From positions 37,521 to 101,520 of the forward strand of contig CAYXZI010000001.1 of the NCBI GenBank assembly GCA_964470105.1: a DNA stretch of 64,000 nucleotides, written 5' to 3'. Shown one piece after another: positions 1-64,000 of this stretch. Source of the stretch: an uncultured Candidatus Saccharibacteria bacterium (GTDB taxonomy: Bacteria; Patescibacteriota; Minisyncoccia; Phycocordibacterales; PALSA-1337). Position 1 is the first letter of the stretch; the number at the start of each line of letters is the position of its first letter. The notes beneath the pieces are model-generated. The model did not search any database, was not told the origin of the DNA, and saw only the letters and a list, made by a program, of their open reading frames with translations. The position numbers and the translations under genes were made by a program.

Positions 1-920
1 TATCTAGTGGACTTATATATTTCAAGTAGGGCGAAGAGTAGAGCGACTATGAGTGGACCAGCAATGAAACCGATAGGGCCAAAGTATGCTAGTCCTCCCA
101 TAACTGAAAGTAGTATAAGGAATGGATGCACATGCACTCCTCTATTTACAAGCATAGGACCTAGGAAGTTATCAATCAATCCTACAGCAAGTATTCCCCA
201 AATGAGCATACCTAGGGCGTGTAGTTTGGTACTAACAAATAGTAAATATAGTACTCCAGGCACTATAACCAAAGATGTACCTATACCTGGAATCAATGCT
301 GCCACTACAGCAAAACTACCCCATAATGCTGGGTTTGGAACTCCAAAGATATAGAAGCCTAATCCAGTTAGAAAGCCCTGTATCATTCCAACCACAAGAG
401 AACCGACAACGACTGAACGTATAGCTTGCTTTAGCTTACCGAATATTCTCTCATCATAATTGTCTGCAAGTGGGCTGAGCAGTACAACACTCTGCTTGAA
501 TTTACCTCCATCACGTAGAAGATAGAAGAGGGCAAAAAGCATAATGAATATTTGAAGTGCAAATTTAGAAACCCCAGAGAAAATAGTATCCAGATTAGCG
601 AATGACCATTCTAAGAAGTTCTGAACGTACTTAGTGATATTAAAATCATCAAAGTTATATGAAGTGAATGTTCCCCCCAACCTATTAGATAGTGATTCTG
701 AAAAAGCATTTAATGACTGTATTAATGCTGATCTATCTCCTTCATCAGTTAGACTGTAGTATAGATGCTCACTTTCAATATATATTTGTTTTGCAAGAAA
801 TATGAGTGGAGTAATTACTAATACCGCAACAATAACCAGAGTTATAAAAGTTGATAGAGAACTCGCTTGATCACCTCCAGAAAATATTCTAGATATTGAT
901 CTATGTAGAGGTCTAAACAT
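1..920 (-). CDS. AI-2E family transporter (PerM/YdiK/TqsA-like). The C-terminal end runs off the window start.
   Basis: Minus-strand translation from the ATG at 918-920 gives a multi-TM protein. It contains LLRDGGKF, GMIQGFLTGLGFYIFGVPNPALWG, IWGILAVGLIDNFLGPMLV and HPFLILLSVMGGLAYFGPIGF, typical of AI-2E/UPF0118 permeases. It is absent from the ORF track because it runs off the edge. Plus-strand ORF 7..354 is antisense and spurious. Confidence 0.7.
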   Translation of the reverse strand, partial: MFRPLHRSISRIFSGGDQASSLSTFITLVIVAVLVITPLIFLAKQIYIESEHLYYSLTDEGDRSALIQSLNAFSESLSNRLGGTFTSYNFDDFNITKYVQNFLEWSFANLDTIFSGVSKFALQIFIMLFALFYLLRDGGKFKQSVVLLSPLADNYDERIFGKLKQAIRSVVVGSLVVGMIQGFLTGLGFYIFGVPNPALWGSFAVVAALIPGIGTSLVIVPGVLYLLFVSTKLHALGMLIWGILAVGLIDNFLGPMLVNRGVHVHPFLILLSVMGGLAYFGPIGFIAGPLIVALLFALLEIYKSTR

Positions 921-1061
921 CACAGACAAAACTAGCGCAAGAAGGAGTGAAGTTAGATATGAATAAAAAATTAGAAATGTTAGTACCGATGCACCAACAA
1001 GTATTAGTAGAAAGAAATAATAATGTGATTTATTCTCCATTGACTTTATTATATATCGTTA

Positions 1062-1907
1062 TCATACCATATACAAATCCTGATTCATTTCCCCAACACC
1101 AATATACTCTGCTTCACCTTTCAATATCTGCTCAAATGGTCTACATGAGAAGCATCCTTTCTCGCCTTTCGGACATAGAAATTCACCCTTTTCTCTTGCT
1201 TCTTTTACCTTAATTGCTACATCATATACACGTCTATATGAGTCATCTATACTAGGTAGCTCAACTTCAATAGGTGAATCGTCTCTATCAATATACCAAT
1301 AGCTAGCACCTGTAACCTTTCTCTTTTGCAAATGCTTTAAAAGAAGTTGGTATATTGGTAACTGTAATGATTCTTCATTCTCTTCATTTTTACCCGTTTT
1401 AAAATCTAGAATATGCAAACTATCATCTTTTTCATTCCACATCAACCAATCAATCTTACCGCAGAGAATAATATTCTCTTCTTCTGAAAATGTATAGTTT
1501 GGTGGTAGGCCATTTTCTGCATCTTTAAGCTTAATGATCTTTGTTTGAAGAGGTTTAGGATTTTTTACAACCCTTTCAATCATATTGATTGCCCTACTTT
1601 TAACTTGTTCCTCTTCTTCCTTTGTCTTAAAACCTCCCTTTTTACCACTTACTTTTTTCCATGCCTTTTCCAAATCATCAATTAATGAATGATTGAAACG
1701 CTCACCTGATTTAAACCGAGCTAGTCCTTCAAGAACTTCATGTACTGCAACTCCTAAAGCTAATGCGGGGTTAACAATATTAATTTTTCTTTTAGTCTTA
1801 GGATTTTTATATACATTATGAAGATAATATGCACGGGGACATTTTATATAGTCTCCCATTGATGAATGCGAAACCCAGACTGCTTTATATGGATCATTTG
1901 ACATCAA
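1062..1907 (-). CDS. PD-(D/E)XK nuclease, Cas4/RecB-like, with a C-terminal 4-Cys cluster
   Basis: Motifs [10 protein letters not shown] (D..D/ExK core) and QLPIYQLL (QxxxY); the C-terminus [13 protein letters not shown] plus an N-terminal Cys resemble the Cas4/AddB Fe-S nuclease arrangement. No cas genes are nearby. Confidence 0.55.
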
Positions 1908-2520
1908 CCTTATTCATTATAATCTTCTCTAGAGGTCTATCTCTTCCATCTGTTTGAGTATTAGCTATAGCATCAACAACGTCCATACCTGATATAACCT
2001 TACCGAATATTGTGTAATTATGTGGTAGTGGAACATCTTTATGCATTATGAAGAATTGACTACCATTTGTATTTGGACCGGCATTTGCCATAGCAACAAC
2101 TCCTCTCATATATCCATTCTTATATGAATCAGTATTAGGATTTAATTCATCTGCAAACTTATATCCTGGATCACCGGCACCTGTACCTGTAGGATCACCT
2201 CCTTGAATCATGAAGTCTTTGATTACTCTGTGGAAAATAACACCATTATAGAATCCTTTGTTAGCTAGTTTAATAAAGTTCGCTACAGTATTTGGTGCGT
2301 CATTATTGTATGTTTCAAAAACTATATTTCCTTTATTCGTCTCTATTGTAATTGTATTCATTGTACTTTTATTAATTTCTGGTAATACCTCTGTTGTACT
2401 TGCGACTATCAGCGTTTTTTCATCTAATGCAATAGCTGGGGCAATAGTTGGTTTTGGCCAAATATAATATATTGCGGCAAGAATAACTATTAATATTAAT
2501 AATGTATATACTTTATTCAT
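1894..2520 (-). CDS. Cyclophilin-type peptidyl-prolyl cis-trans isomerase, N-terminally membrane-anchored
   Basis: [25 protein letters not shown] and the [10 protein letters not shown] cyclophilin signatures; N-terminal hydrophobic anchor. Confidence 0.85.
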
Positions 2521-2523
2521 ATA

Positions 2524-3495
2524 TTAAAGATTATATATTTCTTTTATTGTTTTTACTACTCGATCTATTGCCTCTTGAATTGTTGATTCAATAATTACTC
2601 CAGCTGCGGCCTTATGTCCCCCACCACCTAATGAAACTGCAATGACAGAGACATCATATTTCATACTTCTCATACTAACTTTTACTTTCCCCTTTTCACT
2701 TTCTATTAGAGTTATACCAATCTCTGTACCCTTAATAGATTTTATCTTATTAGATATATATCCGGTCATTATATCCTCTTCTTTTATATCATTCTTAGCT
2801 AAATCTTCGTATGATACTGATGCGATAGCTAGCTTATCATTAAACATAATCTTTAATGATGACAATGCTAGACTTTCAAATATCAAACTCTCTTTTCTAT
2901 TACTATTCTCCATTATAGATATAGTCTCTTGATAGTCTGGAGCTATCATGGCTAACTTTGATGCGATAGCTAATGTTTGAGATCCATTCGCTCCATATCT
3001 AAACCCTCCTGTATCAGTATACATACCCATAAATAGGTTCAATGCTATATCGTGATTAATTTCTACATTCATTTCTTGAAAAAGCTGGTACAACAATTCG
3101 CAAGTAGATGAATATTTAGGCTCAACGTAGTTATATCTTCCATACCCCTTATTGCTAGCATGATGGTCTATGACAATAGTCTTTAGACTGTCTGGAAAAA
3201 CAACTTTTGATTTCTTTGAGACCATTTCAATACCTCCAGAATCTAGAATTATGAAAGTATCGAAATCTTTTAGGTCAATTTCAAAAAAGTTTTTCTTGAT
3301 AATTGTTTCTACACCTGGAAAATTAAATGCGGAGGGTATATCACTATCTCCTTTTATTAAAGTTACTTTCTTTCCTTTTTGCCCTAAAGCAAACCTCATT
3401 GCCAATGCCGATCCAACACTATCTGGATCAGGATGTGGATGACAGTGCAGAAGGACATTATTTGATTTTTCTATTTCATTTATTATTTCTTTCAT
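2524..3495 (-). CDS. nrnA: DHH/DHHA1 phosphoesterase (NrnA-like oligoribonuclease / pAp phosphatase)
   Basis: LLHCHPHPDPDSVGSALA, DHH motif (VIDHHASN) and a C-terminal GGGH (DHHA1) motif. Confidence 0.75.
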   Translation of the reverse strand: MKEIINEIEKSNNVLLHCHPHPDPDSVGSALAMRFALGQKGKKVTLIKGDSDIPSAFNFPGVETIIKKNFFEIDLKDFDTFIILDSGGIEMVSKKSKVVFPDSLKTIVIDHHASNKGYGRYNYVEPKYSSTCELLYQLFQEMNVEINHDIALNLFMGMYTDTGGFRYGANGSQTLAIASKLAMIAPDYQETISIMENSNRKESLIFESLALSSLKIMFNDKLAIASVSYEDLAKNDIKEEDIMTGYISNKIKSIKGTEIGITLIESEKGKVKVSMRSMKYDVSVIAVSLGGGGHKAAAGVIIESTIQEAIDRVVKTIKEIYNL

Positions 3496-3496
3496 A

Positions 3497-3928
3497 TTAT
3501 TTAAATATTATCGGAATCTCTATTGAATCATTATTCTCTGGTAGCATAGACTGATTATCTTTTTTAAGAATAATCTTTCCACTTGCTCCCTTAATATAGT
3601 TATTAAACTCTAGACTTCCAACAAATTTTACGAATTCATCAGTAGCCCATTCGCCTTGTGCTGTAGCATGGCTCTCAGCAATTACATTACCATATGAATC
3701 TGTTAACACAATTGGAAAGCTTCCCTCAAAAAACCATGAACCGCGTGCTCTACCAGCCACACTTAATGGTGAAGTAATTTCTGAGTCTTTAATTGGTGAT
3801 GTAATAACAATTACATTACTTTTATCAGATGGTGTTATATCTATATCAGTCGAAAAAAAGCTCGACAAATATATCGATATTCCGAATACAATCAAAACCA
3901 AAAAAATTATAAAAAGAGTTCTTTTCAT
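3497..3928 (-). CDS. Secreted Gmad2-type Ig-like domain protein
   Basis: N-terminal signal/TM segment; [25 protein letters not shown]...GEWAT...FVKF resembles the Gmad2 Ig-like domain consensus. Confidence 0.45.
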
Positions 3929-4275
3929 TCTAGATCAAGACAAACGGAATTAATACAATACCTTCTACCGGTTTTGGTCGGACCATCGTTAAACACATGT
4001 CCAAGGTGTGAATTACATTTTGCACACACAATCTCAGTCCTATGCATACCATGATCACTATCTTCAATTTCCTTTACTGCATTAGGTATAGCCTGATCAA
4101 AACTGGGCCAACCTGATCCAGAATCAAACTGCGTATCTGAAGAAAATATTGGATTATCACATGCTACACACTTATATATACCATCTTTTGTCTTGTGTAC
4201 GTATTTACCAGAAAATGGCGCTTCTGTACCTTTTTCTTTCAAGACTCTTTGTTGTTCTGGTGTTAGCTTTTTCAT
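3925..4275 (-). CDS. msrB: Peptide-methionine (R)-S-oxide reductase MsrB
   Basis: SelR/MsrB motifs: [30 protein letters not shown]; two CxxC pairs. Confidence 0.9.
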
Positions 4276-4823
4276 ATTTTACTTTTATCTAATAGTCTTT
4301 CAAATCTTTCTTGTAATTTCTCTAATTTTGGTGCAATTACTAGCTGACAGTATGGTTGATCTTTGTTGTTTTTATAGTATTCATGATGATACGACTCTGA
4401 TGGATAGAACACTATAAGGGGTTTAATCTCTGTCACAACTAGTTTATCATATGCCTTGCTATCATTTAATTCCTTTACTAATTTTTCTGCTTTTTCTTTT
4501 TGTTCTGGTGTTGTATAGAATATTGCTGATCTATATTGAGTACCAATATCATTCCCCTGACGATTAAGTGTTGTTGGATCATGTGTATTAAAAAATACAG
4601 AAAGCAAATCGTCATAAGAGATTATAGTTGAATCATATTCAATTTGTATTGCCTCTGCATGACCAGTATTTCCACCCGATACTGATTCATAATTAGGGTT
4701 ATCTGTCTTTCCACCAGTATATCCGGGAGTAACAGATATGACACCCTTAAGCATAGAGAATACTGCCTCTGTACACCAGAAGCATCCATTTGCAAATACA
4801 GCTATAGCATTATCTATCTTCAT
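4272..4823 (-). CDS. msrA: Peptide-methionine (S)-S-oxide reductase MsrA
   Basis: The GCFWC active-site motif plus HDPTT and YHQ-like motifs; 4-nt overlap with msrB. Confidence 0.9.
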
Positions 4824-4861
4824 GTTTGTTATTATACAACATAATAGTGTATATTATTATT

Positions 4862-5575
4862 ATGATAATTTTAATTAGTATTGCAGCTTTTGCATTTACC
4901 ATTCTAGGCGGTCTATTCGCCCTAAAGTTTAAGGACAAGTTACATCTTATCCTTGGTTTTAGTGCTGGAGCAGTTATTGGAGTTGCTTTCTTTGATCTAC
5001 TACCTGAGGCTATAGAGCTTGGTGGAAACACATCGAAAGTTACAGCGGTTGTTGCTATAGGTTTTATCTTCTATATGATTCTTGATAGGTTTATAATCCT
5101 TCACTCTCATCATGACGATGAACATGAACATGCGCACAATAAGAGAGGGGTTCTCGGAGCTGCCAGCCTATCAATTCATAGTTTTCTTGATGGTATAGGT
5201 ATTGGTCTAGCGTTCCAGGTATCAACTTCTGTGGGCATGATAGTTACAACTGCAGTACTTGTACATGATTTCTCAGATGGTATCAATACCGTCAATATGA
5301 TATTGAAAAATAGCGGTGAAAAGATTAAAGCACTAAAGTGGTTAATTGTAGATGCATTAGCACCTGTCCTTGGTATATGCGCAACATTATTATTTGGCCT
5401 ATCTGAATCTTCTCTAGGAACACTTTTAGCACTTTTTGCAGGCTTCTTCCTATACATAGGTGCAAGTGATCTGTTACCAGAAAGCCACCATAGTCATCCA
5501 ACTGTGTGGACTACTGTTTTGACAGTTACGGGTATGGCCGTAATCTATACCGCTATCCGCCTAGCACAATTTTAA
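4862..5575 (+). CDS. ZIP family metal cation transporter (ZupT-like)
   Basis: Multi-TM protein with a His-rich loop (HSHHDDEHEHAH) and the HSFLDGIGIG / HDFSDG ZIP signatures. The track ORF starts at TTG 4826; the first ATG (MIILISIAAF) is at 4862. Confidence 0.8.
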   Translation: MIILISIAAFAFTILGGLFALKFKDKLHLILGFSAGAVIGVAFFDLLPEAIELGGNTSKVTAVVAIGFIFYMILDRFIILHSHHDDEHEHAHNKRGVLGAASLSIHSFLDGIGIGLAFQVSTSVGMIVTTAVLVHDFSDGINTVNMILKNSGEKIKALKWLIVDALAPVLGICATLLFGLSESSLGTLLALFAGFFLYIGASDLLPESHHSHPTVWTTVLTVTGMAVIYTAIRLAQF

Positions 5576-6236
5576 AAAAGTGGAATAGGTATTTGAATGT
5601 TATTTTTAGAGTACCCTCTTGCTTAAACCTTCTTGCAGAAGTTTTCATCTGTAGCTTTTTATCAAAAATCACCTTACCAAATTTAGATACCCTTTTCGCG
5701 GTATCTGTATCTTCACCATAGAAAACTAGTTTAGTGTTATATCCCCCTGCTTTTTTTATAATATCTGCCCGTATAAAATTATTACCACCAATAAGGACAG
5801 CTCCGTGTTTTGTAGACTGAATAATTAAATTCATCAAATGATATATATGTTTCTGAGTAAAGAGAGATACAAATCTAAATACCCTATCTCCATCATGGTA
5901 GTCATATGGCCCAGTTACAGCAACAATACCCTCTTTAAAATTATTTACACCCCTAGATAGCCAGTCTTTATCTGGCAAACAATCAGCATCAATATTTACA
6001 ATTATCTCTCCAGATGCATTCAGTCTTCCACACTCACGCGCCCAAAGAAGTCCTTTACGTGATTCTTTTACAACTTTAATTGGAAATTGTTTAGCGACTT
6101 CATATGTTTTATCCGCACTAGCATTATCAACGACAATTACTTCGAAATCTTGATAGTCCTGAGCTAGAACTGCTTTTATAGTGTTAGCTATACTTTTTTC
6201 TTCATTATGCGCTGGTATGACTACGGATAGTTTCAT
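5553..6236 (-). CDS. Family 2 glycosyltransferase
   Basis: N-terminal VVIPAHNEE, then DNASAD and DAD motifs (GT-A fold). Confidence 0.75.
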   Translation of the reverse strand: MKLSVVIPAHNEEKSIANTIKAVLAQDYQDFEVIVVDNASADKTYEVAKQFPIKVVKESRKGLLWARECGRLNASGEIIVNIDADCLPDKDWLSRGVNNFKEGIVAVTGPYDYHDGDRVFRFVSLFTQKHIYHLMNLIIQSTKHGAVLIGGNNFIRADIIKKAGGYNTKLVFYGEDTDTAKRVSKFGKVIFDKKLQMKTSARRFKQEGTLKITFKYLFHFFKIVLGG

Positions 6237-6317
6237 ATATATGCATCATTATATTACATAGTTTTATTAAAATATGTAATTTGACTAACACGATATCACA
6301 TGTTTATATGTTATTAG

Positions 6318-6923
6318 ATGAACACGCAAGTTTTTGCCCTCATGTACATGGTGGGCATGATCGGTCTAACAATCCTACAAGGATACCTATCCTACGTAGG
6401 AAAAGCTTTCTTCGCCCGACAAATGCGAAGGAAGTACGAAAACTTCCTACCATTTACATGGCACTTCGGTGCAAGTTATGGGGATATGCTAATTGTGACC
6501 CCGGTCACAACATGCATGATATGGAAGTATGGTTCGCAATGGCAAGAAAAAACACTGGCTGTTTTTTGCGCCATTACAACCAGCATTATCTTTCACAGAC
6601 TCTGGAGTCGCGACAAAACTCCAGGCTGTCTCATACGTAAACAGCGACTAACTGCTGCTGGTTACGTCCATGTAATATACATGGGTCTATCACTGATCCC
6701 AATACTCAGCTTCTATTTCCAAACTACAACAACTGACGCAAGTTTTGTAGTTACAGTATCCAGTCTTCTAGGACTGCATGTATTTATCGGAAGTCACATG
6801 CTCTTGAGCATAATTAATCCGATAGGTTGGAAGAGTAATCTACGTGATTACCAATCTTGGATTATTGTGACTTGTTGCTGGTTGGCCTTGGTAGTAAGGT
6901 CATATCAGATGATCAACAAATGA
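6318..6923 (+). CDS. Hypothetical multi-TM membrane protein with atypically high GC and atypical codon usage
   Basis: 201-aa ORF with about 5 predicted TM helices. It uses CTA, CTC, TTC and TAC where flanking genes use TTA, TTT and TAT. No recognisable family. Confidence 0.5.
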   Translation: MNTQVFALMYMVGMIGLTILQGYLSYVGKAFFARQMRRKYENFLPFTWHFGASYGDMLIVTPVTTCMIWKYGSQWQEKTLAVFCAITTSIIFHRLWSRDKTPGCLIRKQRLTAAGYVHVIYMGLSLIPILSFYFQTTTTDASFVVTVSSLLGLHVFIGSHMLLSIINPIGWKSNLRDYQSWIIVTCCWLALVVRSYQMINK

Positions 6924-6936
6924 GACTACCCTCTCG

Positions 6937-6969
6937 CTGCTGCCCATTCACTTGGGCGGCAGTTTTATC
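6937..6969 (+). terminator. Rho-independent terminator hairpin between convergent genes
   Basis: CTGCTGCCC-ATTCACTT-GGGCGGCAG: a 9-bp stem with one G.U pair, followed by TTTTATC. Confidence 0.6.
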
Positions 6970-7669
6970 TAATATCCTTCCATTCTTTAACTTGTGATTT
7001 ATTGAACATTGCAAAATATATAGATTCTTTCATCCAGATATATAGAAGTTTAGGCCAGCCGATCTTATGCGCCCTTCGACCAGAATGAAGTATTAGGAAT
7101 GATGGATCATATACTGTCCTACCGATTTTCGATAGTCTTGCAAACATATCACCATCCTCTCTGGTAACTAAATCTTCTCTGAAACCATTTACCTTATCAA
7201 ATGCTGTCCTTCTTATCATTTGAAATTTACCTGGTGCTTCGCCCGAATGAAGAATATTATTTTTAATGTGATGTACAAGGTTAAAGAAAAAATACACGAT
7301 CTTATCTCCAATAGTTTCTAATTGAGGTAGTACTTGTAATCTACCTGTTAGCGCTACAATATTTTCATCTTTAAAAAGCTCTAGAATATTACCAACATCT
7401 TCAATGTATACATCACAATCAAGAAATATTAGAATATCTCCTTTTGCAACCTTTGCCCCAGCATTTCTATTTGCTGCTATAGTTTTATGTTTTTCATTTG
7501 GTGTAAGAACAATATCAGCAAACTTTTTTGCTATCTCAACTGTATTATCCAAGCTTTTATCATCAGTCACAATAATTTCATTAGGAACTTTTAATTTAGA
7601 CTTAAGCCTAGTTATTGTAGCTTCTATCGTCTTCTCTTCGTTATATGTTGGTATAATTACTGAAATCAT
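6965..7669 (-). CDS. Family 2 glycosyltransferase
   Basis: SVIIPTYNEE, DDKSLDNT and DCD motifs of the GT-A fold. Confidence 0.75.
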   Translation of the reverse strand: MISVIIPTYNEEKTIEATITRLKSKLKVPNEIIVTDDKSLDNTVEIAKKFADIVLTPNEKHKTIAANRNAGAKVAKGDILIFLDCDVYIEDVGNILELFKDENIVALTGRLQVLPQLETIGDKIVYFFFNLVHHIKNNILHSGEAPGKFQMIRRTAFDKVNGFREDLVTREDGDMFARLSKIGRTVYDPSFLILHSGRRAHKIGWPKLLYIWMKESIYFAMFNKSQVKEWKDIR

Positions 7670-8265
7670 ATTTCTAAATGTTCAATTCTATTTTTTAAAT
7701 AATTCTTATATCCAAGAAATGCCGCCACGATTATTAAGAAGAAAGCTACTATTCCAACCTTACTTAAAACTGAATCTACTTGCATGTATAAATTACTGAA
7801 GAAATATCCAACCCCAATTAGTATTCCAGACCAAATGAACTGACCTATTAAGTTTACAGATAAGTATTTTACAAATGGTATTCTGACTATTCCTGCCGTC
7901 ATCAGCGTTACCAATGCAAAACCAAAGCCATTACTTATTTTGGAAACAAAAAGAATCTTATACTTATGATTATGAAAGATTCTATTAATAATACTAACTT
8001 TATCTTCCGTTATACTCACATATTTACCAAATCTAGATATAAAGCCATGTCCCCATCTTCTACCTATGTAGTACCACACAGTATCACCCATGAGATCACC
8101 GATCATCAATGCTGCATATACTGGTATAAAACTAAAATAACCAAGTTTAATTAAAACTCCAAATATCATAGATATAATAGGACCTTCTGCACAAGCAAGT
8201 ACAACAATGATTAGGTATACTAGATATTCATGATTATTTCCTACGTATATAAGCCATTCCTGCAT
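7666..8265 (-). CDS. DedA / VTT-domain (SNARE-associated) membrane protein
   Basis: Multi-TM protein with a DedA-like core (GRRWGHGFISRFGKY, FVSKISNGFGF). Confidence 0.7.
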   Translation of the reverse strand: MQEWLIYVGNNHEYLVYLIIVVLACAEGPIISMIFGVLIKLGYFSFIPVYAALMIGDLMGDTVWYYIGRRWGHGFISRFGKYVSITEDKVSIINRIFHNHKYKILFVSKISNGFGFALVTLMTAGIVRIPFVKYLSVNLIGQFIWSGILIGVGYFFSNLYMQVDSVLSKVGIVAFFLIIVAAFLGYKNYLKNRIEHLEI

Positions 8266-8287
8266 AAATATAGTATAATACTACCAC

Positions 8288-8926
8288 ATGAAAGCTATAG
8301 CGTATAAGTACAGAGACTTTTTCTCTGATGGAGCATTCACTCTCTCAGTTATTGTCTCATTACTGTTTTTTACTTTTAGCCTTTTTCTAAATTTCTATAC
8401 AGGTAACTATGCCAGTGAAAGCGCTAGTAATGCGGTGACAGATATAATATTAAGCAACACTAAAGCTTATGATCTTGATTTTATATTTTTTTATGGAACC
8501 TATGTATTTTGGACTTTTTTTACCTTTCTCTGTCTTTCTTCACCAGGAAAAATCCCTTTTGTATTGAAGAGCGTAGCGCTCTTTATCGTAGTACGATCAT
8601 TGTTTATAAGCATGACACACATTGCCCCCTTTGGTAGTCCTGTAGTAATTGATCCGAGTAGCTGGATGAGTGAATTCACATTTGGAGGTGATCTATTCTT
8701 TTCTGGTCACACCGGTGTTCCTTTTCTCCTCGCACTTATATACTGGGAAAATAAATATTTAAGAATAATTTTTATAGCTACATCAATAATATTTGCTATA
8801 ACTGTGCTATTGGCGCACCTGCATTACACAATTGATGTTTTCTCAGCTTTCTTTATTACCTATACCATATACCATATTGCTGAGAAAATATTTTATTCAG
8901 ACAGAAAACTATTCTACAAAAGTTAG
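8288..8926 (+). CDS. PAP2-superfamily membrane protein with sphingomyelin-synthase-type motifs
   Basis: Six TM segments; GGDLFFSGHT (CGDxxFSGHT-like D3 motif) and HYTIDVFSAF (HYTxDV D4 motif). Confidence 0.55.
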   Translation: MKAIAYKYRDFFSDGAFTLSVIVSLLFFTFSLFLNFYTGNYASESASNAVTDIILSNTKAYDLDFIFFYGTYVFWTFFTFLCLSSPGKIPFVLKSVALFIVVRSLFISMTHIAPFGSPVVIDPSSWMSEFTFGGDLFFSGHTGVPFLLALIYWENKYLRIIFIATSIIFAITVLLAHLHYTIDVFSAFFITYTIYHIAEKIFYSDRKLFYKS

Positions 8927-10117
8927 TGCTTTACCCTTCTTATTTGCTCGTCCTGTTCTACCTATCCTGTGTATATAGTCATCGTATGTAGCTGGTATAT
9001 CAAAGTTTATAACATGACTAACGTCAGGTATATCCAATCCCCTTGCAGCCACGTCTGTAGCGACTAGTATTTGTACTTGATTCTCTTTAAAACCTTTTAG
9101 CGCTCTTTGTCTTTGACTGTGATTCTTATCACCATGTATTGATTCAGCCTTAAAACCCTTAGCAATCAGTGCTTTTGATAGTTTCTCTACACCATGTTTA
9201 GTTCTACCGAAGATTATAACCTTATTAAAATCCTCCTTAGAAAGAAGCTCACCCAAAACATCTATTTTATTTAATCCTCTAGCAACCCTCACAATATCTT
9301 GTTCAATATTCTTTGATGTATCTCTAGTCTTTACTGATATTCTAACTGGCTCAGTTAAAAATTCACCTATCATTTTTTCAATTTCTGGAGAAATAGTTGC
9401 AGAGAAAAATAGTGTATGTCGAGGTTTAGGCATACCAGCCATTAGATATCTCATATCGTTTACGAATCCCATATCTAGCATACGATCAGCTTCATCCAAC
9501 ACAATTGTTGAGAATTGATTAAGAACAATTGCCTTTCTTTCGATTAGGTCTTTTAGTCGTCCTGGTGTACCTATAATAAACTCATTTACATATCTAAGTT
9601 CAGACAACTGTTTACCAATGTATGCTCCTCCAACACAACAAACTGAGAAGATTTTCATTCCCTTAGTAAAACCGATTAATTCATTCTGTATTTGTATAGC
9701 CAATTCTCTTGTTGGAACAACAATGAGTATCTTATTTTTCCTATTCTTCAAAACCTTATCAATTAAAGGGATAAGAAAAGCCGCAGTCTTACCTGTTCCT
9801 GTATTTGCAATACCAACAATATCTTGACCCTTAAGTATATGAGGAATTGATCTGTCTTGAATTGGAGTTGGAAGTTTGTATCCTTTTCCTATAATTGTAG
9901 ATTTTAATGTTTCTTCAATATGAAAATCAGCAAATGCATGTTCTGGAACAAAGTGCTCAACCTCTTCAGTTATAGTTGCTTTGTTTATAAAACGAGCATG
10001 AGAAATATTCTCACCCTGTGAGCCTCTATTATTAGTTCTTCTATTGTTATTAAATCGAGCAGGAGGTCGGTTACTAAATCTACCCTGTGGTCGAGAATTC
10101 GAATTATTTCTGTACAT
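8909..10117 (-). CDS. DEAD-box ATP-dependent RNA helicase
   Basis: Q-motif region, GTGKT (motif I), DEAD (VLDEADRM), SAT, HRIGRTGR; N-terminal R/N-rich low-complexity tail. Confidence 0.85.
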   Translation of the reverse strand: MYRNNSNSRPQGRFSNRPPARFNNNRRTNNRGSQGENISHARFINKATITEEVEHFVPEHAFADFHIEETLKSTIIGKGYKLPTPIQDRSIPHILKGQDIVGIANTGTGKTAAFLIPLIDKVLKNRKNKILIVVPTRELAIQIQNELIGFTKGMKIFSVCCVGGAYIGKQLSELRYVNEFIIGTPGRLKDLIERKAIVLNQFSTIVLDEADRMLDMGFVNDMRYLMAGMPKPRHTLFFSATISPEIEKMIGEFLTEPVRISVKTRDTSKNIEQDIVRVARGLNKIDVLGELLSKEDFNKVIIFGRTKHGVEKLSKALIAKGFKAESIHGDKNHSQRQRALKGFKENQVQILVATDVAARGLDIPDVSHVINFDIPATYDDYIHRIGRTGRANKKGKALTFVE

Positions 10118-10186
10118 AAATTATTATGTGAATATATATTATATTGATGATATTGTCAATATACCTGTTTATGATACTATATAGCT

Positions 10187-11074
10187 ATGATATTAAATTT
10201 ACTTAAGAAACATAGTCTATTAGCCCTAGCTATGATAATAGTAGCACTTTCTATTCTTAGCTATATAAGTATATACAAGGTATCAAACCATGTATATTCA
10301 CTAGAGCAGAGTCTTGCTTCCACAACAGAACAATTAAAGGCAGAGATATCTAAAAACAAGGAAAATTCAACAAATGATGTATACCAACTAAGGCAAAATG
10401 TTAGCGCCATTGAAAAGAAGCTTGGTGTATACAAAGAAGAGGTTGGTAACTTTTCAGATACCGTGACAACACTGCAGAAATTAAGCAAGACAGATCCTGA
10501 ACTTCTGGCAAAATATTCGAAAATATTTTTTCTAAACGAAAACTATGCACCATCTAGACTAACTGAGGTTCCAAAAGAATATACATACTCAGATTCAAAA
10601 ATATTAAAGGTGCACAACATGGTTTGGCCTAAATTAGAAGACATGATTATTGCAGCAAAAGATAGTGGGGTCGAAATTTATGTATTTTCAGCATATAGAT
10701 CTTTTAATGAGCAGCAGGCCCTTAAGCAGGATTACAAGGTTATATACGGAGCTGGTACTGCAAACCAATTTTCTGCTGATCAGGGGTACTCAGAACATCA
10801 ATTGGGTACAACAGTGGATTTAATAACTCCAGGTATTGGTGGTGAACTTGATGGCTTTGAAAACACAAAAGCATTTACCTGGCTTAACGCAAATGCGTAC
10901 AAATACGGATTCATACTTTCATATCCGAAGAATAATAAGTTTTATGTGTATGAACCATGGCATTGGAGATTTGTTGGTATTAAGCTAGCAAAATATCTGC
11001 ACAATAAAGGTAAGAATTTCTACGATATGGATCAACGCGATATTGATGAATACCTGGTTTCAATCTTTGATTAA
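10187..11074 (+). CDS. VanY-like D-alanyl-D-alanine carboxypeptidase (peptidase M15B), membrane-anchored
   Basis: N-terminal TM segment and a coiled-coil region; SEHQLGTTVDL, YEPWHWRF (M15 metal-binding signatures). Confidence 0.7.
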   Translation: MILNLLKKHSLLALAMIIVALSILSYISIYKVSNHVYSLEQSLASTTEQLKAEISKNKENSTNDVYQLRQNVSAIEKKLGVYKEEVGNFSDTVTTLQKLSKTDPELLAKYSKIFFLNENYAPSRLTEVPKEYTYSDSKILKVHNMVWPKLEDMIIAAKDSGVEIYVFSAYRSFNEQQALKQDYKVIYGAGTANQFSADQGYSEHQLGTTVDLITPGIGGELDGFENTKAFTWLNANAYKYGFILSYPKNNKFYVYEPWHWRFVGIKLAKYLHNKGKNFYDMDQRDIDEYLVSIFD

Positions 11075-11079
11075 TAAAT

Positions 11080-12324
11080 ATGGATAAATTTGATGTGGTT
11101 GTAATAGGAGGAGGACCAGCTGGAATGATGGCGGCAGGTACTGCTGCAAAGAGAGGACTCAAAGTTGCTATACTTGAAAAAAACCCTTCTCTTGGTGTTA
11201 AACTTTTAATTACTGGTGGTGGTAGATGTAATGTTACAAATGCTGAATATGATGTGAGAACCTTTCTAAAGAAATATAAGGATAGTGATAAGTTTCTTTT
11301 TTCTGCATTCTCACAAATAAATGTAAAAGATGCTATTGATTTCTTCAATAATCGCGGAATGCAAACAAAAATTGAAGCCGAGAAACGTGTATTCCCAGTA
11401 ACTGACAAAGCTCAATCAGTTTGGGATGTGCTAGTTAATTATATGAAAGAAAATAATGTTGTTATAAAGACTGATTCAGCAGTAGTAGATTTTGAAATCA
11501 GTGACAATAAAGTTACAGGAGTGAAATTGAAGAATGGAAATATAATTACATCAAAATATTTTATTCTTGCAACTGGTGGAACCTCAAGACCAGAGACTGG
11601 CTCAACGGGTGATGGTTTTAACTGGCTAATGAAACTAGGTCATAATATTATTCCTTCAAATGAAGCACTTGTACCTATAGCACTTAAGGGTAACTGGTTT
11701 AAAAAAATATCTGGAGTTACTCTTAGAGACATAAAACTTACCACTTTTCAGAATAATCAAAAACAAGAAATTCATCACGGTAAGCTTCTTTTCACTCATT
11801 TTGGTATAAGTGGTCCTACGGTATTAAATATGAGTAAGGATATTGGAGAGTTATTAAAATACGGTGAGGTTGTCATTAAACTTGATTTACTCCCATCACT
11901 TGATCATGGAATGATGAACACTAAACTACAAGAGCTATTTAAGACTGACGACAAAAAAAAGATTAAGAACTCACTTGGAAACATAATACCATCGGCACTA
12001 GTAGACATAGTTCTTAATCTAACAAAAATAGATATTGAAAAAACATGTAATAGCATTAGTCGAGAAGAGAGACTTAGAATGATTGATATTATAAAAGGAA
12101 TACCTATGGAGGTTGATTACCTACTAGGTAAAGATAAAGCTATTGTATCGTCGGGTGGTGTAGACCTTTCAGAGGTAGATTTTAGAACAATGAAATCTCG
12201 GATAGTTGATAATCTATACCTGATAGGAGACATTCTAAATATCGATCGACCATCTGGGGGTTATAGCCTGCAACTATGTTGGACAACTGGTCTCGTGTCA
12301 GGAAATGCTGTGGGACGCGATTAG
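11080..12324 (+). CDS. HI0933/BaiN-family FAD-dependent oxidoreductase (aminoacetone oxidase-like)
   Basis: N-terminal DVVVIGGGPAGMMAA dinucleotide-binding motif; GGGRCNVTN, typical of the HI0933 family. Confidence 0.8.
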   Translation: MDKFDVVVIGGGPAGMMAAGTAAKRGLKVAILEKNPSLGVKLLITGGGRCNVTNAEYDVRTFLKKYKDSDKFLFSAFSQINVKDAIDFFNNRGMQTKIEAEKRVFPVTDKAQSVWDVLVNYMKENNVVIKTDSAVVDFEISDNKVTGVKLKNGNIITSKYFILATGGTSRPETGSTGDGFNWLMKLGHNIIPSNEALVPIALKGNWFKKISGVTLRDIKLTTFQNNQKQEIHHGKLLFTHFGISGPTVLNMSKDIGELLKYGEVVIKLDLLPSLDHGMMNTKLQELFKTDDKKKIKNSLGNIIPSALVDIVLNLTKIDIEKTCNSISREERLRMIDIIKGIPMEVDYLLGKDKAIVSSGGVDLSEVDFRTMKSRIVDNLYLIGDILNIDRPSGGYSLQLCWTTGLVSGNAVGRD

Positions 12325-12345
12325 AATATATGTTAATATATATTC

Positions 12346-12756
12346 ATGGAAATAAAGAAAAATAGTGATTTTGTTATTTTAATAATAGACGACGAAACGA
12401 CTATAACTAATACTCTAGCTGCAATATTAATTAAGGATGAATTTAATGTAATATCTGCATCTGATAGTATGATCGGACTGAACAAAGCTCTGGAGGAGAA
12501 ACCCGATCTAATACTATTAGACATATCTATGCCAAAAATGACTGGTATGGAGATGCTAAAAAAATTAAGAGAGAGTGGAGAATATGGAAAAAATGTAAAA
12601 GTTATACTACTAACCTCACTTACTGCTGATGATAAGATAATGAAAGGAATAGTTGAAAGCCAACCTTCTTTCTATTTAACCAAGAGCACATCCACAACAA
12701 AAGAGATAATCTCAAAAATAAAGGAGGCACTAGGAATACAGCCTACACAAATTTAG
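12346..12756 (+). CDS. Single-domain response regulator (CheY-like receiver)
   Basis: ILIIDDE... DLILLDISMP (phospho-acceptor Asp) ... KVILLTS; precedes a histidine kinase. Confidence 0.75.
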   Translation: MEIKKNSDFVILIIDDETTITNTLAAILIKDEFNVISASDSMIGLNKALEEKPDLILLDISMPKMTGMEMLKKLRESGEYGKNVKVILLTSLTADDKIMKGIVESQPSFYLTKSTSTTKEIISKIKEALGIQPTQI

Positions 12757-12766
12757 GTATTTAAAT

Positions 12767-14119
12767 ATGCTAAAAAATGAAAATAAAAAAGAGATCTCTG
12801 TTTTGAAACCATATATTTCGATACTGGTAATATTACTTATTGGTCTAGTATCTACATTTTATACAGTTAGATATGCGGGTGATTCAGTTAAAAAATCTTT
12901 AATTGAACACACGGAGCTAATGGCAACAACTCTAGACGTAAACATTATCAACTCCCTTTCTGGAGATGAGAGTGATGAAATTAAAACTGAGTATCTTGAA
13001 CTAAAATCAAAGTTGAAGGGTGTTACAAAGATTAATAGTGATATTAAATTTGTCTATATCACCAGCATGAGGAATGGTGAAGTATATTTCATTGCTGACT
13101 CAGAAAACAGTGATTCTCCTGACTATTCTCCGCCAGGTCAAGTGTATTTTGAAGCTACGGATACCTTTAGAAATGTCTTCGTAAATAAAAAGGGTGCAAT
13201 CGAAGGTCCGACGTCAGATCGTTGGGGATCTTGGATTAGTTCCCTATCACCTATATTAGACCCAAAATCAAATGAAGTTTTATATGTCGTTGGTATAGAT
13301 ATGAACTCTAGAAACTATTACACCACCCTATTCGTATATGGATCTATCCCTGCTTTGATCACCCTTTTGCTTTCAAGCCTAATCCTCTTTTTGTATAGAG
13401 AAAGACGCAAAGAAAAAGATTTACTAGCACTGAGATCTGAATTCGTATCTATAGTCGCACATGACCTTAGAACACCGCTGGTTGGAATAAAATGGTCACT
13501 TGACTATATGATTGAAAACGAAAGTCAAAATCTTAGCCAAAATCAAAAAGAAAGCCTAAAATTAATGCATAACTCTAGTGTTGAACTCCTAAAAACCGCT
13601 AATCAAATTCTTGAGTCTACTGAAATGGAAAGGAAAAATGCTAAATCTCTGATTCTTAAAAAAGTAGATATTGTATCGATGCTAGATGAGATTACGGCAG
13701 TCTTTATAATACCCGCAAAAGAGAAGGATATTGCATTAGTTAGAAGCGGTACACTTCCAAAAGAACTTAATGTGGTCTGTGATCAGGTTAAAATTAAAAG
13801 AGCAATATCTAATATCATATCTAATGCAATTAAGTATTCATCAGCTGGGAAAACAGTCACGATTGGTTATAGATCGACACCAAATACACATATTATAAGT
13901 GTTACTGACCAAGGAATAGGTATAGCGACAAGTGAACATAGTAATATGTTCAAAGAATTCTATAGAACATCTAAAGCGTCACATACATCATACGGTACAG
14001 GCTTAGGTCTCTATTATGTAAAAAAGATTATGGAATTACACAAAGGCCGTGTATGGTTTGAATCGAGTGAGGATACTGGTACCACATTCTTCTTAGAGAT
14101 ACCTAACAACCTAGGTTAA
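12767..14119 (+). CDS. Sensor histidine kinase with an extracytoplasmic sensor domain
   Basis: Two TM segments flank a ~270-aa extracytoplasmic domain; H-box HDLRTPL; HATPase_c motifs (NAIKYS, GTGLGLYYVKKIMELHKGRVW). Confidence 0.8.
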   Translation: MLKNENKKEISVLKPYISILVILLIGLVSTFYTVRYAGDSVKKSLIEHTELMATTLDVNIINSLSGDESDEIKTEYLELKSKLKGVTKINSDIKFVYITSMRNGEVYFIADSENSDSPDYSPPGQVYFEATDTFRNVFVNKKGAIEGPTSDRWGSWISSLSPILDPKSNEVLYVVGIDMNSRNYYTTLFVYGSIPALITLLLSSLILFLYRERRKEKDLLALRSEFVSIVAHDLRTPLVGIKWSLDYMIENESQNLSQNQKESLKLMHNSSVELLKTANQILESTEMERKNAKSLILKKVDIVSMLDEITAVFIIPAKEKDIALVRSGTLPKELNVVCDQVKIKRAISNIISNAIKYSSAGKTVTIGYRSTPNTHIISVTDQGIGIATSEHSNMFKEFYRTSKASHTSYGTGLGLYYVKKIMELHKGRVWFESSEDTGTTFFLEIPNNLG

Positions 14120-14121
14120 TA

Positions 14122-15567
14122 TTACTTCTCTAGATCTAGTATTTCGTCTATCCTAATTTTCTCCACAAACTCTGGAACGTGAGATACCAGTATCATTGCT
14201 CCCTCATACTTATTCAATGCATCTGCGATAAGTGGTATATGACGGAAGTTAATATGATTAGTTGGTTCATCTAGTATTAAAAGTCCTGGACGTTCAAGAA
14301 CAAGTCTGGCAAATGCCACCAGTCCCTTTTGTCCTTCAGACAAGCTACCAACTTTAACATTCATTACATCACTTGTTATAAGAAAACCAGCAGCAACTGA
14401 TCTCATCTCTTCTTCATTCTTTTTTTCTGTGACCTGTATCAGTGAATCATGTACAGTATCTTCGAAATTGAGTGTAGAAAAATCTTGTCTGTAATATCCA
14501 ACACGCACATTCTCTGCAATGACAGATCCTGTACCACCCTCAGCTATAGTCTGAAGAAGTGTACTTTTCCCTATACCATTTGGACCACGCAGTAATAGAT
14601 GAGTATTTCTCTTAAGAGAAATGGATGTCTTTCGATTTGTAGCTTTATGATTATGTATAACCTTATACGAATTAATTTTTAAAATTTCACCAATAATTTC
14701 TGGCTGTGCAGGTATGACAAAAGGTTTAATTGTCTTGTCTTCCCTTCTAACATCAACCATTTCCTCTTCTAAAGCCTCAGCTTTTTCTCTCATTCTTTTA
14801 GCCACGAGTCTCATTTGACCACCTTTATTTGCAAAGAAGCCAGCCTTATCTTTATTTTCTTGTATTTCTTTAGCTAACTGAGCATTCTTCATATTTTCTT
14901 TCTCAATACGTGAAGATATCTGCTTAACTACATCAAAGTAGTTTCCAAAGTATTGCTCAATCTTTTTTGTATATACATCAAGATATAGAACCCCATCGGT
15001 AAATGAATTAAGAAAATCCGCATCATGGGATATTACAATAACTGTTTTACTGTATTTTCTTAGAAAGTCGGTAAGATGTTCAATACCTGCCTTATCGAGG
15101 TTGTTTGTAGGCTCATCAAGAAGTAATAGATCAGGATTTTGTATTATAGCTGAAGCAAGTAGCAAACGTGCTTGCTGTCCTCCCGAAAAGGATCTAATGA
15201 TGCGATCAAAAGGTGCATTAAAATTAACAACTTCCAAAACCTCCTTTATTTTTACATCTATATCATAGATCTTTTTGCTAAAGCTCTTTTCAAAGAACTC
15301 TCGAAGTGTTAGATCTAGATACTCACGAGGAATCACCTGCTTTGCTAAAGCAATTGATACTCCATTAGATATATTAATCTTTCCTGATTCAGGTTTACTG
15401 TATCCAGTAATTAAACCGAATAGAGTGCTTTTTCCAGCACCATTCTGCCCCATCAAAGTCACTTTCATTCCGTTCCTCACAGAGAAACTGACCTCATCTA
15501 GTATGGGTTTATTATGACCAAATTCAAATGAGACTTCGTCGAAGCTAAGAATTATTTCTTTAGACAT
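14122..15567 (-). CDS. ABC-F family ATPase (two tandem ABC domains, no TMD)
   Basis: Two Walker A motifs (GQNGAGKST, GPNGIGKST) and two signature motifs (LSGGQQ, LSEGQK) with an inter-domain linker. Confidence 0.85.
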   Translation of the reverse strand: MSKEIILSFDEVSFEFGHNKPILDEVSFSVRNGMKVTLMGQNGAGKSTLFGLITGYSKPESGKINISNGVSIALAKQVIPREYLDLTLREFFEKSFSKKIYDIDVKIKEVLEVVNFNAPFDRIIRSFSGGQQARLLLASAIIQNPDLLLLDEPTNNLDKAGIEHLTDFLRKYSKTVIVISHDADFLNSFTDGVLYLDVYTKKIEQYFGNYFDVVKQISSRIEKENMKNAQLAKEIQENKDKAGFFANKGGQMRLVAKRMREKAEALEEEMVDVRREDKTIKPFVIPAQPEIIGEILKINSYKVIHNHKATNRKTSISLKRNTHLLLRGPNGIGKSTLLQTIAEGGTGSVIAENVRVGYYRQDFSTLNFEDTVHDSLIQVTEKKNEEEMRSVAAGFLITSDVMNVKVGSLSEGQKGLVAFARLVLERPGLLILDEPTNHINFRHIPLIADALNKYEGAMILVSHVPEFVEKIRIDEILDLEK

Positions 15568-15570
15568 GCT

Positions 15571-15987
15571 TTAGAGCATATCATGAGTTCTAATTTTATC
15601 AACAGATAGCTTGTCATACCCATTTGCAAAGATTGCTATGGCAGACAGTGTAAGACCAAAGTCTCTAACCCCTATAGCTCCATAACCGACTGTAAATGTA
15701 ATGTCCAAAAGATGTAGAGCAACCAGTAGTGCTACTGGTCTGGTATAGAATCCGACAAGAAGTAGCAGACCAAAGACTATTTCAAACCATGCATTAAGAT
15801 ATATTAAAGCAACCTGACTTATGGGTAAAGACTGAGTCCACTCAGGTAGTACTGATAGCCAAGATAATGGATTTTGCATCTGTTGAAACCCGAACCAAAG
15901 CACAACAAGAGATATACCGATACGCACAATTGCAGGTGCGTATGGAATTAGTGAATTTAACTTTTGGTTAATTGACTGTATATTCAT
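15571..15987 (-). CDS. DoxX family membrane protein
   Basis: 138 aa, 4 TM segments; RIGISLVVLWFGFQQ and FEIVFGLLLLVGFYTRPVALL resemble DoxX. Confidence 0.65.
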   Translation of the reverse strand: MNIQSINQKLNSLIPYAPAIVRIGISLVVLWFGFQQMQNPLSWLSVLPEWTQSLPISQVALIYLNAWFEIVFGLLLLVGFYTRPVALLVALHLLDITFTVGYGAIGVRDFGLTLSAIAIFANGYDKLSVDKIRTHDML

Positions 15988-15992
15988 ATATT

Positions 15993-16424
15993 TTATTTAA
16001 GTACTCCAATCTCAAACGCCGCAAGCTCATTAGCAGGTCTTTTTTGTTGCCCATGTACACCATTATACGCAGTACTTCCGTCTATACCGCATAGAGAAAT
16101 TATGGCACTAGATCCACCTGGATGTTTCGATATCCAAGATGTTAAGTTATACACCTTACCATTTATAGCTGACCAGCAGTCTGTTGAGTTATTATGTTTA
16201 GATACCTCAGCTAAAGGAAATGGTGGCGTTACCGCACTCTGTGTAGGTGGCTGTGTACTTACTGGATTATCTTTTATCACAGGCTTATTTACAGGAGCAC
16301 TAACAACCGGAACAGTTACAGGAGTTTTATCAGCACTATTTTTTGGATTACGTACAACTATAACAATGGCACCAATAACAAATACTACAGCAACGAGTGC
16401 AATTATAATTTTGCTATTCTTCAT
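15993..16424 (-). CDS. Membrane-anchored cytochrome b5-like heme-binding domain protein
   Basis: N-terminal TM segment and Pro/Thr-rich linker; C-terminal HNNSTDCWSAINGKVYNLTSWISKHPGG matches the cyt-b5 HPGG core. Confidence 0.55.
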   Translation of the reverse strand: MKNSKIIIALVAVVFVIGAIVIVVRNPKNSADKTPVTVPVVSAPVNKPVIKDNPVSTQPPTQSAVTPPFPLAEVSKHNNSTDCWSAINGKVYNLTSWISKHPGGSSAIISLCGIDGSTAYNGVHGQQKRPANELAAFEIGVLK

Positions 16425-16450
16425 TTATTTGTTTTGTTAAACTAATAAAA

Positions 16451-16708
16451 CTAAGATAGATGCTTTGAAACAAGCTTTGTCATTTCAAACATATTTACCA
16501 TATCTTTTCCACCAAAAACCTTCTTAAGAGTAGCATCAGCATTTATATTTCTCTTATTCTTTGGATCCTGAAGATTCTTATCCTTGATATATACCCAAAG
16601 CTTCTTAACGACCTCAGAACGAGGCATAGGTCCCTTTCCGACAACTGCTGCTAGGTCAGCACTGACTGTCATCGGTTTCATAAATGCAGAATTTGTTTTT
16701 GTTGCCAT
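16451..16708 (-). CDS. SWIB/MDM2 domain protein
   Basis: 85 aa; PRSEVVKKLWVYIKDKNLQDPKNKRNINADATLKKVFG matches the SWIB consensus. Confidence 0.7.
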   Translation of the reverse strand: MATKTNSAFMKPMTVSADLAAVVGKGPMPRSEVVKKLWVYIKDKNLQDPKNKRNINADATLKKVFGGKDMVNMFEMTKLVSKHLS

Positions 16709-16787
16709 ATATTTTTCTCCAAATGGAGTGTTTAATTGATTATTTAATAACGTCGGTATTATAGCACAGCATAATGCAGATACACCA

Positions 16788-17234
16788 CTACATATTAAAA
16801 CTCACCTTATCGTCAACATCTAGGTAGTCAAACAAAGTAGTCTTCATAGGATCAAGATTTAGTCTCTTACATTCACCGATAAACCAATCTTTCTTGTTAG
16901 GATCTGTTGAGTATGAGTAATCTGTCTTAAATGCATCTGACCATGCCTTAATCTCAGCATCGGTCTTTTTAATACCACTATTCTTTACCCAATTAGCAAT
17001 TTCTTCATCAGTATGATTCTCTAAAACATAATTTTTAAAGTCATCTCCCTTTATACCCATAAACTTAAAGAGTGTATTATCAAGTGGACAATCAAAATGA
17101 TATTCTCCATTCATACCATTAATATATGCTCTGCACTTATCAATTGTTCTGGCGATAATTGCTAATCCCCCTATCCTTTCATACGCACTTCTTGGTGCTT
17201 GCTTCGTAAGATCTTTTGAAATTATTTTACTCAT
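16788..17234 (-). CDS. DUF5069-like protein
   Basis: APRSAYERIGGLAIIARTIDKCRAYINGMNGEYHFDCPLD resembles the DUF5069 N-terminal motif. Confidence 0.45.
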   Translation of the reverse strand: MSKIISKDLTKQAPRSAYERIGGLAIIARTIDKCRAYINGMNGEYHFDCPLDNTLFKFMGIKGDDFKNYVLENHTDEEIANWVKNSGIKKTDAEIKAWSDAFKTDYSYSTDPNKKDWFIGECKRLNLDPMKTTLFDYLDVDDKVSFNM

Positions 17235-17320
17235 ATTTATTTTTTAATGATTAATGTAGTAATTATAGTCTAATACTTTACTTTGTAAAGTATTTACATA
17301 TGTGTTAGAATGTGGTTAAT

Positions 17321-17650
17321 ATGCTAAGAACAAAGAAGCAAATCTCTGGTATATGCAGTGAGTGCCCACTTGCTAAAACAGCCAATATTATTGGTGATAC
17401 TTTTACCCTACTAATTGTGAGGGATCTTTTGGTTAAACCTAAAAGGTTTAGTGAGATTGAAAAATCACTGGTTGGTGTTAGCTCTAGGACAATAACTAAT
17501 AAGCTTATATTTTTGGAAAAGCAGGATATAATTACCAGACATAAATTTTCTGAAAAACCTCCTAGAGTAGAATATACTTTGACAAAAAAGGGTGTGGCAC
17601 TAGGTAAAATTATTGATACCATGAGAAGCTATGGTAATAAGTATCTCTAA
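17321..17650 (+). CDS. HxlR-family winged-helix transcriptional regulator
   Basis: CPLAKTANIIGDTFTLLIVRDLLVKPKRFSEI...SSRTITNKLIFLEKQDIITR...PRVEYTLTKKG. The track ORF begins at GTG 17312; the first ATG is at 17321. Confidence 0.7.
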   Translation: MLRTKKQISGICSECPLAKTANIIGDTFTLLIVRDLLVKPKRFSEIEKSLVGVSSRTITNKLIFLEKQDIITRHKFSEKPPRVEYTLTKKGVALGKIIDTMRSYGNKYL

Positions 17651-18150
17651 GGATCGCCATAACAACCAGGACTATACCATATAGTTGGTGTGCCATTAAA
17701 TGGACCGAGTGAAGTTCTTCCACTGTCACCAATACAGAAGAATGTATTACCTGTTGAAGGCATGACAACCATTAGAGAATATGATTGTGCCCCGCCAGTA
17801 ACTGGTGCTCCCACAAATAAGCGATTACCACTAGATCCAAGTTTATTTTTTATACTATTACACAATTCTGTTATTTTGGAACTATAGTTACCGGCAAAAG
17901 CAGTTGCTGGTGTACATGGCACAGTATCACTAATAATCCATCCTCTCTGTAGATTTGTATAGCTTGAACTGTCAGAGTACTCAAGCGCCATCAATGTTGA
18001 GATTTGTCTTAACTCATACATTACAGCAGAATCTTTTGCTTTCCCTCTAGCAGAAGAGAGGGCAGCAAGTACAACTGAACTCAGTAAACCAACTATAGAT
18101 ATCACCACCATTAATTCAATGAGTGTAAAACCTTTTTGACCAGAATTCAT
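17647..18150 (-). CDS. Type IV pilin (prepilin with class III signal peptide)
   Basis: MNSGQKG|FTLIELMVVISIVGLL: a short leader and a G-F-T-L-I-E cleavage/methylation motif; the C-terminal region is Cys-containing. The ATG is at 18148-18150 (the track ORF starts at the upstream GTG). Confidence 0.8.
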   Translation of the reverse strand: MNSGQKGFTLIELMVVISIVGLLSSVVLAALSSARGKAKDSAVMYELRQISTLMALEYSDSSSYTNLQRGWIISDTVPCTPATAFAGNYSSKITELCNSIKNKLGSSGNRLFVGAPVTGGAQSYSLMVVMPSTGNTFFCIGDSGRTSLGPFNGTPTIWYSPGCYGDP

Positions 18151-18192
18151 ATACACATATTATAACCTCAAAATATAATTCCACAATACAAA

Positions 18193-18750
18193 CTATTCAT
18201 ATCTATCGAAATTAAAATATCTCAATTTACCAACAGGTATGTTGTAGATATTTTCAATAACCCATCTAGCGTTATGGAAGTCAGCATTCTTCCAATCCAA
18301 ATCGATAGATTTTGCCGCATCCTTCAACACTTGTTCTGAATCACCCTCTATCTCAATATATGTTGGTATCTTTGGCCAAGTGTCTATATCAAAAGTAGCT
18401 CCGTTGAGTTTTAGTGTATGTCTCTTCTTTTGTTGATGCCTGTAAGGTAGTAGACCGATCTTTTCAAACATTAATTCAGCTTTTTCCAAATCATCTATTT
18501 TAAACTCAATCTCATATGTACCATCAACAGTGTGTTCTCTATGTTCTTTATATGTGAGTTTTGTGGTATTCCCAAACCTTCTAAGACGTACGAATCTCTG
18601 TTCATCTCTCCATTTTAAATCTTTATCATATATAATTGTTTCCTCAAGCATTACTTCACCTTCATCGATAGCCCCAAGACTTAGAAGTTTCTTTACAATC
18701 TTCTCCTTATCTATCTCTAGGAATCTACACTCTATTTCCTGATTTGTCAT
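18193..18750 (-). CDS. CYTH domain protein (CyaB/thiamine-triphosphatase-like)
   Basis: N-terminal EIECRFLEID (ExExK-type CYTH start) and an acidic mid-region typical of CYTH tunnels. Confidence 0.55.
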   Translation of the reverse strand: MTNQEIECRFLEIDKEKIVKKLLSLGAIDEGEVMLEETIIYDKDLKWRDEQRFVRLRRFGNTTKLTYKEHREHTVDGTYEIEFKIDDLEKAELMFEKIGLLPYRHQQKKRHTLKLNGATFDIDTWPKIPTYIEIEGDSEQVLKDAAKSIDLDWKNADFHNARWVIENIYNIPVGKLRYFNFDRYE

Positions 18751-18770
18751 TTACATATATTATCATGTAT

Positions 18771-19601
18771 CTATTTAAATAGCTTAGAGAAGTCCTCATG
18801 CTTCATTTCGTAGTTAAATCCTGGTACTTTTTCCTGAAGTCTTCCATTTCTATCCTTATCATACTTCAAAGTATTCTTTAGCTGAACAAAGCACACAGCT
18901 GAATATCTACCGACGATAGCTGTCTCCGTATTAGCTATGACTCTATGACATAAAGCTTTTAACTCTCCCTTTGATCTCAATTGCATTTGCATAGCTGGAA
19001 TTATGACAGTCTCACCTTCTGATACCGGCATATCTATCCATTTCCCATTATATGTTAAACATTGTAGACCAGGTGCACTTTCAAACAGGTGTAGAGTGAA
19101 TCCACTTTGATCACAATGAGATACAGCTGTCTCTTCATCTGTCTGTCTATCTCCGAAATAGTGAATGAAGCGGACAAAATAGTTTACTTCACTCTGATCT
19201 ACCTCGCCTGTAAAACCTTTGAGATCAAACTCATTTTCACATTCACGAGCAAAATCAAGTATGAGGGGTTTAATTAAACCCACAAGATTGGTTGAATTCT
19301 TAATGAAGTCTAGAACAATTGGGTTATCTATATTCCTACTGTTTTTCTTTAACCATTCTTGACCAATAGTTGTTACATCAAAATTTTCCTTCCTGTCTGC
19401 TCTATTCCCCACTCCTTCTTTAAACTCATAACCCACTCCATCGGCATTGTTGCTATATGGCAAACCTTTTTTAATATCTATTGATAGATTGCAGAATGTT
19501 TTCCAAGATTCTACTGTCTTGTTGACCTCCCTTCTTAATTCTTTCGGATATGAAAGAGATACAAAACCCTTTGTTTTTAATTCTTTTATATTTGTTTTCA
19601 T
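18771..19601 (-). CDS. 2-oxoglutarate/Fe(II)-dependent oxygenase superfamily protein
   Basis: HCDQSGFTLHL...GLQCL..GKW (HxD ... G.QV), a distal His (CHRV) and RYSAVCF (RxS) in the expected order. Confidence 0.5.
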   Translation of the reverse strand: MKTNIKELKTKGFVSLSYPKELRREVNKTVESWKTFCNLSIDIKKGLPYSNNADGVGYEFKEGVGNRADRKENFDVTTIGQEWLKKNSRNIDNPIVLDFIKNSTNLVGLIKPLILDFARECENEFDLKGFTGEVDQSEVNYFVRFIHYFGDRQTDEETAVSHCDQSGFTLHLFESAPGLQCLTYNGKWIDMPVSEGETVIIPAMQMQLRSKGELKALCHRVIANTETAIVGRYSAVCFVQLKNTLKYDKDRNGRLQEKVPGFNYEMKHEDFSKLFK

Positions 19602-19657
19602 AAACTCAGCATACCACCATGATATATACTAAGAAGAGAGGATCTCTTCGGTAAGTG

Positions 19658-20365
19658 TTAATTATCAGATTGAATATTCTCATCAAAGAAAAATGGTAGT
19701 TTTTGTATTCTTCCACTCTTAATTGCCTTCAAAACCTTTACAATACTCTTTATGGAATCATATTCTGTTGATTCGTTTTTAATTGCCTGACTGATTGGCA
19801 CCCACATATTATGTCCGAAATCTGAATCAACAAGCAGATCACCTGAATATGAATTAGCATATGTAATTGGAAACAGAACATCAGAAAATATGTCCCCATT
19901 CATATACATCACTCTTCTTTCACAACCTATAAACTTTAGTTTTGCCTTTAAACCTGTTTCCTCTTCTAGTTTTCTCTTTGCAGCCAATTCAATTAATTCT
20001 CCTTTTTGAACAACACCTCCCATTACCCCAACTTTCCCATATGAAGGATTGGATTTTCTGATCTGATTAAGAATTTCTATCTTTCCATTAACTACTCTGG
20101 ATACAATAGTTATGACATTTACCTTAAACAGACTAGTTATTGGATTTGATATATATGGATCTGCTACATGTTTAATACCGATAACTGAAAGAGTGTACCC
20201 ATCTTCAAACTTATCAACTACTCCTTTCTTAACTAAGTGCTGTAGATGATAGTTAAAGAGATCATTAGCAACACCTCTTGGATGTAGCTCGCTATACTTC
20301 AAAATCTTAGCATTCTTGAGTCTTGAAAGAATGTGATTCTGTATTGGTGAAAGATTCTTTAACAT
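19658..20365 (-). CDS. NUDIX hydrolase with an N-terminal winged-helix domain
   Basis: Nudix box GVMGGVVQKGELIELAAKRKLEEETGL (Gx5Ex7REuxEExGu); the N-terminal ~70 aa are wHTH-like. Confidence 0.7.
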   Translation of the reverse strand: MLKNLSPIQNHILSRLKNAKILKYSELHPRGVANDLFNYHLQHLVKKGVVDKFEDGYTLSVIGIKHVADPYISNPITSLFKVNVITIVSRVVNGKIEILNQIRKSNPSYGKVGVMGGVVQKGELIELAAKRKLEEETGLKAKLKFIGCERRVMYMNGDIFSDVLFPITYANSYSGDLLVDSDFGHNMWVPISQAIKNESTEYDSIKSIVKVLKAIKSGRIQKLPFFFDENIQSDN

Positions 20366-20422
20366 AACGTTAGATTAAGTCTGCGTATGCAAAAAGTCAA
20401 TTAACTATGATATATTAGAAAT

Positions 20423-22153
20423 GTGAAAGATAATCTCAAAAAGCCCAATGTCTTTGCCGTCCTTAAACCATATACTTGGCTTACCATTGGCCTAGTTCTT
20501 CTTGGTTTTGCTACAAATGGTTTAAACCTCATACTACCTAAGATAATTGCTCATGGCATAGACGTATATGGACAAACTGGTCAAATACTTTCAAGTGTAT
20601 TATGGAATTTCTTCTTTGCAGCTTTTGGTACATTCATCTTTGCATATCTACAAAGTATTGCTCAGACGTACACAGCAGAGAAAGCAGCTAGAGAACTGAG
20701 AGAGAAGATAGTTTCAAAGATTGCAGAACAAAACTATATGTATATTCAAGAAGTAACTGCTGGTAAACTTCTTACAAATCTAACTTCAGATATAGACAAC
20801 ATTAAGAATTTTATAGGGCAAGCAATAGTAACCATAATCTCATCTGTATTTCTAATACTAGGCGCAGCAGTACTTATACTTATGATTGATTGGAGATTAG
20901 CTCTAGCTGTACTAGCTACACTTCCATTCATAACTTTCACTTTCGCTTTCATATTCATGAAGCTTAAACATGTATTTAAGAAAAGTCAGGAGGTTATAGA
21001 TTGGCTAAACAAGATCATAAATGAAAGTGTACTAGGATCTTCGACTGTTAGAGTACTGAATTCAAAAAAGATTGAGAATGACAAGTTTACACAAGCAAAT
21101 ACCAGTGCAAAGGATCTTGGAATTAAGATAGTTAAGCATTTTGCAGTCACCTTCCCTATCATTGGTTTAATTGCAAATATAGCAACACTAATAATTCTTC
21201 TACTGGGTGGTCATTTCATAATCAATCAAACAATGACTGTTGGTAATTTCACCGCATTCGTTGCATATTTGGGGATAATAATATTTCCAATTATTATGAT
21301 TGGATTTTTAAGTAATTCAATTAGTCGCGCATCAGCATCATATGCGCGTGTATATGAAATATTAAATGCTAGTGATAAAAGAGATACTGGGAAACTAGTG
21401 GAATCAATAAAAGGAGATATTGAGGTTAAAAATGTTTCAGTAACTTTTGGAGAAAAAACGGTATTGAAAGATATTTCATTTAAGGTGCCTGCTCGTTCTA
21501 GAACTGCCATACTTGGTCCGACCGCAGCTGGAAAAACTCAACTTATGAACATACTAATAGGTATACTTCCACCAACTCAGGGAGTGGTACTTTATGATGA
21601 TAGACCTATAAATGAATATAATAGTGAGTCACTACACGAACAAGTTGGATTGGTTTTTCAAGATAGTATTATGTTTAATATGAGTCTTCGTGAAAACATT
21701 GCTTTTAGCAAAACAGTTACTGATGAATCTCTTAGGAAAGCGATTGAAACAGCCGAGCTATCAGATTTTGTAGATAACCTATCAAACGGTCTTGATGAGC
21801 TTGTAATGGAACGTGGTACCAGCCTATCTGGAGGACAGAAGCAACGTATTATGCTAGCACGCGCACTAGCCCTTAATCCTAAGGTGCTCCTTCTAGATGA
21901 TTTCACTGCTAGAGTAGACAGGGTCACAGAACAGAAAATATTAAAAAATATTAAATCAAACTATCCTGATATTACCCTGATCTCGGTAACTCAAAAAATA
22001 TCATCAATTGAGGACTTTGATCAAATCATAGTACTCATGGAAGGTGAAGTTCTAGCTTTAGGCACTCATAAAGAACTCTTAAACTCATCACCGGAATACA
22101 ATCAAATCTTTGATTCTCAAAGAAGTACAAATCACTATGAAATACAAACTTAA
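20423..22153 (+). CDS. ABC exporter, fused permease-ATPase (MsbA-like); half of a probable heterodimer
   Basis: Six N-terminal TM segments, Walker A GPTAAGKT, signature LSGGQKQR, Walker B LLLDD. GTG start. Confidence 0.85.
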   Translation: MKDNLKKPNVFAVLKPYTWLTIGLVLLGFATNGLNLILPKIIAHGIDVYGQTGQILSSVLWNFFFAAFGTFIFAYLQSIAQTYTAEKAARELREKIVSKIAEQNYMYIQEVTAGKLLTNLTSDIDNIKNFIGQAIVTIISSVFLILGAAVLILMIDWRLALAVLATLPFITFTFAFIFMKLKHVFKKSQEVIDWLNKIINESVLGSSTVRVLNSKKIENDKFTQANTSAKDLGIKIVKHFAVTFPIIGLIANIATLIILLLGGHFIINQTMTVGNFTAFVAYLGIIIFPIIMIGFLSNSISRASASYARVYEILNASDKRDTGKLVESIKGDIEVKNVSVTFGEKTVLKDISFKVPARSRTAILGPTAAGKTQLMNILIGILPPTQGVVLYDDRPINEYNSESLHEQVGLVFQDSIMFNMSLRENIAFSKTVTDESLRKAIETAELSDFVDNLSNGLDELVMERGTSLSGGQKQRIMLARALALNPKVLLLDDFTARVDRVTEQKILKNIKSNYPDITLISVTQKISSIEDFDQIIVLMEGEVLALGTHKELLNSSPEYNQIFDSQRSTNHYEIQT

Positions 22154-23903
22154 TACAGATTCAAATAATGATGTACAGAAATCAATATGGGTTGCCGTAA
22201 AAAAGATGGCTGAGCTTTTAGCATACGAAAGAAGGAAAATATCTTTGGCTCTAATAGCCATCTTCATTAATGCAGGATTAACTCTAATCGGACCTCTACT
22301 TGTAGGATATACAGTTGATAACTATGTTCTTAAAGGAGACTACCGTGGCGTATTAATCTTTTCAGGAATCCTGCTATCAATATACATTATCGCAGTCTTT
22401 GCAGCATACACACAAACACAACTTATGGGTTCTGTAGGTCAACTTACCCTGTTTAGACTAAGGAATACAGTATTTACCAAACTACAAGAACTTCCAGTAG
22501 CGTTCTTCAATCAAAACAAAACTGGGGATTTAATATCCCGTATCAACAATGATACTGATAAATTGAATCAGTTCTTTTCTCAAACACTAATGCAGTTTAC
22601 AGGAAGTGCTTTTACCATAGTTGGTTCCGCTATCTTTATCCTCTTCATTAACTACAGACTTGGTATTGCTGCACTCTTACCAGCAGTTGTGTTAGTTATA
22701 TTCAGCAAATCAATATCATCTTGGGTAAAGAAAATAAATTTAAATAGTCTAAGATCAGAAGGTGCTCTAAGTTCTGAGATTCAAGAGAGTCTCGAGAATT
22801 TTAAAGTTATCATAGCCTTTAACCGTCGTGACTATTTCAAAGAAAAGTTTGCAAAAGCAAATATTGTAAACTTTAAGAATTCAGTACTCGCAGGATTGGG
22901 AAACAATGTATTCATGCCAATATATGATTTTGCATCAAATATTGCCCAATTGATCGTTCTCGTATATGGAATATATCTCATATCACAAGGTAATCTAGAG
23001 ATTGGATTATTAATCAGCTTCCTGCTATATATTGCCCGCTTCTATGATCCATTACGTCAATTTGCTAACTTCTGGTCAACTATGCAGATTGCATTGGCTG
23101 GTTGGGAGAGAATTTCAGAAATTACCCGACTCGAATCTGACCTTACAATACATGAATCAAAGGAAATTCTTTCAGATGGAAATTCAGTTATATGTTTCAA
23201 GAATGTATCATTCCAATATCCAGAAAATACTGACAAGGTATTAAATGATGTGAACTTTAATCTAAGTACGGGTAAGACATATGCCCTTGTTGGTCCGACT
23301 GGTGGAGGAAAGACTACTACCGCTTCACTGATAGCTCGTCTCTTTGATCCAACGGAAGGTACCATATACCTATCGGGCAAAGATATACGATCATATACCC
23401 CTGAGGAAAGAGTGAAGAAGATTGGTTTCATTCTTCAAGAACCTTTCATATTTAGTGGAACGGTAAAGGACAATATCATCTATGGTAACACTGAATATAT
23501 CAATCTAAGTGCTGATGAGCTTGTATCTGTGTTAAGCAAAGCAGGACTAGAGAAACTACTTGAAAGATTCGACAAGGGTATAGATACAGAGATTGCGGGT
23601 AATTCAAATACCTTGAGTCTTGGTCAAAGACAGATAATTGCTTTCATAAGGGCGGTATTGAGGAAGCCTGATATCTTAATACTTGATGAAGCCAGTGCAA
23701 ACATAGATACCGTGACAGAGCGAGTACTTGAGGAGATACTACTAAAGCTACCTGAAAAGACTACTAAGGTAATTATCGCCCATCGACTCAATACAATAGA
23801 AAATGCAGATGAAATATTCTTTGTAAATGGTGGAAATATCACACCTGCTGGTTCTATGGATCAAGCAGTGGATATGCTCCTACACCACAAAAGAAGTAGT
23901 TAA
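22137..23903 (+). CDS. ABC exporter, fused permease-ATPase; second half-transporter
   Basis: TMD plus NBD (GPTGGGKTT, LSLGQRQ, LILDEASA). The first ATG at 22137 overlaps the upstream gene by 17 nt (the track ORF starts at TTG 22110). Confidence 0.85.
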   Translation: MKYKLNTDSNNDVQKSIWVAVKKMAELLAYERRKISLALIAIFINAGLTLIGPLLVGYTVDNYVLKGDYRGVLIFSGILLSIYIIAVFAAYTQTQLMGSVGQLTLFRLRNTVFTKLQELPVAFFNQNKTGDLISRINNDTDKLNQFFSQTLMQFTGSAFTIVGSAIFILFINYRLGIAALLPAVVLVIFSKSISSWVKKINLNSLRSEGALSSEIQESLENFKVIIAFNRRDYFKEKFAKANIVNFKNSVLAGLGNNVFMPIYDFASNIAQLIVLVYGIYLISQGNLEIGLLISFLLYIARFYDPLRQFANFWSTMQIALAGWERISEITRLESDLTIHESKEILSDGNSVICFKNVSFQYPENTDKVLNDVNFNLSTGKTYALVGPTGGGKTTTASLIARLFDPTEGTIYLSGKDIRSYTPEERVKKIGFILQEPFIFSGTVKDNIIYGNTEYINLSADELVSVLSKAGLEKLLERFDKGIDTEIAGNSNTLSLGQRQIIAFIRAVLRKPDILILDEASANIDTVTERVLEEILLKLPEKTTKVIIAHRLNTIENADEIFFVNGGNITPAGSMDQAVDMLLHHKRSS

Positions 23904-23922
23904 CTGTGCTAGAATATAGATT

Positions 23923-24204
23923 ATGACAACATTAGCTCAATCAGAAATATTCTTCTTCATTTCCAGTATTGGTTTTGTATTGCTCGGAATATTGATATCA
24001 ATCATACTGATATACTCGATAAAGGCTTTACATTCCTTTACTAGGATACTGGCTAAGATTGAAGATAGTCTAGATACCATCGGTGATACAACAATGGAAT
24101 TGATTGAGGACTTACAAAGTAATGTATTTTTTAGAATGCTTTTTAATCCGAAGAAAAAAACTGTTTCTAGAAGACCAAAGAAGATATTAGGTAAGGACGA
24201 ATAG
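23923..24204 (+). CDS. Small membrane protein (DUF948-like)
   Basis: 93 aa with one N-terminal TM helix, a coiled segment and a basic C-terminus. Confidence 0.4.
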   Translation: MTTLAQSEIFFFISSIGFVLLGILISIILIYSIKALHSFTRILAKIEDSLDTIGDTTMELIEDLQSNVFFRMLFNPKKKTVSRRPKKILGKDE

Positions 24205-24222
24205 AAGTAGTATACTAATTTT

Positions 24223-24582
24223 ATGAAAAAGAAAAATACTTCAAAAATGGCTAAGGTAGTAGGTATAGGTGCAGGTGCTGCAGCATTAGCAGCTAGTTCA
24301 TACTATCTTTTTGGTCCCAAAGGAAAGGCTCATCGAAAACAAACAAAAGAATGGATGGATAAAATGAAGGATGAGGTCATAGAAAGAATATCAAATATAG
24401 AAGATATGTCTGAGGGTACATTTCACAAGATTGTAGATGCTATTGTCTTTGCATATATTGCAACTGATGAAGCCACTACTCCAGAACTACAGAAGTTTGC
24501 AGAGGAATTAAAAGGACAATGGAAGAATATTGTTAAATCTCTACCAAAGTCAAAAAAGATTATTGAGAAAAAGAAATCCTAG
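24223..24582 (+). CDS. YtxH-like small protein
   Basis: 119 aa; an N-terminal Gly/Ala-rich amphipathic segment (GIGAGAAALAASSYYLFGPKG) then helices, as in YtxH proteins. It commonly pairs with DUF948. Confidence 0.4.
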   Translation: MKKKNTSKMAKVVGIGAGAAALAASSYYLFGPKGKAHRKQTKEWMDKMKDEVIERISNIEDMSEGTFHKIVDAIVFAYIATDEATTPELQKFAEELKGQWKNIVKSLPKSKKIIEKKKS

Positions 24583-24965
24583 TATAGGTTATCCTGAGGA
24601 TATCTGGTTCCACGTTTAAGGAAGTTTGATTCAATATCTTTTAGGTTAAACTTTTCTTTAAAATACTGGATGATGTATTCCCCATCCATTCCATTCTTGC
24701 AGGTATATACATCCGCACTCACAAATCCTCTTTTTGGAAATGTATGTATACTAATATGACTTTCCTCAATCACTACAATACCAGTCCATCCACCTGGATC
24801 TTTTGTATCGTTACCTTTAGCAAAATATACAACTGGATTAGATAGCTTCTTCATACCCAAAAGTCCTGGTAGATCATTGAGACATGAAGTAACTATTTTT
24901 TCATCATTGAGTAGTTTTTCTTCTCCACCATAACCGTCGACTGTAACATGTTCACCAAAGTGCAT
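24579..24965 (-). CDS. speH: S-adenosylmethionine decarboxylase proenzyme (SpeH type, pyruvoyl-dependent)
   Basis: VIEESHISIHTFPK contains the E-S self-cleavage site (the Ser becomes pyruvoyl); ~125 aa as in archaeal/bacterial AdoMetDC. Confidence 0.8.
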   Translation of the reverse strand: MHFGEHVTVDGYGGEEKLLNDEKIVTSCLNDLPGLLGMKKLSNPVVYFAKGNDTKDPGGWTGIVVIEESHISIHTFPKRGFVSADVYTCKNGMDGEYIIQYFKEKFNLKDIESNFLKRGTRYPQDNLY

Positions 24966-25036
24966 AAATTTAATTGTTAAAATAATATATTATATATACT
25001 AACACACATATTGTTTTAAAATGCTAGAATATATTC

Positions 25037-25600
25037 ATGAAAGAAAGCATTGCAATCATTGCATCCATTCTTGCCATCATTGGTAATGTTCCATATTTAA
25101 TGGATATAGTTAAAGGCAGAGTCAAACCACACCCATATACTTGGTTTGTCTGGTCTATTGTCTCTTGCATCATCTTCTTTGGGCAACTTGCAAAAGGTGC
25201 AGGGATCGGAGCACTTCCGACTGCTGCTTCAGAAATATTTACTGTATTGATATTTATATTTTCATTAAAGTATGGGTTTAGAGGTATACGAAAAATCGAT
25301 ACAATATTTCTTATCATCTCACTGATAGGTCTTGTACCATGGATCATCACAAAGGATCCAACTATATCTGTGATAATTGCAGTAAGTATAGATATATTAG
25401 CTTTCATACCTACACTAAGAAAAACATGGAGTGAACCGAGCACAGAGACTCCAATACTTTACAGTATGAATGTCCTTAGACATATTCTAATGTTATTGTC
25501 CTTACAGGCATATAACATTGCAACTACATTACATTCAATAGTTATGATAACTTCAAATTCATTTATGACTTTCCTAATATTAAGAAAAAAGAAACTATAG
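25037..25600 (+). CDS. Hypothetical polytopic membrane protein
   Basis: 187 aa with about 6 hydrophobic helices; the antisense ORF 25024..25443 is less protein-like and was rejected. Confidence 0.45.
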   Translation: MKESIAIIASILAIIGNVPYLMDIVKGRVKPHPYTWFVWSIVSCIIFFGQLAKGAGIGALPTAASEIFTVLIFIFSLKYGFRGIRKIDTIFLIISLIGLVPWIITKDPTISVIIAVSIDILAFIPTLRKTWSEPSTETPILYSMNVLRHILMLLSLQAYNIATTLHSIVMITSNSFMTFLILRKKKL

Positions 25601-26566
25601 CACTGGATTCTTAGCCTTACCCATCTCAAAGAAGCCTATAATATTTTCAGCTACCATTCTAGACATTTCATTTCTTGCTGATTCCCTTGCTGAGGCAATA
25701 TGAGGAGTGAGAATTACATTAGGAAACTTTGTAAGTCCCTTAGTAATCTTTGGTTCAAATTCAAATACATCTAATCCCGCTCCAGCAATCACTCCTTCCT
25801 TAAGTGCCTTAACCAAAGCTACTTCATCTATAACAGGTCCCCTTGAAGTATTTATGAGGATTGCAGTTTTTTTCATCATTCTTAATCTTTCCTCATTTAT
25901 GAGATGGAATGTAGAATCAAGTAATGGTACTTGTAGAGAAACAACATCGCTTTGTTTTAATAGCTCTTCGACAGTTGGTACAAAAGTAGCGATACCTTGC
26001 TTCTCAATGTTTTCATTTCTTCGTATGTCATAATAGATGACTTTCATTTCAAAACCTCTTCCAGCTTGATATGCTAGTTTCTCACCAATATGTCCTGTAC
26101 CAATGATTCCTAGAGTACTACCCTTTAGGTCTTTACCTATGAAATTGGTAGGTGACCAACCATTGTATTTACCCTTTCTTACATAGTCATTTGCCTCTAC
26201 AATGCGCGTAGTGAGGCCTAATATTAAAGCCATAGCATGTTCAGCTATGCAGTATCCGAAGTCTCCTGGTGTGTTGGTGACCACAACTCCTCTTTCCTTT
26301 GCATCCTTTATATTAAAGTTGTTAAAACCCATTGCATAGTTTGCAAATATTTTAGCTGTAGGGACAGCATCGAATACCTTAGCATCTACGATATCTGTAA
26401 GAAGTGTTAGTACAGCATCATACGGTTTCTTCTTTAGAAATTTAATTAGATCCTTTTGTGTTAGTGGTTCATTCTTTCCAGAGATATCAATTTCATATCC
26501 CTTGCTTTTAAGCATATCGATAGCGGGACCGGGTATTTCTCTTGTTATGAATATTTTTTTAGGCAT
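25595..26566 (-). CDS. D-isomer-specific 2-hydroxyacid dehydrogenase (glyoxylate/hydroxypyruvate reductase-like)
   Basis: NAD-binding GIIGTGHIG; catalytic R/E/H triad region (NTSRGPVIDE, HIAS). Confidence 0.85.
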   Translation of the reverse strand: MPKKIFITREIPGPAIDMLKSKGYEIDISGKNEPLTQKDLIKFLKKKPYDAVLTLLTDIVDAKVFDAVPTAKIFANYAMGFNNFNIKDAKERGVVVTNTPGDFGYCIAEHAMALILGLTTRIVEANDYVRKGKYNGWSPTNFIGKDLKGSTLGIIGTGHIGEKLAYQAGRGFEMKVIYYDIRRNENIEKQGIATFVPTVEELLKQSDVVSLQVPLLDSTFHLINEERLRMMKKTAILINTSRGPVIDEVALVKALKEGVIAGAGLDVFEFEPKITKGLTKFPNVILTPHIASARESARNEMSRMVAENIIGFFEMGKAKNPVL

Positions 26567-26586
26567 GGGTAGATTTTAACATAAAT

Positions 26587-27144
26587 TTAAATTCCCATCT
26601 CCTCCAATATTTGAGGTAATTCTTCAAAACCATCTTTAGCCGTAAGATGTCCGCCTCTTGGTATCACTAGAGTATTTGTAACGAATTTTCCAAATTTCTC
26701 CCTATTCTCCTCAAAACAATCGAAAGGATCATCATCTGAAATGATCAGGGTTGATTTTGGTAAGACTGCTTTTATTTTTACTAGATCAATTGGGGTCTTA
26801 ATCCAAGGTTCCGCAATTCTCTCTATTTCTACATCTTCCATGTTTTTTAAATTAAACCAACCTGCTACGAAGATAGCTCCACCAACCTTAACATTTATTT
26901 TTTCCAAGTAACGCAATATAGTTTGGCAACCAATACTATGTCCGACAAAATATGTATCGGAATTTGCTTCACCAACAATACTTTCAAGATGACTTACCCA
27001 TTTTTCAATAACAGGAACTTCGGTATCTGGCATTGAAGGGATTACTACCACATACCCCAACTTTTCTAATTCGACTTTTAACCAAGGTCTCCAATCATCA
27101 GTAGGGCCACCGGACCAACGATGCACGATTATTACTCTTTTCAT
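26587..27144 (-). CDS. Alpha/beta hydrolase, RBBP9/YdeN-like serine hydrolase
   Basis: GHSIGC nucleophile elbow; ~185 aa, as in DUF1234/RBBP9 family members. Confidence 0.6.
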   Translation of the reverse strand: MKRVIIVHRWSGGPTDDWRPWLKVELEKLGYVVVIPSMPDTEVPVIEKWVSHLESIVGEANSDTYFVGHSIGCQTILRYLEKINVKVGGAIFVAGWFNLKNMEDVEIERIAEPWIKTPIDLVKIKAVLPKSTLIISDDDPFDCFEENREKFGKFVTNTLVIPRGGHLTAKDGFEELPQILEEMGI

Positions 27145-27172
27145 TTCTCTATATTAACATATTTTATCACTA

Positions 27173-27201
27173 TTGACATATAGTGTAGAATGTGCTACTA
27201 T
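27173..27201 (+). promoter_or_regulatory. Sigma70-type promoter (TTGACA, 17-nt spacer, TGcTACTAT extended -10)
   Basis: TTGACA at 27173-27178, a 17-nt spacer, TACTAT at 27196-27201 preceded by TG at 27193-27194; it drives the GC-rich ORF 27272..27790. Confidence 0.5.
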
Positions 27202-27271
27202 ATACAACGGTGGGCTGGAACGGATTAGTTCTGGCAAGTAAACAAACGACGAAAACCAAATTGGTTAAGTT

Positions 27272-27790
27272 ATGAACATTGTAAATGCGATGCGCATCGC
27301 TAATCGCGCCAAAACACTCAGTGGCGGAAGAAACTACGCCCTCGCGAACATCTTGTTCGCAGCCGTGCTGGAAGTAGTCTTCACCCAGAGGTCAGCGGGG
27401 ACATGGTGTGTTCCTGTCTCGAACCTGGAAAAGGAGGGGGTGACCACAGAGGTTGTCCTGGAAACCCAAGACACCACTGGGGCATGCCATCGTGAAGCCT
27501 ACTATGACCTCTTGGTCGTGGAGTGCCTCAATAAGGAGGGGATCCTTGAAGGGTCGCTGTGCATCCCGTTGCCACTTTTGGATCCTCTCACCCTTGGGGG
27601 TTTGCTCAAAAAAGTTACGATAGGTGCTAAGAGGGACCACGATCGAGATTTTGAGGTGGATAACGCTGAACTTCTCACCCTCTGGGACAGAGTGCTCAGT
27701 GAGATTGATCCGGGGACTCTCCTGGATCTGGCGACAAGCCACCTCACTCCAAAAGCCATGGAGGCTATGGTTGAGGTAATCCCAGTATAA
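27272..27790 (+). CDS. Hypothetical protein encoded in a high-GC island (possible foreign origin)
   Basis: 172-aa ORF spanning a ~55% GC block inside an AT-rich genome; codons favour GC-ending triplets; own promoter and terminator; no recognisable domain. Confidence 0.45.
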   Translation: MNIVNAMRIANRAKTLSGGRNYALANILFAAVLEVVFTQRSAGTWCVPVSNLEKEGVTTEVVLETQDTTGACHREAYYDLLVVECLNKEGILEGSLCIPLPLLDPLTLGGLLKKVTIGAKRDHDRDFEVDNAELLTLWDRVLSEIDPGTLLDLATSHLTPKAMEAMVEVIPV

Positions 27791-27811
27791 TGGTCATGTG
27801 ATCAAGACTCC

Positions 27812-27850
27812 CCCGTCGAACGAGAAAACTCGATCGGCGGGTTTTCTTTT
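27812..27850 (+). terminator. Rho-independent terminator
   Basis: CCCGTCGAACGAG-AAAA-CTCGATCGGCGGG (13-bp stem, 2 mismatches) followed by TTTTCTTTT. Confidence 0.6.
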
Positions 27851-27852
27851 AC

Positions 27853-28662
27853 CTATTTCCCCAACACATCCTTCTTGTAGTGTTTAAGATACGCTACGAT
27901 TATAAAGCTAATAATTACCATTAGAAACCATGAAGTAATCTTGTTTGTAGAAACTACAGTCCATGCATGTATTTGATCTGGATATTTCCAAGCACCAAGA
28001 TATGTTGATATATTCTCTGCAATCCAAATGAAGAAAGCAATGAGAATGAAGGATATATTTAAATACATGGTTCGTACTGTATTAATGACAGTGAAATGTA
28101 CCTTGGTTTTAAGGAAAAGAACAAAGACTGCAATAATTAGAAATATTCTAAAGTCATAGATATAGTGATTGGTAAAGAAATTTATATATATCAAAGCACA
28201 CAGTACCACACTCAATACATACCTATCATAGTTCTCCAACTTCAATTTAAATATCTTCCATGCCTGACTGATATAGCTCCCCACTGCTGCATACATAAAT
28301 CCGCTATACAGTGGTACTGTAGAGATTTTGAAAAATGCATCTTCAGGATAGCTCCATGAACCTACCATAGGACTGGTTTTGTATATCTCTAAGACAAGCC
28401 CAATGATGTGAAAGAGAAATATAACCTTAACCTCATCCTTGGTCTCAAGTTTTGTTAAATACAGAACAATTTGGATTAGTACTGCCGAAATGAAAAGAAA
28501 GTCGTATCTAGCTAGACCCAATATAGATACATGATTAGAAATGAAAAGAAGAACAAAGAAAGAACCAGCAAATATACTTGCTTGTGCTTGTTTTAGACCG
28601 AAGATTAAAAATTCGTGTAATCCTTTTTTTATATAACTATTCATTATATTTAATATCCACAT
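27853..28662 (-). CDS. DUF817-like polytopic membrane protein
   Basis: 269 aa with about 8 TM helices; size and topology resemble DUF817. Confidence 0.45.
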   Translation of the reverse strand: MWILNIMNSYIKKGLHEFLIFGLKQAQASIFAGSFFVLLFISNHVSILGLARYDFLFISAVLIQIVLYLTKLETKDEVKVIFLFHIIGLVLEIYKTSPMVGSWSYPEDAFFKISTVPLYSGFMYAAVGSYISQAWKIFKLKLENYDRYVLSVVLCALIYINFFTNHYIYDFRIFLIIAVFVLFLKTKVHFTVINTVRTMYLNISFILIAFFIWIAENISTYLGAWKYPDQIHAWTVVSTNKITSWFLMVIISFIIVAYLKHYKKDVLGK

Positions 28663-29284
28663 CCCCTAAATGAGAGTGGTCACTCCATGTAAGGAGGAAA
28701 TACTTACCCTTTTCTTCCTCCACTATGGTTATACCTGTATTCTTCGGGATGAGGAATTTGGTAAGTTTTTCATAATCCCTAACTTCAAATTCATCACCAA
28801 AACACATTAGCCCCATTAAAATCTTTAGAACTTCACCATGAGTAACAACTAAAATATTTTCTTCTTTTAATGACTCTATATACTTTAAAGCACTCTTGCA
28901 TCTAGTAGTTAGATCAAAAAAGTTTTCCTCATCAGAATGATGCCAATCTTTATTACCAAAATTCTTACGTACTTCATTCATTGTGGCAACAACTTCAGGA
29001 TCAGTTTTAGATCTTCCACGTACAGCTGTAGGACGGAGTATTTCTTTAAATAGCGGGTTATGGTTAACTTCCATTTTAAGAACCTTGGATATAGCCTGGG
29101 CTGTCTGAGATGCTCTATCCATATCACTAGCTATGATTATATCTATCGGGATCTTTCTAAATCTTTCAGCAACAAATTCAGCCTGTTTAAAACCTGTATC
29201 TGAAAGAGATATGTCTATGTGTTGAAAATGATTTTTCTCATTACCACCTGTAGCGCCATGACGAACAAAGTATATTCTTTTCAT
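28637..29284 (-). CDS. Histidine phosphatase family protein (phosphoglycerate mutase-like)
   Basis: N-terminal RHG motif (YFVRHGATGGN) and a downstream catalytic His (VVTHG). Confidence 0.8.
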   Translation of the reverse strand: MKRIYFVRHGATGGNEKNHFQHIDISLSDTGFKQAEFVAERFRKIPIDIIIASDMDRASQTAQAISKVLKMEVNHNPLFKEILRPTAVRGRSKTDPEVVATMNEVRKNFGNKDWHHSDEENFFDLTTRCKSALKYIESLKEENILVVTHGEVLKILMGLMCFGDEFEVRDYEKLTKFLIPKNTGITIVEEEKGKYFLLTWSDHSHLGDVDIKYNE

Positions 29285-29361
29285 ATATTGATATTAGCAT
29301 TGAAATATTTGGTTTGGCAATTTATATAACCAGTTGCATAAAATATAATATAGATGTAATA

Positions 29362-29500
29362 CACTCAGCGTCCCCCCAGCCGAAAGGCATTGGAGACATA
29401 AATATCCCTTACGGGATAATAGACCGCTCGCAAGAGCTGTCGAAACCTAGCCGGATGTGTTTCTGTCTGCTGCATCATGTGCGCACGATAGGAACCCCGG
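29362..29500. ncRNA. Candidate structured small RNA (GC-rich intergenic island); orientation unresolved
   Basis: ~140-nt, ~55% GC block between two minus-strand genes with no credible ORF. GNRA-type hairpins (GCC-GAAA-GGC; CCC-GUAA-GGG on the other strand). A 6-bp closing helix AGCCGG/CCGGCT is followed by CTTTTTCTTTGTTTT on the plus strand. Confidence 0.3.
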
Positions 29501-29525
29501 CTTTTTCTTTGTTTTAAAAGTAATT

Positions 29526-30023
29526 TTAAGAAATTTTTGATATAAAAATATCCCTCTCTCTATCACTCTTTATAATGTAGATATCTTTAATTCCCTTATA
29601 TTTAAGAACCCTATCTCTCATTTCTGTTATTGAATAGGTGATAATAAACTTAACCAGAGCCCAATCTATTCTTTCCTTAACACCATCTGTCTTATCGAAA
29701 GGTTGATTACGATTGAATACTCTAGTAAAAGCTCTCCATAGACTTAAATATTTTGGATAATCTAAAAAGATTATTGTATCAGCACGATCAAATCGTAAAT
29801 CAATTGATGATCTGTAGTTACCGTCAATAATCCAGGAATCTCCATTAGTGAATCCCTCTGAGACCTTCTTAAATTCTTCTTTAGTTGCATATCTTTCTTT
29901 CCAACCGATATCCCAATAATATTTATCTAGGTGAAAAACTGGAATACCCAGCTTTTTGCCTAATATATTAGCTAAAGTAGATTTACCAGATCCAGATATA
30001 CCAACAATCGCTACACGCCGCAT
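29526..30023 (-). CDS. P-loop NTPase (adenylate-kinase-like AAA family / topology-modulation-protein-like)
   Basis: N-terminal Walker A (VAIVGISGSGKSTLA); ~165 aa. Confidence 0.6.
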   Translation of the reverse strand: MRRVAIVGISGSGKSTLANILGKKLGIPVFHLDKYYWDIGWKERYATKEEFKKVSEGFTNGDSWIIDGNYRSSIDLRFDRADTIIFLDYPKYLSLWRAFTRVFNRNQPFDKTDGVKERIDWALVKFIITYSITEMRDRVLKYKGIKDIYIIKSDRERDIFISKIS

Positions 30024-30026
30024 ATA

Positions 30027-30476
30027 CTAAGCAAAGAAACTAGCAAGAATTGCAATCAATACTATAGTAACTAAATTTGATGCAATATCTGAGAAAAACT
30101 TTTTCCAAGCAATACTCCTATCACAATTACCCCACAATATTCCAGAACCGATTGTAGGAACAACGAAACATAACCAGTTCATAATTACAAATCCAAGTGC
30201 CAACCAGAATGACTGACCATTCTGCATAGTCATTGTAATAATAAACGAAACAGCAAATGCAGTTACAAGAGACAATATTAACTGTGCTCCATATATCTTG
30301 GGCATACCTGGTTTAGCTTCTTCTATCTTTTGCTTCTGTTCCTCTGGAGATAACTTGTCAAAACCAAGATATTTCATATGAATCTTCCCCATCGGAGTTT
30401 TGTCGGAATACCAGAAAGTACCGACAACAGCAGCAATCACAGCACCAACAATTGAAAGTATTAATATTGTAAGCAT
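30027..30476 (-). CDS. DUF1761-like membrane protein
   Basis: 149 aa with 4 TM segments; the N-terminal AAVVGTFWYSDKTPMGKIHMKYLGFD resembles DUF1761. Confidence 0.5.
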   Translation of the reverse strand: MLTILILSIVGAVIAAVVGTFWYSDKTPMGKIHMKYLGFDKLSPEEQKQKIEEAKPGMPKIYGAQLILSLVTAFAVSFIITMTMQNGQSFWLALGFVIMNWLCFVVPTIGSGILWGNCDRSIAWKKFFSDIASNLVTIVLIAILASFFA

Positions 30477-30528
30477 AAATATGTATTGTTAATTATAATT
30501 AAACTTGAGGATATTATATCATATTACC

Positions 30529-30729
30529 CTATTCACTCTTCATAAACTCATCTAGAGTGGGATTACTCTTTAGTTCTGGTTTTAAATCAGTCTCCACCCC
30601 AGTATGAGCAATATGATTAAAAACTACTTCAGCAGTTTGATGATAATTACCAGCTATTAGCTTATTTAGTATTAATTTGAGTTCATCCTTACACCAATCC
30701 AGCTTCTTACTTTTAAATTTTGTTTTCAT
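30529..30729 (-). CDS. Hypothetical small protein
   Basis: 66-aa ORF immediately downstream of tRNA-Gln on the same strand; no motif. Confidence 0.3.
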   Translation of the reverse strand: MKTKFKSKKLDWCKDELKLILNKLIAGNYHQTAEVVFNHIAHTGVETDLKPELKSNPTLDEFMKSE

Positions 30730-30731
30730 TG

Positions 30732-30802
30732 CTGCCGGACTTGGAATCGAACCAAAATTTTCGCTTTCAGAGAGCGACGTACTACCTTTATACGATCCGG
30801 CA
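30732..30802 (-). tRNA. tRNA-Gln (anticodon CUG)
   Basis: Hand-folded cloverleaf: acceptor UGCCGGA/UCCGGCA with U1-A72 and a G73 discriminator (typical of bacterial tRNA-Gln); anticodon stem TCGCT/AGCGA with loop CTCTGAA; T-loop TTCGATT. Confidence 0.75.
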
Positions 30803-30876
30803 AGGTGTCTATAAAATACCGTAAATCACCACATATTGCAATCTCTGACAATCATATTTGCACCATAAATACAGTA

Positions 30877-30980
30877 GATGATATAATACTGATGTGTGAG
30901 TACGAACAAAGCGAAAGCTTAGATGTAAGTACTTCAATATAAAATGTCTACATGAGATCCTGCCTCGGCAGGATTTTGTG
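30877..30980 (+). ncRNA. Candidate small RNA (extended -10 promoter plus terminator hairpin with no ORF)
   Basis: TGaTATAAT extended -10 around 30877-30885; a GC hairpin ATCCTGCC..GGCAGGAT at 30957-30974 followed by TTTGTG; the ~85-nt interval has no ORF. Confidence 0.25.
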
Positions 30981-31049
30981 TATATAACACAAGACCCGCT
31001 GTTTAGGCGGGTTGATTGTAAGTTCAATTAAGAACAAGTAGGTATCCAC

Positions 31050-31637
31050 TTATGGATCCTCGATGCCGATAAGTACGGGCCACCTGAAACTGACAGGGTC
31101 TAATCGGTCAGCAAATCTGAGTCGATCCCTATCATCTTTGGCATATGGCAATTTATTGAAACTACCCAAATCACTCTCAACACCGAATTGGTAGAAATTG
31201 GGTAATTCCGGGTTGATGCGGACTGCTGCAACCGCCCTATGGCAGCCGGCAGAGATCAATATCTGACGGACAGCACCAGAGACAATTGTTTCTGACGCAA
31301 TTGCAATCGTCTCGCAAAGTGTGGGGGGGCGCAAATCCTTTGCCCCTAGGATCGACATGACATCCTTCCTTCGAAGAGCACATCGACTGGGTTGAGAATG
31401 ATAGGTGACGAAGTGTGCTTTAAATGGTTTGTGTTCTTCCCTGATGAACATCAAAGCCTCTTCTGAGAAGTCCATTTTCATCCAGAGATGAGACTTGCCA
31501 TCACACCCCAACCCAATCCTCGAGCAACTGTACTGATTGTACATAACCGAACCGTCAGTTGATTTGATCTCAACTGATCCAATGACCGACGCGTTTCTTA
31601 TCTTCATTTTCAAACACGAGGGTATCGTTATCCTCAT
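31050..31637 (-). CDS. Hypothetical Cys-rich protein encoded in a higher-GC island
   Basis: 195-aa ORF, ~48% GC against a ~30% background, with several Cys/His (SCLK, CSRIGLGCDG, CETIAI, AGCHRA). Downstream hairpin ACCCGC-TGTTTAG-GCGGGT at 30994-31012. Confidence 0.4.
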   Translation of the reverse strand: MRITIPSCLKMKIRNASVIGSVEIKSTDGSVMYNQYSCSRIGLGCDGKSHLWMKMDFSEEALMFIREEHKPFKAHFVTYHSQPSRCALRRKDVMSILGAKDLRPPTLCETIAIASETIVSGAVRQILISAGCHRAVAAVRINPELPNFYQFGVESDLGSFNKLPYAKDDRDRLRFADRLDPVSFRWPVLIGIEDP

Positions 31638-31750
31638 ACGGGGGCTGTTTAATCCGTTTTCCCCAACGGCTCATTTTACGAAGAACAAAAGACTCTAGAG
31701 ATATATCATTTAAAATACACACTGTCAATGCAGTTGTATATTTGACTTCT

Positions 31751-31863
31751 TGGTATAATAAACATATTGTTCCAAGTGTTGACGAACGGCTGTACTCACA
31801 TTTTAATTTAGACATTATATTTGGAGCTTTCACCCGTTCGTCAACATTCGGCGCAATACACAA
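31751..31863 (+). promoter_or_regulatory. Extended -10 promoter and structured 5' leader of murB
   Basis: TGgTATAAT at 31751-31759; the leader has a perfect 12-bp inverted repeat GTTGACGAACGG (31778-31789) / CCGTTCGTCAAC (31834-31845) around a 44-nt loop; there is no obvious SD before the murB ATG. Confidence 0.4.
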
Positions 31864-32874
31864 ATGAATATTCAAGAAAAAATTTCCCTGAAAGATTTCA
31901 CCACCTTTAGAATCGGCGGACCTGCACGATATTTTTGTACTGTAAAAAATGAAGATGAATTAATTGAAGCTGTGAGCTTTTCAAAGAAAAAGAAGATTCC
32001 CTTTTTTGTTTTAGGTGGTGGTTCTAACCTTCTTGTGTCAGATGAAGGGTTTCCAGGAATTGTGATTAAAATGGAGATGGAGGGAGTTACCTTTTCAGAC
32101 GATGGTACTGTAACCGCATTTGCTGGAGAGAATTGGGACAAGTTAGTAGAACAAACTGTAGATAGAGGTTTGTATGGTCTTGAAAATCTTTCATTAATAC
32201 CAGGAACTGTTGGTGCTACACCAGTCCAGAATATAGGTGCATATGGAAGTGAGGTAAAAGATACCATAGAGTCAGTACACGTACTTGATGTATTGAAAGA
32301 TGAATACAAAGACCTTTCAAATACAGATTGTAAATTTTCATATAGGAATAGCGTATTTAAGGAGGATCCACGTAGATATATAGTCATATCAGTAACTTTT
32401 GGATTAAAGAAGGATGGAAAAATAAATGCACAGTACAAAGATGTGCAAGAACATTTTACTTTTAAAAAGATAAAGGAACCCACCCTTAAACAGATGCGTG
32501 AGGCTATTATCGAAATCAGAAGAAGAAAACTTCCTGATGTTAAAGACTACGGTACCGCTGGATCATTCTTTAAAAATGTCATTGTTTCAACATCAAAGGC
32601 TCAGGAACTTGTAGCCAAATACCCAGAGATGATAGTTCATCCAGTAAATGACAAGAAGGTAAAGATTCCTGTAGCTTGGATACTTGATAACTTATGTGGT
32701 TTTAGAGGCGTAAAGAAAGGAAATGTGGGAACTTATAAGAATCAGGCATTGGTAATCATTAACACTGGAAACGCTACAGCAGCAGAGATCATTGCCCTAG
32801 CACAAAAGATGGTAGATGGGGTCTATGAAAAGACTGGTATAGAGATTGAACCGGAGGTTGAATATGTGATATAG
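31864..32874 (+). CDS. murB: UDP-N-acetylenolpyruvoylglucosamine reductase MurB
   Basis: FAD-binding N-terminus (TFRIGGPARYF, FFVLGGGSNLL), AGENWD, and a MurB C-terminal domain. Confidence 0.9.
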   Translation: MNIQEKISLKDFTTFRIGGPARYFCTVKNEDELIEAVSFSKKKKIPFFVLGGGSNLLVSDEGFPGIVIKMEMEGVTFSDDGTVTAFAGENWDKLVEQTVDRGLYGLENLSLIPGTVGATPVQNIGAYGSEVKDTIESVHVLDVLKDEYKDLSNTDCKFSYRNSVFKEDPRRYIVISVTFGLKKDGKINAQYKDVQEHFTFKKIKEPTLKQMREAIIEIRRRKLPDVKDYGTAGSFFKNVIVSTSKAQELVAKYPEMIVHPVNDKKVKIPVAWILDNLCGFRGVKKGNVGTYKNQALVIINTGNATAAEIIALAQKMVDGVYEKTGIEIEPEVEYVI

Positions 32875-32886
32875 TGTGAGTCACTT

Positions 32887-35385
32887 ATGGCATTTTCCAT
32901 TAAAAACATATTTGGTGACCCTAACAAGAAATTACTTAAGAAATATGAGCCTATAATCGATAAGGTTAAGGTTCTTGAACCTAGTATATCTTCCCTTTCT
33001 GATGATGGATTGAGAGCTAAGACTATTGAGTTTAGAGGTAGACTAGCAAAGGGAGAGAGTCTAGACTCAATCACACCCGAGGCTTTTGCCGTAGTACGCG
33101 AAGCTTCAAAGAGAGTTTTAGGACAAAGACACTTTGATGTTCAAATCTTAGGAGGAGCAATCCTCAATAGCGGTAGTATTGCTGAAATGCGTACAGGTGA
33201 AGGTAAAACACTTGTTGCCACCCTTCCAGCATATTTAAATGGATTAACTGGTAAAGGAGTACATGTAGTTACAGTTAACGACTACCTATCTCGTCGTGAC
33301 GCAGTATGGATGGGTCAAATATACAACTTCCTTGGACTTACGACTGGAGTTATAAACCATGAAAGTTCATTCATATACGACCCTTCACATGTAGAATCAA
33401 AAGATACGGAAAGAGATCAGTTGGGTTCTTTTAAGGTTGTGCATGAATATCTAAGACCGGTCACACGTCATGAGGCATATGCTGCTGATATCACATATGG
33501 AACAAACAATGAATTTGGTTTTGACTATCTGAGAGACAATCTTGAATATGAATCTGGATCACTTAGACAGAGGGAGTTTAACTATGCAGTTGTAGATGAA
33601 ATTGACTCAATTTTAATAGATGAAGCTAGAACTCCCTTAATTATTTCTGCACCTACCACAGACTCTGAGAACCTGTATCAGATCTTCTCTGCAATGGTTA
33701 GGGATTTTGTTAAAGATGAAGACTACACAGTCGACGAAAAGCAAAGAAGTATCGCTTTAACAAACAAAGGTATCGAGAAAGCAGAAAAGAAACTGGGTGT
33801 TGATAATATTTACACAGAGAAAGGAATTAAATACGTCCACCATCTAGAAACTGCTGTTAAAGCGAAAGCCTTATACAACATCAACACTGAGTATGTGATT
33901 AAAGATAATGGTGTGGTTATCGTTGATACTTTCACTGGACGTCTACAACCAGGAAGACGATGGTCAGAAGGTCTACATCAAGCTATAGAAGCAAAGGAGG
34001 GGGTACCAGTACAGAAGGAATCTCGTACTTATGCGTCTATTACCTTCCAAAACTATTTCAGACTATACAAAAAGCTATCTGGTATGACTGGAACAGCTTC
34101 AACTTCTTCTGAGGAATTCTATAAAGTATATGGTCTTGAAACAATCACAATCCCTACAAACAAAACGCAACAGAGAGTTGATCATAATGACCTTATATTT
34201 CAGACTGAAATAGGAAAATACAAAGCTATTGCTAGAAAGGTAAAGGAATTGAACAAGATAGGACAACCTGTGCTAATCGGTACAGTGTCAATTGAAAAAA
34301 ATGAAGTACTTTCTGATTTCCTTAAGGCAGAAGGAGTGCCTCACCAAGTTCTAAACGCTAAGAATCATGAGCGCGAAGGTGAGATTATTGCTCAAGCTGG
34401 TAAAAAAGGTGCAGTTACTATTGCTACAAATATGGCAGGAAGAGGAGTTGATATTAAACTAGGTGGTAATCCTGGCTCCCCTACCCTATATGAAGAAATT
34501 AAATCCATTGGTGGTCTCTTTGTCCTAGGTACAGAACGCCATGAAGCAAGAAGAATTGATAATCAATTGAGAGGAAGATCAGGAAGACAGGGTGATCCTG
34601 GTGCAACACAGTTCTTTGTATCACTAGAAGATTCATTGATGAGAATCTTTGCTTCAGATACCATCAAAAACCTTATGGGCAAACTTAATATTGCCGAAGA
34701 TGAAGCAATAGAGAATAGGATAATCACAAGATCACTTGAGAATGCACAATCGAAGATTGAAGGATTTAACTTTGATTCAAGAAAGCATATCCTTGAATAT
34801 GATGACATACTGAATCATCAAAGAAAGACTGTTTACGAAAGAAGAAGATATATACTCATTGGAACTCTTGATCAAGTAGAATCTAAGATCTTAGAAGTAA
34901 TTGGTGATAATGCAGAGATGAAGAAAGTGATGGAGGATAAGATTACACAACTTGGAAAAGAGCGGTTTTTGATTGTTGCACGTCAGTTAATGCTTCAAGC
35001 TATAGACATGTTCTGGGTTGAGCATTTGGAAGTAATGGATTACACTCGTTCAAGCGTAAATCTAAGAGCGTACGGTCAGAGAGATCCTCTTGTTGAATAT
35101 AAAAAGGAAGGTCTTAGACTATTTAAAGAAATGCAGATTGCGATTAACAACCAGATACTTAATCTCCTTCCTCATGTTGGTGGAGGTGTAATAACTCCAG
35201 AAGCAGTTGAATTAAAAGAAGTCCATGAACAGGCGCAGGTAATAGGTGGTGGTGATGGTGACAAGCCAGCACAGAATACAGCAACAAAGAAACCTGAGGT
35301 GGGTAGAAATGATCCTTGTCCTTGTGGATCAGGTCTAAAGTACAAGAAATGTGGAATGATTAATGCTAAGGAGCATAGAGTTTAA
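32887..35385 (+). CDS. secA: Preprotein translocase ATPase SecA
   Basis: DEAD-like motor motifs (MRTGEGKT, VDEIDSILIDEARTPLIIS), a preprotein cross-linking domain, and a C-terminal zinc-binding CPCGSGLKYKKCG. Confidence 0.95.
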   Translation: MAFSIKNIFGDPNKKLLKKYEPIIDKVKVLEPSISSLSDDGLRAKTIEFRGRLAKGESLDSITPEAFAVVREASKRVLGQRHFDVQILGGAILNSGSIAEMRTGEGKTLVATLPAYLNGLTGKGVHVVTVNDYLSRRDAVWMGQIYNFLGLTTGVINHESSFIYDPSHVESKDTERDQLGSFKVVHEYLRPVTRHEAYAADITYGTNNEFGFDYLRDNLEYESGSLRQREFNYAVVDEIDSILIDEARTPLIISAPTTDSENLYQIFSAMVRDFVKDEDYTVDEKQRSIALTNKGIEKAEKKLGVDNIYTEKGIKYVHHLETAVKAKALYNINTEYVIKDNGVVIVDTFTGRLQPGRRWSEGLHQAIEAKEGVPVQKESRTYASITFQNYFRLYKKLSGMTGTASTSSEEFYKVYGLETITIPTNKTQQRVDHNDLIFQTEIGKYKAIARKVKELNKIGQPVLIGTVSIEKNEVLSDFLKAEGVPHQVLNAKNHEREGEIIAQAGKKGAVTIATNMAGRGVDIKLGGNPGSPTLYEEIKSIGGLFVLGTERHEARRIDNQLRGRSGRQGDPGATQFFVSLEDSLMRIFASDTIKNLMGKLNIAEDEAIENRIITRSLENAQSKIEGFNFDSRKHILEYDDILNHQRKTVYERRRYILIGTLDQVESKILEVIGDNAEMKKVMEDKITQLGKERFLIVARQLMLQAIDMFWVEHLEVMDYTRSSVNLRAYGQRDPLVEYKKEGLRLFKEMQIAINNQILNLLPHVGGGVITPEAVELKEVHEQAQVIGGGDGDKPAQNTATKKPEVGRNDPCPCGSGLKYKKCGMINAKEHRV

Positions 35386-35405
35386 TATTCATATCAATAC
35401 AATTC

Positions 35406-35435
35406 GCACCCCACCGGTACCCGTCGGTGAGGTGC
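35406..35435 (+). terminator. GC-rich terminator hairpin after secA; member of a repeated palindromic motif
   Basis: GCACCCCACCGG-TACC-CGTCGGTGAGGTGC (~11 bp with one mismatch). The arm CGTCGGTGAGGTG recurs as its reverse complement at 40240-40252. Confidence 0.55.
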
Positions 35436-35568
35436 TAAATTGTTGACATAAACAGTGAGAGTAAATACACCTTGTTATAATCGACCCTATAACAATATAA
35501 GATTAACAATAGTAGTTAAAATCCATATAAAATCTAAATAAAATTAAAATGAATTTTTTATCAGATTT

Positions 35569-37269
35569 TTATTTAGACATTCTACCCTTTGCTGCTTTAA
35601 TGAACTCAGTAAAAAGTGGGTGTGGTGATAACGGACGTGCTAGAAATTCTGGGTGAAATTGCGTACCCAAAAAGAATGGGTGTATGTCACGAGGTAATTC
35701 TGCTATTTCCATTAATGTACCATCTGGTGATGTACCAGAAAACACCAAACCGGCTTTTAATAGTTTTTCTACATACTGTGGATTAACTTCATACCTATGT
35801 CTATGTCTCTCAGATATTACATTAGCGCCATAAGCCTTTTCAGCAATTGTTCCCTTCACAAGTTTCGCCTTATAAATTCCTAACCTCATACTTCCACCGT
35901 AGTTCCTTTCGATAAGTTTCTTTTTCTGATCTGGCATAATATCTATAATTACATGGGTTGCATTTGGATTTATTTCAGCAGTATGTGCTCCCTCTAGACC
36001 TAGTACATTTCTTGCATATTCAATGGTCATAAGCTGCATACCATAACACAATCCAAAATATGGTATTTTGTTCTCCCTTGCATATCTAATAACATTTAGC
36101 TTCCCCTCAATCCCCTTCTCTCCAAAACCACCAGGAACGATGATTCCATCAAATTTATCAAGGATAGAATAGTCAATATTACCTTTTTCAAAATCGTTTG
36201 CATTGATAGTATGAATTTTAGGTTTAACCTTTTGGCTGTATGCAGAATATTTTATAGCTTCCAATACTGAAACGTATGCGTCCGTCAGAACAAAATCTCC
36301 TGTATTAAAATATTTACCAACGATAGCAACGTTAATTTCCCTCTCTGTATTTTTAACAGCGCTAGCAAACTTCTTCCATTCCCCAAGACCAGGACCCTTC
36401 CTTTTTTCTAAATGAAGTGCCTCGAGAATTATTTCTCCTATATTATCCTTTTCGAAATTAAGTGGCACATCATATACACTATCTATATCTGGTGCTGAAA
36501 TGACATTTTCTGGGTGAATATTACATGTAAAAGCCAACTTTTCTTTTCTCTTCTGATCTATTGGAACCTCACATCTAGCAATGATAAAGTCTGCTTGGAC
36601 TCCATATGAGTTTAGTTGTTTAACAGCATTCTGAGTTGGCTTAGATTTCATTTCACCAATCTTCCCTGGAATTGGAAGATACGAAACCATTATGAACTGA
36701 ACATCACCTGGATTTCTAAACTTTAAAACTCTCGCGGCTTCGATAAACATAACATTCTGATAGTCACCAACTGTACCCCCAATTTCTATAATTGAGATAT
36801 CTGATTTATTGATAACCGCAGCATGTTTGATTCTTCGAACAATCTCTTCACGAATATGATCTGCATCAACAAATTTTCCGCCATACTCTAAAGCTCGCTC
36901 TTTATCAATTACATGCTTATAAACCATACCTGAAGTCATATAGTCATCATTAGAAAGATCCTGATTTAGGAATCTCTCATAATTTCCCATGTCTTGATCA
37001 GTTTCTAGCCCTGAGTTTAGAACAAAAACTTCACCATGTTCGGTTGGATTCATGGTTCCAGCGTCTACATTCAAATATGGATCAACTTTTACTAGATTTA
37101 CCTTATACCCCTTTGCTTGAAGGATAGTTCCTAGTGAAGATGTAGCGATACCCTTTCCTACTCCGGACATAACTCCTCCGACGACAAAAATATACTTATG
37201 ATTTTCTTTCTTACCCTTTCTTTGATTATCTTTTATTTTCTTTACTTTCGCATCTGTCTTTCTTTTCAT
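35569..37269 (-). CDS. pyrG: CTP synthase PyrG
   Basis: N-terminal synthetase domain (GGVMSGVGKGI) and a C-terminal class I glutamine amidotransferase (GLCYGMQ, HRHRYE). Confidence 0.95.
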   Translation of the reverse strand: MKRKTDAKVKKIKDNQRKGKKENHKYIFVVGGVMSGVGKGIATSSLGTILQAKGYKVNLVKVDPYLNVDAGTMNPTEHGEVFVLNSGLETDQDMGNYERFLNQDLSNDDYMTSGMVYKHVIDKERALEYGGKFVDADHIREEIVRRIKHAAVINKSDISIIEIGGTVGDYQNVMFIEAARVLKFRNPGDVQFIMVSYLPIPGKIGEMKSKPTQNAVKQLNSYGVQADFIIARCEVPIDQKRKEKLAFTCNIHPENVISAPDIDSVYDVPLNFEKDNIGEIILEALHLEKRKGPGLGEWKKFASAVKNTEREINVAIVGKYFNTGDFVLTDAYVSVLEAIKYSAYSQKVKPKIHTINANDFEKGNIDYSILDKFDGIIVPGGFGEKGIEGKLNVIRYARENKIPYFGLCYGMQLMTIEYARNVLGLEGAHTAEINPNATHVIIDIMPDQKKKLIERNYGGSMRLGIYKAKLVKGTIAEKAYGANVISERHRHRYEVNPQYVEKLLKAGLVFSGTSPDGTLMEIAELPRDIHPFFLGTQFHPEFLARPLSPHPLFTEFIKAAKGRMSK

Positions 37270-37290
37270 AATCGTATTGTATCAAAATTT

Positions 37291-38244
37291 TTAAACTCGT
37301 AAATACCTCCTTACAGCAAGATAACTTGATATAGCGCCTAAAATAATACCGAAGCCCATAATTAGAACAAATATCTGACCGAAGTTACTGATAAAATACG
37401 AAGAGAAAACATTTGCTAGTAGTGGCACTTCATTAATATTCTGGACTCCGGATAGTCTCACTAATAATATATCACTGTAGAAGGCAAACGCACAAAGAAT
37501 TACAAGCGTTAGTAGTCCTGAAAATACACCGTACATTATACCTGAAATAACGAATGGGCCTCGTATATATAGATTTGAAGCACCTACAAGCTTCATAACG
37601 GATATTTCATCTTTTGCTGTAAATATAATCAATCTGATTGTATTGAATACAATGATTATTGCTACTATCACAAAAATTATTGCAATAACTGTTCCCATTT
37701 TTTCTATTGCATAAATTATTCTACCTAGTCTTTCGATGTTTAGCTTATTCTGATTATAATTTATTTTTTCTACAATACCAGAACCATTTTGTGTCGAATT
37801 CTTACTATCAAGGAAACTGGCAATACCAGCATATTGTGATGGCTCTTTTGCCTTTATATTCAAAACAGCTGGAAAAGGATTCGATCCGATTTCCTCTAGA
37901 CCCTGTATTATTAAAGCATTATCCTTCCACTTATCTCTAAAATCTGATAGGGCTTGATCGCGTGACACATACTCAACCTTTTCAACTTCAGGCAGTGATT
38001 CTATGGTCTTTCTTAATGCAAAAATATCTGATTCTTGAGCCTCAATGGTAAAATACACATTTATATCAACCTTATTTTTTATCTCTTTAATCAGTGCCCT
38101 TCCAAAAGCAGAACTGAATATTAATGCACCCAAAACTGATAGCGAAAGGGTTATAACCACAACAGCAGAAAATGAAAGAAATCCATTCCTCCAGAAATTA
38201 ATAAACCCAGTTCGTATTATTCTTTTAAAGTGTGTAAAAATCAT
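37291..38244 (-). CDS. ftsX: Cell-division ABC transporter permease FtsX
   Basis: TM1, a ~100-aa extracytoplasmic domain, three C-terminal TM segments; directly downstream of ftsE. Confidence 0.8.
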   Translation of the reverse strand: MIFTHFKRIIRTGFINFWRNGFLSFSAVVVITLSLSVLGALIFSSAFGRALIKEIKNKVDINVYFTIEAQESDIFALRKTIESLPEVEKVEYVSRDQALSDFRDKWKDNALIIQGLEEIGSNPFPAVLNIKAKEPSQYAGIASFLDSKNSTQNGSGIVEKINYNQNKLNIERLGRIIYAIEKMGTVIAIIFVIVAIIIVFNTIRLIIFTAKDEISVMKLVGASNLYIRGPFVISGIMYGVFSGLLTLVILCAFAFYSDILLVRLSGVQNINEVPLLANVFSSYFISNFGQIFVLIMGFGIILGAISSYLAVRRYLRV

Positions 38245-38255
38245 TATATTAAAAA

Positions 38256-38936
38256 TTACAAGACATATTTACCATGCTTATCATCCCTAACCACCTTCCC
38301 CCTTTCCATGGTTACCACTCGTCCACCAACCGTATCCACAACACTCTTATCGTGAGTCGTTAGAAGGACAGTGGTACCAAGCTTATGTATCTTCTGCAGA
38401 ATTTTAATTATATCAGATGTGTTTACTGGATCCAGATTTCCTGTCGGCTCATCAGCTATAATAATATCTGGTTGAGTAACAATTGCTCGAGCTATAGCAA
38501 CTCTCTGCTTTTCTCCTCCAGATAGTTCATGCGGAAAATTCCATATCTTATTACCCAAATCTACCAATTCAAGAACATGAGGTACATCTGATTTTATTTC
38601 ACTATCTGTACGTCCCGCAGCTTCCATTGCAAAAGCAATATTTTCATATGCTGTCTTATTACCAATCAGTCTGAAGTCTTGAAATACAGTACCAATACGT
38701 CTACGCAACTGATTCATATCACCTTTTCTAAGCTTATGAATATTAGCAGATTCAAAAAAGACAGCACCATCTGTAGGTCTATCCTCAGCGATAATCATTT
38801 TCATCAGAGTAGTTTTACCAGCACCTGAATGACCAACAATAGTAACGAATTCATTTGGTTCTACAGCAAAAGACACCTGATCTAGAGCAATTGACTTATC
38901 AGGGTATATCTTACTAACCTTATCGAAATAAATCAT
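38256..38936 (-). CDS. ftsE: Cell-division ATP-binding protein FtsE
   Basis: Walker A GHSGAGKTT, signature LSGGEKQR, Walker B IIIADEPT; ~226 aa. Confidence 0.9.
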   Translation of the reverse strand: MIYFDKVSKIYPDKSIALDQVSFAVEPNEFVTIVGHSGAGKTTLMKMIIAEDRPTDGAVFFESANIHKLRKGDMNQLRRRIGTVFQDFRLIGNKTAYENIAFAMEAAGRTDSEIKSDVPHVLELVDLGNKIWNFPHELSGGEKQRVAIARAIVTQPDIIIADEPTGNLDPVNTSDIIKILQKIHKLGTTVLLTTHDKSVVDTVGGRVVTMERGKVVRDDKHGKYVL

Positions 38937-38943
38937 ACGCTAA

Positions 38944-39825
38944 TTATAGCATACGTTCAGCATCTAAAAACTCATCAAGATGACCCTCAAGTACTTTGTC
39001 AACTTGGGAGGTCTCAACATTTGTTCTGTGATCTTTTACCATTTTATATGGGTGAAAAACATATGAGCGTATCTGATTTCCCCACTCAATAGACGTTGTT
39101 TTACTTATATACATTCCCTTTTCACGAGCGATTCTCTCATCCTCCATTTGTTTAAAAAGTTTACCTTTCAATATATCTAATGCTTTTTCCTTATTTTGGG
39201 CCTGTGATCTTTCTGATGTGACATGTACCGATAATCCAGTCGGTTTATGTACAATTCTGACCGCAGTCTCTCTCTTATTAACATTCTGTCCACCAGGACC
39301 ACCAGATTTCGCAATTGATATTTCTATATCCTTATCAGGTAATTCCATATCAGCGCTATTAGTCTTTTCAAACTTCGGAATTATTTCAACCATAGAAAAT
39401 GAAGTGTGTCGCAATTGCTTAGCATTAAAAGGTGAGATTCTTACAAGTCTATGTACTCCACTTTCGTTCTTAAGAGTTCCATATACATCCTTACCAGATA
39501 TCTCAACAGTGATATTTCTATACCCACCATGATCATTTTGATTTTCATGCACAACTTCCATGCCCCAGCCCCTATTTTCAGCTAATTTTCTATACATACG
39601 ATACAGAATTGAAGAGAAATCCTCAGCATCATCACCACCGGCGCCAGAAAAAATGGTCATAATCGCATTACCTTTATCAAACTTACCTATACCAGACAAA
39701 GCATCTTTCAAATCCTGTAATTCTTTAATCATTCCCTGCGCCTTCTGGGGATTGTTCCAAAAATCAGCTGCTTGCATCGCAGACTCAATTTCTTGTATTC
39801 TATTTTCTGTTTTACTTTTATCCAT
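38944..39825 (-). CDS. prfB: Peptide chain release factor 2 (compact form; no programmed frameshift detected)
   Basis: SPF tripeptide (RISPFNAKQ), GGQ motif ([20 protein letters not shown]), and an RF2-like N-terminus ([15 protein letters not shown]). Only 293 aa; the upstream MGMT-like gene overlaps the start by 8 nt, leaving no room for a frameshifted N-terminus. Confidence 0.8.
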
Positions 39826-40072
39826 TTTGTTCTTTTTTAAGGATTTTTGCCTTTACTAGTACTCCACCACGATTATATCCCCCCATCTTACCATCACTTC
39901 TTATGACCCTGTGACATGGTATTTCGGGATTGAAGTTTTTACTTAAAACCGTACCTACTGCACGTACAGCTTTAGGCTTACCGATCTCCTTAGCTACTTC
40001 TTTATATGTCATTGTGGCACCTTTTGGAATGCCTCTTACAACATCGTATACTAATTCCGTAAACGTTTTCAT
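39818..40072 (-). CDS. MGMT-family DNA-binding domain protein (O6-alkylguanine-DNA alkyltransferase C-terminal domain only)
   Basis: 84 aa; [18 protein letters not shown]...[10 protein letters not shown] has the PCHR active-site motif and the HTH of Ogt/Ada C-terminal domains. Confidence 0.75.
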
Positions 40073-40099
40073 ATTAAAAGATTATCAGATTACAGCGAT

Positions 40100-40136
40100 T
40101 AAATAAAGAAAACAGCCGGACTATGAGAGTCTGGCT
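40100..40136 (-). terminator. Intrinsic terminator on the minus strand
   Basis: Minus-strand hairpin CAGCCAGAC-UCUCAUA-GUCCGGCUG (9 bp including one G.U) followed by UUUUCUUUAUUU (plus coordinates 40100-40111). Confidence 0.6.
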
Positions 40137-40265
40137 GCGAAAGAGTGTCGGTGAGGGGTTAATCCTGGGACCGTGAGCCTATATACGGCCGCATGCGAGT
40201 TGAGCGGGGTCAGCGCTAGATCTCACAAGGTGATTCGTACCACCTCACCGACGAGAAAATAGTAC
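40137..40265 (-). ncRNA. GC-rich structured RNA element (candidate riboswitch/leader or sRNA) between a TATAAT box and the terminator
   Basis: ~130 nt at ~55-60% GC with no ORF. Outer closing helix GTCGGTGAGG (40146-40155) / CCTCACCGAC (40242-40251) encloses nested GC helices. On the minus strand a TATAAT at ~40268-40273 lies just after the upstream gene stop. Confidence 0.35.
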
Positions 40266-40290
40266 CATACATTATATAAAAGTGGTAGCT

Positions 40291-41373
40291 TTATGGTTGT
40301 GATTGATACCATCCAGCTTTAACATCCTTCTTTGGGTCAGCAATCCAAATATTCATATTATATGCAGGCACAGTTGATTCTGCTTCAATTCTCTTAGGTT
40401 TAAGTCTGCCACTATCAGTTGATAGAACTTTATATATAGCGACACAACTCTGTCTATCAGAAATACTGTTTGAATTTTTATCTTTAGGCTCTTCAGTTGC
40501 TTTAACAGTTGTAGCGTTGATGCTTAGTTTCATCTCTGAACACTTAAGCGGTCTCTCAATTCTTGTTGTAAATTTATTATCAGTCGTATCAAGAACAACC
40601 TTATCACCAGAAACATGAATTTTTACTGTATACATCTCACCTGATGGTGTTGAAGGATTATCTCTAATCAAAAGATCAAAACGACTTACTGCAGAAAGAC
40701 CTAGATTTTGACTAGTGTTAGCAGACTTAATTGTGCCAGACAACTCACCACCACCTAAAGCAAGATCAACTGGTGGATATGATTTCATCGCATCAGCACA
40801 TGAAGATATGGCATCATCTCCAAAAAGTTTCTTTGAGATGAGTGGTTTCCCCCTGTCATCATAGTTGTTTACAAAAGTTGAAGCTGTCTTATCTGTATAG
40901 TTTAATACACAGTAGTAGTCAGAATATGTTTTACCATATGTTTTCGCGTAAAAAGAAGGAAGTGTTTCCTTTTTCGTATATGACTCTGTCTCTGGGAATA
41001 GATCGTCGGGGTCAATCTCTTTAGTGTCATCCCTACTTTTAGTTACTTCGTATTTGAGTGGATTAGCTTTTACATACTTAAAAGTTAATCGGGTTGTCTC
41101 CTTGGCACCCTGACTAGCTCCGGTATTAAGTGAATTTAGACCGTTTTGTGTTATCTTGGTTAGATCATAGGTATATGAAGAAGGATATATATCTGCACGG
41201 AATGGCCAGCTCCCTAATGTACGTGCCAATTGGCTATCTGAAGTGACGTTATTTAAAACCCCCGTTATAACACCTCCTTGAGTCAGCCATATTGAAGCGA
41301 TAGCTATAAACGCAAGAACAAAAGCAAATATTGTTTTTACATAATCCCTCTTTAACAACGTTCTTTTTTTCAT
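40291..41373 (-). CDS. Hypothetical secreted / membrane-anchored protein
   Basis: 360 aa with one N-terminal TM/signal segment; Ser/Thr/Asp/Lys-rich; no recognisable domain. Confidence 0.5.
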   Translation of the reverse strand: MKKRTLLKRDYVKTIFAFVLAFIAIASIWLTQGGVITGVLNNVTSDSQLARTLGSWPFRADIYPSSYTYDLTKITQNGLNSLNTGASQGAKETTRLTFKYVKANPLKYEVTKSRDDTKEIDPDDLFPETESYTKKETLPSFYAKTYGKTYSDYYCVLNYTDKTASTFVNNYDDRGKPLISKKLFGDDAISSCADAMKSYPPVDLALGGGELSGTIKSANTSQNLGLSAVSRFDLLIRDNPSTPSGEMYTVKIHVSGDKVVLDTTDNKFTTRIERPLKCSEMKLSINATTVKATEEPKDKNSNSISDRQSCVAIYKVLSTDSGRLKPKRIEAESTVPAYNMNIWIADPKKDVKAGWYQSQP

Positions 41374-41426
41374 TTAATATTTTTAAATTTAATATTAAAA
41401 TATTATAACATAGAAAGATATTAGGG

Positions 41427-41933
41427 TTATAAAACCGCACTATTAAACTTTTTTTCATTTATGAGACTTTCCGCCTTTTGTGCAAGTTCAAAAAGAGTAC
41501 CTAGCTCGATGGTACTAAGTATTCTAGGCTTTGTATCCTTAACACAAAAAACTCCCACTGGCATACCTGATGCAGAATCTATTAATGCAATACCAGCATA
41601 AAACCTTATATATGGCTCACCTACCACATATGGATTATTTTTAAATCTTTCATCTTTTAAAGTATCCTCAACGATAAATGCATCTTTAGATATTAGAGCC
41701 CAGCTACAGAAAGCAATGTCTCTAGGACCTTGCTTATTTGATACACCCTGACAAGACTTGTACCATTCTCGATTTTCATCAATTATAGATATTGTAGAGA
41801 TTGGAACACTCATTCTCTCTAGTGCTTCTTTAGTTAAACTATCAAAAATTGGATCTGGGTTTGTATCTAGTATCCCCATTTTATGAACTACATCTAATCT
41901 CTCATTTTCTTTTTTATATAGTGGTGCTTTCAT
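41427..41933 (-). CDS. GAF domain protein
   Basis: FYAGIALIDSASGMPVGVFCVKDTKPR matches the GAF core (YAG.PL....G...G.LCV.D..PR). Confidence 0.65.
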   Translation of the reverse strand: MKAPLYKKENERLDVVHKMGILDTNPDPIFDSLTKEALERMSVPISTISIIDENREWYKSCQGVSNKQGPRDIAFCSWALISKDAFIVEDTLKDERFKNNPYVVGEPYIRFYAGIALIDSASGMPVGVFCVKDTKPRILSTIELGTLFELAQKAESLINEKKFNSAVL

Positions 41934-42008
41934 TTTTTTTAAATAATTAAAAATAATCCAAACATTGTTGGACTTCGTAGAGTCTCTTTAATACTATTAT
42001 ACCACAAA

Positions 42009-42449
42009 TCAATCAACTACCTTTTCTATACCAACAAAAAATAGAATCTTACCATTTGTATCTACTATAGGCGAAATATGTAATTCTGCTTTATAGATAA
42101 CCCCATCTTTCCTCTTATTATTAACAACTACACTTATATTCTTCTTCTCGTCTTTAATTGTCTTCCAAAGATGTTGGTAAAACTCTTTAGGCATCTGACC
42201 TCCCCATAATGAGGGTCTTTTACCAATAATTTCTGACATACTGTACCCAGTCATCTTTTCTACAAGTTCATTAGCAAACAATATTTTCCCATCAATATCA
42301 GTTATAACCACCTGTTCCTCAATTTGATTAAATATATAATTCAATGAACCACATCTATGGCATTTGACCTCATAGTACACACTATCGGTAACAGCTAGAA
42401 GTTTCTTGCATGAATTGCATCTAAATTCATTTTTATCCTTTAAGCTCAT
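42009..42449 (-). CDS. Com-type zinc-ribbon fused to a PAS domain
   Basis: N-terminal FRCNSCKKLLAVTDSVYYEVKCHRCGSLNYIF (CxxC-17-CxxC, like phage Mu Com-family ribbons). It is followed by a PAS fold (ITDIDGKILFANELVEKMTGYSMSEIIGK ... DGVIYKAELHISPI). Confidence 0.6.
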   Translation of the reverse strand: MSLKDKNEFRCNSCKKLLAVTDSVYYEVKCHRCGSLNYIFNQIEEQVVITDIDGKILFANELVEKMTGYSMSEIIGKRPSLWGGQMPKEFYQHLWKTIKDEKKNISVVVNNKRKDGVIYKAELHISPIVDTNGKILFFVGIEKVVD

Positions 42450-42492
42450 TTGGCAATAATATCACAAATATTGAATGGAACTAAACTTTCTG

Positions 42493-42565
42493 AGCCAAAG
42501 GTGAGGATCGAACTCACGACCCCAGCTTTACGAAAGCTGTGCTCTACCAACTGAGCTACTTTGGC
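42493..42565 (-). tRNA. tRNA-Thr (anticodon CGU)
   Basis: Cloverleaf: acceptor GCCAAAG/CTTTGGC, D-arm AGCTCAGTTGGTAGAGC, anticodon stem CAGCT/AGCTG with loop TTCGTAA, T-arm GGGTC-GTGAGTTCGATCC. Confidence 0.85.
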
Positions 42566-42724
42566 CAAAGTACCCCAGGAAAGTATGGGCACCGTTATAG
42601 TTACGGCATGTTCGGTATTAACGTGGAAGCCACTACTCCGAACACTTACCCAGGCATCACGGGTATCTAATCCGCATAGTCTTACTCTCCTGGAGCTCTT
42701 TTATACTAACATAATTATGAAAAA

Positions 42725-42800
42725 TGGAGCCGACGATGAGGATCGAACTCATGACCTCTCCATTACCAATGGAGTGCTCTACCAACCGAGCTACGTCGGC
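42725..42800 (-). tRNA. tRNA-Thr (anticodon GGU), CCA-encoded
   Basis: Acceptor GCCGACG/CGTCGGC, anticodon stem CTCCA/TGGAG with loop TTGGTAA, T-loop TTCGATC, 3' UCCA encoded. Confidence 0.85.
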
Positions 42801-42847
42801 ACAGTGCTAAGAATAGTCTATTTATTGACTTTTTTCAATTAAATTCA

Positions 42848-42880
42848 AATGGCCGCTGCGTCTCCGCTACGGCCATTTTT
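42848..42880. terminator. Bidirectional-looking GC hairpin after the tRNA-Thr pair
   Basis: AAATGGCCG-(14 nt)-CGGCCATTT, a perfect 9-bp stem with TTTTGT following on the plus strand. Confidence 0.4.
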
Positions 42881-42911
42881 GTAATACAGTATTCATTTCG
42901 TAAAATGATAG

Positions 42912-43190
42912 TTATTTCGTTGCTTTTTTCCCAAAGTCAGAAGTCTGACTGGGAAGTGACGTGTTTTCATTACGGTCGTCCCGTAGAAAACACGAATCCC
43001 ATACTCTCTTCTTCACTTTAGGTTTTCTTGGATGAAGTTCCTTCACAAAGTATCCTTTGTTAAATTGACTCGTTTCCCCACCACAGCACATGCTGTAGTT
43101 ACCAAGGGGTGTTGGTGAGCTATACCAGGCAACAATATAGCACAAAACAAGAAAAAGGTGAAAAACCATCAAACCAACCATGATTAGCAT
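42912..43190 (-). CDS. Hypothetical small membrane protein (uncertain)
   Basis: 92-aa ORF with one N-terminal TM helix. Its 3' third contains two strong hairpins (AGTCAGAAGTCTGACT; CGTGTTTTC..TACGG-TCGTC-CCGTA..GAAAACACG), so the real CDS may be shorter or the region may be RNA. Confidence 0.3.
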   Translation of the reverse strand: MLIMVGLMVFHLFLVLCYIVAWYSSPTPLGNYSMCCGGETSQFNKGYFVKELHPRKPKVKKRVWDSCFLRDDRNENTSLPSQTSDFGKKATK

Positions 43191-43245
43191 GACCTCTAAT
43201 ATTTACTTTATATAAAATATACCTCGACACAGCTAAACGAATTTG

Positions 43246-43319
43246 CGCGATTGGCGGGACTCGAACCCGTAACCTCCCACGTGACAGGCGGGTGCTCTAA
43301 CCAGTTGAGCTACAATCGC
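43246..43319 (-). tRNA. tRNA-Asp (anticodon GUC)
   Basis: Acceptor GCGATTG/CAATCGC, D-arm GCTC..GAGC, anticodon stem CCCGC/GTGGG with loop CTGTCAC, T-loop TTCGAGT. Confidence 0.85.
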
Positions 43320-43458
43320 ATTTTAATGAAATCTTCAAAAATCACCCTTTTCCTATCGAGGAAAAGCCTACATTCCTTATTATACATAATTCTGTATAAT
43401 TTCAAAGCTCCAAAGATATTCTCTCTAAGCAACAAAAGACTGACACAGCGAATCAATG

Positions 43459-43532
43459 TGCCGATGCCTGGACTCGAACCAGGGACCTTCTCTTTATGAG
43501 TGAGATGCTCTAGCCACCTGAGCTACATCGGC
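43459..43532 (-). tRNA. tRNA-Met (anticodon CAU; elongator or Ile2-lysidine type)
   Basis: Acceptor GCCGATG/CATCGGC, anticodon loop CTCATAA, T-arm CCTGG-TTCGAGT-CCAGG. The anticodon stem has an A.A mismatch and lacks the three G-C pairs of initiators. Confidence 0.8.
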
Positions 43533-43635
43533 GTTAATTTAGCTTATCAAGAATATAGCAAAAAATACAGATGATTACCAGTTTTAGCAGATTATATGAT
43601 GGCGCCACCTACTAAACTACAGCTCGATATGAGTT

Positions 43636-44346
43636 TTATGAGTTACCTTCCAAAATATACAGTTCATTTTTTATATCTTGAAGATAGGTATCGAGGATAT
43701 TAATTATCTGTGTTTTGTCAGGTAAAGAAGTGATTTTAGTTACACCATTTTTAACCACCAATATTAAACCTTTAAATTTATTACTTGGAAACAACAGTTC
43801 TCCTTCAAGATTTGTTGTATTAATAAGTGTCTTCAAAAGTTGTTTCTCGTCAGTAGATTTTAATAGATTCACTCTAAATTCCTCTAACTCAACTATCTTG
43901 CTTCTAATCTCCCTTACTCTCAAAACATCTTTATTTTTATCTGTAACCTCATCCAATCTACCTTTGTATCTATCAACCTCCCTTTCTAGTATGGCAATCT
44001 TTTCTTTAAGATTTATTATCTCTTCGCGTAGCTCATCATTCTGCTTTGTTAGATATATATTTTGCTGCACTACACCCTCATCTTTCACTATCTTTTCAAC
44101 TATTTTCGGCACCTCTTTAACTACCACTTTTTCAACTGGAACTATTGTGTCCTTTTCTAAAGTTTTATTTATTGGGACATTGTTTGTAATATCTATATCT
44201 GATCGTGGAGCATTATACATCTCAATCTTTTTATTCCAAGTAGTAGGATTCCACCAAACCCCAAATGCAATTCGAGGTATTAATAATATAAATAAAACTA
44301 GAGTAATTGATCTCTTCACAAAGATAATTGTATCATATCGAACCAT
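43636..44346 (-). CDS. Membrane-anchored coiled-coil protein (hypothetical)
   Basis: 236 aa with an N-terminal TM segment, then a long heptad-rich Lys/Glu region (EEIINLKEKIAILEREVDRYKGRLDE...). Antisense ORF 43715..44359 rejected. Confidence 0.5.
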   Translation of the reverse strand: MVRYDTIIFVKRSITLVLFILLIPRIAFGVWWNPTTWNKKIEMYNAPRSDIDITNNVPINKTLEKDTIVPVEKVVVKEVPKIVEKIVKDEGVVQQNIYLTKQNDELREEIINLKEKIAILEREVDRYKGRLDEVTDKNKDVLRVREIRSKIVELEEFRVNLLKSTDEKQLLKTLINTTNLEGELLFPSNKFKGLILVVKNGVTKITSLPDKTQIINILDTYLQDIKNELYILEGNS

Positions 44347-44499
44347 TAAACATATGTGATATGTATGATTGATCTTATAACTTCAAAAGAGGCTTAGAGT
44401 TGATAATATAAACTTCTTCATGCAGATGATAATAACACAATAAAAACCGAAGAGAACACGTGCTTATTGTGTGCGTTTCATAAAAAGATGTCTTACTTG

Positions 44500-44572
44500 T
44501 TGCGGGGGCCGGAATCGCACCGGCAATCTCCAGGTTATGAGCCTGGCGGGTTACTGTTACCACTACCCCGCT
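44500..44572 (-). tRNA. tRNA-Met (anticodon CAU), initiator-like (A1.A72 unpaired)
   Basis: 5' AGCGGGG / 3' CCCCGCAAC gives an unpaired 1-72 plus A73, as in bacterial tRNA-fMet; anticodon stem CCAGG/CCTGG with loop CTCATAA; T-arm GCCGG-TGCGATT-CCGGC. Only two of the three canonical G-C pairs next to the anticodon loop. Confidence 0.7.
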
Positions 44573-44613
44573 ATTGAAGAATATACTACCACAAATATAC
44601 TAGTGCAGGCAAG

Positions 44614-45225
44614 TTATATATGGAAAAATTCCTCGAAGACCTTTCTATATAGTTGTATTACCCTTCTAGCATCATATTGACTGAAATTATAGTCCGATCC
44701 AGCATGTGCTAGTTCATTTCTAACTTTATGTGCTTCCCATGCATCATCCAATGTCTTAAATTCAGCTTTAGTTGCCCTCTTTAGCTGCTCACCGATACTA
44801 TCTCCTTTATACCCCAAACCCTTTAGTACCTCTCCTAAGATTATATCTGCCTCAATGATTGCTTGCCTCCAATCATTCGGATTCTGTGACTCTACATGTT
44901 TTAAAGCCATATCCCATTTCTTTGCTATTTCTGGATTACCCTCGGCTTTAACTGTCTTTCCTGTACCATACAAATCAATTTTTACACCATACACCTCATG
45001 CTCTTCTCGTATTCTTAATGCCTTTAGTCTTTCGACAGTGTATATAATTAGAAGAAAGAGAAGAAGAGATATGGGTATTGATATACCAATTATTAAACCT
45101 ATTGCTGATTTCGTAAATTCTATCAATTGAGGATAGTTTTCAGCCAAATATCTTAAGACAGTTGTAAGATACGGTTCAAAATCAACCGATGGTGACTGTA
45201 CGATATCTATTTCATTTTCTTGCAT
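44614..45225 (-). CDS. Membrane-anchored protein with a C-terminal HEPN-like (RNxxxH, HepT/DUF86-like) motif
   Basis: 203 aa; a TM helix around residues 40-62; the C-terminal region AWEAHKVRNELAHAGSDYNFSQYDARRVIQLYRKVF carries the R-N-x-L-x-H signature of HepT-type HEPN RNases. Confidence 0.4.
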   Translation of the reverse strand: MQENEIDIVQSPSVDFEPYLTTVLRYLAENYPQLIEFTKSAIGLIIGISIPISLLLFLLIIYTVERLKALRIREEHEVYGVKIDLYGTGKTVKAEGNPEIAKKWDMALKHVESQNPNDWRQAIIEADIILGEVLKGLGYKGDSIGEQLKRATKAEFKTLDDAWEAHKVRNELAHAGSDYNFSQYDARRVIQLYRKVFEEFFHI

Positions 45226-45236
45226 ATTTTTAAATA

Positions 45237-46652
45237 CTATTTAACCAAAAAATCTTTACCGACTTCAAACAGAGTCTTTTCATTTCCATGGGAAGCGGTC
45301 ATCTGTATACCTAAAGGCATCTTGTTTGAATTTACACCTGAAGGTATCGACATAGCTGGTAGGCCAGTGAGATTAGCTGTAACAGTGAAGATGTCCTCAA
45401 GATACATTGCAACTGGATCGGAATTCTTTTCACCAATCTTGAATGCAGGTGTTGGTGTTGTCGGTGTTAGTATTATATCAACTTTCTTGTATGCTTCCAT
45501 AAAGTCATTGGTGATAACTTTACGAAGTGAATTTGCCCTATTGTAGTATGCATCATAATACCCAGACGAAAGAACATAAGTACCTAATAGTATTCTCCTT
45601 CTTGCCTCTTTTCCAAAGCCAGCTCCTCTTGATTCAAAATAGTCTGCGATACCATCTTTTCCATCTTTATGTAATCCAAAACGTACACCATCAAAACGAG
45701 ATAGATTCGTTGATACCTCTGCAAAGTTTAGAATGTAGTATACGGGTAGCGCTTGTGCTGCATTTTTTAATTCAATATCTACAACCTCGTATCCTTTTTC
45801 TTTTAGCTTAACTATTGAATCATTAAAATTAGATATGATTTCCTTATCGATACCACCGATACTTAGGAGTGATTTTGGTATACCAATGACCGGCTTACCA
45901 CCAACCTTTTTGATTGTATATGTTTTATCACTAATTGTTGTACTATCTTTGATATCTACACCTCTCAAAACATTAAATACTATCTCATTATCATCAACAT
46001 TCTTTGAGATGGGGCCAATTTGATCAAAAGATGAAACTGCAGCCATTAGTCCATATCTTGAAATTGAGCCGTAAGTAGGTTTAAGCCCCACAACACCACA
46101 AAATGCAGATGGTTGCCTTACAGAACCGCCGGTATCTGAACCTAATGCGACCAGACACATATTAGCAGCTACTGCTGCTGCAGAACCACCAGAAGTACCT
46201 CCAGGTACTCTAGTCTTATCATGAGGATTACGAGTTACACCATATGCAGACTTCTCTGTAGAACCACCCAATGCAAATTCATCCATATTTGTTCTTCCTA
46301 AAAAGACAGCATTTTCCTTCTTTAACTTTAATATTGCAGTTGCATCATATGTTGCTTTATAGTTCTCAAGAATTTTAGAAGCAGAACTTGCTCTTCTCTC
46401 CTTTATTAAAATATTATCTTTAATACCAAAAGGAATCCCAGTTAAAATACTTGCAGTTCCATCTTTAAACCTCTTATCAGCCTCCTTAGCTTGTTCTACT
46501 ACATCATCAAACACCTCTAAATATGCATGTATATCTGTATCGTTCTTCTTAATTTCATTTAGGTAAGCATTAGCTAAATCGACTGCAGAATATACACCAT
46601 TCTTCATATCATCATGTGCCTTTTTAATTGTAAGATTTGATAGATCTATCAT
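45237..46652 (-). CDS. gatA: Glutamyl/aspartyl-tRNA amidotransferase subunit A
   Basis: Amidase signature (GGSSGGSAAAVA..., catalytic Ser in GGTSGGS) and K in the DxxGSIRxP region. Confidence 0.95.
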   Translation of the reverse strand: MIDLSNLTIKKAHDDMKNGVYSAVDLANAYLNEIKKNDTDIHAYLEVFDDVVEQAKEADKRFKDGTASILTGIPFGIKDNILIKERRASSASKILENYKATYDATAILKLKKENAVFLGRTNMDEFALGGSTEKSAYGVTRNPHDKTRVPGGTSGGSAAAVAANMCLVALGSDTGGSVRQPSAFCGVVGLKPTYGSISRYGLMAAVSSFDQIGPISKNVDDNEIVFNVLRGVDIKDSTTISDKTYTIKKVGGKPVIGIPKSLLSIGGIDKEIISNFNDSIVKLKEKGYEVVDIELKNAAQALPVYYILNFAEVSTNLSRFDGVRFGLHKDGKDGIADYFESRGAGFGKEARRRILLGTYVLSSGYYDAYYNRANSLRKVITNDFMEAYKKVDIILTPTTPTPAFKIGEKNSDPVAMYLEDIFTVTANLTGLPAMSIPSGVNSNKMPLGIQMTASHGNEKTLFEVGKDFLVK

Positions 46653-46654
46653 AA

Positions 46655-46942
46655 TTAATCTTGTGCAATTATCTTTTTAACAGCGATAAAATCCCCCTCT
46701 CTATCTGGGGCTTCATTTAAAATTAATTCTCTATCGGGATTAGATTCGGAAACATCTTCTCTAAATACATTTCTATTAATTCCTGCATCCGGAACTTGAT
46801 CATTATTAACTGTAGCCTTTTTAATTTGGTCTACATATACAAGGATTGCATCTATATCCTTTGTAAGATCGAGTTTTTCTGACTCATCAAGCTTAATACG
46901 AGCCAAATTAGCTAGTTTTTCTATATCTGTAACCGTTATCAT
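46655..46942 (-). CDS. gatC: Glutamyl/aspartyl-tRNA amidotransferase subunit C
   Basis: 95 aa; ITVTDIEKLANLARIKLDESEKLDL... typical of GatC; immediately upstream of gatA. Confidence 0.85.
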   Translation of the reverse strand: MITVTDIEKLANLARIKLDESEKLDLTKDIDAILVYVDQIKKATVNNDQVPDAGINRNVFREDVSESNPDRELILNEAPDREGDFIAVKKIIAQD

Positions 46943-46966
46943 ATTGTGATTTTAGCACAGAAAATG

Positions 46967-49465
<2,499 letters not shown>

Positions 49466-49469
<4 letters not shown>

Positions 49470-49918
49470 AATGTTAAATCGAAGAAATGATTCTCTAGTA
49501 TCGTAAAGTTTTGTATTGTACCATTCTGCCAACTAACATTAACCACGACTTTCTTTTCAGAGGATGAGATAGAGGTTATTACAAAAGTTCTAGTAAATCT
49601 ACTTGCTGTACCAGAACCGCATCCGTATGTACCATCATTTTGTATGTTTAACCGACCACAAACAGATGGATATACCCAGGTAGGTAAAGATCCGACACCA
49701 TTTGATAGAATATAGTTATCTCGATTATTCTTTATATCTTCCATTAAATCCTGTGCCAAATATGAAGCAGTAACCTGATCTTTAGCGTATATCGCAGCCA
49801 TAAGACTCTTTTGTGCAATAGTTAGTGGTCCTGCTATTGAGATCATGAGTATAGTGATAGCAACCAATGTTTCTATGATTGTAAAACCTTTTTGATTTTT
49901 AAGATCTTTTATTTTCAT
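49466..49918 (-). CDS. Type IV pilin-like / pseudopilin
   Basis: MKIKDLKNQKG|FTIIETLVAITILMISIAG prepilin cleavage/methylation motif; start taken at ATG 49916-49918. Confidence 0.7.
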
Positions 49919-49919
49919 A

Positions 49920-50528
49920 TTATTTAATTCTCTGTGATACCCTAGTCTGAACCGAAAAATCAACTTTTTCCTTAGCCTTTACACCACTCTCGCCCTGTAA
50001 CCAGAAGAAAGCGTATGGTTGTTGATTTGATTCATTACTAACTTCAACGATTGATGCGGTTATCTTAATATCACTTGATGTTAGATCTTGAAAATCATCT
50101 TGATGTATACCCGCGCCACAATATGCTTCTTGAGCTTTTAGAATTTTTTGTCCAGTTTCATCGTATCTATATGCATATATTAAATTACACTTTTTGCCAT
50201 TAGTATCCACAGAAATATTTGAAGATTTGAAAGCCATTGTCCATTTACCAGATGTAATCTTCTTACTTTTATTATTGAAATAGTTTTCATCTATTACCCC
50301 ATTATCATTATCTAAATCATAATCTCTACCAACCCTCATTTCCCTAGACATAGATTCAAGTGCAAAATTGAGATTGTTAATTGTAGTCTTTAGACTAATT
50401 GATTTTCTATTGGCATCCATAACTTTCAAAAGTGCACCGACAGCAACCACAGCGACTACAGTGAAAATAGCGAGTGAGATAATCATCTCTACCAAAGTAA
50501 ATCCATTTTGTAATGATCTTTTTTTCAT
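49920..50528 (-). CDS. Pseudopilin (prepilin-type N-terminal cleavage/methylation domain)
   Basis: MKKRSLQNG|FTLVEMIISLAIFTVVAV. Confidence 0.7.
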   Translation of the reverse strand: MKKRSLQNGFTLVEMIISLAIFTVVAVVAVGALLKVMDANRKSISLKTTINNLNFALESMSREMRVGRDYDLDNDNGVIDENYFNNKSKKITSGKWTMAFKSSNISVDTNGKKCNLIYAYRYDETGQKILKAQEAYCGAGIHQDDFQDLTSSDIKITASIVEVSNESNQQPYAFFWLQGESGVKAKEKVDFSVQTRVSQRIK

Positions 50529-50529
50529 C

Positions 50530-51108
50530 TTATTTTACTGATATTTGACCTGTTGATCTTATCTCGATCTCTCTTTTTGTACCATCACTTGCTGCAACAG
50601 TTATCTTTGCATAATTCGAAATCTTTTCATTACCTCTAATGATAGCATTTGGATTAGGACGATCAAATATTATATCTAGGTTATTAACAGCGGTACAGCC
50701 AGAATCGATACACAAACTATCTATCTTACTACCTCTTGTAATTGAGGTTTTAGATAACTTTTCATCGATTGTTGTAGTATCATTGTCCTCTGCATCGTAC
50801 ACATAGTCATGATCTAGATCCACAAAGAATGCGTATTCAGTTGGCTGATTAGTACTAAAATGCACACCGTACGGCAGAAGGAAATCATTTGTATTTCTAC
50901 TAGCACTTTTAACATTTAGACCGTAGGATTGTGCATTACGTATTGAAAGAGCAACATCATAAGCTAGGTTTTTAAGCAAAACTCCCTGATTGAAAGTTCC
51001 ATATTTAGACAAAAGTAATGCCGTCATTACAGCAAAAATTGCAAGCGAAATTAGTAACTCTATAACAGTAAATCCCCCATTTGTATTTTTTAAATTTACT
51101 TTCTTCAT
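50530..51108 (-). CDS. Pseudopilin (GspH/FimT-like minor pilin)
   Basis: MKKVNLKNTNGG|FTVIELLISLAIFAVM. Confidence 0.7.
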   Translation of the reverse strand: MKKVNLKNTNGGFTVIELLISLAIFAVMTALLLSKYGTFNQGVLLKNLAYDVALSIRNAQSYGLNVKSASRNTNDFLLPYGVHFSTNQPTEYAFFVDLDHDYVYDAEDNDTTTIDEKLSKTSITRGSKIDSLCIDSGCTAVNNLDIIFDRPNPNAIIRGNEKISNYAKITVAASDGTKREIEIRSTGQISVK

Positions 51109-51881
51109 ATTGAAAAATCGATTACATTGATTCCAAAAAACAAGACTAGATACATACCAATAATTAAATATGGACCGAATGGTATTTCATACCGAGCTTT
51201 CATCTTTCTAAAGATTATATACATCCAGATTACACTAAAAACTGCACCTATCCAGAATGCTAAAGTTACGGCAGATACGCCTCCAGAAAGACCTAATATC
51301 CACCCTATACCCAAAACGAGCTTTGCATCACCAAGCCCCATCCATTCACCCTTCGACACAAGCCATAGTAGAAAGAAAGGTAGTGCTATTATTGGACCTG
51401 ATAGTAAATCTAAAATCTTTGGTAAAACAAAAGTTAATTCTGGGCTAAGAAATAGCTTAGCTAGAGCGAGAAGAGCGAATGTGTACACAAATGAATCCGG
51501 AATGATTTTATGTTTAACGTCATATATTGTAATAACAAGAAGTATTCCAGTGATTAATATATAGAATAAAGTATCTACTGCCATAGCTACTGACAACGGT
51601 GGAAAGAAATAGAAGATCAGAACAAAAAGTATACCGGCAATACACTCAATGACTGGATACTGCCAAGATATTCTACTCTTACACTTCTTACACTCCCCAC
51701 CTTGTAAAATAAAACTAAGTACGGGAAGTAATTCATGCCATTCCAAATTCTTTCCACATGAGAAGCATTTTGATCTCCCTCTTAGGGTCATCCCTGTGTT
51801 GTACCTCAACGCAACAACATTTAAAAAACTACCAATTATGGTTCCGAGTATGAATGAAAAAATTAAAAAAGTACTTTGCAT
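51105..51881 (-). CDS. pilD: Prepilin peptidase (A24 family) PilD
   Basis: N-terminal tetracysteine zinc motif (CFSCGKNL...CKKCKSRISW), 8 TM segments, catalytic Asp pair (IYDVKHKIIPD; GLGDAKL). Confidence 0.9.
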   Translation of the reverse strand: MQSTFLIFSFILGTIIGSFLNVVALRYNTGMTLRGRSKCFSCGKNLEWHELLPVLSFILQGGECKKCKSRISWQYPVIECIAGILFVLIFYFFPPLSVAMAVDTLFYILITGILLVITIYDVKHKIIPDSFVYTFALLALAKLFLSPELTFVLPKILDLLSGPIIALPFFLLWLVSKGEWMGLGDAKLVLGIGWILGLSGGVSAVTLAFWIGAVFSVIWMYIIFRKMKARYEIPFGPYLIIGMYLVLFFGINVIDFSI

Positions 51882-52352
51882 CTATTTTGGTTGAACACAA
51901 TAGTAAAAGTTTGGAGAAACATCATCACAGTATCCACTTGCCTGACCGAGTGGAGCCCCATCAACATCATCTGTTAACACAGAAGGGTTCGGATTTTCGA
52001 GTTTAGCACGCAATACATAGTCTGTTGCATTTGATGATGGAGATGCAACATAGGCATAAGCAGTACCACTATCTGTTGGAACAACCGACATAAAAGTACC
52101 CAGAGTGACTCCCGTACATACAGATGTACTTGTTGTTAGGACTCCTGAAGCAGGATAATTATTACACTTATCAAAAGCTTGCTCTAGAGCTAACTGAATT
52201 TGAGATAGATCAGACACCCTCTTTGCATCTCTTGATTTAGACTTTGCTGTAAAGAAGTTAGCTGACAATACTGCTGTAAGTATTCCTATTATAGCTACTA
52301 CTACTAGTAATTCTATTAAAGTAAAACCTTTATTAAAAAGTATTTTTTTCAT
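51882..52352 (-). CDS. Type IV major pilin (PilA-like)
   Basis: MKKILFNKG|FTLIELLVVVAIIGILTAV; C-terminal Cys pair (CDD..YYC). A TATAAT box sits 7 nt upstream of the ATG inside the inverted repeat TAGGCTA-TAAT-TAGCCTA (possible leaderless start). Confidence 0.8.
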   Translation of the reverse strand: MKKILFNKGFTLIELLVVVAIIGILTAVLSANFFTAKSKSRDAKRVSDLSQIQLALEQAFDKCNNYPASGVLTTSTSVCTGVTLGTFMSVVPTDSGTAYAYVASPSSNATDYVLRAKLENPNPSVLTDDVDGAPLGQASGYCDDVSPNFYYCVQPK

Positions 52353-52389
52353 TAGGCTAATTATAGCCTATATACGTATAAAAACGAAT

Positions 52390-52429
52390 CCCCAGCGCGA
52401 CACCTTTCTGTCAGGTGTCCACGCTGGGG
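52390..52429 (-). terminator. Strong rho-independent terminator (minus strand)
   Basis: CCCCAGCGUGGACACC-UGACAGAAA-GGUGUCGCGCUGGGG (13-14 bp with one bulge) followed by AUUCGUUUUU. Confidence 0.7.
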
Positions 52430-52444
52430 AAATAAGGGCGTTTT

Positions 52445-52693
52445 TCAGCCCGTGACCTCGTATACCGCCCGGAGGTCCTTCTCAACTAGAGCCCTCAATT
52501 CACCCCTGGAGGAGCACACGTACTCCTTCTTGATACCCTCGGGCCAGGCCAAGGTGGCCTTGGTACCTCGAGGCACCGAACCCTCGACTACCGAGTTGAT
52601 CATCTTGTCGAAGACTCGATTTGAGACCTTCTTCTTCCCAAGCGTCGTGGGGGCGACGCTGGAAGCATCCATTACTGCGGCGAAGTGAGACAT
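52445..52693 (-). CDS. Hypothetical small basic protein encoded by a high-GC, GC3-biased gene
   Basis: 82-aa ORF; a hand count gives ~75% G/C at third positions and purine-rich first positions (a genuine coding signature of a high-GC donor); a strong terminator follows immediately; no family recognised. Confidence 0.45.
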   Translation of the reverse strand: MSHFAAVMDASSVAPTTLGKKKVSNRVFDKMINSVVEGSVPRGTKATLAWPEGIKKEYVCSSRGELRALVEKDLRAVYEVTG

Positions 52694-52781
52694 AACACTA
52701 TATTAACCATCATTGAGTAAAAGATGAGCAACTACTGGAGCCATAAACCAGCAGCTTCATCCGGATAATAATAGTACAACT

Positions 52782-53939
52782 TTAAATACTGCTGTCAAGC
52801 TTTTTATCAACATCATTTAGAGCTTCTCTTGTATATACATTAGAAGCACTCCATAACATCCAACTATTCAATCCTGAATCATATGTAGCTTGTATCTGTG
52901 CCCTTACCATCTCTGGAGTATATTCAACACGACCAATACTAAAATCCTGTAACCAAGGTCTCAATTTGAGTGGAGATGTACTAGCCATATTTGCCTTCTT
53001 TACTCCACCATCCATTACATACTTAATTACTTCGTATGGTTTATTTGCTGGATCAGCATATCCCAGAAAAGTCGGAGGATAGTGTGACGGATAGACCATA
53101 GGCGCAACATAGTCAAAATGCATTAAAGCATTACCGAGTATCTGTCCTATTCCCAAATCATCATTGTTGGTTGTAGTCATACCAAAAAGATCTGCTGATA
53201 TCGGAATATTCTTTTTATGAAAAGTTTCATCTAGATGTGCAAAAAATTCTTTTAATGCATCAGATTTTACCTTACCCTGACTAAATGGAAATGCTATATC
53301 TAGCATATTACCATCTGAAGGAAAGCGGATGTAGTCAAAATTTAATTCATCAAACCCATTAGCGTATGATTCATCTCCGATGAGCACAAGATAGTCCCAG
53401 ACTGGCTTAGCACCCACATCAAGCCAACTTATACCCTTTCTGTCCTTCCACACCTTACCTGCTTTATCAGTTACAGCATATTCAGGTTTTGTTTTAACGA
53501 GATATGAATCTTGGAAACAGGAGATTCTACCTATCACATATATACCTTTCTCATGTAATTCACCAATGAATTCTTTTATGTCAGATATTCTATTCTCACC
53601 TGAACCAAACTTCTTTAGCTTTTCATTATCTGGTATGTAACTTATTCGACCTGTATAGTCTTTAATATCTATAACAACAGAATTTATTTCAGTTTCATCA
53701 ATTATCTTTACCAGCTTCTCCCTTAATTTCTTGCTTCCTGCAACCCAACTAGACATATATATAGCCTTTACTGAGTCTGGGGTTTTTATATGAGTAACTG
53801 CAAACGGAGTTGGTATTACAATTGATGCTCCCGCCACATAATCTGTTTTATATGACTCATATTGAAATGGGTATATGTATGCCCCAACAAGCACAGTGAT
53901 GGATAATAGTATTGAGAATGAATATATATAGATTCTCAT
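52782..53939 (-). CDS. Putative glycoside hydrolase, TIM-barrel (DUF4015/YngK-like), secreted
   Basis: N-terminal signal/TM segment; ~385 aa with acidic catalytic-like motifs (VIDIKD, NGFDELNFDYIRFP) resembling DUF4015/GHL families. Confidence 0.5.
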   Translation of the reverse strand: MRIYIYSFSILLSITVLVGAYIYPFQYESYKTDYVAGASIVIPTPFAVTHIKTPDSVKAIYMSSWVAGSKKLREKLVKIIDETEINSVVIDIKDYTGRISYIPDNEKLKKFGSGENRISDIKEFIGELHEKGIYVIGRISCFQDSYLVKTKPEYAVTDKAGKVWKDRKGISWLDVGAKPVWDYLVLIGDESYANGFDELNFDYIRFPSDGNMLDIAFPFSQGKVKSDALKEFFAHLDETFHKKNIPISADLFGMTTTNNDDLGIGQILGNALMHFDYVAPMVYPSHYPPTFLGYADPANKPYEVIKYVMDGGVKKANMASTSPLKLRPWLQDFSIGRVEYTPEMVRAQIQATYDSGLNSWMLWSASNVYTREALNDVDKKLDSSI

Positions 53940-54151
53940 CAGATATGTGATGAATGGTTATTATTTTCGGTAAAAACAGAATTTGTACTTTGTTGATCAG
54001 ACCTCTTTTCATGCGGAAGGTTGTATGAAATAACGATAACCAGGAGACCAGAAGCAACGGCAATAACCTCATGCCAAGGATATGGTAATCCCAAGAACAT
54101 GAATAACATTATCCAAACACCGATTATACAAAGCCATTGTCGTTTTGACAT
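53939..54151 (-). CDS. Hypothetical small membrane protein
   Basis: 70 aa with two hydrophobic helices; alternative overlapping frame 53857..54072 rejected. Confidence 0.3.
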   Translation of the reverse strand: MSKRQWLCIIGVWIMLFMFLGLPYPWHEVIAVASGLLVIVISYNLPHEKRSDQQSTNSVFTENNNHSSHI

Positions 54152-54174
54152 ATGGACACATTATACTGGTTTTG

Positions 54175-54843
54175 CTATTTGGATACAATAACAACAAACT
54201 CCCCTTTTTGTTTTTCTGGAGTTTCTGTAAGAATTTTTAATATTTCTGTAGCACTACCCTGTAATACCTCTTCATATATTTTAGTGATTTCTCTAACAAC
54301 AGTTACTTTCTTTTCAATTTTTGTTAATGATTCAAGAGTTTTTAAAATTCTATGTGTTGATTCATAAAAAACAATTGTTCTTTCTGATTGTGCAATTTCT
54401 TTAAAAATTGTTTCTCTACCCTTTTTATGTGGCATAAATCCTAGAAATATAAATTCATGTGTTGGCACACCAGCAATTGAAAGTGCGGCAGTCAGAGCAG
54501 ATGGTCCTGGAATAGCAATAATTGAAAGGTCTGGATACTTTTCTCTAATAACCGAGATTAGTAGAGATCCTGGATCTGATATTCCTGGAGTACCTGCATC
54601 AGTAACTAGTGCAATGTTTTTACCTTCTTCTATCTTTTCTAGTATTAACTCTACTTTTGCCTCGCCGCTTTGAGCATGATAACTCATCATAGGCGTAGAT
54701 ATACTATGTTTTTCGAATATTCTCTTGGTTACTCTGGTGTCCTCGCATAGCACAATATCAACCTCTTTTAGTATACGAAGTGCCCTAAGAGTTATATCCT
54801 CTAGATTACCTATAGGTGTTGAAATTACATAAAAAGTAGACAT
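54175..54843 (-). CDS. rsmI: 16S rRNA (cytidine1402-2'-O)-methyltransferase RsmI
   Basis: Tetrapyrrole-methylase fold: YVISTPIGNLEDITLRALRIL, TDAGTPGISDPG. The start is taken at MSTFYV (ATG 54841-54843). Confidence 0.9.
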   Translation of the reverse strand: MSTFYVISTPIGNLEDITLRALRILKEVDIVLCEDTRVTKRIFEKHSISTPMMSYHAQSGEAKVELILEKIEEGKNIALVTDAGTPGISDPGSLLISVIREKYPDLSIIAIPGPSALTAALSIAGVPTHEFIFLGFMPHKKGRETIFKEIAQSERTIVFYESTHRILKTLESLTKIEKKVTVVREITKIYEEVLQGSATEILKILTETPEKQKGEFVVIVSK

Positions 54844-54870
54844 AAGGATATAATATACTACACTATCTAT

Positions 54871-56058
54871 ATGGCAAGCGTAACACAAAATATTGTATAT
54901 GTAGCAAGAGATATTGAACGAGCTCTGGGTATCAAACCTGTAAATAACTACTACATCATAACTAACAAGACCAAATACTCACTTGAGATACAGAAACAGT
55001 ATCCCGACAATGTTTTTATCATTGATTCACCAAACACATTAGATACGTACGAGTTAATGTTACAAGAGAGTGTTTCTAGTCTTATTGAAAAACTTCATGC
55101 AAATATTATAGTTTTTAAAAATACAATTCATATTGAGGCATTATGTAAAGAAAAAAAATGGAAGCTATTAAATCCGAGTGCTGAACTATCAGAAATAGTG
55201 GAGAACAAGATTTCTCAAAGTGAATGGCTTGATGAACTATCTTCTCTTCTACCTTCACACAAAATACAGACGGTTGAAAATATTGCATGGGATAAAGAGG
55301 TATTTATCATACAGTGGTCACATGGTCATACTGGAGATGGCACAATTTTAGTTCAAAATGAAAATACCTTATCAGATCTTAAGAAAAAATTTCCTCACCG
55401 AGAATGTAAAGTCACAAAGTATATTAAAGGACCGATGTTCACTATAAATATAGTAGTGACCGAAACAGTAATACTACTTGGAAATATTAGCTACCAGATA
55501 ACAGGAATACTCCCCTTTACCGAGAATGCATTTAGTACAATTGGTAACGATTGGAGTGTTCCATATAGCATATTAACAGAAAGACACATTGTTGATTTCA
55601 ACAGTATAGCTGAAAAAGTTGCTCAAAAAATGCAGAAATCTGGTTGGCGAGGACTATTTGGCATTGACGTTATATACGATGAAGAGAGAGATGAATTACA
55701 CCTAATTGAGATCAATGCTAGACAGCCAGCATCAGTGACATATGAATCTGAGCTACAGACAAATATGGGCATGGAAGGATTAAATACCTTTGAAGCACAT
55801 ATAATGGTCCTGAGTAATATAAAAATTAATTCTTCTCTAATACCAATTAATGATGGTGCGCAAATACTGCAAAGAGTAACTACTATTACTAAAGTAATTG
55901 ATCCCAAAAAACTAATCGATGCTGGGTATAAAGTAATTCAGTACTCAAATAACAAATTAAATTCTGATCTAGCTAGAATTCAAAGTAATAAAGGTATTAT
56001 GGAGGCTCATAATAAATTCAATGTGAGAGGAAAGGAAATATTAGATCTAATTATCTAA
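54871..56058 (+). CDS. ATP-grasp domain protein (carboxylate-amine/peptide ligase superfamily), function unknown
   Basis: C-terminal ATP-grasp core with ELHLIEINARQPAS (E-x-N motif) and upstream Lys/Gly-rich loops; divergent from rsmI and convergent with the NlpC/P60 gene. Confidence 0.65.
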   Translation: MASVTQNIVYVARDIERALGIKPVNNYYIITNKTKYSLEIQKQYPDNVFIIDSPNTLDTYELMLQESVSSLIEKLHANIIVFKNTIHIEALCKEKKWKLLNPSAELSEIVENKISQSEWLDELSSLLPSHKIQTVENIAWDKEVFIIQWSHGHTGDGTILVQNENTLSDLKKKFPHRECKVTKYIKGPMFTINIVVTETVILLGNISYQITGILPFTENAFSTIGNDWSVPYSILTERHIVDFNSIAEKVAQKMQKSGWRGLFGIDVIYDEERDELHLIEINARQPASVTYESELQTNMGMEGLNTFEAHIMVLSNIKINSSLIPINDGAQILQRVTTITKVIDPKKLIDAGYKVIQYSNNKLNSDLARIQSNKGIMEAHNKFNVRGKEILDLII

Positions 56059-56804
56059 AACCATTTTAATCTCCTTATCTCTGTTTTTGATTTTGCTGCC
56101 CTAGTAAAGGTGTAATTTCCTTCATTAGTCATTTCATTTTCAGTCCATCTTTGGTCAATAAGAGTTCTATTGGTATCAGTAATTTCAATCTTTCCTTCGT
56201 GAATACCATGTCCATATTCACCATCTGTAGGCCATGCCACGGCATGCACGTAGTGAATCATGATCGGTACAAGATTCTGATATTCAACCTGATGTATTAC
56301 CAATATATGATCTCTTTCACCATCCTCCGTACCACCAACCATAGTTATCATATCGCCAACCTGTACATCTATTATTTGTATTAATCTACTATTAGTATCG
56401 TGTGCAAAGGTTTTTACATTAGTATTATTTATTGGTCTAAACTTAGATCTTATCTTACCCAATATTCCAATTGCATATGGAAAATGAAGATGGCGATCAA
56501 GAGTACCTTTTTTTAGATATTGACTCTCTTCATTAAGAACATAATATGCGAAGCCAGAACACTCAATACCAATATCATTTTCTACCATTAATTTCTTAAT
56601 ACTATTTTTATCTAGGGATTCAAACTTAATCTTTTCAGCGAAAGCTATTTCCTTTATCTCATCATATATTTCCTTTGGACTCCCCTTACCAGTTTGAACA
56701 AGCAAACCTGCTCGCCTTCCTCTATGCCTATTATTGTAATATGGCACATCTTTATACTGCTCAATTATTGCTAGTGCTCTATCAGAAATACGTTTTGTAT
56801 TCAT
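56055..56804 (-). CDS. NlpC/P60-family cysteine peptidase-like protein
   Basis: GIECSGFAYYVL (Cys nucleophile in the xDCSG context), then GDMITMVGG...DHILVIHQV (His), in NlpC/P60 order; no signal peptide seen. Confidence 0.55.
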   Translation of the reverse strand: MNTKRISDRALAIIEQYKDVPYYNNRHRGRRAGLLVQTGKGSPKEIYDEIKEIAFAEKIKFESLDKNSIKKLMVENDIGIECSGFAYYVLNEESQYLKKGTLDRHLHFPYAIGILGKIRSKFRPINNTNVKTFAHDTNSRLIQIIDVQVGDMITMVGGTEDGERDHILVIHQVEYQNLVPIMIHYVHAVAWPTDGEYGHGIHEGKIEITDTNRTLIDQRWTENEMTNEGNYTFTRAAKSKTEIRRLKWF

Positions 56805-56849
56805 ATATTAAGATTAACATATAAGCCATTTTATGCTAATCTGGTTGAT

Positions 56850-57977
56850 ATGATAAGTATATTGGAAGGCACAGCCGATTTAGCTTTTATACTTGGTTTT
56901 ACCCTACTTTCCTTCTTTGTAGCCTTTATATGGTCTCCAGCTTTAATTTGGGCACTTTATAGATTCCAAATATTCAAAGGGCAGAAAAAGGAACTCGAAA
57001 ATATAAGCTCACAACGTGGAAAGGATCGAACCCCTGTGATGGGTGGGTTACTAGTCATTGTAACTGTGGTAGTCATAACCTTCTTCTTTAACTGGTCTAG
57101 AAGCTACACGTGGGTTCCGATTGGAGTTACACTTCTTTCCGCTCTATTGGGTGCCATAGATGACCTATTAAATATATTTGGTGTTGAAAGAAGATCAAGA
57201 AAACTTAAGCAGATTATAACCCTAATCCGTGTTCATAAGGAATTCAAGATGAGATTATGGTATTTAATTACTTTACCATGGTCTGTCTTTAAAAGAATTT
57301 CTGTATGGATTGGTTCTAGAACAAATAAAGGTATACATGTTCACGAAAAGCTAGTTTTGCAGTTTGCTGCTGGATCTATAACGGCTTGGTGGATATATGA
57401 TAAATTAGGTAGTGCATGGCACTATATATATTTACCATTTAACTACGATATATATTTAGGTTGGTTAATTATTCCTTTTATCATTCTCGTCGTCATGTTT
57501 ACTGCTAATGCAGTAAACATAGCAGATGGTATGGATGGTCTAGCTGGTGGAATGCTCATATCATCATTTAGTGCCTTAACACTTTTAAGTTGGATAAATG
57601 GTTTTGGAGAAATAGCCATACTAAACGCAACAACTGTTGGAGCACTAGTTACATATACATATTTTAATATTAAACCGGCTAGATTTATGATGGGAGATGT
57701 GGGATCTCTCGGTTTAGGCGCACTATTTGCTGTTAATACCGTAGCAATTGGTGAAATAGGATCTATATTCTTTCTAGGTTTTGTATTTTACATAGAGGCG
57801 TTAAGTGTTCTAGTACAAATTGCTGGTAAATACACTCTCGGTAGAAAGATATTTAAAATGGCACCAATACATCACCATTTTGAGATTCAAGGTTGGAGTG
57901 AGGAGAAAACAATAATGCGTTTTTGGATAATACACTTTGTGTTTGTTGTGTTTGGTATCTGGCTATCACTTCATTAA
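56850..57977 (+). CDS. mraY: Phospho-N-acetylmuramoyl-pentapeptide transferase MraY
   Basis: 10 TM segments; NAVNIADGMDGLAGG and the HHH motif region (MAPIHHHFE). Confidence 0.95.
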   Translation: MISILEGTADLAFILGFTLLSFFVAFIWSPALIWALYRFQIFKGQKKELENISSQRGKDRTPVMGGLLVIVTVVVITFFFNWSRSYTWVPIGVTLLSALLGAIDDLLNIFGVERRSRKLKQIITLIRVHKEFKMRLWYLITLPWSVFKRISVWIGSRTNKGIHVHEKLVLQFAAGSITAWWIYDKLGSAWHYIYLPFNYDIYLGWLIIPFIILVVMFTANAVNIADGMDGLAGGMLISSFSALTLLSWINGFGEIAILNATTVGALVTYTYFNIKPARFMMGDVGSLGLGALFAVNTVAIGEIGSIFFLGFVFYIEALSVLVQIAGKYTLGRKIFKMAPIHHHFEIQGWSEEKTIMRFWIIHFVFVVFGIWLSLH

Positions 57978-57978
57978 T

Positions 57979-58626
57979 ATGGAATACCTACACTGGAAGG
58001 AGGAAAAAATTACCGATGATTCAAGTGAGTCAATATCACGTATGTATGACAATGGTTTTGTATTTACAAGAATCGGCAAGGGGGTAATGCATCAAACTAG
58101 GAGTATACGAATTGATCTATCAGAGTTTGAGATATCAAGCGAGAATAGAAGAATTTTACGTAAGGGAGAAAGTGTGGGATTCACTGAAAACACTATACCG
58201 TATTCTTCATATAAATGGGAAATAGGTAAGATGGCTAAGGATTTTTATGAAGTTAAAGCTGGTGGTGCCTTCACAGCTAATAAGATTAAGGAGCTAGTAA
58301 CAACAGTACATAATTTTAATATGATTTTAAACTTTTCTAATCTTGGATATGTTATATGCTATAAAAATAATGAGATCATTCACTACTGCTACCCATTCTA
58401 TGATCTAGATAAATCACCAAAGGATATGGGTTTGATTATGATGACTAAAATAATTGCAGAAGCCAAAACTCAAGGTCTGAGGTATGTATATCTAGGTTCA
58501 CTACAAAGACCGAGTGATGTATATAAATTACAATTCTCTGGTGTAGAGTGGTTTGATGGTAAAATATGGAAAAAGGATATGGAAGAAGTAAAAACAATAC
58601 TCTCAAATACAGAATCACATGAATAA
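57979..58626 (+). CDS. ATE/Bpt-family aminoacyl-tRNA-protein transferase-like protein (ATE_C-type C-terminus)
   Basis: The C-terminus RYVYLGSLQRPSDVYKLQFSGVEWFDGKIW matches the ATE_C/Bpt signature (YLGYWI..KMxYK..F.P.E.L...W) and YDLD corresponds to the YDP motif; start at ATG 57979 right after the mraY stop. Confidence 0.5.
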   Translation: MEYLHWKEEKITDDSSESISRMYDNGFVFTRIGKGVMHQTRSIRIDLSEFEISSENRRILRKGESVGFTENTIPYSSYKWEIGKMAKDFYEVKAGGAFTANKIKELVTTVHNFNMILNFSNLGYVICYKNNEIIHYCYPFYDLDKSPKDMGLIMMTKIIAEAKTQGLRYVYLGSLQRPSDVYKLQFSGVEWFDGKIWKKDMEEVKTILSNTESHE

Positions 58627-59992
58627 CAATAGACATATTCATATTATCGGTATATGCGGCGTAGCAACCAGTGCAATCGCAATTGCTTTTAAAAAAGCTG
58701 GGTATATTGTGACTGGTTCTGATAAGGGATTCTTCCCTCCCATTTCAGACGAATTAGAGAAACATGGTATATCATTCTATGCAGGTTGGCATCCAGAACA
58801 GATGGGTAATCCCGATATTGTAATGACTGGAGGTAGCGGTACAAGCCCAAACAATCCAGAGACTGTATATGCGAAAGAAAGAGGCATAAGTGTCTATGAT
58901 TATCCTCAATTAATACAGAAGTATTTTATTAAGGAGAACTCTATTGTTGTCGTGGGTACATGGGGAAAAACAACTATATCCTCCCTGCTATCATTTATAT
59001 TACTAGATAACAATATGAATCCTTCATATTTCACTGGTGGTTTATCTCTATCACATGATTCAGGAGCCATATCAGATTCAAAGTGGAGCATTGTTGAAGG
59101 AGATGAGTATCAGGTGTCCATAAGCGATAAGAGACCAAAATTTGTATACTATTCCCCAACTCACCTTCTACTGACTTCAGTTTCTTGGGATCATGCTGAC
59201 CTTTACCCCACAGAGGAAATATACTTTGATACTTTCAAGAAGTTAATTAGTGATATTCCAGAACATGGAACTATTGTGGCAAATATTGATAACGATGGAG
59301 TTAAAAAGATTGTCGATAAAGCAATAACATATGGTAAGAGTAATGCAGACTATGTATATAGTAATGTGGAGCAAAATGAAAACGGATTAAAATTTGAAAT
59401 TACTAGTGAGGGGAGAATATATAATATAACCTCAAAACTATTAGGGGTATTCCAAGCAGAAAATATAACTGGGGCTTTCGCTATGGCAAAAAGTATTGGT
59501 CTAGATCCAAAGCAGATCATTAATTCCATTTCAAAATTTCAAGGAATGAAGAGAAGGTTGGAGAAGAGATTCGATGGTGATATAAAAGTTTTTGATGATA
59601 TTGCTCATTCTGGTGAAAAAGCCAATGCAGTACTTAAAAATCTTAGATCAATATACAAAGGAAAAATTGTGGCAATATTTGAACCAAATATTGGAGGAAG
59701 AGAGAGAAATTCCAAAAAATTATATGATAACGCTTTTAATAGTGCTGATTATGTAATAATACCTAGACTTACAAAACTTAAAATTGATAGTGGGAAAGAT
59801 ACTCAGCCCATCGATGGTAATGAACTAGCTAATTTTATATCTAACACAAATAAAAATACTGTATGTATTGAGGACGACAGTGAACTTGTTAAAAGCATTT
59901 TGAATAAGACAAATAAGGGCGATATTATCGTCTTTCTTGGTTCACACGGTTTTAGAGGAATGATTGAGGAGGTAATTTCTAAACTTAAATAA
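58619..59992 (+). CDS. Mur ligase family protein, Mpl/MurC-like
   Basis: N-terminal HIIGICGVATSAIA...GSDKGFFPPIS (the Mpl-type GSD..YPPMS motif), Mur ligase middle domain P-loop (GTWGKTTISS), C-terminal domain. Confidence 0.8.
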   Translation: MNNNRHIHIIGICGVATSAIAIAFKKAGYIVTGSDKGFFPPISDELEKHGISFYAGWHPEQMGNPDIVMTGGSGTSPNNPETVYAKERGISVYDYPQLIQKYFIKENSIVVVGTWGKTTISSLLSFILLDNNMNPSYFTGGLSLSHDSGAISDSKWSIVEGDEYQVSISDKRPKFVYYSPTHLLLTSVSWDHADLYPTEEIYFDTFKKLISDIPEHGTIVANIDNDGVKKIVDKAITYGKSNADYVYSNVEQNENGLKFEITSEGRIYNITSKLLGVFQAENITGAFAMAKSIGLDPKQIINSISKFQGMKRRLEKRFDGDIKVFDDIAHSGEKANAVLKNLRSIYKGKIVAIFEPNIGGRERNSKKLYDNAFNSADYVIIPRLTKLKIDSGKDTQPIDGNELANFISNTNKNTVCIEDDSELVKSILNKTNKGDIIVFLGSHGFRGMIEEVISKLK

Positions 59993-59993
59993 C

Positions 59994-60158
59994 CTATTTA
60001 CCTTCATCAACTATTTCTGTTTCTACTCCACCTTCTTGTACTTTTTTAATAAGTAGTGTTATTCCACAAAAATTACATTCTATAACCATACCCTCTTTAA
60101 CTGATGGGTAACGTGACAAATCAATCTGATTTTTACATTCTGGACAAGTTGTTTTCAT
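59994..60158 (-). CDS. Small zinc-ribbon protein, LysW-like architecture
   Basis: 54 aa; MKTTCPECKNQI...VKEGMVIECNFCGITLLI (CxxC-19-CxxC) with an acidic C-terminal tail; size and layout resemble LysW/ArgW carrier proteins but the tail is not EDWGE. Confidence 0.35.
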   Translation of the reverse strand: MKTTCPECKNQIDLSRYPSVKEGMVIECNFCGITLLIKKVQEGGVETEIVDEGK

Positions 60159-60210
60159 ATATTGGATAACTGACCTTCTAATACTAACCAAAACGTTGTA
60201 ATATATCAAG

Positions 60211-61086
60211 ATGATAACACGCAATGAAGAGTACCCGAAACTAGCTCAGGCCCTAGAGATGAGTAAACTATTTTTTAAACGTGAAGATCTACACCCATAT
60301 GGTTCACATAAAGGACGATCGATACCTGTGATGATTGATAAATATATTCATGATGGTATCAGACATTTTGCAGTATCATCATCTGGTAATGCCGCATTAG
60401 CTGCCGCTCATTACATTACAAAGATTAATAAGGACAAACAATTAAGCATTACCTTGGATATTCTTGTTGGCCAACATATTACAAAAAAGAAACTTGGTAA
60501 ACTAGAACAATTCAGAGACAATTTGATTAAGGTAACTATGCATGATAGACCTCTTCAAACTCTTTTTAATATAGTTAAAGATCCAACAATTAAGGCTCTG
60601 AGACAGTCAAACGATGACACGGCACTCATTGGATACAAGTCCCTAGGTGAAGAACTACTTGAAATAAAAGATATAGAGGCAGTATTTATTGGTACATCTT
60701 CTGGGACTACCGCCCAGGCATTGGCGGAGTATTTCAAATCAATGAACCGACGCGTAGAAATACATGTTATACAAACATCATCATGTCATAATATTGCATC
60801 TGATTTTGTTGATGATCCATTAATAGAAGAGGTTTCAATTGCTGATGCAATAGTTGATCAAACCGCTCTACGCAAAGATGTGCTAAAGAAACTTATTGAG
60901 GACTGTGGTGGAAGCGGCTGGATAGTATCTAACGAACAAATAGAAGCGGCTAGAGATATGACGTATAAATATACTGATGTTAAAGTTTCTAACAATAGTG
61001 CATTATCTATCGCCGGATTAATGCAGGCTGTGTATACAGGAAAGTCTTGGAATGGTTCAGTTGTTTGTATGATATGTGGAGACTAA
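60211..61086 (+). CDS. PLP-dependent fold-type II enzyme, threonine-synthase-like
   Basis: FFKREDLHPYGSHKGRS (PLP Lys in the S-x-K-x-R context) and SSSGNAALAAAHY (ThrC-like STGNT..AALAAY motif). Confidence 0.65.
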   Translation: MITRNEEYPKLAQALEMSKLFFKREDLHPYGSHKGRSIPVMIDKYIHDGIRHFAVSSSGNAALAAAHYITKINKDKQLSITLDILVGQHITKKKLGKLEQFRDNLIKVTMHDRPLQTLFNIVKDPTIKALRQSNDDTALIGYKSLGEELLEIKDIEAVFIGTSSGTTAQALAEYFKSMNRRVEIHVIQTSSCHNIASDFVDDPLIEEVSIADAIVDQTALRKDVLKKLIEDCGGSGWIVSNEQIEAARDMTYKYTDVKVSNNSALSIAGLMQAVYTGKSWNGSVVCMICGD

Positions 61087-62402
61087 AGTGATCTTACTAT
61101 CTTAACAAACTTTTCACCCCTCTCTTTTCTTGAAATATCAATACCGACAGCATCAAATGCAGGACTAAATAATATCCTATCCCCTTTTTCTGAAGATTCG
61201 AAAGCAAATCTTACCGCATCATCAAGTGATATTGAGTTAGTTACTTTTAATCCATCAATCCTATTAAGATCTAATCGTATACCTAATGTTCCGCTACCAG
61301 AGAGAAGAATTACATGGTGGACATGTTCAGATATCACCTTAATCAAATCGCTATAATCATATCCTGTATACGCCCCACCCATAATCAGAACGACTCTTTT
61401 TCCTGTAGAATATATTGAGCGTATAGCTGATATTGTAGACTCTGGAGTGACCGAATGTGCATCATTAAAAAACTCAACCTGATTTACTTTTTTAACAAAT
61501 TCCATACATCCTTTTATGATAGGTAGTTCCTCTGTTGTCTCTTTAACCAATTCTGGATTTACTTTAAATAGTTCAGCCGCTTGAAGAACCAGAGCTAGAT
61601 TATCCCTATTATGTAATATCTTTTTATCTATGTCCCAATCATTAGGAATCATACTTCCCCGTGTTCTTAGAATTTTAGCCTTAGATGGAAAGTTTTTTTG
61701 CTCTTTAATTATATCGACAACATTGTCAGGAGCTATTATGAAGTTATTGTATGTCTGTGAATTCAGAATACCAAAGGATATTACGGAGGTTATAACAGCT
61801 ACATGAGGACTTATATTAATATTAGTATAGTAATTCATTAATTGCTCAGGTATTCTTGCCACAACCACATCATCTTTCTTGATTTTTCTTAAATGAACTA
61901 GAGCTCCACTACTTGAGTCTGGATCGATTAAAAAAATACCCTGATCTTTATAAAGTGCAAATGATCTTTTTAAAACAGCATATATCATCTTTGATACACT
62001 ACTTTTGCCATACTGACCAACTACTCCCACAAGAGTAATTGGTGGGGAAAGCTTGAAAAATAGTGTTTCTGGAAATTCAATCTGAATCTCTGCAGAAATA
62101 GCTTTTTTGAGAAAGAAAGACTTTTTAGATATCTCAGGTGAGATAATAATCAGGTCATAATTTATAAGAGATTCTGAATCAATTGACCCGAAAATTGTTT
62201 TATCTAATTTTAAATCCTTAAGATCTGGCAGAATATTCTTTAGTCTCTTTTCGCTCCTCATATCGTATATTGATACACTGGCCTTAGTTTTTGAAAGAAA
62301 CTTAATATCAGCCATCATTTCACCATGAGGTCCTAGACCGATTACCGCAATCCTCTTATCATTAAAATAGTCTTTATAGCTCACGGATACACAATATACC
62401 AA
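61083..62402 (-). CDS. murD: UDP-N-acetylmuramoyl-L-alanine--D-glutamate ligase MurD
   Basis: N-terminal Rossmann fold (IAVIGLGPHG), Mur ligase P-loop (GQYGKSSVSKM), NDAHSVTPEST (DSKAT-like motif), C-terminal SPAFDAV. Confidence 0.85.
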   Translation of the reverse strand: MVYCVSVSYKDYFNDKRIAVIGLGPHGEMMADIKFLSKTKASVSIYDMRSEKRLKNILPDLKDLKLDKTIFGSIDSESLINYDLIIISPEISKKSFFLKKAISAEIQIEFPETLFFKLSPPITLVGVVGQYGKSSVSKMIYAVLKRSFALYKDQGIFLIDPDSSSGALVHLRKIKKDDVVVARIPEQLMNYYTNINISPHVAVITSVISFGILNSQTYNNFIIAPDNVVDIIKEQKNFPSKAKILRTRGSMIPNDWDIDKKILHNRDNLALVLQAAELFKVNPELVKETTEELPIIKGCMEFVKKVNQVEFFNDAHSVTPESTISAIRSIYSTGKRVVLIMGGAYTGYDYSDLIKVISEHVHHVILLSGSGTLGIRLDLNRIDGLKVTNSISLDDAVRFAFESSEKGDRILFSPAFDAVGIDISRKERGEKFVKIVRSL

Positions 62403-62405
62403 ATA

Positions 62406-62723
62406 TCAATCACTATCAACTACGTCATTTTCTGCATTCTCAATTAGCTTTTTTACTTTAATCAATTCCTGCAATAGAGCTTGCATCTTTGTTGCCTCAT
62501 CATCTCCTATATAATCAAACATTGAGAATGATGATAACTTTCGTAAAAACAAATTATATATATCGTTAAAGTATTTCTCAAGAACTTCTATGTTACTCTG
62601 CGTATTCAGTCCAGAGTCTCTAACCGCATAGACATCAGCAGGACGACTCACTCCCTCAAAATACAAGTAATCATCCGATAGGATGCCATCAATTGATGGC
62701 GAACTTATTACATATGTTTTCAT
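62406..62723 (-). CDS. Hypothetical protein
   Basis: 105-aa ORF directly downstream of radC; acidic C-terminus; no motif. Confidence 0.3.
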   Translation of the reverse strand: MKTYVISSPSIDGILSDDYLYFEGVSRPADVYAVRDSGLNTQSNIEVLEKYFNDIYNLFLRKLSSFSMFDYIGDDEATKMQALLQELIKVKKLIENAENDVVDSD

Positions 62724-62751
62724 CTTTTAAATTATTAGTGAACATTTTTAA

Positions 62752-63498
62752 TTAATACTGAGCATTTATACTTAGATATGTACTTTTTGTGATTATTACA
62801 TGATCTAGTACATTAATACCGATAATCTTACCGGCCTGTATAAGTTGATGAGTAATTTCTATGTCTTGAGCACTTGGAGTTACCACATTTGATGGGTGAT
62901 TATGTGCCAGGACCAATGCAGCAGCACTGTACTCAATAGCTGGACGGAACACCTCCCTGGGGTGGACTATATTTGTATTAATTGTACCAATTGAAATAAC
63001 CTCATCATGTATCACCCTATTGTGACTATTTAAATACAAACCTCTTAAGTGTTCTTTCGGTAGGTTATGCATGTCTTGCAGGTACTCGTAGACATCTTTA
63101 GCATTTCTTATTACAGCAAAGCCTGATTCATTATTTTTATATATTCTTCTACCGATCTCGCCGCAAGCAATAATCTGAGCTGCCTTAATACGTGGAATAT
63201 TTAGTTCCTTTGAAAGTCTGTCTGTATCTCTTTCAGACATAATACTCTTCTCACCATACTCTTTTATTATTCTTGTAGACATTTCTAAGACACCCTCAAT
63301 TCTCGTACCGGTATTTAGTATAACAGCCAGCAATTCCTGAAGTGATAATGATTCTGGGCCTACTTTAATTAATTTCTCTCTTGGCTGATCATGTAATGGT
63401 AGATCGTGCACTCTCAATACATATTCCCTATCACTATCAAGGAATAAGTCTGATACTATCTGGTTATAATCACTCTTTAATTTATTGTTTACAGTCAT
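62752..63498 (-). CDS. radC: RadC-like JAB/MPN domain protein
   Basis: N-terminal HhH-like region (PREKLIKVGPESLSLQELLAVIL); C-terminal JAMM motif (ALVLAHNHPSNVVTPSAQD). Start at MTVNNK (ATG 63496-63498). Confidence 0.8.
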   Translation of the reverse strand: MTVNNKLKSDYNQIVSDLFLDSDREYVLRVHDLPLHDQPREKLIKVGPESLSLQELLAVILNTGTRIEGVLEMSTRIIKEYGEKSIMSERDTDRLSKELNIPRIKAAQIIACGEIGRRIYKNNESGFAVIRNAKDVYEYLQDMHNLPKEHLRGLYLNSHNRVIHDEVISIGTINTNIVHPREVFRPAIEYSAAALVLAHNHPSNVVTPSAQDIEITHQLIQAGKIIGINVLDHVIITKSTYLSINAQY

Positions 63499-63583
63499 GG
63501 ATAAATTATATCCATATACAAAATATGCCCGCAAGGGCATATTTCATGAAATTTTTATCAGAATTTCATAACTCTGTGGGTAA

Positions 63584-63985
63584 CTAGATCAAATCACCGA
63601 ATTTTTTGACTGAAACTGTGTTTTTCTTATCCAATACAAGCACCTTATCCCCTTTCTTTAATACATCTTTTGCATGTAATGCGACCTCAGATATATCTAC
63701 CGTCTTTACTTGGAAGCTTAGTACAGCATATGCCAATCTCAACTCTCTTTGATCCATATCATTTAAACATCCAGCAAATATAGTTGATTCAGGTCTATAT
63801 GAAGACATTGCCTTAACCAAATCAATATTTCCCATAGAAACAAATATGGCTTTTGCTTTCTCTTTGTTTGACTTATCTACAATCTTTTTTGCTAAATCAA
63901 ATACTTTTGACTTAACCTTTGGTGTTTGTGTAAAGTGAATTAATTCTGATCTCTTCTGTTCTGTATATCCCATTACTCTAGCCAT
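63584..63985 (-). CDS. Pyruvate-kinase C-terminal (alpha/beta) domain-like standalone protein
   Basis: AIFVSMGNIDLVKAMSSYRPESTIFAGCLNDMDQRELRLAYAV...GDKVLVL mirrors the PK_C pattern (TESGRTARLISKYRP.CPIIAVT...ARQL.L.WGV...GD.VVV); the N-terminus may lie beyond the window. Confidence 0.4.
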   Translation of the reverse strand: MARVMGYTEQKRSELIHFTQTPKVKSKVFDLAKKIVDKSNKEKAKAIFVSMGNIDLVKAMSSYRPESTIFAGCLNDMDQRELRLAYAVLSFQVKTVDISEVALHAKDVLKKGDKVLVLDKKNTVSVKKFGDLI

Positions 63986-64000
63986 AAGCTTTGTAGCCTC

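Follow-up and report, generated by a model that had tools for sequence, protein, structure and literature searches.

A GC-rich, self-contained gene in an AT-rich Patescibacteria chromosome encodes a member of a conserved, uncharacterized small-protein family

INTRODUCTION

In AT-rich genomes, an island of high GC content is classically an RNA gene, and a composition-based noncoding RNA screen for GC-rich RNA genes in AT-rich genomes was reportedly carried out by Klein, Misulovin and Eddy in 2002. The locus described here lies in a window of 64,000 nucleotides (the whole stretch of DNA that was analyzed). Like such structured RNA genes, it forms a sharp GC island, folds differently on its two strands, and has a promoter and a terminator of its own. 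It differs from them in that it encodes a conserved protein and matches no Rfam family.

The gene cassettes of integrons and CALIN arrays offer another comparison. They too are compact single-ORF units that encode small proteins, mostly without known homologs, and are often unlike their host in composition; at two loci carrying relatives of our gene (L090 and L095), the likeness extends to repeated intergenic modules between neighboring units. Unlike integron cassettes, the window unit has its own sigma-70 promoter, its 3' hairpin is a GC stem followed by a U tract in which no GTTRRRY core and no R''/L''/L'/R' attC arrangement can be seen by reading, and no integrase lies within ±10 kb. It was rejected as an integron gene cassette on these grounds.

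The leader of the unit recalls a third known system. Stem-loops at the 5' terminus that stabilize mRNAs are known, for example, from the Escherichia coli ompA and Bacillus subtilis aprE and ermC leaders, and the window leader, which is likewise long, resembles these in that a stable hairpin is set a few nucleotides in from its inferred 5' end and gives way to an unstructured spacer before the start codon. It differs from them in lacking a Shine-Dalgarno (SD) sequence and in having a second small hairpin that abuts the start codon.

Horizontal gene transfer between Patescibacteria is reported to be common, with most individual transfers occurring among them (PMC12455944, mSystems 2025). The transferred genes and islands described in that study resemble the present case in that a compositionally deviant accessory gene without an assigned function sits in a streamlined CPR genome and its apparent source is other Patescibacteria. 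Here, the protein family is one that is absent from that study, no donor-recipient pair was found, and promoter, leader, and terminator are all part of the unit.

RESULTS

A GC-rich block with a coding frame lies in AT-rich surroundings

In sliding 200-nt segments over positions 27200 to 27899, the GC content of the block (27205 to 27850) is 0.49 to 0.57, compared with 0.28 to 0.39 (about 33%) in its flanks; that of the entire 64-kb window is 0.354. Composition shifts abruptly at either end of the block. The coding sequence (CDS) within it and three other GC-elevated short genes in the window are as follows.

27272-27790, + strand: CDS of 172 amino acids (aa), ATG start
6318-6923, + strand: GC-elevated short gene, GC3 0.44
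31050-31637, - strand: GC-elevated short gene, GC3 0.51
52445-52693, - strand: GC-elevated short gene, GC3 0.74

The CDS has a GC content of 0.532. At the first, second, and third codon positions, GC is 0.60, 0.39, and 0.61, compared with 0.48, 0.33, and 0.26 in ten host genes, and the three-base periodicity is clear. Its GC3 ranks first among the 74 nonoverlapping window ORFs of at least 90 aa, about 10 standard deviations over the baseline of 0.257 ± 0.033. The protein is also unusual in composition, with a FYMINK content of 0.19 (host mean, 0.34 ± 0.04) and a GARP content of 0.24 (host, 0.19). By itself, the length of the ORF is weak evidence, because a stop-free run of at least 173 codons occurred in 54 of 2,000 dinucleotide shuffles of the block.

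An earlier note on this DNA had described a GC-rich block in AT-rich surroundings, long antisense ORFs, and three further compositionally foreign short genes. The sliding GC content and the GC3 rank bear out the block, antisense ORFs of 116 and 85 aa are present in it, and the three genes listed above are real compositional outliers. The figure of roughly 55% GC given in the note was right about a clear elevation but somewhat high for the CDS, which is at about 53%. The four GC-rich window genes showed no paralogy by BLASTP or with the family hidden Markov model (HMM) and have no common sequence modules; for one of them, gene B, the search matched itself alone.

The block carries a predicted promoter, structured leader, and terminator

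The predicted expression signals around the CDS are as follows.

27173-27201, + strand: predicted sigma-70-type promoter, with -35 TTGACA at 27173-27178, a 17-nt spacer, and extended -10 TGcTACTAT at 27193-27201
27214-27235, + strand: 5'-proximal stem-loop of the leader, GCUGGAAC-GGAUUA-GUUCUGGC, 8 bp, in both minimum free energy (MFE) and centroid folds
27236-27253, + strand: A/C-rich leader spacer, AAGUAAACAAACGACGAA, predicted to be unpaired, without an SD sequence
27254-27266, + strand: predicted start-proximal hairpin AACC-AAAUU-GGUU, 5 nt upstream of the AUG
27812-27850, + strand: predicted intrinsic terminator, a two-tier hairpin (8 bp plus 4 bp, AAAA loop) at 27812-27841, then UUUUCUUUU at 27842-27850

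The near-consensus sigma-70 promoter named in the earlier note (TTGACA, 17 nt, TGcTACTAT) was found again, with 10 of 12 consensus matches; among the 7 promoter-like sites between positions 26900 and 28100, it ranks first. Its -10 hexamer, TACTAT, occupies 27196 to 27201, with TGc just before it at 27193 to 27195. Comparable elements, TTGAC(A/T)-17-TAnnnT, are located at -93, -94, and -64 from the ATGs of family members in L088, L099, and L091, respectively. We infer a transcription start near position 27207 and thus a leader of about 64 nt. The 5' stem-loop begins about 7 nt from this inferred start and, by analogy with the leaders introduced above, may serve as an mRNA stabilizer. The L088 leader opens with a similarly placed hairpin (GGCUGAAGC-AGAUUC-GCUUCAGG), other stem-loops are present in the L099 and L090 leaders, and all three of these leaders have comparable A/C-rich spacers.

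The start-proximal hairpin appears to be conserved, with compensatory changes, among family members. When MAFFT aligned 8 family leaders without supervision, six start-proximal hairpins came to share columns. When 7 leaders (including that of L091) were registered by hand, a procedure that favors structure, 94% of cells paired and changes on both sides were seen in 4 of the 5 pairs.

At the other end of the unit, the sequence and its MFE fold agree on a terminator stem of the form CCCGUCGA-A-CGAG-AAAA-CUCG-A-UCGGCGGG, confirming the hairpin plus T tract reported downstream of the ORF. A consensus terminator scanner returned 0 sites in the block, missing this one because the stem contains a 1-by-1 mismatch. 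The terminator ends 3 nt short of the stop codon of a convergent DUF817 gene (27853-28662, - strand), so that the block stands at a Ser_hydrolase/DUF817 junction, and a strong hairpin and T tract likewise close family members in L085, L090, L091, and L097. The reading of the earlier note, a unit complete in itself (promoter, ORF, and terminator) and foreign in composition, is supported.

The host genome has many leaderless-looking genes and is without SD sites. An SD-like 4-mer lies upstream of 1 of 65 window genes, and a -10 box ends 4 to 13 nt before the start in 21 of the 65, compared with 9% of random positions. The 64-nt structured leader of the unit is atypical for this genome and resembles the leader of the L088 homolog.

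The ORF belongs to a conserved protein family

A phmmer search against 1.84 billion representative proteins yielded 51 matches with E values of ≤1e-3, 15 of them at ≤1e-10. Aligned over their full length, the 50 relatives are 25 to 40% identical to the window protein and have in common the motifs ANRAK, LETxDxxG, YYDL, SLCIPxPLL, and RxxHxR; conserved residues are K14, N26, E64, T65, D67, G70, Y78, D79, I98, P99, P101, K113, R125, and L137. The exhaustive HMMER search was needed to reveal the family, because a word-indexed protein search yielded only the gene itself (with the family profile, only 5 proteins). We place the start at 27272 rather than at Met7, where the 166-aa database call P0001 begins, because the N termini of the family read MNIxxL. 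The 172-aa product is predicted to be a soluble, acidic (pI 4.8) alpha/beta protein, and the family is acidic throughout (median pI, 4.8; pI below 6 in 44 of 51 members).

No significant match to the protein was found in Pfam, PHROGs, PADLOC, or NCBIfam, and scanning all 51 members singly against curated families gave only isolated chance-level matches (E value of ~0.008). In a profile search of the PDB, the best match (E value of 0.02) was a short IPxPLL match to Lon. The absence of a recognizable domain, as first reported, is correct for Pfam. With its 50 relatives, the protein is no isolated orphan. The ORF is a genuine protein-coding gene of a conserved, uncharacterized small-protein family, given its divergent conservation at the amino acid level, its codon periodicity, and its foldable product.

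The predicted fold is confident and has no significant match among the structures searched

With the family alignment, AlphaFold2 gave a model with a pLDDT of 90.5 and a pTM of 0.86; from the single sequence without an alignment, the model was useless (pLDDT, 37.5). Fold searches of solved structures and of predicted viral structures returned no significant match, and no nuclease was among the significant fold matches. Weak matches included ASKHA kinases, the TerL nuclease, Argonaute, and HIV reverse transcriptase. The model resembles RNase H-like and ASKHA-type three-layer alpha/beta cores in its order of elements, beta-(alpha)-beta-beta-alpha-beta-alpha, and in having acidic residues that end strand 1 and open strand 2. 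Two nuclease assignments, considered in view of the conserved acidic and basic residues, were rejected: PD-(D/E)xK, since strand 3 is SLCIP and has no (D/E)xK, and HEPN, since the basic motif RxxHxR sits in an alpha/beta protein and is not Rx4-6H in an all-alpha domain.

Relatives occur in Patescibacteria-like contexts

The family members found so far come only from metagenomic, Patescibacteria-like contigs, and every sampled context of the family resembles a Patescibacteria chromosome. The hosts of the relatives span 35 to 56% GC. The closest relatives, at 25 to 40% identity, lie on contigs of 52 to 56% GC (L086, L087, and L088), the very closest, P0003, being on a contig of 53% GC. In two Patescibacteria-like contigs of 54% GC (L088 and L086), the family gene has native composition (GC3 in L088, 0.75, against 0.69 to 0.80).

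Runs of unannotated small genes surround the family gene in L086, L088, L095, and L098. An unannotated protein of about 266 aa, here called X, adjoins it in L095 and L098 and is fused to it in L090. This and the other companion proteins (Y and Z), together with the remaining island genes, had no significant match in Pfam or PHROGs. One metagenome-assembled genome (MAG) holds two paralogs, P0005 and P0027, and paralogs stand in tandem in L086. In L090, a 41-nt terminator (9452-9492) is 95% identical to positions 10586-10626, and in L095, a 22-nt repeat occurs at 5905, 6593, and 7627; these repeated intergenic modules, common to neighboring GC-rich genes, look like terminators plus promoters and leaders, not recombination sites. 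Two alignments (A1 and A2) proved too divergent to supply patterns for finding further loci, and the only locus recovered by the metagenome scan with SLCIPLPLL was a distant one, L100, in which a distant member stands amid small same-strand ORFs.

A side observation concerns synonymous sites. In related loci, GC-elevated genes, family members included, are packed with synonymous-site hairpins (z scores of -6 to -9), whereas the window copy is only weakly so.

DISCUSSION

We consider it rather probable that an AT-rich Patescibacteria (Paceibacterota-like) chromosome acquired the block horizontally, as a monocistronic accessory gene; the neighboring DUF817 gene is 75 to 81% identical to genes of Paceibacterota, Nomurabacteria, and other Patescibacteria MAGs. 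Its near-consensus extended -10 promoter would start a transcript whose leader, of about 64 nt, would carry a 5' stem-loop, an A/C-rich spacer without an SD sequence, and a small hairpin before the AUG, and the strong intrinsic terminator would end it. With its own promoter, leader, ORF, and terminator, the unit would need nothing from its neighbors. The ORF, leader, and terminator would have come together from a pool of about 52 to 56% GC circulating among Patescibacteria, recently enough that the GC3 of 0.61 would not have drifted to the 0.26 of the host. Here, "recent" is read from composition only, as the best relative is about 40% identical and no donor or near-identical copy was found. 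No homolog was present in 80 DUF817-anchored loci from Patescibacteria and others, a comparison in which no true empty site was seen because DUF817 synteny is not conserved in any of them. The earlier proposal of a foreign origin holds in part: a higher-GC source is plausible, given the contigs of 54% GC in which the gene is at native composition, while a non-CPR "host" as the donor is unsupported, since every recovered context is Patescibacteria-like and the phage, plasmid, and IMG/VR searches were negative. An origin from a eukaryotic host, suggested by the very large size of the assembly under the accession, was rejected as well, since that record behaves as a metagenome assembly does and no literature in favor was found. 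On the best reading, the acquisition of such an accessory gene is ordinary in kind and moderately interesting.

The patchy distribution, the paralogy, and the variable islands of unannotated genes point, speculatively, to a role in niche adaptation, conflict, or host interaction rather than housekeeping. The product may be a cytoplasmic acidic alpha/beta protein. Its invariant polar residues K14, N26, E64/T65/D67, Y78/D79, K113, and H123/R125 would probably make up a pocket for catalysis or ligand binding, and a nucleotide or nucleic acid may be the ligand; this idea is drawn from residue conservation only, as no homology pointing to a function was found. In some genomes, the protein could act with protein X, adjacent or fused. 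What had been an ambiguous GC island is now a real gene of a conserved Patescibacteria family of about 150 to 200 residues. Because its predicted fold is confident and has no counterpart in the structural libraries that were searched, the gene offers a clean starting point for studying the structure and function of CPR "dark matter." The locus would also be an example of a whole expression unit (promoter, structured leader, ORF, and terminator) entering an AT-rich, SD-less genome with many leaderless-looking genes, and so is relevant to the ways in which streamlined episymbionts take up foreign genes and express them.

Two artifacts had been raised at the outset, a structured noncoding RNA misread as an ORF and a chimeric assembly. 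If the block were an RNA gene, the ORF would be a by-product of high GC, as the classical association of such islands with RNA genes would suggest; the transcript does fold asymmetrically (z scores of -4.4 to -4.7 on the + strand, compared with -1.4 to -1.8 on the - strand), the ORF is of insignificant length taken alone, and no SD sequence precedes it. The lack of an SD sequence, however, is the rule in this genome, and the 50 protein-level homologs, which keep their motifs at 25 to 40% identity in hosts of 35 to 56% GC, together with clear codon periodicity and a pLDDT of 90.5, are those of a protein gene. Rfam cmscan of the whole window (gathering score and E value of ≤5) and of positions 27050 to 27950 (E value of ≤10) found nothing inside 27214 to 27878, large GC-rich RNAs such as OLE, ROOL, GOLLD, and RNase P RNA included; nearby, SNORD97 and PinT alone were matched, at the level of chance and at the edges, and ARAGORN found no transfer-messenger RNA (tmRNA). 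The RNA explanation is effectively refuted. An assembly chimera or contaminant insertion, for which the abrupt switch in composition at both ends might speak, is scarcely credible: the identical 710-bp block with both flanking genes is present in NCBI contig JACCDG010462272.1 (150 kb), the same 710 bp with its flanks recurs in the Logan assemblies of SRR10036056, SRR10036059, and SRR10036063, and the block is bounded by functional signals, by the promoter at one end and by the terminator and the neighboring stop codon at the other. The same sequence and junctions in four independent assemblies exclude a mis-join.

Two biological alternatives to a horizontally acquired accessory gene take the protein as real. 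The unit could be a remnant or cargo of a Patescibacteria-specific mobile element (an integron-like cassette, miniature island, or decayed prophage) and its gene an anti-defense or defense factor, as might be suspected from the compact, tightly bounded single-gene organization, the repeated intergenic modules in L090 and L095, the location of family genes in islands of small unannotated genes (including the small same-strand ORFs of L100), and the acidity of the family. We regard this as quite improbable, as the surrounding ±10 kb, where the neighbors are metabolic or accessory, contain no integrase, transposase, or phage gene; no direct repeats, target-site duplications, or inverted repeats flank the block; the unit, unlike integron cassettes, has its own promoter; the four window cassettes have no sequence module in common; the protein has no PHROG or PADLOC match; and three IMG/VR scans and tblastn searches of INPHARED phages and PLSDB plasmids revealed no relative. 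A prophage or genomic island was rejected on similar grounds: integrase and phage genes, flanking repeats, and an adjacent tRNA are all absent, the nearest tRNA gene being tRNA-Gln (30731-30802), 2.9 kb off. The other alternative is that the gene is native or long resident and that its GC richness is kept by selection rather than left from recent transfer. GC-rich synonymous codons would then be favored for stable hairpins in mRNA or single-stranded DNA form, which could give a long half-life, RNase resistance, or Rho escape amid AU-rich transcripts. The strand asymmetry of the window transcript (z scores of -4.7 on the + strand and -1.8 on the - strand) is compatible with this account, and the relatives offer more: family gene GC3 equals or exceeds that of host housekeeping genes in 10 of 10 loci (clearly so in 7), and in hosts of 39 to 50% GC, the family CDSs fold with z scores of -6.2, -8.2, -8.1, -7.3, -8.4, and -3.7 against shuffles (-9.2 in an independent fold run). 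This signal persists at -6.5 to -7.6 under synonymous-codon shuffles that preserve protein and codon usage, 6 of the 7 structured cases show more structure in the sense than in the antisense strand, and copies on contigs of 52 to 56% GC are unstructured (-1.3 to -1.7). The window CDS, in contrast, is weak, with a synonymous-shuffle z score of -3.1 over the whole CDS and of -1.8 over its first 450 nt (rank 15 of 78 genes), where several native AT-rich genes reach -3 to -4.5. Moreover, L091 is strongly structured without GC elevation (GC3, 0.43, compared with ~0.40), so structure and GC elevation are separable; GC1, GC2, and amino acid composition are shifted in the window gene as well; the leader type is foreign to this genome; and no ortholog was found in related DUF817 loci. 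Selection in place of transfer is therefore unlikely for this gene. RNA structure was set aside as its explanation, the effect being modest (z scores of -1.8 to -3.9, varying with null model and segment) and unexceptional among window genes.

While we favor horizontal acquisition for the window gene, the GC3 excess in 7 of 10 loci and the self-complementarity at synonymous sites in AT-richer hosts hint that GC richness in the family is partly selected rather than solely inherited. It is possible, though on balance doubtful, that Patescibacteria carry a distinct class of self-contained units encoding mostly unannotated small proteins, with CDSs that are GC-elevated relative to the host and chains of near-perfect local hairpins built through synonymous and variable sites, of which this family is a recurrent member. 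If the class is real, the window gene would represent a weak case of it, or a young one. The structure of RNA or single-stranded DNA would then be under strong selection over whole ORFs. Transcripts of extreme longevity, evasion of RNase or Rho, or a single-stranded intermediate in transfer could account for such selection. Synonymous-site hairpins, if they really are dense in the GC-elevated genes of related genomes, would point to a kind of selection on CPR transcripts or on mobile DNA that has gone unrecognized, and this could outweigh the main finding reported here.

Composition and layout of the GC-rich unit

GC content measured in 200-nt windows is 0.37-0.38 at 27000-27299, climbs to 0.49-0.57 over 27200-27899, and drops to 0.28-0.39 beyond, against 0.354 for the entire 64-kb window, which bears out the GC-rich block amid AT-rich flanks described in an earlier note. 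As that note had also claimed, the block encloses one long ORF with GC-ending codons: GC at codon positions 1/2/3 is 0.60/0.39/0.61, compared with 0.48/0.33/0.26 in ten host genes, and the GC3 value ranks first among 74 non-overlapping ORFs, ~10 sd over baseline. The unit is laid out as follows.

27173-27201, +, predicted promoter: TTGACA, 17 nt, TGcTACTAT
27214-27235, +, predicted 5' stem-loop of the leader, followed by an A/C-rich spacer
27254-27266, +, predicted start-proximal hairpin of the leader (~64 nt in all)
27272-27790, +, ORF of 172 aa
27812-27841 plus UUUUCUUUU, +, predicted terminator: two-tier hairpin, then U-tract

The near-consensus sigma70 promoter proposed earlier is the best promoter-like site of the region. 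The proposed intrinsic terminator is likewise recognized from the sequence and its MFE fold, although a terminator scanner found none at the unit; its U-tract ends 3 nt short of the stop codon of the convergent DUF817 gene (27853-28662, - strand).

The block encodes a conserved protein

The length of the ORF alone is weak evidence for a gene, because 54 of 2,000 dinucleotide shuffles of the block gave an equal or longer stop-free run. Rfam gave no match inside the block with the gathering score or E<=10 as cutoff, Pfam gave none for the protein, and a word-indexed protein search returned only the protein itself. An exhaustive phmmer run against 1.84 billion representative proteins yielded 51 hits at E<=1e-3, 15 of them at E<=1e-10; most matches are 140-210 aa long and align over the full length, with 25-40% identity in the alignment. 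The family alignment contains the motifs ANRAK(T/S)I, LANxxFA, LETxDxxG, (E)xYYDL, SLCIPxPLL, KxA, RxxHxR, and LW, with D79 and P99 invariant and K14, N26, E64, T65, D67, G70, Y78, I98, P101, K113, R125, and L137 nearly so. For the studied protein, AlphaFold2 reached a pLDDT of 37.5 when given the sequence by itself, compared with 90.5 (pTM 0.86) when given the alignment. Homologues, conserved motifs, model confidence, and codon periodicity therefore establish the ORF as a genuine gene, and the earlier alternative of a structured RNA misread as an ORF falls on the same evidence and on the Rfam result. A mis-join, also raised earlier, fares no better: the window belongs to the 150-kb NCBI contig JACCDG010462272.1, and the identical block plus both flanks was assembled independently from three sequencing runs, so a chimeric assembly is ruled out. 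The database call P0001 (166 aa; sources NCBI and Logan) begins at Met7, but the "MNIxxL" N termini conserved across the family indicate that the true start is probably 18 nt upstream, at 27272.

All 51 members were compared with Pfam, PHROGs, PADLOC, and NCBIfam and gave single chance-level hits only, in keeping with the earlier remark that the protein has no recognisable domain. In a profile search of PDB sequences, the sole similarity was a short IPxPLL stretch to the Lon AAA+ module (E = 0.02). Several weak fold hits were RNase H-like or ASKHA cores, and such a core would fit the secondary-structure order of the studied protein's model (beta-beta-beta-alpha-beta-alpha), which we treat as only a lead. 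The family proteins are acidic (median pI 4.8) and soluble. What is new here is that the family is undescribed and its predicted fold is without a match in the libraries searched; the studied gene is otherwise familiar in kind, being an accessory gene with no known function that was probably gained by horizontal transfer.

Distribution and companions of the family

Ten family loci were recovered beyond the window. Those contigs that are long enough, one of them 0.9 Mb, bear Patescibacteria-type chromosomal genes (such as PriA, Def, Fmt, UvrB, RuvA/B, NusA, ClpP, and MurB), NCBI labels two members "Patescibacteria group bacterium," and names in the sources are without exception "hypothetical protein" or uninformative. 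Genes of Paceibacterota, Nomurabacteria, and other Patescibacteria MAGs match the DUF817 neighbour at 75-81% identity. The studied gene is a conserved protein gene of foreign composition in a Patescibacteria chromosome.

The family is patchy and paralogous, with two copies in one MAG and tandem copies in locus L086, and its genes often lie within runs of small unannotated genes. Protein X (~266 aa, an unannotated family with no Pfam or PHROG match) adjoins the family gene in L095 (6708-7508) and L098 (7166-7966) and is fused N-terminally to the family protein in L090 (8001-9404; 467 aa). Because the two are adjacent in two genomes and fused in a third, this Rosetta-stone arrangement hints that they may act jointly. 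Small partners Y and Z recur at some loci and TrmB-type regulators are frequently nearby; none of these companions, X included, occurs in the window. The product might be an accessory protein, enzyme-like or ligand-binding and at times acting with X, perhaps in a niche or conflict role.

In L098 (640-1918), a PF05635 gene adjoins a TrmB regulator on the border of an island whose genes are unannotated, with ~1 kb of gene-free DNA beyond. PF05635 is 23S_rRNA_IVP, which includes the Avd proteins of diversity-generating retroelements, and the region could be such an element.

Origin of the unit and of its GC-richness

The studied protein is rich in GARP residues, and its FYMINK content is 0.19, versus 0.34 +/- 0.04 on average for the host. 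In the 54% GC contigs L088 and L086, family members have the native composition, and the closest relative, P0003, lies on a 53% GC contig. The L088 homologue shares the leader layout, with recognisably similar sequence, and the proteins are only ~35% identical. A start-proximal hairpin with compensatory changes is present in 7 of 8 leaders, a count biased towards structure by the hand-registered alignment; in an unsupervised alignment, six such hairpins fall in identical columns. Only 1 of 65 window genes has an SD-like 4-mer upstream, and 21 of the 65 have a TATAAT-like box whose end lies 4-13 nt ahead of the start codon (versus 9% at random positions), which suggests that leaderless transcripts may be widespread in the host genome. 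The studied unit, with its ~64-nt leader, departs from this pattern. Translation of the studied gene would be SD independent, from its structured leader.

Most simply read, the whole unit, probably an autonomous transcription unit acquired horizontally, would have come from a pool of GC-richer Patescibacteria genes. This would agree with published evidence that in this phylum single genes pass mostly from one member of the Patescibacteria to another (PMC12455944). The earlier proposal of a higher-GC donor is thus plausible on composition; a mobile element as the source is unlikely, as searches of INPHARED phages, PLSDB plasmids, and IMG/VR yielded no family member. No donor was identified among the relatives found, and neither an integrase near the unit nor flanking repeats were found. 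Synteny is lost at 80 of 80 related DUF817 loci, hence there is no empty site to compare.

A rival that we keep alive is that the GC-richness is not only inherited but partly maintained by selection for nucleic-acid structure. Across loci, family GC3 equals or exceeds that of host housekeeping genes.

GC3 of family genes and of host genes by locus
Window: family 0.61; host 0.26
L099: family 0.51; host 0.23-0.36
L095: family 0.60; host 0.38-0.44
L097: family 0.74; host 0.43-0.54
L098: family 0.58; host 0.41-0.51
L085: family 0.54; host about 0.28-0.46
L086: family 0.74 (island 0.7-0.87); host outside island about 0.5-0.57
L090, L091, L088: family about equal to host

In hosts of 39-50% GC, moreover, family coding sequences and neighbouring GC-elevated genes fold far beyond shuffles (z -5 to -10), compared with +1.9 to -2.6 for ordinary neighbours (one outlier, -3.4). 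The signal persists under synonymous-codon, local 30-nt, and codon-order shuffles, and an independent fold tool confirmed it (z -9.2 and -7.4). Such genes comprise family members as well as further unannotated genes and an NDK gene; within the ORF, near-perfect local hairpins of 8-11 bp follow one another in chains, encoded at synonymous and variable sites. The genes lie at L095:4799-9139, L090:8001-10573, L097:8001-8711, L098:8169-8645, L099:2527-5257, and L091:6001-6513. Family copies on GC-rich contigs are unstructured (z about -1.5). Against the rival, the window gene is only weakly structured (CDS z -3.1 to -3.9; first 450 nt z -1.8, rank 15 of 78), and acquisition from a GC-richer pool remains our preferred reading for it. 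What deserves further study is the class of hairpin-laden genes in related genomes.

Adjacent units in L090 and L095 also share repeated terminator and leader modules, which make these islands look like cassette arrays.

L090:9452-9492 and 10586-10626, terminator hairpin repeat of 41 nt, 95% identical between two genes
L090:7967-7989 and 9536-9558, A-rich leader segment repeat
L095:5905, 6593, and 7627, 22-nt repeat before three successive genes

Other GC-elevated elements of the window

The three further short genes of foreign composition reported earlier are confirmed by their GC3. Pfam gives no hit for any of them, and they show no homology to each other or to the studied gene.

31050-31637, -, 195-aa gene, GC3 0.51; its only protein database match is itself
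52445-52693, -, 82-aa gene, GC3 0.74
6318-6923, +, 201-aa membrane-protein gene, GC3 0.44

As read from its sequence, the 82-aa gene apparently resembles the studied unit closely, with a TTGACA...TACTAT promoter, a ~70-nt leader, and a two-tier terminator. The 201-aa gene (unit 6230-6923, +) has the most structured mRNA of the window (rank 1 of 78; z -6.7 with dinucleotide and -5.5 with synonymous shuffles), and it looks leaderless, its promoter TTGACT-17-TTATAT stopping only ~8 nt before the ATG.

Between the AAA_18 and His_Phos genes lies an intergenic GC-rich stretch (29345-29500, -; about 0.44 GC) with no Rfam match, a possible small RNA. At 40100-40262 (-), a TATAAT-like box is followed by a ~130-nt GC-rich element with closing helix CGGUGAGG...CCUCACCG and then by a hairpin and U-tract terminator, directly upstream of an 84-aa ORF (39818-40072, -). 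It has no Rfam match at E<=10, and its architecture resembles that of a riboswitch or attenuator.

42492-44572, -, cluster of five tRNAs (Thr, Thr, Asp, Met, Met)

Two apparent ORFs, 42561-42842 (+; 93 aa) and 43251-43499 (+; 82 aa), were rejected as GC-rich structured genes, because they are antisense to these tRNAs and owe their GC-richness and structure to the overlap.

Follow-up and report, generated by a model that had tools for sequence, protein, structure and literature searches.

The 64,000-nucleotide stretch of DNA analysed here (the window) carries, on its minus strand, a GC-rich block between a gene of 360 codons and an operon that opens with an MGMT-family gene and prfB. The block is preceded by a promoter-like box and followed by a hairpin and a T-tract, and this order raises the question of whether it is a regulatory leader of the genes downstream or an RNA gene in its own right. 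An earlier note had preferred the first possibility, a transcription-attenuating riboswitch or leader of MGMT-prfB-ftsE-ftsX, and had named an independent sRNA of about 160 nt as the alternative.

Patescibacteria (CPR) are uncultivated bacteria with small genomes, and to our knowledge descriptions of non-coding RNAs from them are very few. Our analysis indicates that the block is genuine: a conserved structured RNA with a Y shape, new to Rfam and of an ordinary kind. We consider it best explained, with a probability of about 0.6, as an independent gene for a small non-coding RNA of about 150 nt, read from the minus strand. This agrees with the alternative of the earlier note, which is compatible with the data. 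As a candidate sRNA gene the element is a clean one, its ends and fold being defined, and it can be searched for in metatranscriptomes; it also illustrates that, where mRNAs appear leaderless, promoter, structure and terminator in a row can be mistaken for a riboswitch.

Layout of the element

All the parts on which the earlier proposal was built, namely the stop of the upstream ORF, the box, the GC-rich block, the terminator and the MGMT gene, are present, with minor corrections to their coordinates (Table 1). The 10-bp outer closing helix, P1, was recovered as described; its two strands enclose about 85 nt of GC-rich sequence. The resulting domain of 106 nt (minus strand 40252-40147) has 58% GC in a genome of 35% GC. 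Measured in 100-nt windows, the GC content of the element is 0.52-0.58, compared to a mean of 0.354 for the whole window, and its peak equals the level of the six tRNA genes found in these 64 kb. The folding energy of the domain in the window variant is -40.5 kcal/mol (z = -2.7).

The intrinsic terminator with its U-tract was confirmed as well, with one A.C mismatch in its stem. Owing to this mismatch and to the absence of a -35 box, a promoter and terminator consensus scan had skipped both ends of the element. The TATAAT assigned to the promoter was only partly borne out: the hexamer exists, but at 40276-40271 instead of 40268-40273, and it is not conserved in relatives; the box that is conserved, TGGTACTAT, lies 11 nt closer to the domain. 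No terminator was found between the stop of the 360-aa gene and the RNA element. On the other side, the MGMT-like gene starts where it had been placed and has a Pfam match; it adjoins the RNA as a neighbour and lies outside the RNA itself.

Table 1. Features of the RNA element and of the adjoining genes in the window.
Feature	Position	Strand	Remarks
Upstream ORF (360 aa)	40291-41373	minus	stop at 40291
Extended -10 promoter-like box TGGTACTAT (TGnTAnTAT)	40259..40267	minus	consensus and conservation
Y-shaped structured RNA domain, 106 nt	40147..40252	minus	MFE folds, RNAalifold, pair counts, covariance model R1
P1 5' strand GTCGGTGAGG	40252-40243	minus	pairs with CCTCACCGAC, 10 bp
P1 3' strand CCTCACCGAC	40156-40147	minus	pairs with GTCGGTGAGG
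P1b GGU/ACC	40241-40239 with 40159-40157	minus	extends P1
P2 AUC/GAU	40234-40232 with 40164-40162	minus	
P3 hairpin arm, UGACC loop	40227-40194	minus	
P4 hairpin GGCCGU/ACGGUC, 10-nt loop	40190-40169	minus	
Pyrimidine-rich single-stranded linker ACUCUUUCG, 9 nt, P1 to terminator	40138..40146	minus	
Intrinsic terminator, whole	40101..40137	minus	hairpin 40137-40113 and T-tract 40112-40101
Terminator stem 5' side CAGCCAGAC	40137-40129	minus	
Terminator loop	40128-40122	minus	
Terminator stem 3' side GTCCGGCTG	40121-40113	minus	8 pairs and one A.C mismatch
Terminator T-tract TTTTCTTTATTT	40112-40101	minus	
MGMT-prfB own promoter region	40073..40100	minus	GATAAT 40086-40081, then 8 nt to ATG; leaderless mRNA predicted
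MGMT-family gene, 84 aa, PCHRV motif	39818..40072	minus	ATG at 40072; Pfam PF01035, E = 8e-29
prfB	38944-39825	minus	start overlapped by MGMT 3' end

Fold, covariation and selection

The element is conserved in relatives, a point on which the earlier note had made its case depend: five variants with a common fold were found, all in one clade, namely those of the window (identical in L107-L110), L001, L081-83, L084 and L099. Four variants folded singly gave the same Y architecture, with z = -2.7 for the window and -5.5, -4.7 and -4.9 for the others, and the RNAalifold consensus agrees with these MFE folds. The Y is made of a long P1/P2 stem bearing two hairpins, P3 and P4. The 10 pairs of P1 together with P1b amount to 13 GC-rich pairs, followed by a small internal loop, P2 and the junction. 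In P3, an imperfect hairpin, the tip is GCG/CGC and the UGACC loop is invariant; P4 contains an invariant G-U pair and a loop that varies from 10 to 13 nt across variants.

Standard pairs make up 91.8% of the pair cells in the five-sequence alignment, compared to 33-48% when the 3' partners are slid by 1-3 columns. Changes on both sides were seen at three pairs, one being A-U to C-G in P1 and the other two, in P3, being tied to the alignment register. Two further single changes in P1/P1b lead to U-G and G-U pairs, which on the plus strand would be A.C mismatches, and scores with the covariance model R1 are 90-122 bits for the minus strand versus 15-24 bits for the plus strand. These strand scores and the G-U-compatible changes therefore identify the minus strand as the transcribed one. 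Covariation in the homologous loci fits the fold, but with five variants that are close to each other it is weak and statistically not decisive.

The RNA domain of the window is 72-79% identical to those of the other variants, whereas four-fold degenerate sites in the prfB, MGMT, GAF, PAS and 360-aa genes are 48-63% identical in the same comparisons; the three genes with more than 50 such sites give a neutral benchmark of 52-58%. Again between the window and the others, paired columns are 79-83% identical versus 59-78% for unpaired ones, and paired columns were the more conserved in nine of ten pairwise comparisons. Identity above that of four-fold sites, and higher in paired than in unpaired columns, thus points to purifying selection on the domain. 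The domain evolves faster than the surrounding proteins. Within the linker, ACAC-CUUU is kept in all five variants. As the variants differ by indels of 1, 2 and 3 nt and have no ORF in common, a coding function is excluded; a small ORF of 11 codons in the window variant is not conserved. The idea of a diversity-generating retroelement target was rejected too, the substitutions not being A-specific.

Promoter-like box and terminator

In the four variants with a 5' flank (L099 is cut there), the TGnTAnTAT box ends 6 nt before the first G of P1. It takes the form TGATAATAT in L001 and L081-L084, at the same spacing as TGGTACTAT in the window, and it is kept in L001 even though the flank upstream of it cannot be aligned with the window. 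Judging from its consensus and conservation, this box is the RNA's own putative promoter.

At the other end, the terminator hairpin is retained in five of five variants through different pairing registers, with a T-tract of 12 nt. The register has the A.C mismatch in the window variant, a bulged A in the L081, L084 and L099 types, and eight uninterrupted pairs, two of them G-U, in L001. For the four full-length variants the core of the terminator reached a pair probability of 1.00 alongside P1, and the hairpin was unchanged when the 5' strand of P1 was forbidden to pair. P1 and the terminator share no nucleotides and are separated by a gap of 9 nt.

Distribution of the RNA family

By the relatives of its prfB, the window belongs to the Patescibacteria, class Paceibacteria/Parcubacteria. 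In L001, prfB is 98% identical to that of the window in protein and about 85% in DNA; L081-L084 are four Logan contigs with an MGMT of 85% identity and two RNA variants; L099 is a 1-kb NCBI contig in which the RNA variant is cut at its 5' end, and L107-L110 are four contigs identical to the window. Logan runs in which this organism occurs are SRR10036056-SRR10036063, and those of the sister species SRR24742790/820/824. L001 has no 360-aa gene and there the RNA follows the GAF gene. Every carrier genome has the RNA directly upstream of MGMT-prfB on the same strand, and this constancy leaves room for a role in cis.

Searches with R1 over 110 loci (about 1 Mb of fetched loci), with filters on and off, returned no member outside the clade, the outside matches at E = 0.02-10 being plain hairpins. 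An nhmmer search with the element against the window and 80 prfB loci found only L001. A pattern with 22 specified bases had a single, chance match in a scan of JGI metagenomes, in coding-like and otherwise dissimilar sequence; a 17-base pattern gave eight matches in viral contigs, none of them fitting R1, and blastn against phage and plasmid collections gave nothing meaningful for the element. The RNA is also absent near MGMT homologues of 75-82% identity, 360-aa homologues of 52% and a GAF homologue of 70%. In protein searches, identity falls between the clade and its next relatives from 92% to 73% for GAF and from 84% to 52% for the 360-aa protein. Judged from the fetched loci (about 1 Mb), the RNA family seems to be confined to one genus-level lineage of Paceibacteria. 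Motifs noticed by eye (GGAUUAACCCC, ACACNCUUUC) had suggested L103, L002b and L054a as further relatives, which neither R1 nor local alignment supported; only the stretch of T-tract, promoter and ATG aligns between these loci and the element, with a score of 39 versus a shuffle maximum of 33.

Comparison with known families was similarly empty. Rfam 15 at the gathering score returned only six tRNAs in the whole 64-kb window, and when 40050-40330 was searched at E ≤ 10 nothing meaningful was found, the best matches, GlsR7 and CC0196, having E > 4 as expected by chance. ARAGORN found no tmRNA in the window. The earlier note could not match the element to SRP, 6S, RNase P or tmRNA by eye, and the models confirm that it is none of these. 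Partial likenesses to 5S rRNA, to domain V of group II introns (GCCGUAU...ACGGU) and to the 16S 3' end were discarded, as they had no Rfam support and their motifs are not conserved among the variants.

The downstream MGMT-prfB operon and probable leaderless initiation

From the T-tract to the ATG of MGMT there is one substitution between species, at a distance where neutral sites are about 45% diverged, which makes this stretch the most conserved part of the whole region. It includes GATAAT 8 nt before the ATG, conserved among the RNA-carrying variants; relatives without the RNA have TATAAT or TAAAAT 6-9 nt before the MGMT ATG. Of the 67 long ORFs in the window, only 3 have an SD-like motif in the 18 nt preceding the start codon, and in many first genes a TATAAT-like box precedes the ATG by 6-9 nt (e.g. 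38937-38950, 51882-52370, 46965-46985). From these signals the genome appears to rely mostly on leaderless initiation, and MGMT-prfB would be transcribed separately, as a leaderless mRNA. In a leaderless genome, read-through from the promoter of the RNA would consequently yield an internal AUG without a ribosome-binding site. There are also relatives whose MGMT-prfB lacks the RNA: it adjoins a divergent UDP-glucose dehydrogenase gene in L085 and L087, and in L100 the ATG of MGMT lies 3 nt after tRNA-Thr(CGU).

The two genes at the head of the operon differ in rate. The MGMT protein of the window (39818-40072) is 82% identical to that of L001:5754-6008, versus 98% for the overlapping prfB, a sign of much faster evolution in the small alkyltransferase than in the gene next to it in the operon. 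The RF2 gene (38944-39825, minus strand) encodes only 293 aa in an uninterrupted ORF; the N-terminal segment that carries the programmed +1 frameshift site of E. coli prfB is presumably absent.

The tRNA-Thr(CGU)/prfB junction

The order tRNA-Met, tRNA-Met, tRNA-Asp, tRNA-Thr(GGU), tRNA-Thr(CGU), prfB is widely kept among 80 species-level loci, and in most of them the last tRNA adjoins prfB. The window has instead about 2.4 kb between tRNA-Thr(CGU) and prfB, occupied by a PAS/Zn-ribbon gene, a GAF gene, the 360-aa gene (no Pfam domain), the RNA and MGMT. Where tRNA-Thr(CGU) lies less than 130 nt upstream of prfB (32 loci; start codons and tRNA ends are predicted), the ATG is at most 1 nt from the tRNA 3' end in 14 loci and at most 15 nt in 23, with exact abutment for example at L030:6000/6001, L041:6000/6001, L046:3181/3182 and L056:5997/5998. 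This abutment, together with the near absence of SD motifs, suggests tRNA-punctuated leaderless mRNAs, in which the 5' end of the prfB message would be made by tRNA 3' processing, as in the tRNA punctuation of mitochondria.

Other loci carry noncoding units in the gap between tRNA-Thr and prfB: L002:5540-5752 and 5795-5980, L005:2375-2612, L024:664-925, L045:5570-5935, L054:5677-5830 and 5860-5945, L060:1200-1420 and L103:1238-1475. In L103 the upstream tRNA is tRNA-Thr(GGU) and the downstream genes are MGMT-prfB, and in the other loci they are tRNA-Thr(CGU) and prfB. Each unit ends in a terminator; a promoter-like box was seen by eye at the start in L002, L005, L054 and L103, and several units close with a long terminal helix like that of the window RNA. 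By nhmmer and R1 no unit is related to another or to the RNA of the window, except for the two L002 copies, which are paralogues, and Rfam gave no match in the junction-unit loci searched. The window RNA might be one of a set of fast-evolving, position-conserved RNAs at this junction, either with a common role in leaderless expression of RF2 or as a new ligand- or protein-binding class without an expression platform, a reading that we regard as quite unlikely. The locus, with prfB often at the exact tRNA 3' end and recurrent unrelated RNA-like units, may outweigh the RNA itself in interest.

Alternative explanations

The main rival to a small RNA gene is that the unit is chiefly a boundary between transcription units, a reading that we consider unlikely. 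According to it, the element would have arisen when genes were inserted between tRNA-Thr and MGMT-prfB; it would stop transcription coming from the PAS, GAF and 360-aa genes and supply the T-rich upstream part of a new MGMT-prfB promoter, the Y-shaped transcript being a by-product, or a stabilising or roadblock structure without a role in trans. The lack of any other terminator after the stop at 40291 agrees with this, as does the single substitution in the T-tract-to-ATG stretch, the most conserved of all. The same can be said of the junction as a whole, since prfB ancestrally abuts tRNA-Thr(CGU), and noncoding spacers of 300-500 nt elsewhere carry an unrelated, terminator-ended GC-rich unit and a -10 box before the ATG. 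However, for such a purpose the terminator hairpin alone would suffice, whereas the 106-nt domain is itself constrained (72-79% identity versus 52-58% at neutral sites), has a common fold with compensatory changes in P1 and is preceded by a conserved promoter box of its own. Still less probable, and not supported by the evidence, is the attenuating riboswitch or leader of MGMT-prfB-ftsE-ftsX put forward in the earlier note. On this reading, binding of a ligand or factor to the Y domain would control terminator formation. The promoter-like box, the structured domain, the terminator and the operon do follow each other in the fitting order and orientation, the three-way junction recalls many aptamers and the RNA adjoins MGMT-prfB in five of five variants. 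Attenuation needs competing structures, but there is no overlap between the domain, whose last position is 40147, and the terminator stem, whose first is 40137, and a terminator that forms with probability 1.00 and persists with the P1 5' strand blocked (four of four variants) argues against any antiterminator; P1 with P1b, moreover, is far stabler than a switching helix. The operon itself points the same way: in an SD-poor genome, a conserved -10 box at a distance of 8 nt from its ATG suggests a separate leaderless mRNA, a long-leader transcript would have no ribosome-binding site, and relatives have MGMT-prfB without the element. Finally, no Rfam riboswitch matches the element, which belongs to a single narrow clade.

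We give hardly any credence to a highly divergent housekeeping RNA (a 5S-like three-way junction, an SRP RNA or a 6S RNA, for example) that in Patescibacteria would escape the Rfam models. The length of 106 nt, the closing helix of 10 pairs and the two arms do recall 5S rRNA, and CUGACCCC...AACUC in the element seems to resemble the loop C region of E. coli 5S. Yet the search of 281 nt, which covered 5S, SRP, 6S, tmRNA and RNase P, gave none of these families at E ≤ 10, the junction lies elsewhere than at helix I, its place in 5S, and the other four variants do not keep the 5S-like stretch. A housekeeping RNA, furthermore, would not be limited to one genus-level clade, nor be missing at this place in relatives.

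A proposed stand-alone small RNA gene

For the preferred reading, a small RNA with its own transcription unit, the following course is proposed. Transcription would start at about 40252, some 7 nt past the extended -10 box and on or beside the first base of P1. The RNA is predicted to fold into a very stable Y, conserved across the variants, with its ends locked in a 13-bp GC-rich helix, and transcription would end at its own intrinsic terminator, at about 40101-40108, giving a transcript of about 150 nt. The terminator would also shield from upstream transcription the MGMT-prfB promoter, which begins in the T-tract. Such an RNA would most likely act in trans, by way of a protein partner or of the loops conserved in P3 (UGACC) and P4. 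When the loops were searched against the gene starts of the window, the best duplex had -14.4 kcal/mol, which is within the range of shuffled sequences (mean of the shuffled best -11.2, sd 3.0).

Other GC-rich islands in the window and neighbouring loci

Another GC-rich (0.59) noncoding island lies at 29285-29525 between two minus-strand genes. Its plus-strand reading closes with ...CCCCGGCTTTTTCTTTGTTTT, a terminator-like sequence; Rfam at E ≤ 5 gave only chance matches for it, and it may be another unannotated small RNA. Two islands of higher GC content (0.60-0.64), at 52445-52693 (minus strand) and 27272-27790 (plus strand), each coincide with an ORF, of 82 and 172 aa respectively, in which no Pfam domain was found; a strong terminator hairpin at 52385-52430 follows the first. 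These two islands may be recently acquired genes, or noncoding sequence with a chance ORF.

Beside the homologue of the 360-aa gene (L106:1660-1764; L104:6190-6280), GC-rich sequence seems to split a minus-strand tRNA-Asp-like gene of L106. Such an interruption would fit the group I introns that have been reported from tRNA genes of Patescibacteria (PMC13011429).

Comparison with known RNAs

The element has the arrangement of purine and TPP riboswitches, with a three-way junction closed by P1, then an intrinsic terminator, then genes on the same strand. Unlike them, it has a very long P1 that does not compete with the terminator; and unlike riboswitches in general it has a second promoter-like box between terminator and gene, and no broadly conserved aptamer. 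The resemblance to 5S rRNA (RF00001) concerns its size of about 110 nt, the terminal helix of about 10 pairs, the two hairpin arms and the high GC content, whereas the element gets no covariance-model score at E ≤ 10, has its junction 17 pairs from the ends, has neither loop E nor loop C motifs and is not linked to rRNA genes. With 6S RNA and with Y RNA/YrlA it shares ends paired in a long protective helix, and a shape that is conserved while the sequence changes fast. It differs from 6S by having no central bubble and no Rfam 6S match, and from Y RNA/YrlA by having no adjacent Ro (rsr) gene, no tRNA-like module and no Rfam YrlA match.

Trans-encoded bacterial sRNA genes typically have a sigma-70-type promoter and a Rho-independent terminator, as do the Hfq-independent sRNAs of Firmicutes such as RsaE. 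From RsaE-type sRNAs the element is set apart by the lack of a seed region or target within the window and of an Rfam family, by a 13-bp helix that locks its ends, a feature seen more typically in stable RNAs that bind proteins, and by a host whose mRNAs look largely leaderless, so that the usual mechanism of SD occlusion would not apply. Like the trans-encoded sRNAs as a group, the element is an intergenic unit, predicted at about 150 nt, with its own promoter-like box and a hairpin and U-tract at its end; it has no coding potential, is GC-rich and structured in an AT-rich genome, evolves fast and has a narrow range.

Follow-up and report, generated by a model that had tools for sequence, protein, structure and literature searches.

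The HEPN nucleases characterised so far in prokaryotes act, almost without exception, as toxins or immune effectors. The stretch of DNA analysed here (64,000 nucleotides, referred to as the window) holds a gene for a small membrane protein, which we call protein X, that carries a HEPN-like motif and lies beside a cluster of tRNA genes, and this raises the question of whether X is another defence or stress protein or has a different role in the cell. A first-pass annotation, made from the sequence alone, had leaned towards an undescribed defence or stress module. In our analysis, X is instead vertically inherited and fixed directly after gatC and gatA, which suggests that this predicted HEPN RNase serves in housekeeping or signalling.

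Gene X and its genomic context

The open reading frame (ORF) reported at this place is present, with an ATG start and a product of 203 aa that has the sequence quoted earlier (Table 1). Its C-terminal segment, KVRNELAHAGSDY...YDARRVIQLYRKVF, contains the R-N-x-x-x-H signature that the first-pass annotation had pointed out, and the one transmembrane (TM) helix proposed there corresponds to the single strong hydrophobic segment of the protein. The remark that no MNT-like nucleotidyltransferase gene is adjacent also holds, the neighbours being gatA upstream and a tRNA gene and a coiled-coil ORF downstream. The presence of gatA, which ends 11 nt upstream of the X start codon, had gone unmentioned. 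No terminator-like site was found between gatA, X and the tRNA gene in a terminator scan, and given the short gap and the lack of an intervening site, co-transcription and translational coupling of X with gatA are very likely. Promoter-like sites near X occur only at the level expected by chance, and an Rfam scan of positions 42000-47200 gave nothing besides the five tRNAs.

Table 1. Features of the X locus, with positions counted from the first nucleotide of the window
Feature	Position	Strand	Evidence or remark
ligA, upstream in the conserved block (context, no functional claim)	46967..48988	-	NF005932, 818 bits
gatC	46655..46942	-	TIGR00135, 55.6 bits (cut-off 47.1)
gatA	45237..46652	-	TIGR00132, 538 bits (cut-off 481)
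Gene X, third in the predicted gatC-gatA-X operon	44614..45225	-	ORF and full-length homologues; stop codon 44614-44616
Acidic N-terminal tail of X, aa 1-40, predicted extracytoplasmic	45106..45225	-	2 K/R versus 7 D/E
TM helix of X, aa 41-63	45037..45105	-	19-residue Kyte-Doolittle maximum 2.79; conserved columns; AF2 helix
HEPN-fold domain of X, aa 97-203, predicted cytoplasmic	44617..44937	-	H1, H2, insert helix, H3, H4
R169-N170-E-L-A-H174, catalytic-type Rx4H motif	44704..44721	-	C-terminal end of helix 3
Initiator-like tRNA-Met(CAT)	44499..44572	-	ARAGORN, Rfam; 41 nt downstream of the X stop
Rest of the conserved tRNA array (Met, Asp, Thr, Thr), with variable ORFs in the spacers	42492..43532	-	
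tRNA-Met	43458..43532	-	ARAGORN, Rfam
tRNA-Asp	43245..43319	-	ARAGORN, Rfam
tRNA-Thr(GGT)	42725..42800	-	ARAGORN, Rfam
tRNA-Thr(CGT)	42492..42565	-	ARAGORN, Rfam

The neighbourhoods of homologues had been suggested as a place to look for MNT or coiled-coil partner genes; gatA lay directly upstream of X on the same strand in all 86 loci found through X by tblastn (X 41-93% identical). The spacing in these loci, measured to the first in-frame ATG of X, is usually about 1-40 nt, with an apparent overlap in three. Five neighbourhoods obtained by exact protein look-up, two of them with SH3b-containing variants of 484 and 607 aa, also have gatA directly upstream of X (5/5), at gaps from an 11-nt overlap to about 100 nt. 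Upstream of gatA, gatC was called in four of the five; the 3.8-kb contig of P0163 has only a short unannotated gene at the gatC position. The linkage is as strict when approached from the other side. Among 80 metagenomic loci chosen by GatA similarity alone (53-80% identity), 66 have a complete gatA and at least 700 nt of downstream sequence, and in all 66 the next gene downstream of gatA, in the same orientation, encodes the X domain. Related loci conserve gatC upstream of gatA, and ligA precedes gatC in 48 of the 51 loci holding enough sequence. X is the third gene, after gatC and gatA, of the ligA-gatC-gatA-X block in every related locus examined. An apparent GatA-X fusion protein, P0126, proved to be a gene-calling artefact: in its contig the gatA stop is at 602 and the X start at 615 (code 11), and translation of the locus does not give the fused query.

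A search for gatB with motif regular expressions and an approximate B. subtilis GatB query, which is a weak test, found none in the window or in the 86 loci. X itself does not qualify as a GatB/YqeY tail domain, as it shows neither GatB_N nor GatB_Yqey nor a GatB-like fold. Since the whole ligA-gatCA-X-tRNA block is syntenic, adjacency alone is no proof of a link between X and GatCA or tRNA.

Family, fold and membrane topology of X

X homologues are abundant. A word-indexed search returned 1660 clusters at 90% identity, the best 120 of which cover 86-100% of the X query, and an HMMER scan with a profile of 52 sequences found 2840 clusters at 50% identity (E up to 1e-3), 757 of them reaching 1e-30. 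All named records of the family are Patescibacteria/Parcubacteria. The organism-named records among the best 120 matches belong to Patescibacteria (Taylorbacteria, 'Patescibacteria group'), GTDB-representative records are named Taylorbacteria, Nomurabacteria, Paceibacteria, Parcubacteria or Minisyncoccia, and one GTDB-representative record of the family is placed in the Patescibacteria group, Parcubacteria group. Many family records bear the label 'uncultured Candidatus Saccharibacteria', which is generic and which we consider unreliable.

X passes the threshold of no Pfam family and matches nothing in NCBIfam, PADLOC or PHROGs. The source names of its homologues read only 'hypothetical protein', and the cluster names of ten further members are uninformative. 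The literature on HEPN proteins in Patescibacteria/CPR, on GatCAB in Patescibacteria and on membrane-anchored HEPN proteins yielded no description of the X family. New here are a separate, very large, Patescibacteria-restricted family, its fixed position in the gatCA operon, its housekeeping-like evolution and its variants with SH3b ectodomains. Naming the family, with its 2840 clusters at 50% identity, would remove a recurrent 'hypothetical protein' from Patescibacteria genomes.

The HEPN assignment starts from the motif. R169, N170 and H174 are invariant in all 52 aligned homologues, as are H166, A173, G176, D127, W104 and the N115/D118/W119 cluster, and R-N-x3-H is kept in all 280 full-domain family members, the most divergent and the longest ones included. 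A single motif of this kind could be fortuitous, but its invariance in both sets shows that in X it is not due to chance; conservation of R and H in homologues, proposed earlier as a check of the HEPN idea, was thereby confirmed. The AlphaFold (AF2) model computed on the 52-sequence alignment has a mean pLDDT of 81.6, with 10-residue block means of 83-95 in the C-terminal domain, the last three residues excepted. Its helices (H1 98-111, H2 116-137, an insert helix 144-150, H3 159-178 and H4 183-200) fit the published description of HEPN domains in the placement of the insert helix, of the motif in the C-terminal part of H3 and of D127 in H2 (PMC3710099). In HEPN domains, Rx4-6H closes helix 3 or opens the H3-H4 loop, and R169-x4-H174 lies in the C-terminal half of H3. 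Many HEPN families also conserve an acidic residue of helix 2 close to the motif (PMC3710099); in the X family, H2 holds the invariant D127 together with E125, which is conserved at 90% or more.

Pfam searches point the same way, at low scores. HEPN_Swt1 (PF18731) is the only recurrent Pfam match, found in 32 of 52 full-length and 23 of 30 domain-only sequences and spanning profile positions 19-109 of 115, and the matches of the 23 domain-only members are sub-threshold throughout, with no score above 20.3 bits. The window protein scores 18.8 bits at full length and 20.3 bits with the domain alone, below the gathering threshold of 27.5, and its E-value of 0.00071 is the best among the 30 domain-only sequences. 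Other weak Pfam matches of the family include four further HEPN families. PDB sequence searches, run with the protein itself and with profiles of the full length and of the domain alone, returned nothing related, and Foldseek E-values are weak (0.06 or higher). R169 and H174 were equated with the catalytic residues via helix topology. From these lines of evidence we conclude that the X domain belongs to the HEPN superfamily, where it lies closest to the Swt1/Abi2 clade and makes up a separate family. The first-pass annotation was right in calling the protein HEPN-like with an RNxxxH motif; its attribution to the HepT/DUF86 type did not stand, the nearest Pfam family being Swt1-like.

The rest of the protein is dominated by its membrane segment. 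With a cut-off of 1.6 for a 19-residue Kyte-Doolittle window, aa 41-63 is the only part of X that exceeds it. Over 15 residues, the mean number of K+R rises from 0.96 before the TM helix to 4.65 after it (52 members); by the positive-inside rule this charge bias puts the HEPN domain in the cytoplasm and the acidic 40-aa N-terminus outside. The TM helix itself is unusually well conserved, at a small-xxx-small pair (G43/G47) and at S49, P51, S53 and G59, there is no variation at E65, R71 and E74 in the juxtamembrane stretch that follows, and the AF2 model draws one long helix across the TM segment (residues 32-78, pLDDT 85-96). The segment looks like a helix-packing or signal-transmitting element, not a passive anchor.

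Some relatives are larger than the window protein, with 49 family members reaching 260-696 aa. A crude hydropathy count gave one TM segment before the domain in 112 members and two in 122, while the 48 members in other classes are in part single helices split by the method. Where the window protein has its tail of aa 1-40, relatives have a TM1 and a loop of 0-450 aa, often with SH3b repeats. In the long forms, repeats matching SH3_3 lie between TM1 and TM2 (42.7 bits in P0265, where the gathering score is 27). Bacterial SH3_3 domains are known for cell-wall binding. In the general plan of the family, a short cytoplasmic N-terminus leads into TM1, which is followed by a variable ectodomain and TM2, and the HEPN domain lies at the end, in the cytoplasm; the window protein, with one TM helix, is the minimal form.

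The tRNA array and the inheritance of X

ARAGORN and Rfam agree with the earlier description of a five-tRNA cluster with an initiator-like tRNA-Met beside X, and an A1xA72 mismatch in this first tRNA-Met is an initiator-like feature. A tRNA-Met follows X within 300 nt in 43 of 73 loci of the X-selected set and in 38 of 57 loci of the GatA-selected set, and the order Met-Met-Asp-Thr-Thr recurs in many related loci, with the first tRNA-Met inverted in about a third. This synteny between the tRNA genes and X is looser than the link between gatA and X. As the array is syntenic across relatives, it represents an ancestral gene order and is not a mark of insertion; the suggestion of an integration hotspot at the tRNA cluster is not supported.

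Two further ORFs (42912-43190 and 43636-44346, the latter with a coiled coil) had been described as interleaved with the tRNA genes. They do exist; a role as partners of X was rejected, as they have no homologue in 166 related loci and other ORFs replace them in the closest relative. In that relative (L004), where X is 93% identical and the flanks are syntenic, the corresponding inter-tRNA spacers hold unrelated ORFs. Pfam, NCBIfam and PADLOC matches of both ORFs amount to coiled-coil noise only. The inter-tRNA spacers are variable slots, and X is the fixed part of the locus.

Signs of mobility are absent from X itself. Across loci, its identity co-varies with that of GatA, LigA and GatC (Spearman 0.43-0.56, all p below 0.001), and the GC content around X (0.36-0.39) equals that of the flanks, with no anomaly. 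Searches of 50,697 phage records, 72,556 plasmids and IMG/VR contigs found no X homologue, and the PADLOC defence models leave X unmatched, while its gene context is fixed in 152 loci. X is inherited vertically, and a defence-island reading of X is not supported. The idea of a defence, abortive-infection or toxin module had to be given up in view of the fixed operon place of X and a divergence that tracks its housekeeping neighbours. A HEPN gene beside tRNA genes need not mean a defence island.

Predicted function and relation to known systems

We hold with moderate confidence that X is a housekeeping-expressed, inner-membrane-anchored, cytoplasm-facing HEPN endoribonuclease, the activity being predicted. 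It would most likely work as a metal-independent endoribonuclease at the cytoplasmic face of the membrane and, given its probable co-transcription with gatC-gatA, is expected to have the expression of a housekeeping gene, unlike a toxin restrained by an antitoxin. In HEPN RNases generally, the active site is built from two Rx4H motifs across a dimer, as in HepT, Csm6, Cas13 and Ire1/RNase L. The small-xxx-small TM helix of X and the juxtamembrane helix with E65, R71 and E74 may set or transmit its dimer state, and the SH3b repeats of longer relatives could couple that state to the cell wall or envelope, following an Ire1-like logic. X is possibly controlled from the envelope; the window protein has no ectodomain, so envelope sensing cannot be the general mode of X. 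Several HEPN nucleases prefer tRNA (PrrC/RloC, some HepT), and together with the strict gatCA linkage this makes tRNA the leading guess for the substrate, one to which we give low weight because ligA is equally syntenic without a functional tie.

A more far-reaching version, which we consider doubtful, would make X a bacterial counterpart of Ire1 coupled to transamidation: a transmembrane sensor RNase with an envelope-set oligomeric state, whose target would be a specific tRNA, or mischarged Glu-tRNAGln/Asp-tRNAAsn, or mRNAs near the membrane. The SH3b ectodomains of the relatives would then bind peptidoglycan, possibly that of the host cell of episymbionts. If this were true, the state of the cell surface would be tied directly to translation in Parcubacteria, and a major bacterial lineage would, for the first time, have a housekeeping, non-conflict HEPN nuclease among its core genes.

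The gatC-gatA linkage, absolute in both directions (86/86 and 66/66), speaks for another reading, in which the HEPN-like domain is a non-catalytic adaptor. It would bind RNA, tRNA or a nucleotide, or dock GatCA(B), and so hold part of the tRNA-dependent transamidation machinery at the membrane. In that case X would act as an accessory subunit, structural or regulatory, whose gene takes the usual gatB place of a gatCAB operon; it does hold the post-gatA position, with gatB missing from the window and the 86 loci by the weak test described above, and many HEPN domains are non-catalytic binders, for example those of sacsin, the KNTase C-terminal domain and Swt1 (PMC3710099). However, such non-catalytic domains usually lose Rx4H, whereas the X family keeps R, N and H in 280/280 members, and the acidic residue D127 of H2 is also invariant. 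In addition, ligA is syntenic too without a functional tie, and synteny in small genomes is weak evidence of interaction. It is the invariance of R, N and H that argues for catalysis, and we regard an adaptor as unlikely.

Precedent would favour a solitary HEPN toxin, abortive-infection or defence effector at a tRNA hotspot, perhaps acting with the neighbouring coiled-coil or membrane ORFs, since toxins and defence effectors make up most of the HEPN proteins of prokaryotes (PMC3710099); abortive-infection systems often include membrane proteins, and the inter-tRNA spacers beside X really are slots for variable genes. Yet gene order and operon position are identical in 152 of 152 informative loci, X diverges along with its housekeeping neighbours at an unremarkable GC content, and there is neither an antitoxin or MNT gene nor a relative among PADLOC models, phages, plasmids and viral contigs. 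With the supposed partner ORFs lacking homologues in the 166 loci and replaced by different ones in the closest relative, this explanation is very unlikely. We find it highly improbable that the domain is not HEPN at all but a generic four-helix bundle, such as a signalling or oligomerisation module, in which R-N-x3-H is conserved for structural reasons.

As a predicted membrane-anchored HEPN endoribonuclease, X can be compared with several known systems. The Swt1/Abi2-like HEPN clade (PF18731) has the same HEPN fold of four helices, and its Rx4H motif likewise has N next to R. By the Pfam threshold X falls outside HEPN_Swt1, and it differs in its TM anchor and gatCA operon context; known bacterial members of the Swt1 clade are fused to AAA+ ATPases or lie among restriction-modification genes, and a PIN domain is part of eukaryotic Swt1 (PMC3710099). 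HepT-MNT can be set aside because X has no MNT gene and no DUF86 match (NTP-transferase and DUF86 models gave none at E up to 1), and, in contrast to HepT (DUF86) toxins, X is membrane-anchored, housekeeping-like and vertically inherited.

A membrane-tethered HEPN protein had at first been thought an unusual architecture. It is less so, as Anantharaman et al. described three groups of TM-linked bacterial HEPN proteins in 2013 (PMC3710099, section 15): the STY4199 type, with an Abi2/Swt1 HEPN domain after a single TM helix, DUF4145 with a WP-TM domain, and HEPN-2TM-Zn-ribbon proteins. For such proteins the authors proposed surface-stimulus-dependent RNA cleavage, in analogy to Ire1 (PMC3710099). 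In these groups, as in X, a well-conserved TM helix is followed by a HEPN domain that lies in the cytoplasm and is apparently active. X further resembles the STY4199 type in its single conserved TM helix (aa 41-63) before an Abi2/Swt1-type domain (nearest to Swt1), but it has no conserved globular all-alpha domain ahead of that helix and gives no match to the Pfam model HEPN_STY4199 at E up to 1, and is therefore not a STY4199-type membrane HEPN protein. A 40-aa tail, or TM1 with an SH3b ectodomain, takes the place of the all-alpha domain, and X is restricted to Patescibacteria and locked to gatCA; none of these features was reported for the groups of 2013. With the SH3b-2TM-HEPN variants, the surface-stimulus idea gains a concrete case that can be tested.

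The same variants fit the layout of the eukaryotic Ire1/RNase L KEN proteins, in which an ectodomain and a TM helix are followed by a cytoplasmic HEPN RNase that depends on oligomerisation. A kinase domain is missing from X, the HEPN fold is circularly permuted in KEN and the two are without sequence relationship, so the likeness is one of analogy only. RNase Y is a membrane-anchored housekeeping endoribonuclease of Firmicutes with KH and HD domains and is metal-dependent. It shares with X the N-terminal TM anchor, a cytoplasmic catalytic domain (predicted in X) and a housekeeping type of expression, whereas its fold and chemistry are unrelated to those of X.

Conservation of the membrane segment

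In the membrane-anchored HEPN-like protein (X), the transmembrane helix and the catalytic domain are conserved to the same degree. G43 and G47 form a small-xxx-small pair, S49, P51, S53 and G59 are also conserved, and just inside the membrane (aa 64-79) E65, R71 and E74 are invariant. Because both the transmembrane and the juxtamembrane residues are conserved, the sequence suggests that this segment serves specific helix packing or signal transmission.

tRNA-Met and the inter-tRNA spacers

The tRNA-Met gene directly following X encodes an A1xA72 mismatch and an anticodon stem with G30G31:C39C40 plus A29:U41. By sequence it is initiator-like, although one of the three canonical G:C pairs is missing and two are present. 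About 60-67% of the related loci have the same 73-74-nt tRNA-Met after X, in inverted orientation in about a third of those.

Between the conserved tRNA genes, the spacers serve as slots for variable genes. In L004, the closest relative (X 93% identical, flanks syntenic), the same spacer positions are occupied by ORFs unrelated to those of the window, and no homologues of the two window ORFs were found among 166 related loci. Just beyond the tRNA array lie genes for two small sensor-type proteins (window 41427-42449), both of which are kept and syntenic in L004.

Features of the tRNA array, its spacers and the surrounding neighbourhood
Feature	Location	Strand	Position or context
X transmembrane helix	window 45037-45105	-	aa 41-63
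tRNA-Met	window 44499-44572	-	directly after X
236-aa ORF, transmembrane and coiled-coil	window 43636-44346		inter-tRNA spacer
92-aa ORF	window 42912-43190		inter-tRNA spacer
ORFs of 216, 243 and 68 aa	L004 4540-5963 and 6287-6493		same spacer positions
Com-type zinc ribbon and PAS domain protein	window 42009-42449	-	beyond tRNA array
GAF domain protein	window 41427-41933	-	beyond tRNA array
Pilin-like, PF07963	window 49920-51108	-	upstream of ligA
Pilin-like, PF07963	L001 1-665		upstream of ligA
Pilin-like, PF07963	L085 6713-7725		downstream of X

The gatCA-X block and its neighbours

One database protein, P0126 (L086 84-1268), resembles the GatA C-terminus fused to X. This apparent fusion was rejected, as under genetic code 11 the L086 contig carries a separate gatA ending at 602 and an X gene starting at 615, and translation of the called gene does not give the database protein. 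P0126 is probably an artefact of gene calling or genetic code, and the 1.7-kb scaffold carrying it is possibly chimeric.

In gatCAB operons, gatB usually adjoins gatC-gatA. No gatB was detected beside gatC-gatA or elsewhere in window 1-64000 or in the 86 related loci (L001-L086), a weak test given that the GatB query sequence was approximate. Three loci have pilin-like genes near the ligA-gatCA-X block that carry the N-terminal methylation motif (PF07963), and the wider neighbourhood therefore has more recurring gene content.

Follow-up and report, generated by a model that had tools for sequence, protein, structure and literature searches.

A small gene located between the gene of a DUF4015 putative glycoside hydrolase and a type IV pilin operon, in an uncultured Candidatus Saccharibacteria bacterium, has about three quarters of its codons ending in G or C in a genome of AT-rich genes. 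According to the comparisons described here, it is probably a native, diversifying gene in a dedicated hypervariable slot of one Patescibacteria clade, with GC-rich codons maintained by selection. The analysed stretch of DNA, called the window below, has a length of 64,000 nt. The features of the locus, from upstream to downstream, are as follows.

52782..53939, minus strand: DUF4015 putative glycoside hydrolase gene, the upstream anchor, GC3 0.26 (Pfam, E=6e-98)
52771..52798, minus strand: predicted promoter of the small gene, TTGACA (52798-52793), 16-nt spacer, TACTAT (52776-52771) (10/12 consensus matches)
52760..52767, minus strand: putative transcript-start motif TATCCGGA, 3 nt past the -10 box (conserved)
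52722..52762, minus strand: predicted 5'-terminal stem-loop GGAUGAAGCUGCUGG...CCAGUAGUUGCUCAUCU, 0-4 nt from the inferred 5' end (-17.5 kcal/mol, z=-3.9)
52694..52721, minus strand: AU-rich leader, about 25% GC, without a Shine-Dalgarno sequence (sequence)
52445..52693, minus strand: coding sequence of an 82-aa basic protein, pI 9.5, GC3 0.74 (periodicity, homolog in locus L088, AlphaFold2)
52379..52429, minus strand: predicted intrinsic terminator, hairpin 52429-52390 and U-tract 52389-52379 (sequence, folding)
52350..52370, minus strand: pilin promoter region with palindrome TAGGCTA-TAAT-TAGCCTA (52370-52353), TATAAT (52365-52360) and ATG (52352-52350) (sequence)
51882..52352, minus strand: type IV pilin gene, downstream, GC3 0.19 (Pfam N_methyl)

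Transcription unit

The -35 box of the small-gene promoter overlaps the final DUF4015 codons, and promoters were aligned at the equivalent place in at least nine relatives. The motif TATCCrGA, where transcription presumably starts, is kept in the window and in the loci L001, L002b, L008-L012, L091, L094, L096 and L098. Variants are found in L088 (TTTCCCGGA), L090 (CATCCGGA), L100 (TGTCCAGA) and L041 (TTTCCGGA). As a genome-wide motif TATCCrGA was rejected, because the rest of the window has no excess of it (8 matches against 4.35±1.95 expected). The stem-loop is found at the matching position in all nine units tested, with z from -1.2 to -4.4, and it begins 0-8 nt from the inferred 5' end. The stem sequences differ among these units, and in L088 the changes from G.U to A-U preserve the pairing. 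A short ORF beginning at GGATG of the stem-loop was also considered and is not conserved. The leaders of the relatives are A-rich, and GGAGG is present in L002b and L011b.

The stem of the terminator hairpin has 11+6 = 17 bp, interrupted by one bulge, and UUCGUUUUU comes after it. The original prediction described a 13-14 bp GC hairpin and a U-tract; the hairpin and the U-tract were found, whereas the stem is longer and stronger than stated. A simple terminator scan did not detect the 17-bp hairpin, presumably because of the bulge. The outer stem CCCCAG...CUGGGG is common to the relatives. Predicted from the sequence, the TTGACA-16-TACTAT promoter and the 17-bp hairpin with its U-tract thus delimit an independent unit.

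5'-Terminal stem-loops act as mRNA stabilizers in the leaders of Escherichia coli ompA and Bacillus subtilis aprE and ermC. The slot unit resembles these leaders, as a few nucleotides separate the hairpin from the inferred 5' end, an unstructured AU-rich region for ribosome loading comes next, and a strong 3' hairpin is added. In contrast to the stem-loop, we know of no counterpart of the conserved TATCCrGA start motif. The combination of the 5' stem-loop, the GC-rich body and the strong 3' hairpin would give a long-lived and strongly expressed monocistronic mRNA.

In the adjacent pilin gene, the TATAAT box is located 7 nt before the ATG within a 7-bp inverted repeat, as had been noticed originally. 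No Shine-Dalgarno sequence is present in this interval, and the same spacing is observed in eight of nine syntenic loci. The palindrome itself does not recur in the syntenic loci. From this spacing, the pilin mRNA is probably leaderless.

Coding sequence and its product

The values of GC1/2/3 for the ORF 52445-52693 (minus strand) are 0.53/0.46/0.735, and 41% of the first codon positions are G. The 44 long ORFs of the window have mean values of 0.46/0.33/0.26, with GC3 of 0.26±0.04 and a maximum of 0.44. The use of codons ending in G or C is three times that of the neighbouring genes, and GC1 and GC2 of this copy are also raised by 0.08-0.10. The GC content climbs from about 35% to about 56-57% across roughly 350 nt. 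The three-base periodicity of the ORF exceeds that of mononucleotide shuffles (p=0.0016), and the same holds for the ORF of L001 (p<0.0002). The original claims of G or C in about three quarters of the third positions, purine-rich first positions, a coding periodicity and a codon usage alien to the host genome are all borne out by these values.

A GC island among the AT-rich genes of an AT-rich genome is usually a structured RNA. Thus, a structured non-coding RNA gene with an incidental ORF has to be weighed. The ORF length alone is no evidence of coding, because 22% of the dinucleotide shuffles of the island hold at least 85 stop-free codons. The ORF was not called in L088, L091, L095 and L098, units without an ORF that resemble sRNAs lie beside the slot in L002 and L011, and the whole unit folds well (z=-3.7). 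The coding sequence itself, however, folds no better than dinucleotide shuffles (z=-0.56) or synonymous permutations (-1.05), so that a specific RNA fold of this part is unsupported and the strong structure lies in the terminal hairpins. No Rfam 15 family was matched at the gathering score or at E<=10 (the best score was 14 bits, E>1), and no tmRNA was detected by ARAGORN. Neither sequence nor structure is conserved across the families of slot genes, whereas the start codon, the stop codon and a frame-specific constraint are conserved between orthologs, as described below, and the periodicity is significant. We consider it extremely improbable that the island is such an RNA gene.

The reading frame was examined by comparing the window with L088. 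This locus has an uncalled 84-aa ORF at the equivalent place, with 57% amino-acid identity. The frame, the ATG and the stop codon are kept, and the indel is two codons (3n). In four of the six frames, omega is 0.66-1.23 with three to eight stops, and these frames are apparently unconstrained. The antisense frame that shares third positions is inseparable from the sense frame by dN/dS (0.34 and 0.40, respectively). The integrity from ATG to stop in both genomes is unique to the sense strand. Together with the orientation of promoter and terminator, GC1 being higher than GC2, and the agreement of the AlphaFold2 models, it favours the sense strand. The five AlphaFold2 models of the sense 82-aa protein are concordant (pLDDT 68.7-69.2), with 46 residues at 70 or above. 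In the antisense control, the models are discordant, the pLDDT falls from 61.9 down to 37.0, and only seven residues reach 70.

The modelled core, residues 20-82, has a beta-alpha-beta-beta-alpha-beta arrangement of moderate confidence, and no match to this model was found among known folds. The product would be a small, basic, soluble, cytoplasmic protein with a disordered N-terminus followed by this core. As a group, the products of the slot genes are small, basic and predicted to be soluble, without signal peptide or membrane segment, and the pI is 8.2-10.6 in 11 of 12. The product of L096 has a weak, sub-threshold match to RbfA (19 bits against a cutoff of 236), which serves only as a lead.

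Conserved slot in Patescibacteria

Loci were gathered via DUF4015 from genomes, metagenomes and a protein collection, and all of them belong to Patescibacteria. In one clade, the gene order is TP_methylase, small gene, DUF4015, a slot of 384-477 nt, pilin, prepilin peptidase and minor pilins. The slot ORFs encode 61-100 aa and are located within conserved untranslated flanks. The non-coding frame of the slot is composed of a promoter (TTGnnn, 17-18 nt, TAnnAT), TATCCrGA 3 nt further on, a stem-loop, an A/U-rich leader and a terminator. The conserved flanks are TATCCrGATGAG...GCTCAT and CCCCAG...CTGGGGATT. By these alignments, the slot is established as a self-contained transcription unit, as predicted from its signals, with conserved non-coding parts. 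Among 66 loci with an identifiable next gene, 36 are slotless (<100 nt) and 22 have a slot of at least 250 nt. In L002, L011 and L012, the gene on the far side of the unit from DUF4015 encodes an ATPase and not a pilin. The unit is therefore linked to DUF4015, and not strictly to the pilin. L002 and L011 have two units each, and the extra unit is the one without an ORF.

As the original prediction had raised assembly chimerism, the junctions were inspected in other assemblies. Two of them, L006 and L007, carry identical DUF4015-island-pilin junctions on both sides, which excludes chimerism; the relatives share the layout as well. The copies in L006 and L007 are identical to that of the window, giving no polymorphism.

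Divergence and replacement of the coding sequence

In the comparison of the window with L001 (76%), the identity is 70-88% in DUF4015, drops to 50-57% in the promoter and leader, and is at the alignment background across the ORF. From the terminator onward, as far as the N-terminus of the pilin, it is back at 78-90%. Four closer pairs were compared in the same regions. Between the window and L088, BLAST gives 93% identity for DUF4015 and the global alignment 92%, the coding sequence is 71% identical in nucleotides (z=7.7), and the 5' and 3' flanks are 81% and 82% identical. Thus, the coding sequence has diverged further than its own untranslated flanks. Between L094 and L096, the values are 92% for DUF4015, 67% for the coding sequence (z=5.1), and 66% and 82% for the flanks. 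Between L001 and L091, DUF4015 is 90% identical and the flanks are 87% and 81% identical, whereas the coding sequences are at the shuffle background on both strands (z=1.6). The breakpoints of this pair are located a few nucleotides from the start and stop codons. Between L098 and L100, DUF4015 is 87% identical, the coding sequence gives z=2.5, and the flanks are 82% and 56% identical. The alignments establish, at the level of sequence, that the coding sequence was replaced outright in some lineage pairs. An invertible segment was considered for the slot genes of L001 and L091, which are equal in length, and it was rejected, as no similarity is present on either strand. The replacement would proceed via homologous recombination in the conserved untranslated flanks.

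Where orthologs remain, Nei-Gojobori estimates were obtained for the window and L088. The slot gene has dN 0.31, dS 0.77 and omega 0.40; DUF4015 has dN 0.03, dS 0.93 and omega 0.03; and the pilin has dN 0.27, dS 1.25 and omega 0.21. In the 25-codon block GSVPRGxKATLAWPEGIKKEYxCSS, there are about 11 synonymous and two nonsynonymous differences, including a TCC/AGC serine switch. The slot genes of L094 and L096 share 42% amino-acid identity, with omega of 0.25. By these estimates, nonsynonymous sites change about ten times as fast in the slot gene as in DUF4015, although the slot gene is under purifying selection (dN/dS 0.25-0.40). The globular domain of the pilin is hypervariable too; the pilin as a whole has 65% amino-acid identity between the window and L088, where DUF4015 has 92-93%. 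This pattern of diversification suggests a role in an arms race or in a surface-related interaction, possibly tied to the variable pilin.

Maintenance of the G/C-ending codons

The homolog of L088 has GC3 of 0.71, whereas DUF4015 of the same genome has 0.25. A related AT-rich genome thus carries the same bias at the same place, an observation of the kind that the original prediction had named as speaking for a native gene and against a transfer. The retention test was restricted to codons that encode the same amino acid with the same first two bases in the window and in L088, and their third positions were compared. Such positions differ in 34% of cases in the slot gene, 35% in DUF4015 and 42% in the pilin. 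A G or C facing A or T in the other genome was found in 19% of cases (12/62) in the slot gene and in 60% (112/186) in DUF4015 and the pilin (Fisher p=2.6e-8). According to a two-state model calibrated on host genes, a gene that started at GC3 of 1.0 would now be at 0.59 (bootstrap CI 0.49-0.67), whereas 0.76 is observed at these sites. A gene with a stationary GC3 of its own, at about 0.75, would give the value of 0.19 under the turnover rate of the host.

In the second pair, L094 and L096, GC3 is 0.66-0.68 in the slot genes and 0.22-0.31 in three flanking genes. The frequency of G or C with an A or T partner is 0.22 against 0.46 in the flanking genes (p=0.002), and the neutral maximum of 0.72 is not exceeded here. 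The retention tests of the two pairs rest on 41 and 34 codons and on the two-state model. Amelioration toward the host composition is not seen in either pair. As the gene behaves as at its own stationary GC3, the bias is kept up by selection or by a process specific to this gene, and is not the fading remnant of a transfer.

The bias is also general in the slot. In 14 slot genes, the mean GC3 excess over DUF4015 is +0.28 (p=0.0006), whereas positions 1 and 2 are raised by only +0.09 and +0.07. In 12 AT-rich hosts, the mean GC3 of the slot genes is 0.58 (0.43-0.74) against 0.25 of the hosts. No correlation between slot-gene GC3 and host GC3 was found in the 14 slot genes. The excess is essentially confined to the third position in L001 (0.48/0.31/0.69), L094 (0.51/0.37/0.67) and L096. 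From these comparisons, the G/C-ending codons are held at about 0.55-0.75 in genomes whose other genes are near 0.25.

The original prediction took the GC3 as the mark of a transfer from a high-GC organism. Under a recent horizontal transfer of this kind, the codon usage would be that of the donor, not yet ameliorated. The contrast of 0.74 with 0.26 and the raised GC1 and GC2 in the copy of the window agree with a transfer. So do the demonstrable replacement of the coding sequence in some lineages and the anatomy of the unit, which has its own promoter and terminator and deviant GC like a phage moron (PMC3594210). However, the homolog of L088 is equally biased after dS of about 0.8, with G/C third bases kept three times better than in the flanking genes, and the retention pattern is replicated in L094 and L096. 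The third-position excess of L001, L094 and L096 would not be produced by a foreign proteome composition. The pilin alleles, which are adjacent and co-vary, are AT-rich at a GC3 of 0.19-0.22, and AT-rich genomes are therefore where the pool of alleles lives. Moreover, no homolog from a donor lineage was found in the searches described below. A transfer of this kind is largely refuted by these comparisons and is very unlikely to account for the bias.

At a recombination hot spot, the bias may also arise with no selection on the mRNA, from GC-biased gene conversion or from repeated re-import of alleles out of a reservoir that is richer in GC. Recombination here is shown by the allele replacement, and the excess is strongest at synonymous sites. 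In L094 and L096, dS is 1.59 for the slot gene and 1.28 for the pilin, against 0.64-0.66 for the backbone, which suggests older alleles shuffled by recombination and fits re-import. On the other hand, GC rises only within the coding sequence: it is about 25% in the leader, and GC3 in the window is lowest in the gene of the neighbouring hypervariable pilin domain. The host GC3 is at most 0.67 in the relatives compared and at most 0.56 in hosts that bear the unit. Furthermore, every slot gene is confined to its own locus or pair, and none was found in two different backbones. This process is thus an unlikely source of the bias, although less so than a transfer.

Two explanations based on translation were considered. 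Translational optimality of G/C-ending codons is unlikely as the cause, as GC3 is 0.19 in the pilin and 0.17-0.33 in housekeeping genes of the window, which has no ribosomal-protein genes. Alternatively, G/C-ending codons may tie synthesis to a subset of tRNAs or their modifications, and the protein would be produced in certain states only. The bias is synonymous and maintained, the C34 tRNAs for G-ending codons are kept (Thr-CGU and Gln-CUG in the window), and abundant or housekeeping genes avoid G/C-ending codons, all of which agrees with such gating. The 5' and 3' hairpins, however, are left unexplained by it, and we regard codon gating as quite unlikely. Under the preferred reading of a native gene with selected codons, the selected trait would be the nucleotide composition itself, and not a particular fold.

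Searches for relatives and comparison with known systems

In a word search, the 82-aa product matched only itself among 5.8 billion (5.8e9) clusters. An exhaustive phmmer search of 1.84 billion (1.84e9) cluster representatives also gave only self matches, apart from P0002. This hit is a translated 52-aa tandem repeat and was rejected as an artefact, because its E-value is the sum of ten weak matches of about 22% identity to the repeat copies. No match to the product was found in Pfam, PHROGs, PADLOC, NCBIfam or the PDB profile search, and no match to the small gene was found in a phage DNA collection and viral contigs. The earlier statement that the protein has no recognisable family therefore holds across these databases and searches. 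Between the family of the window and that of L091, L094 and L096, hhalign gives E=0.033 over 47 columns (shuffle z 5.0), while most other pairs of slot genes are at background for deep homology. A single superfamily of all slot genes is only partly supported by these alignments.

Phage morons are insertions between conserved genes (PMC3594210), each an autonomous unit of promoter, ORF and terminator with deviant GC. The slot gene is similar to them in its predicted sigma-70-type promoter, one small ORF, factor-independent terminator, deviant GC, presence or absence amid synteny, and lack of relatives. In contrast to a moron, the slot is part of a chromosomal locus of conserved order (methylase, DUF4015, slot, pilin operon). 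Phage genes are absent from the neighbourhood, and PHROGs gave no match. The non-coding frame of the slot is conserved in the clade and only the ORF changes, and its GC deviation is kept over a long divergence and is not a mark of recent arrival.

The pilA groups of Pseudomonas aeruginosa are reportedly variable pilin loci with allele-specific tfp accessory genes. The slot shares with such loci a hypervariable segment beside the major pilin, conserved flanks, block exchange and a co-varying globular domain of the pilin. It differs in that the slot gene is located upstream, is separately transcribed according to the predicted signals, shows no sequence relationship and lacks a predicted enzymatic domain. 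Integron cassettes are similar in the fixed expression site and in the exchangeable small ORFs of varied composition. In the slot, however, every unit brings its own promoter and terminator, and each site has a single cassette, apart from L002 and L011 with two units. The syntenic loci were inspected for an integron integrase over 2.5-3 kb to each side of DUF4015, and none was present in the precomputed Pfam hits of the called genes there. The inverted repeats in the unit are only the 5' stem-loop and the terminator, and no attC-like site was seen. Among the precomputed Pfam hits of called genes in the syntenic loci, no reverse transcriptase of a diversity-generating retroelement was found. 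The differences between the window and L088 are spread over all bases and codon positions and are not adenine-specific.

Prokaryotic orphan genes normally match the GC content of the host (Rho 0.96), and the value is lower if they are derived from phages (PMC11293555). The slot gene is like species-specific orphans in being short, devoid of detectable homologs, fast-evolving, under weak but real purifying selection and often uncalled (PMC11293555). It differs from them in GC3, which is above that of the host by 0.3-0.5. Judged by its sequence, the slot gene is an orphan and moron-like, yet it is located in a conserved chromosomal slot and has a maintained, inverted codon bias.

Implications

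Deviant GC3 is routinely taken as a mark of transfer, and the orthologous pairs studied here give a concrete counter-example in which the gene is native. The retention of G/C third bases relative to flanking genes is a cheap test that can be used elsewhere. Attachment and DNA uptake are presumed functions of the type IV pilus in Patescibacteria. Near its genes, the present results define a hypervariable expression slot with conserved untranslated parts and a swappable coding sequence. Gene calling passes over the slot gene in about half of the loci, and the family is therefore invisible to protein databases.

At least two further GC-rich ORFan units with their own signals are present in the window, at 27150-27850 (plus strand) and 30810-31860 (minus strand). 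The same may thus apply more widely in this genome.

If the bias reflects selection on mRNA composition, the limits on mRNA survival and translation in minimal cells become experimentally approachable. A broader and rather doubtful idea is that AT-rich CPR bacteria have a class of 'composition-insulated' conflict genes, namely diversifying small proteins encoded by GC-rich mRNAs with hairpins at both ends. If this were true, the class would also include the other GC-rich ORFan units, at 27.2 kb and 31 kb. Such mRNAs would stay stable and translatable when endoribonucleases that target A/U are at work, for instance RNases of toxin-antitoxin systems or phages, or when the episymbiont is in a state of global mRNA decay. 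Selection on composition would then lead to a mirror-image codon usage that persists over long evolutionary times.

Pilin promoter and globular domain

In eight of nine loci, namely the window (52350-52370, minus strand) and its syntenic relatives, a TATAAT box lies exactly 7 nt 5' of the pilin ATG, and no Shine-Dalgarno sequence is present. According to this spacing and the missing Shine-Dalgarno sequence, the pilin mRNA is likely leaderless. The palindrome around the -10 box in the window is kept in the related locus L091 as CAAGCTA-TAAT-TAGCTTA, with a compensatory pair of changes, and is absent from L090, L094, L098 and L100. This palindrome may serve as an operator specific to one lineage.

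In the major pilin, the globular domain (51935-52183, minus strand) is also hypervariable, showing 64-65% amino-acid identity where the conserved upstream gene DUF4015 is 92-93% identical. The dS of the domain exceeds that of the backbone, and its codons are AT-rich and host-like (GC3 0.19-0.22).

Other GC-rich units and small ORFs

A second GC-rich autonomous unit of the window, located at 27150-27850 (plus strand), is convergent with the minus-strand genes on its flanks. It consists of the following features.

Within 27150-27850, plus: promoter TTGACA-17-TACTAT
Within 27150-27850, plus: short 5' hairpin, then A-rich leader
27272-27790, plus: ORF of 172 aa, GC1/2/3 0.60/0.39/0.61
About 27805-27850, plus: terminator, strong hairpin and T-run

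The unit has no match in Pfam, PHROGs, PADLOC, NCBIfam or Rfam, and among 5.8e9 clusters the 172-aa ORF matches only itself.

A third GC-rich island is observed at 30810-31860 (minus strand), with tRNA-Gln(CUG) (30731-30802) directly downstream.

Near 31725, minus: TTGACA-type promoter
31050-31637, minus: ORF of 195 aa, GC3 0.51
31012-30994, minus: terminator-like hairpin

The 195-aa ORF has no family match, and the island has no Rfam match at E<=1. Among the otherwise ordinary long ORFs of the window, the highest GC3 (0.44) belongs to a 201-aa ORF at 6318-6923 (plus strand), which looks like a membrane protein, judging from its N-terminus.

Between DUF4015 and the small-protein (slot) gene, the related loci L002 (5140-5295) and L011 (about 4240-4430) contain an additional unit with no ORF. 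Each has a promoter, TTGACA...CTAnAT, and its own terminator, and encodes a long hairpin RNA of 110-150 nt with the closing stem GCCACCC/GGGUGG or GCCCAGG/CCUGGGC. The L002 unit has a fold z of -8 and no Rfam match at the gathering score. They may encode a patescibacterial small RNA that has not been described before.

In the window, the conserved GGATG in the 5' stem-loop of the slot transcript supplies the start codon of a 16-codon ORF, MKLLVYGSSSCSSFTQ* (52719-52763, minus strand). The relatives have an ATG at the matching place, but their peptides vary in length and sequence; thus, this ORF is probably not meaningful.

Database matches of the slot gene

Gene callers overlooked the slot ORF in roughly half of the contigs that share this synteny:

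L088, 1607-2058: uncalled slot ORF region
L091, 3644-4049: uncalled slot ORF region
L095, 2108-2545: uncalled slot ORF region
L098, 3653-4064: uncalled slot ORF region

This explains why the searches of protein databases missed the homolog of the window's slot gene. The sole non-self match of its 82-aa product, P0002 (E=6e-20), is an 840-aa "protein" in which a 52-aa unit is repeated in tandem, and it is probably a translation of satellite DNA. This E-value was reached only because ten weak copies were summed, and the case is a caution on database entries rich in repeats.
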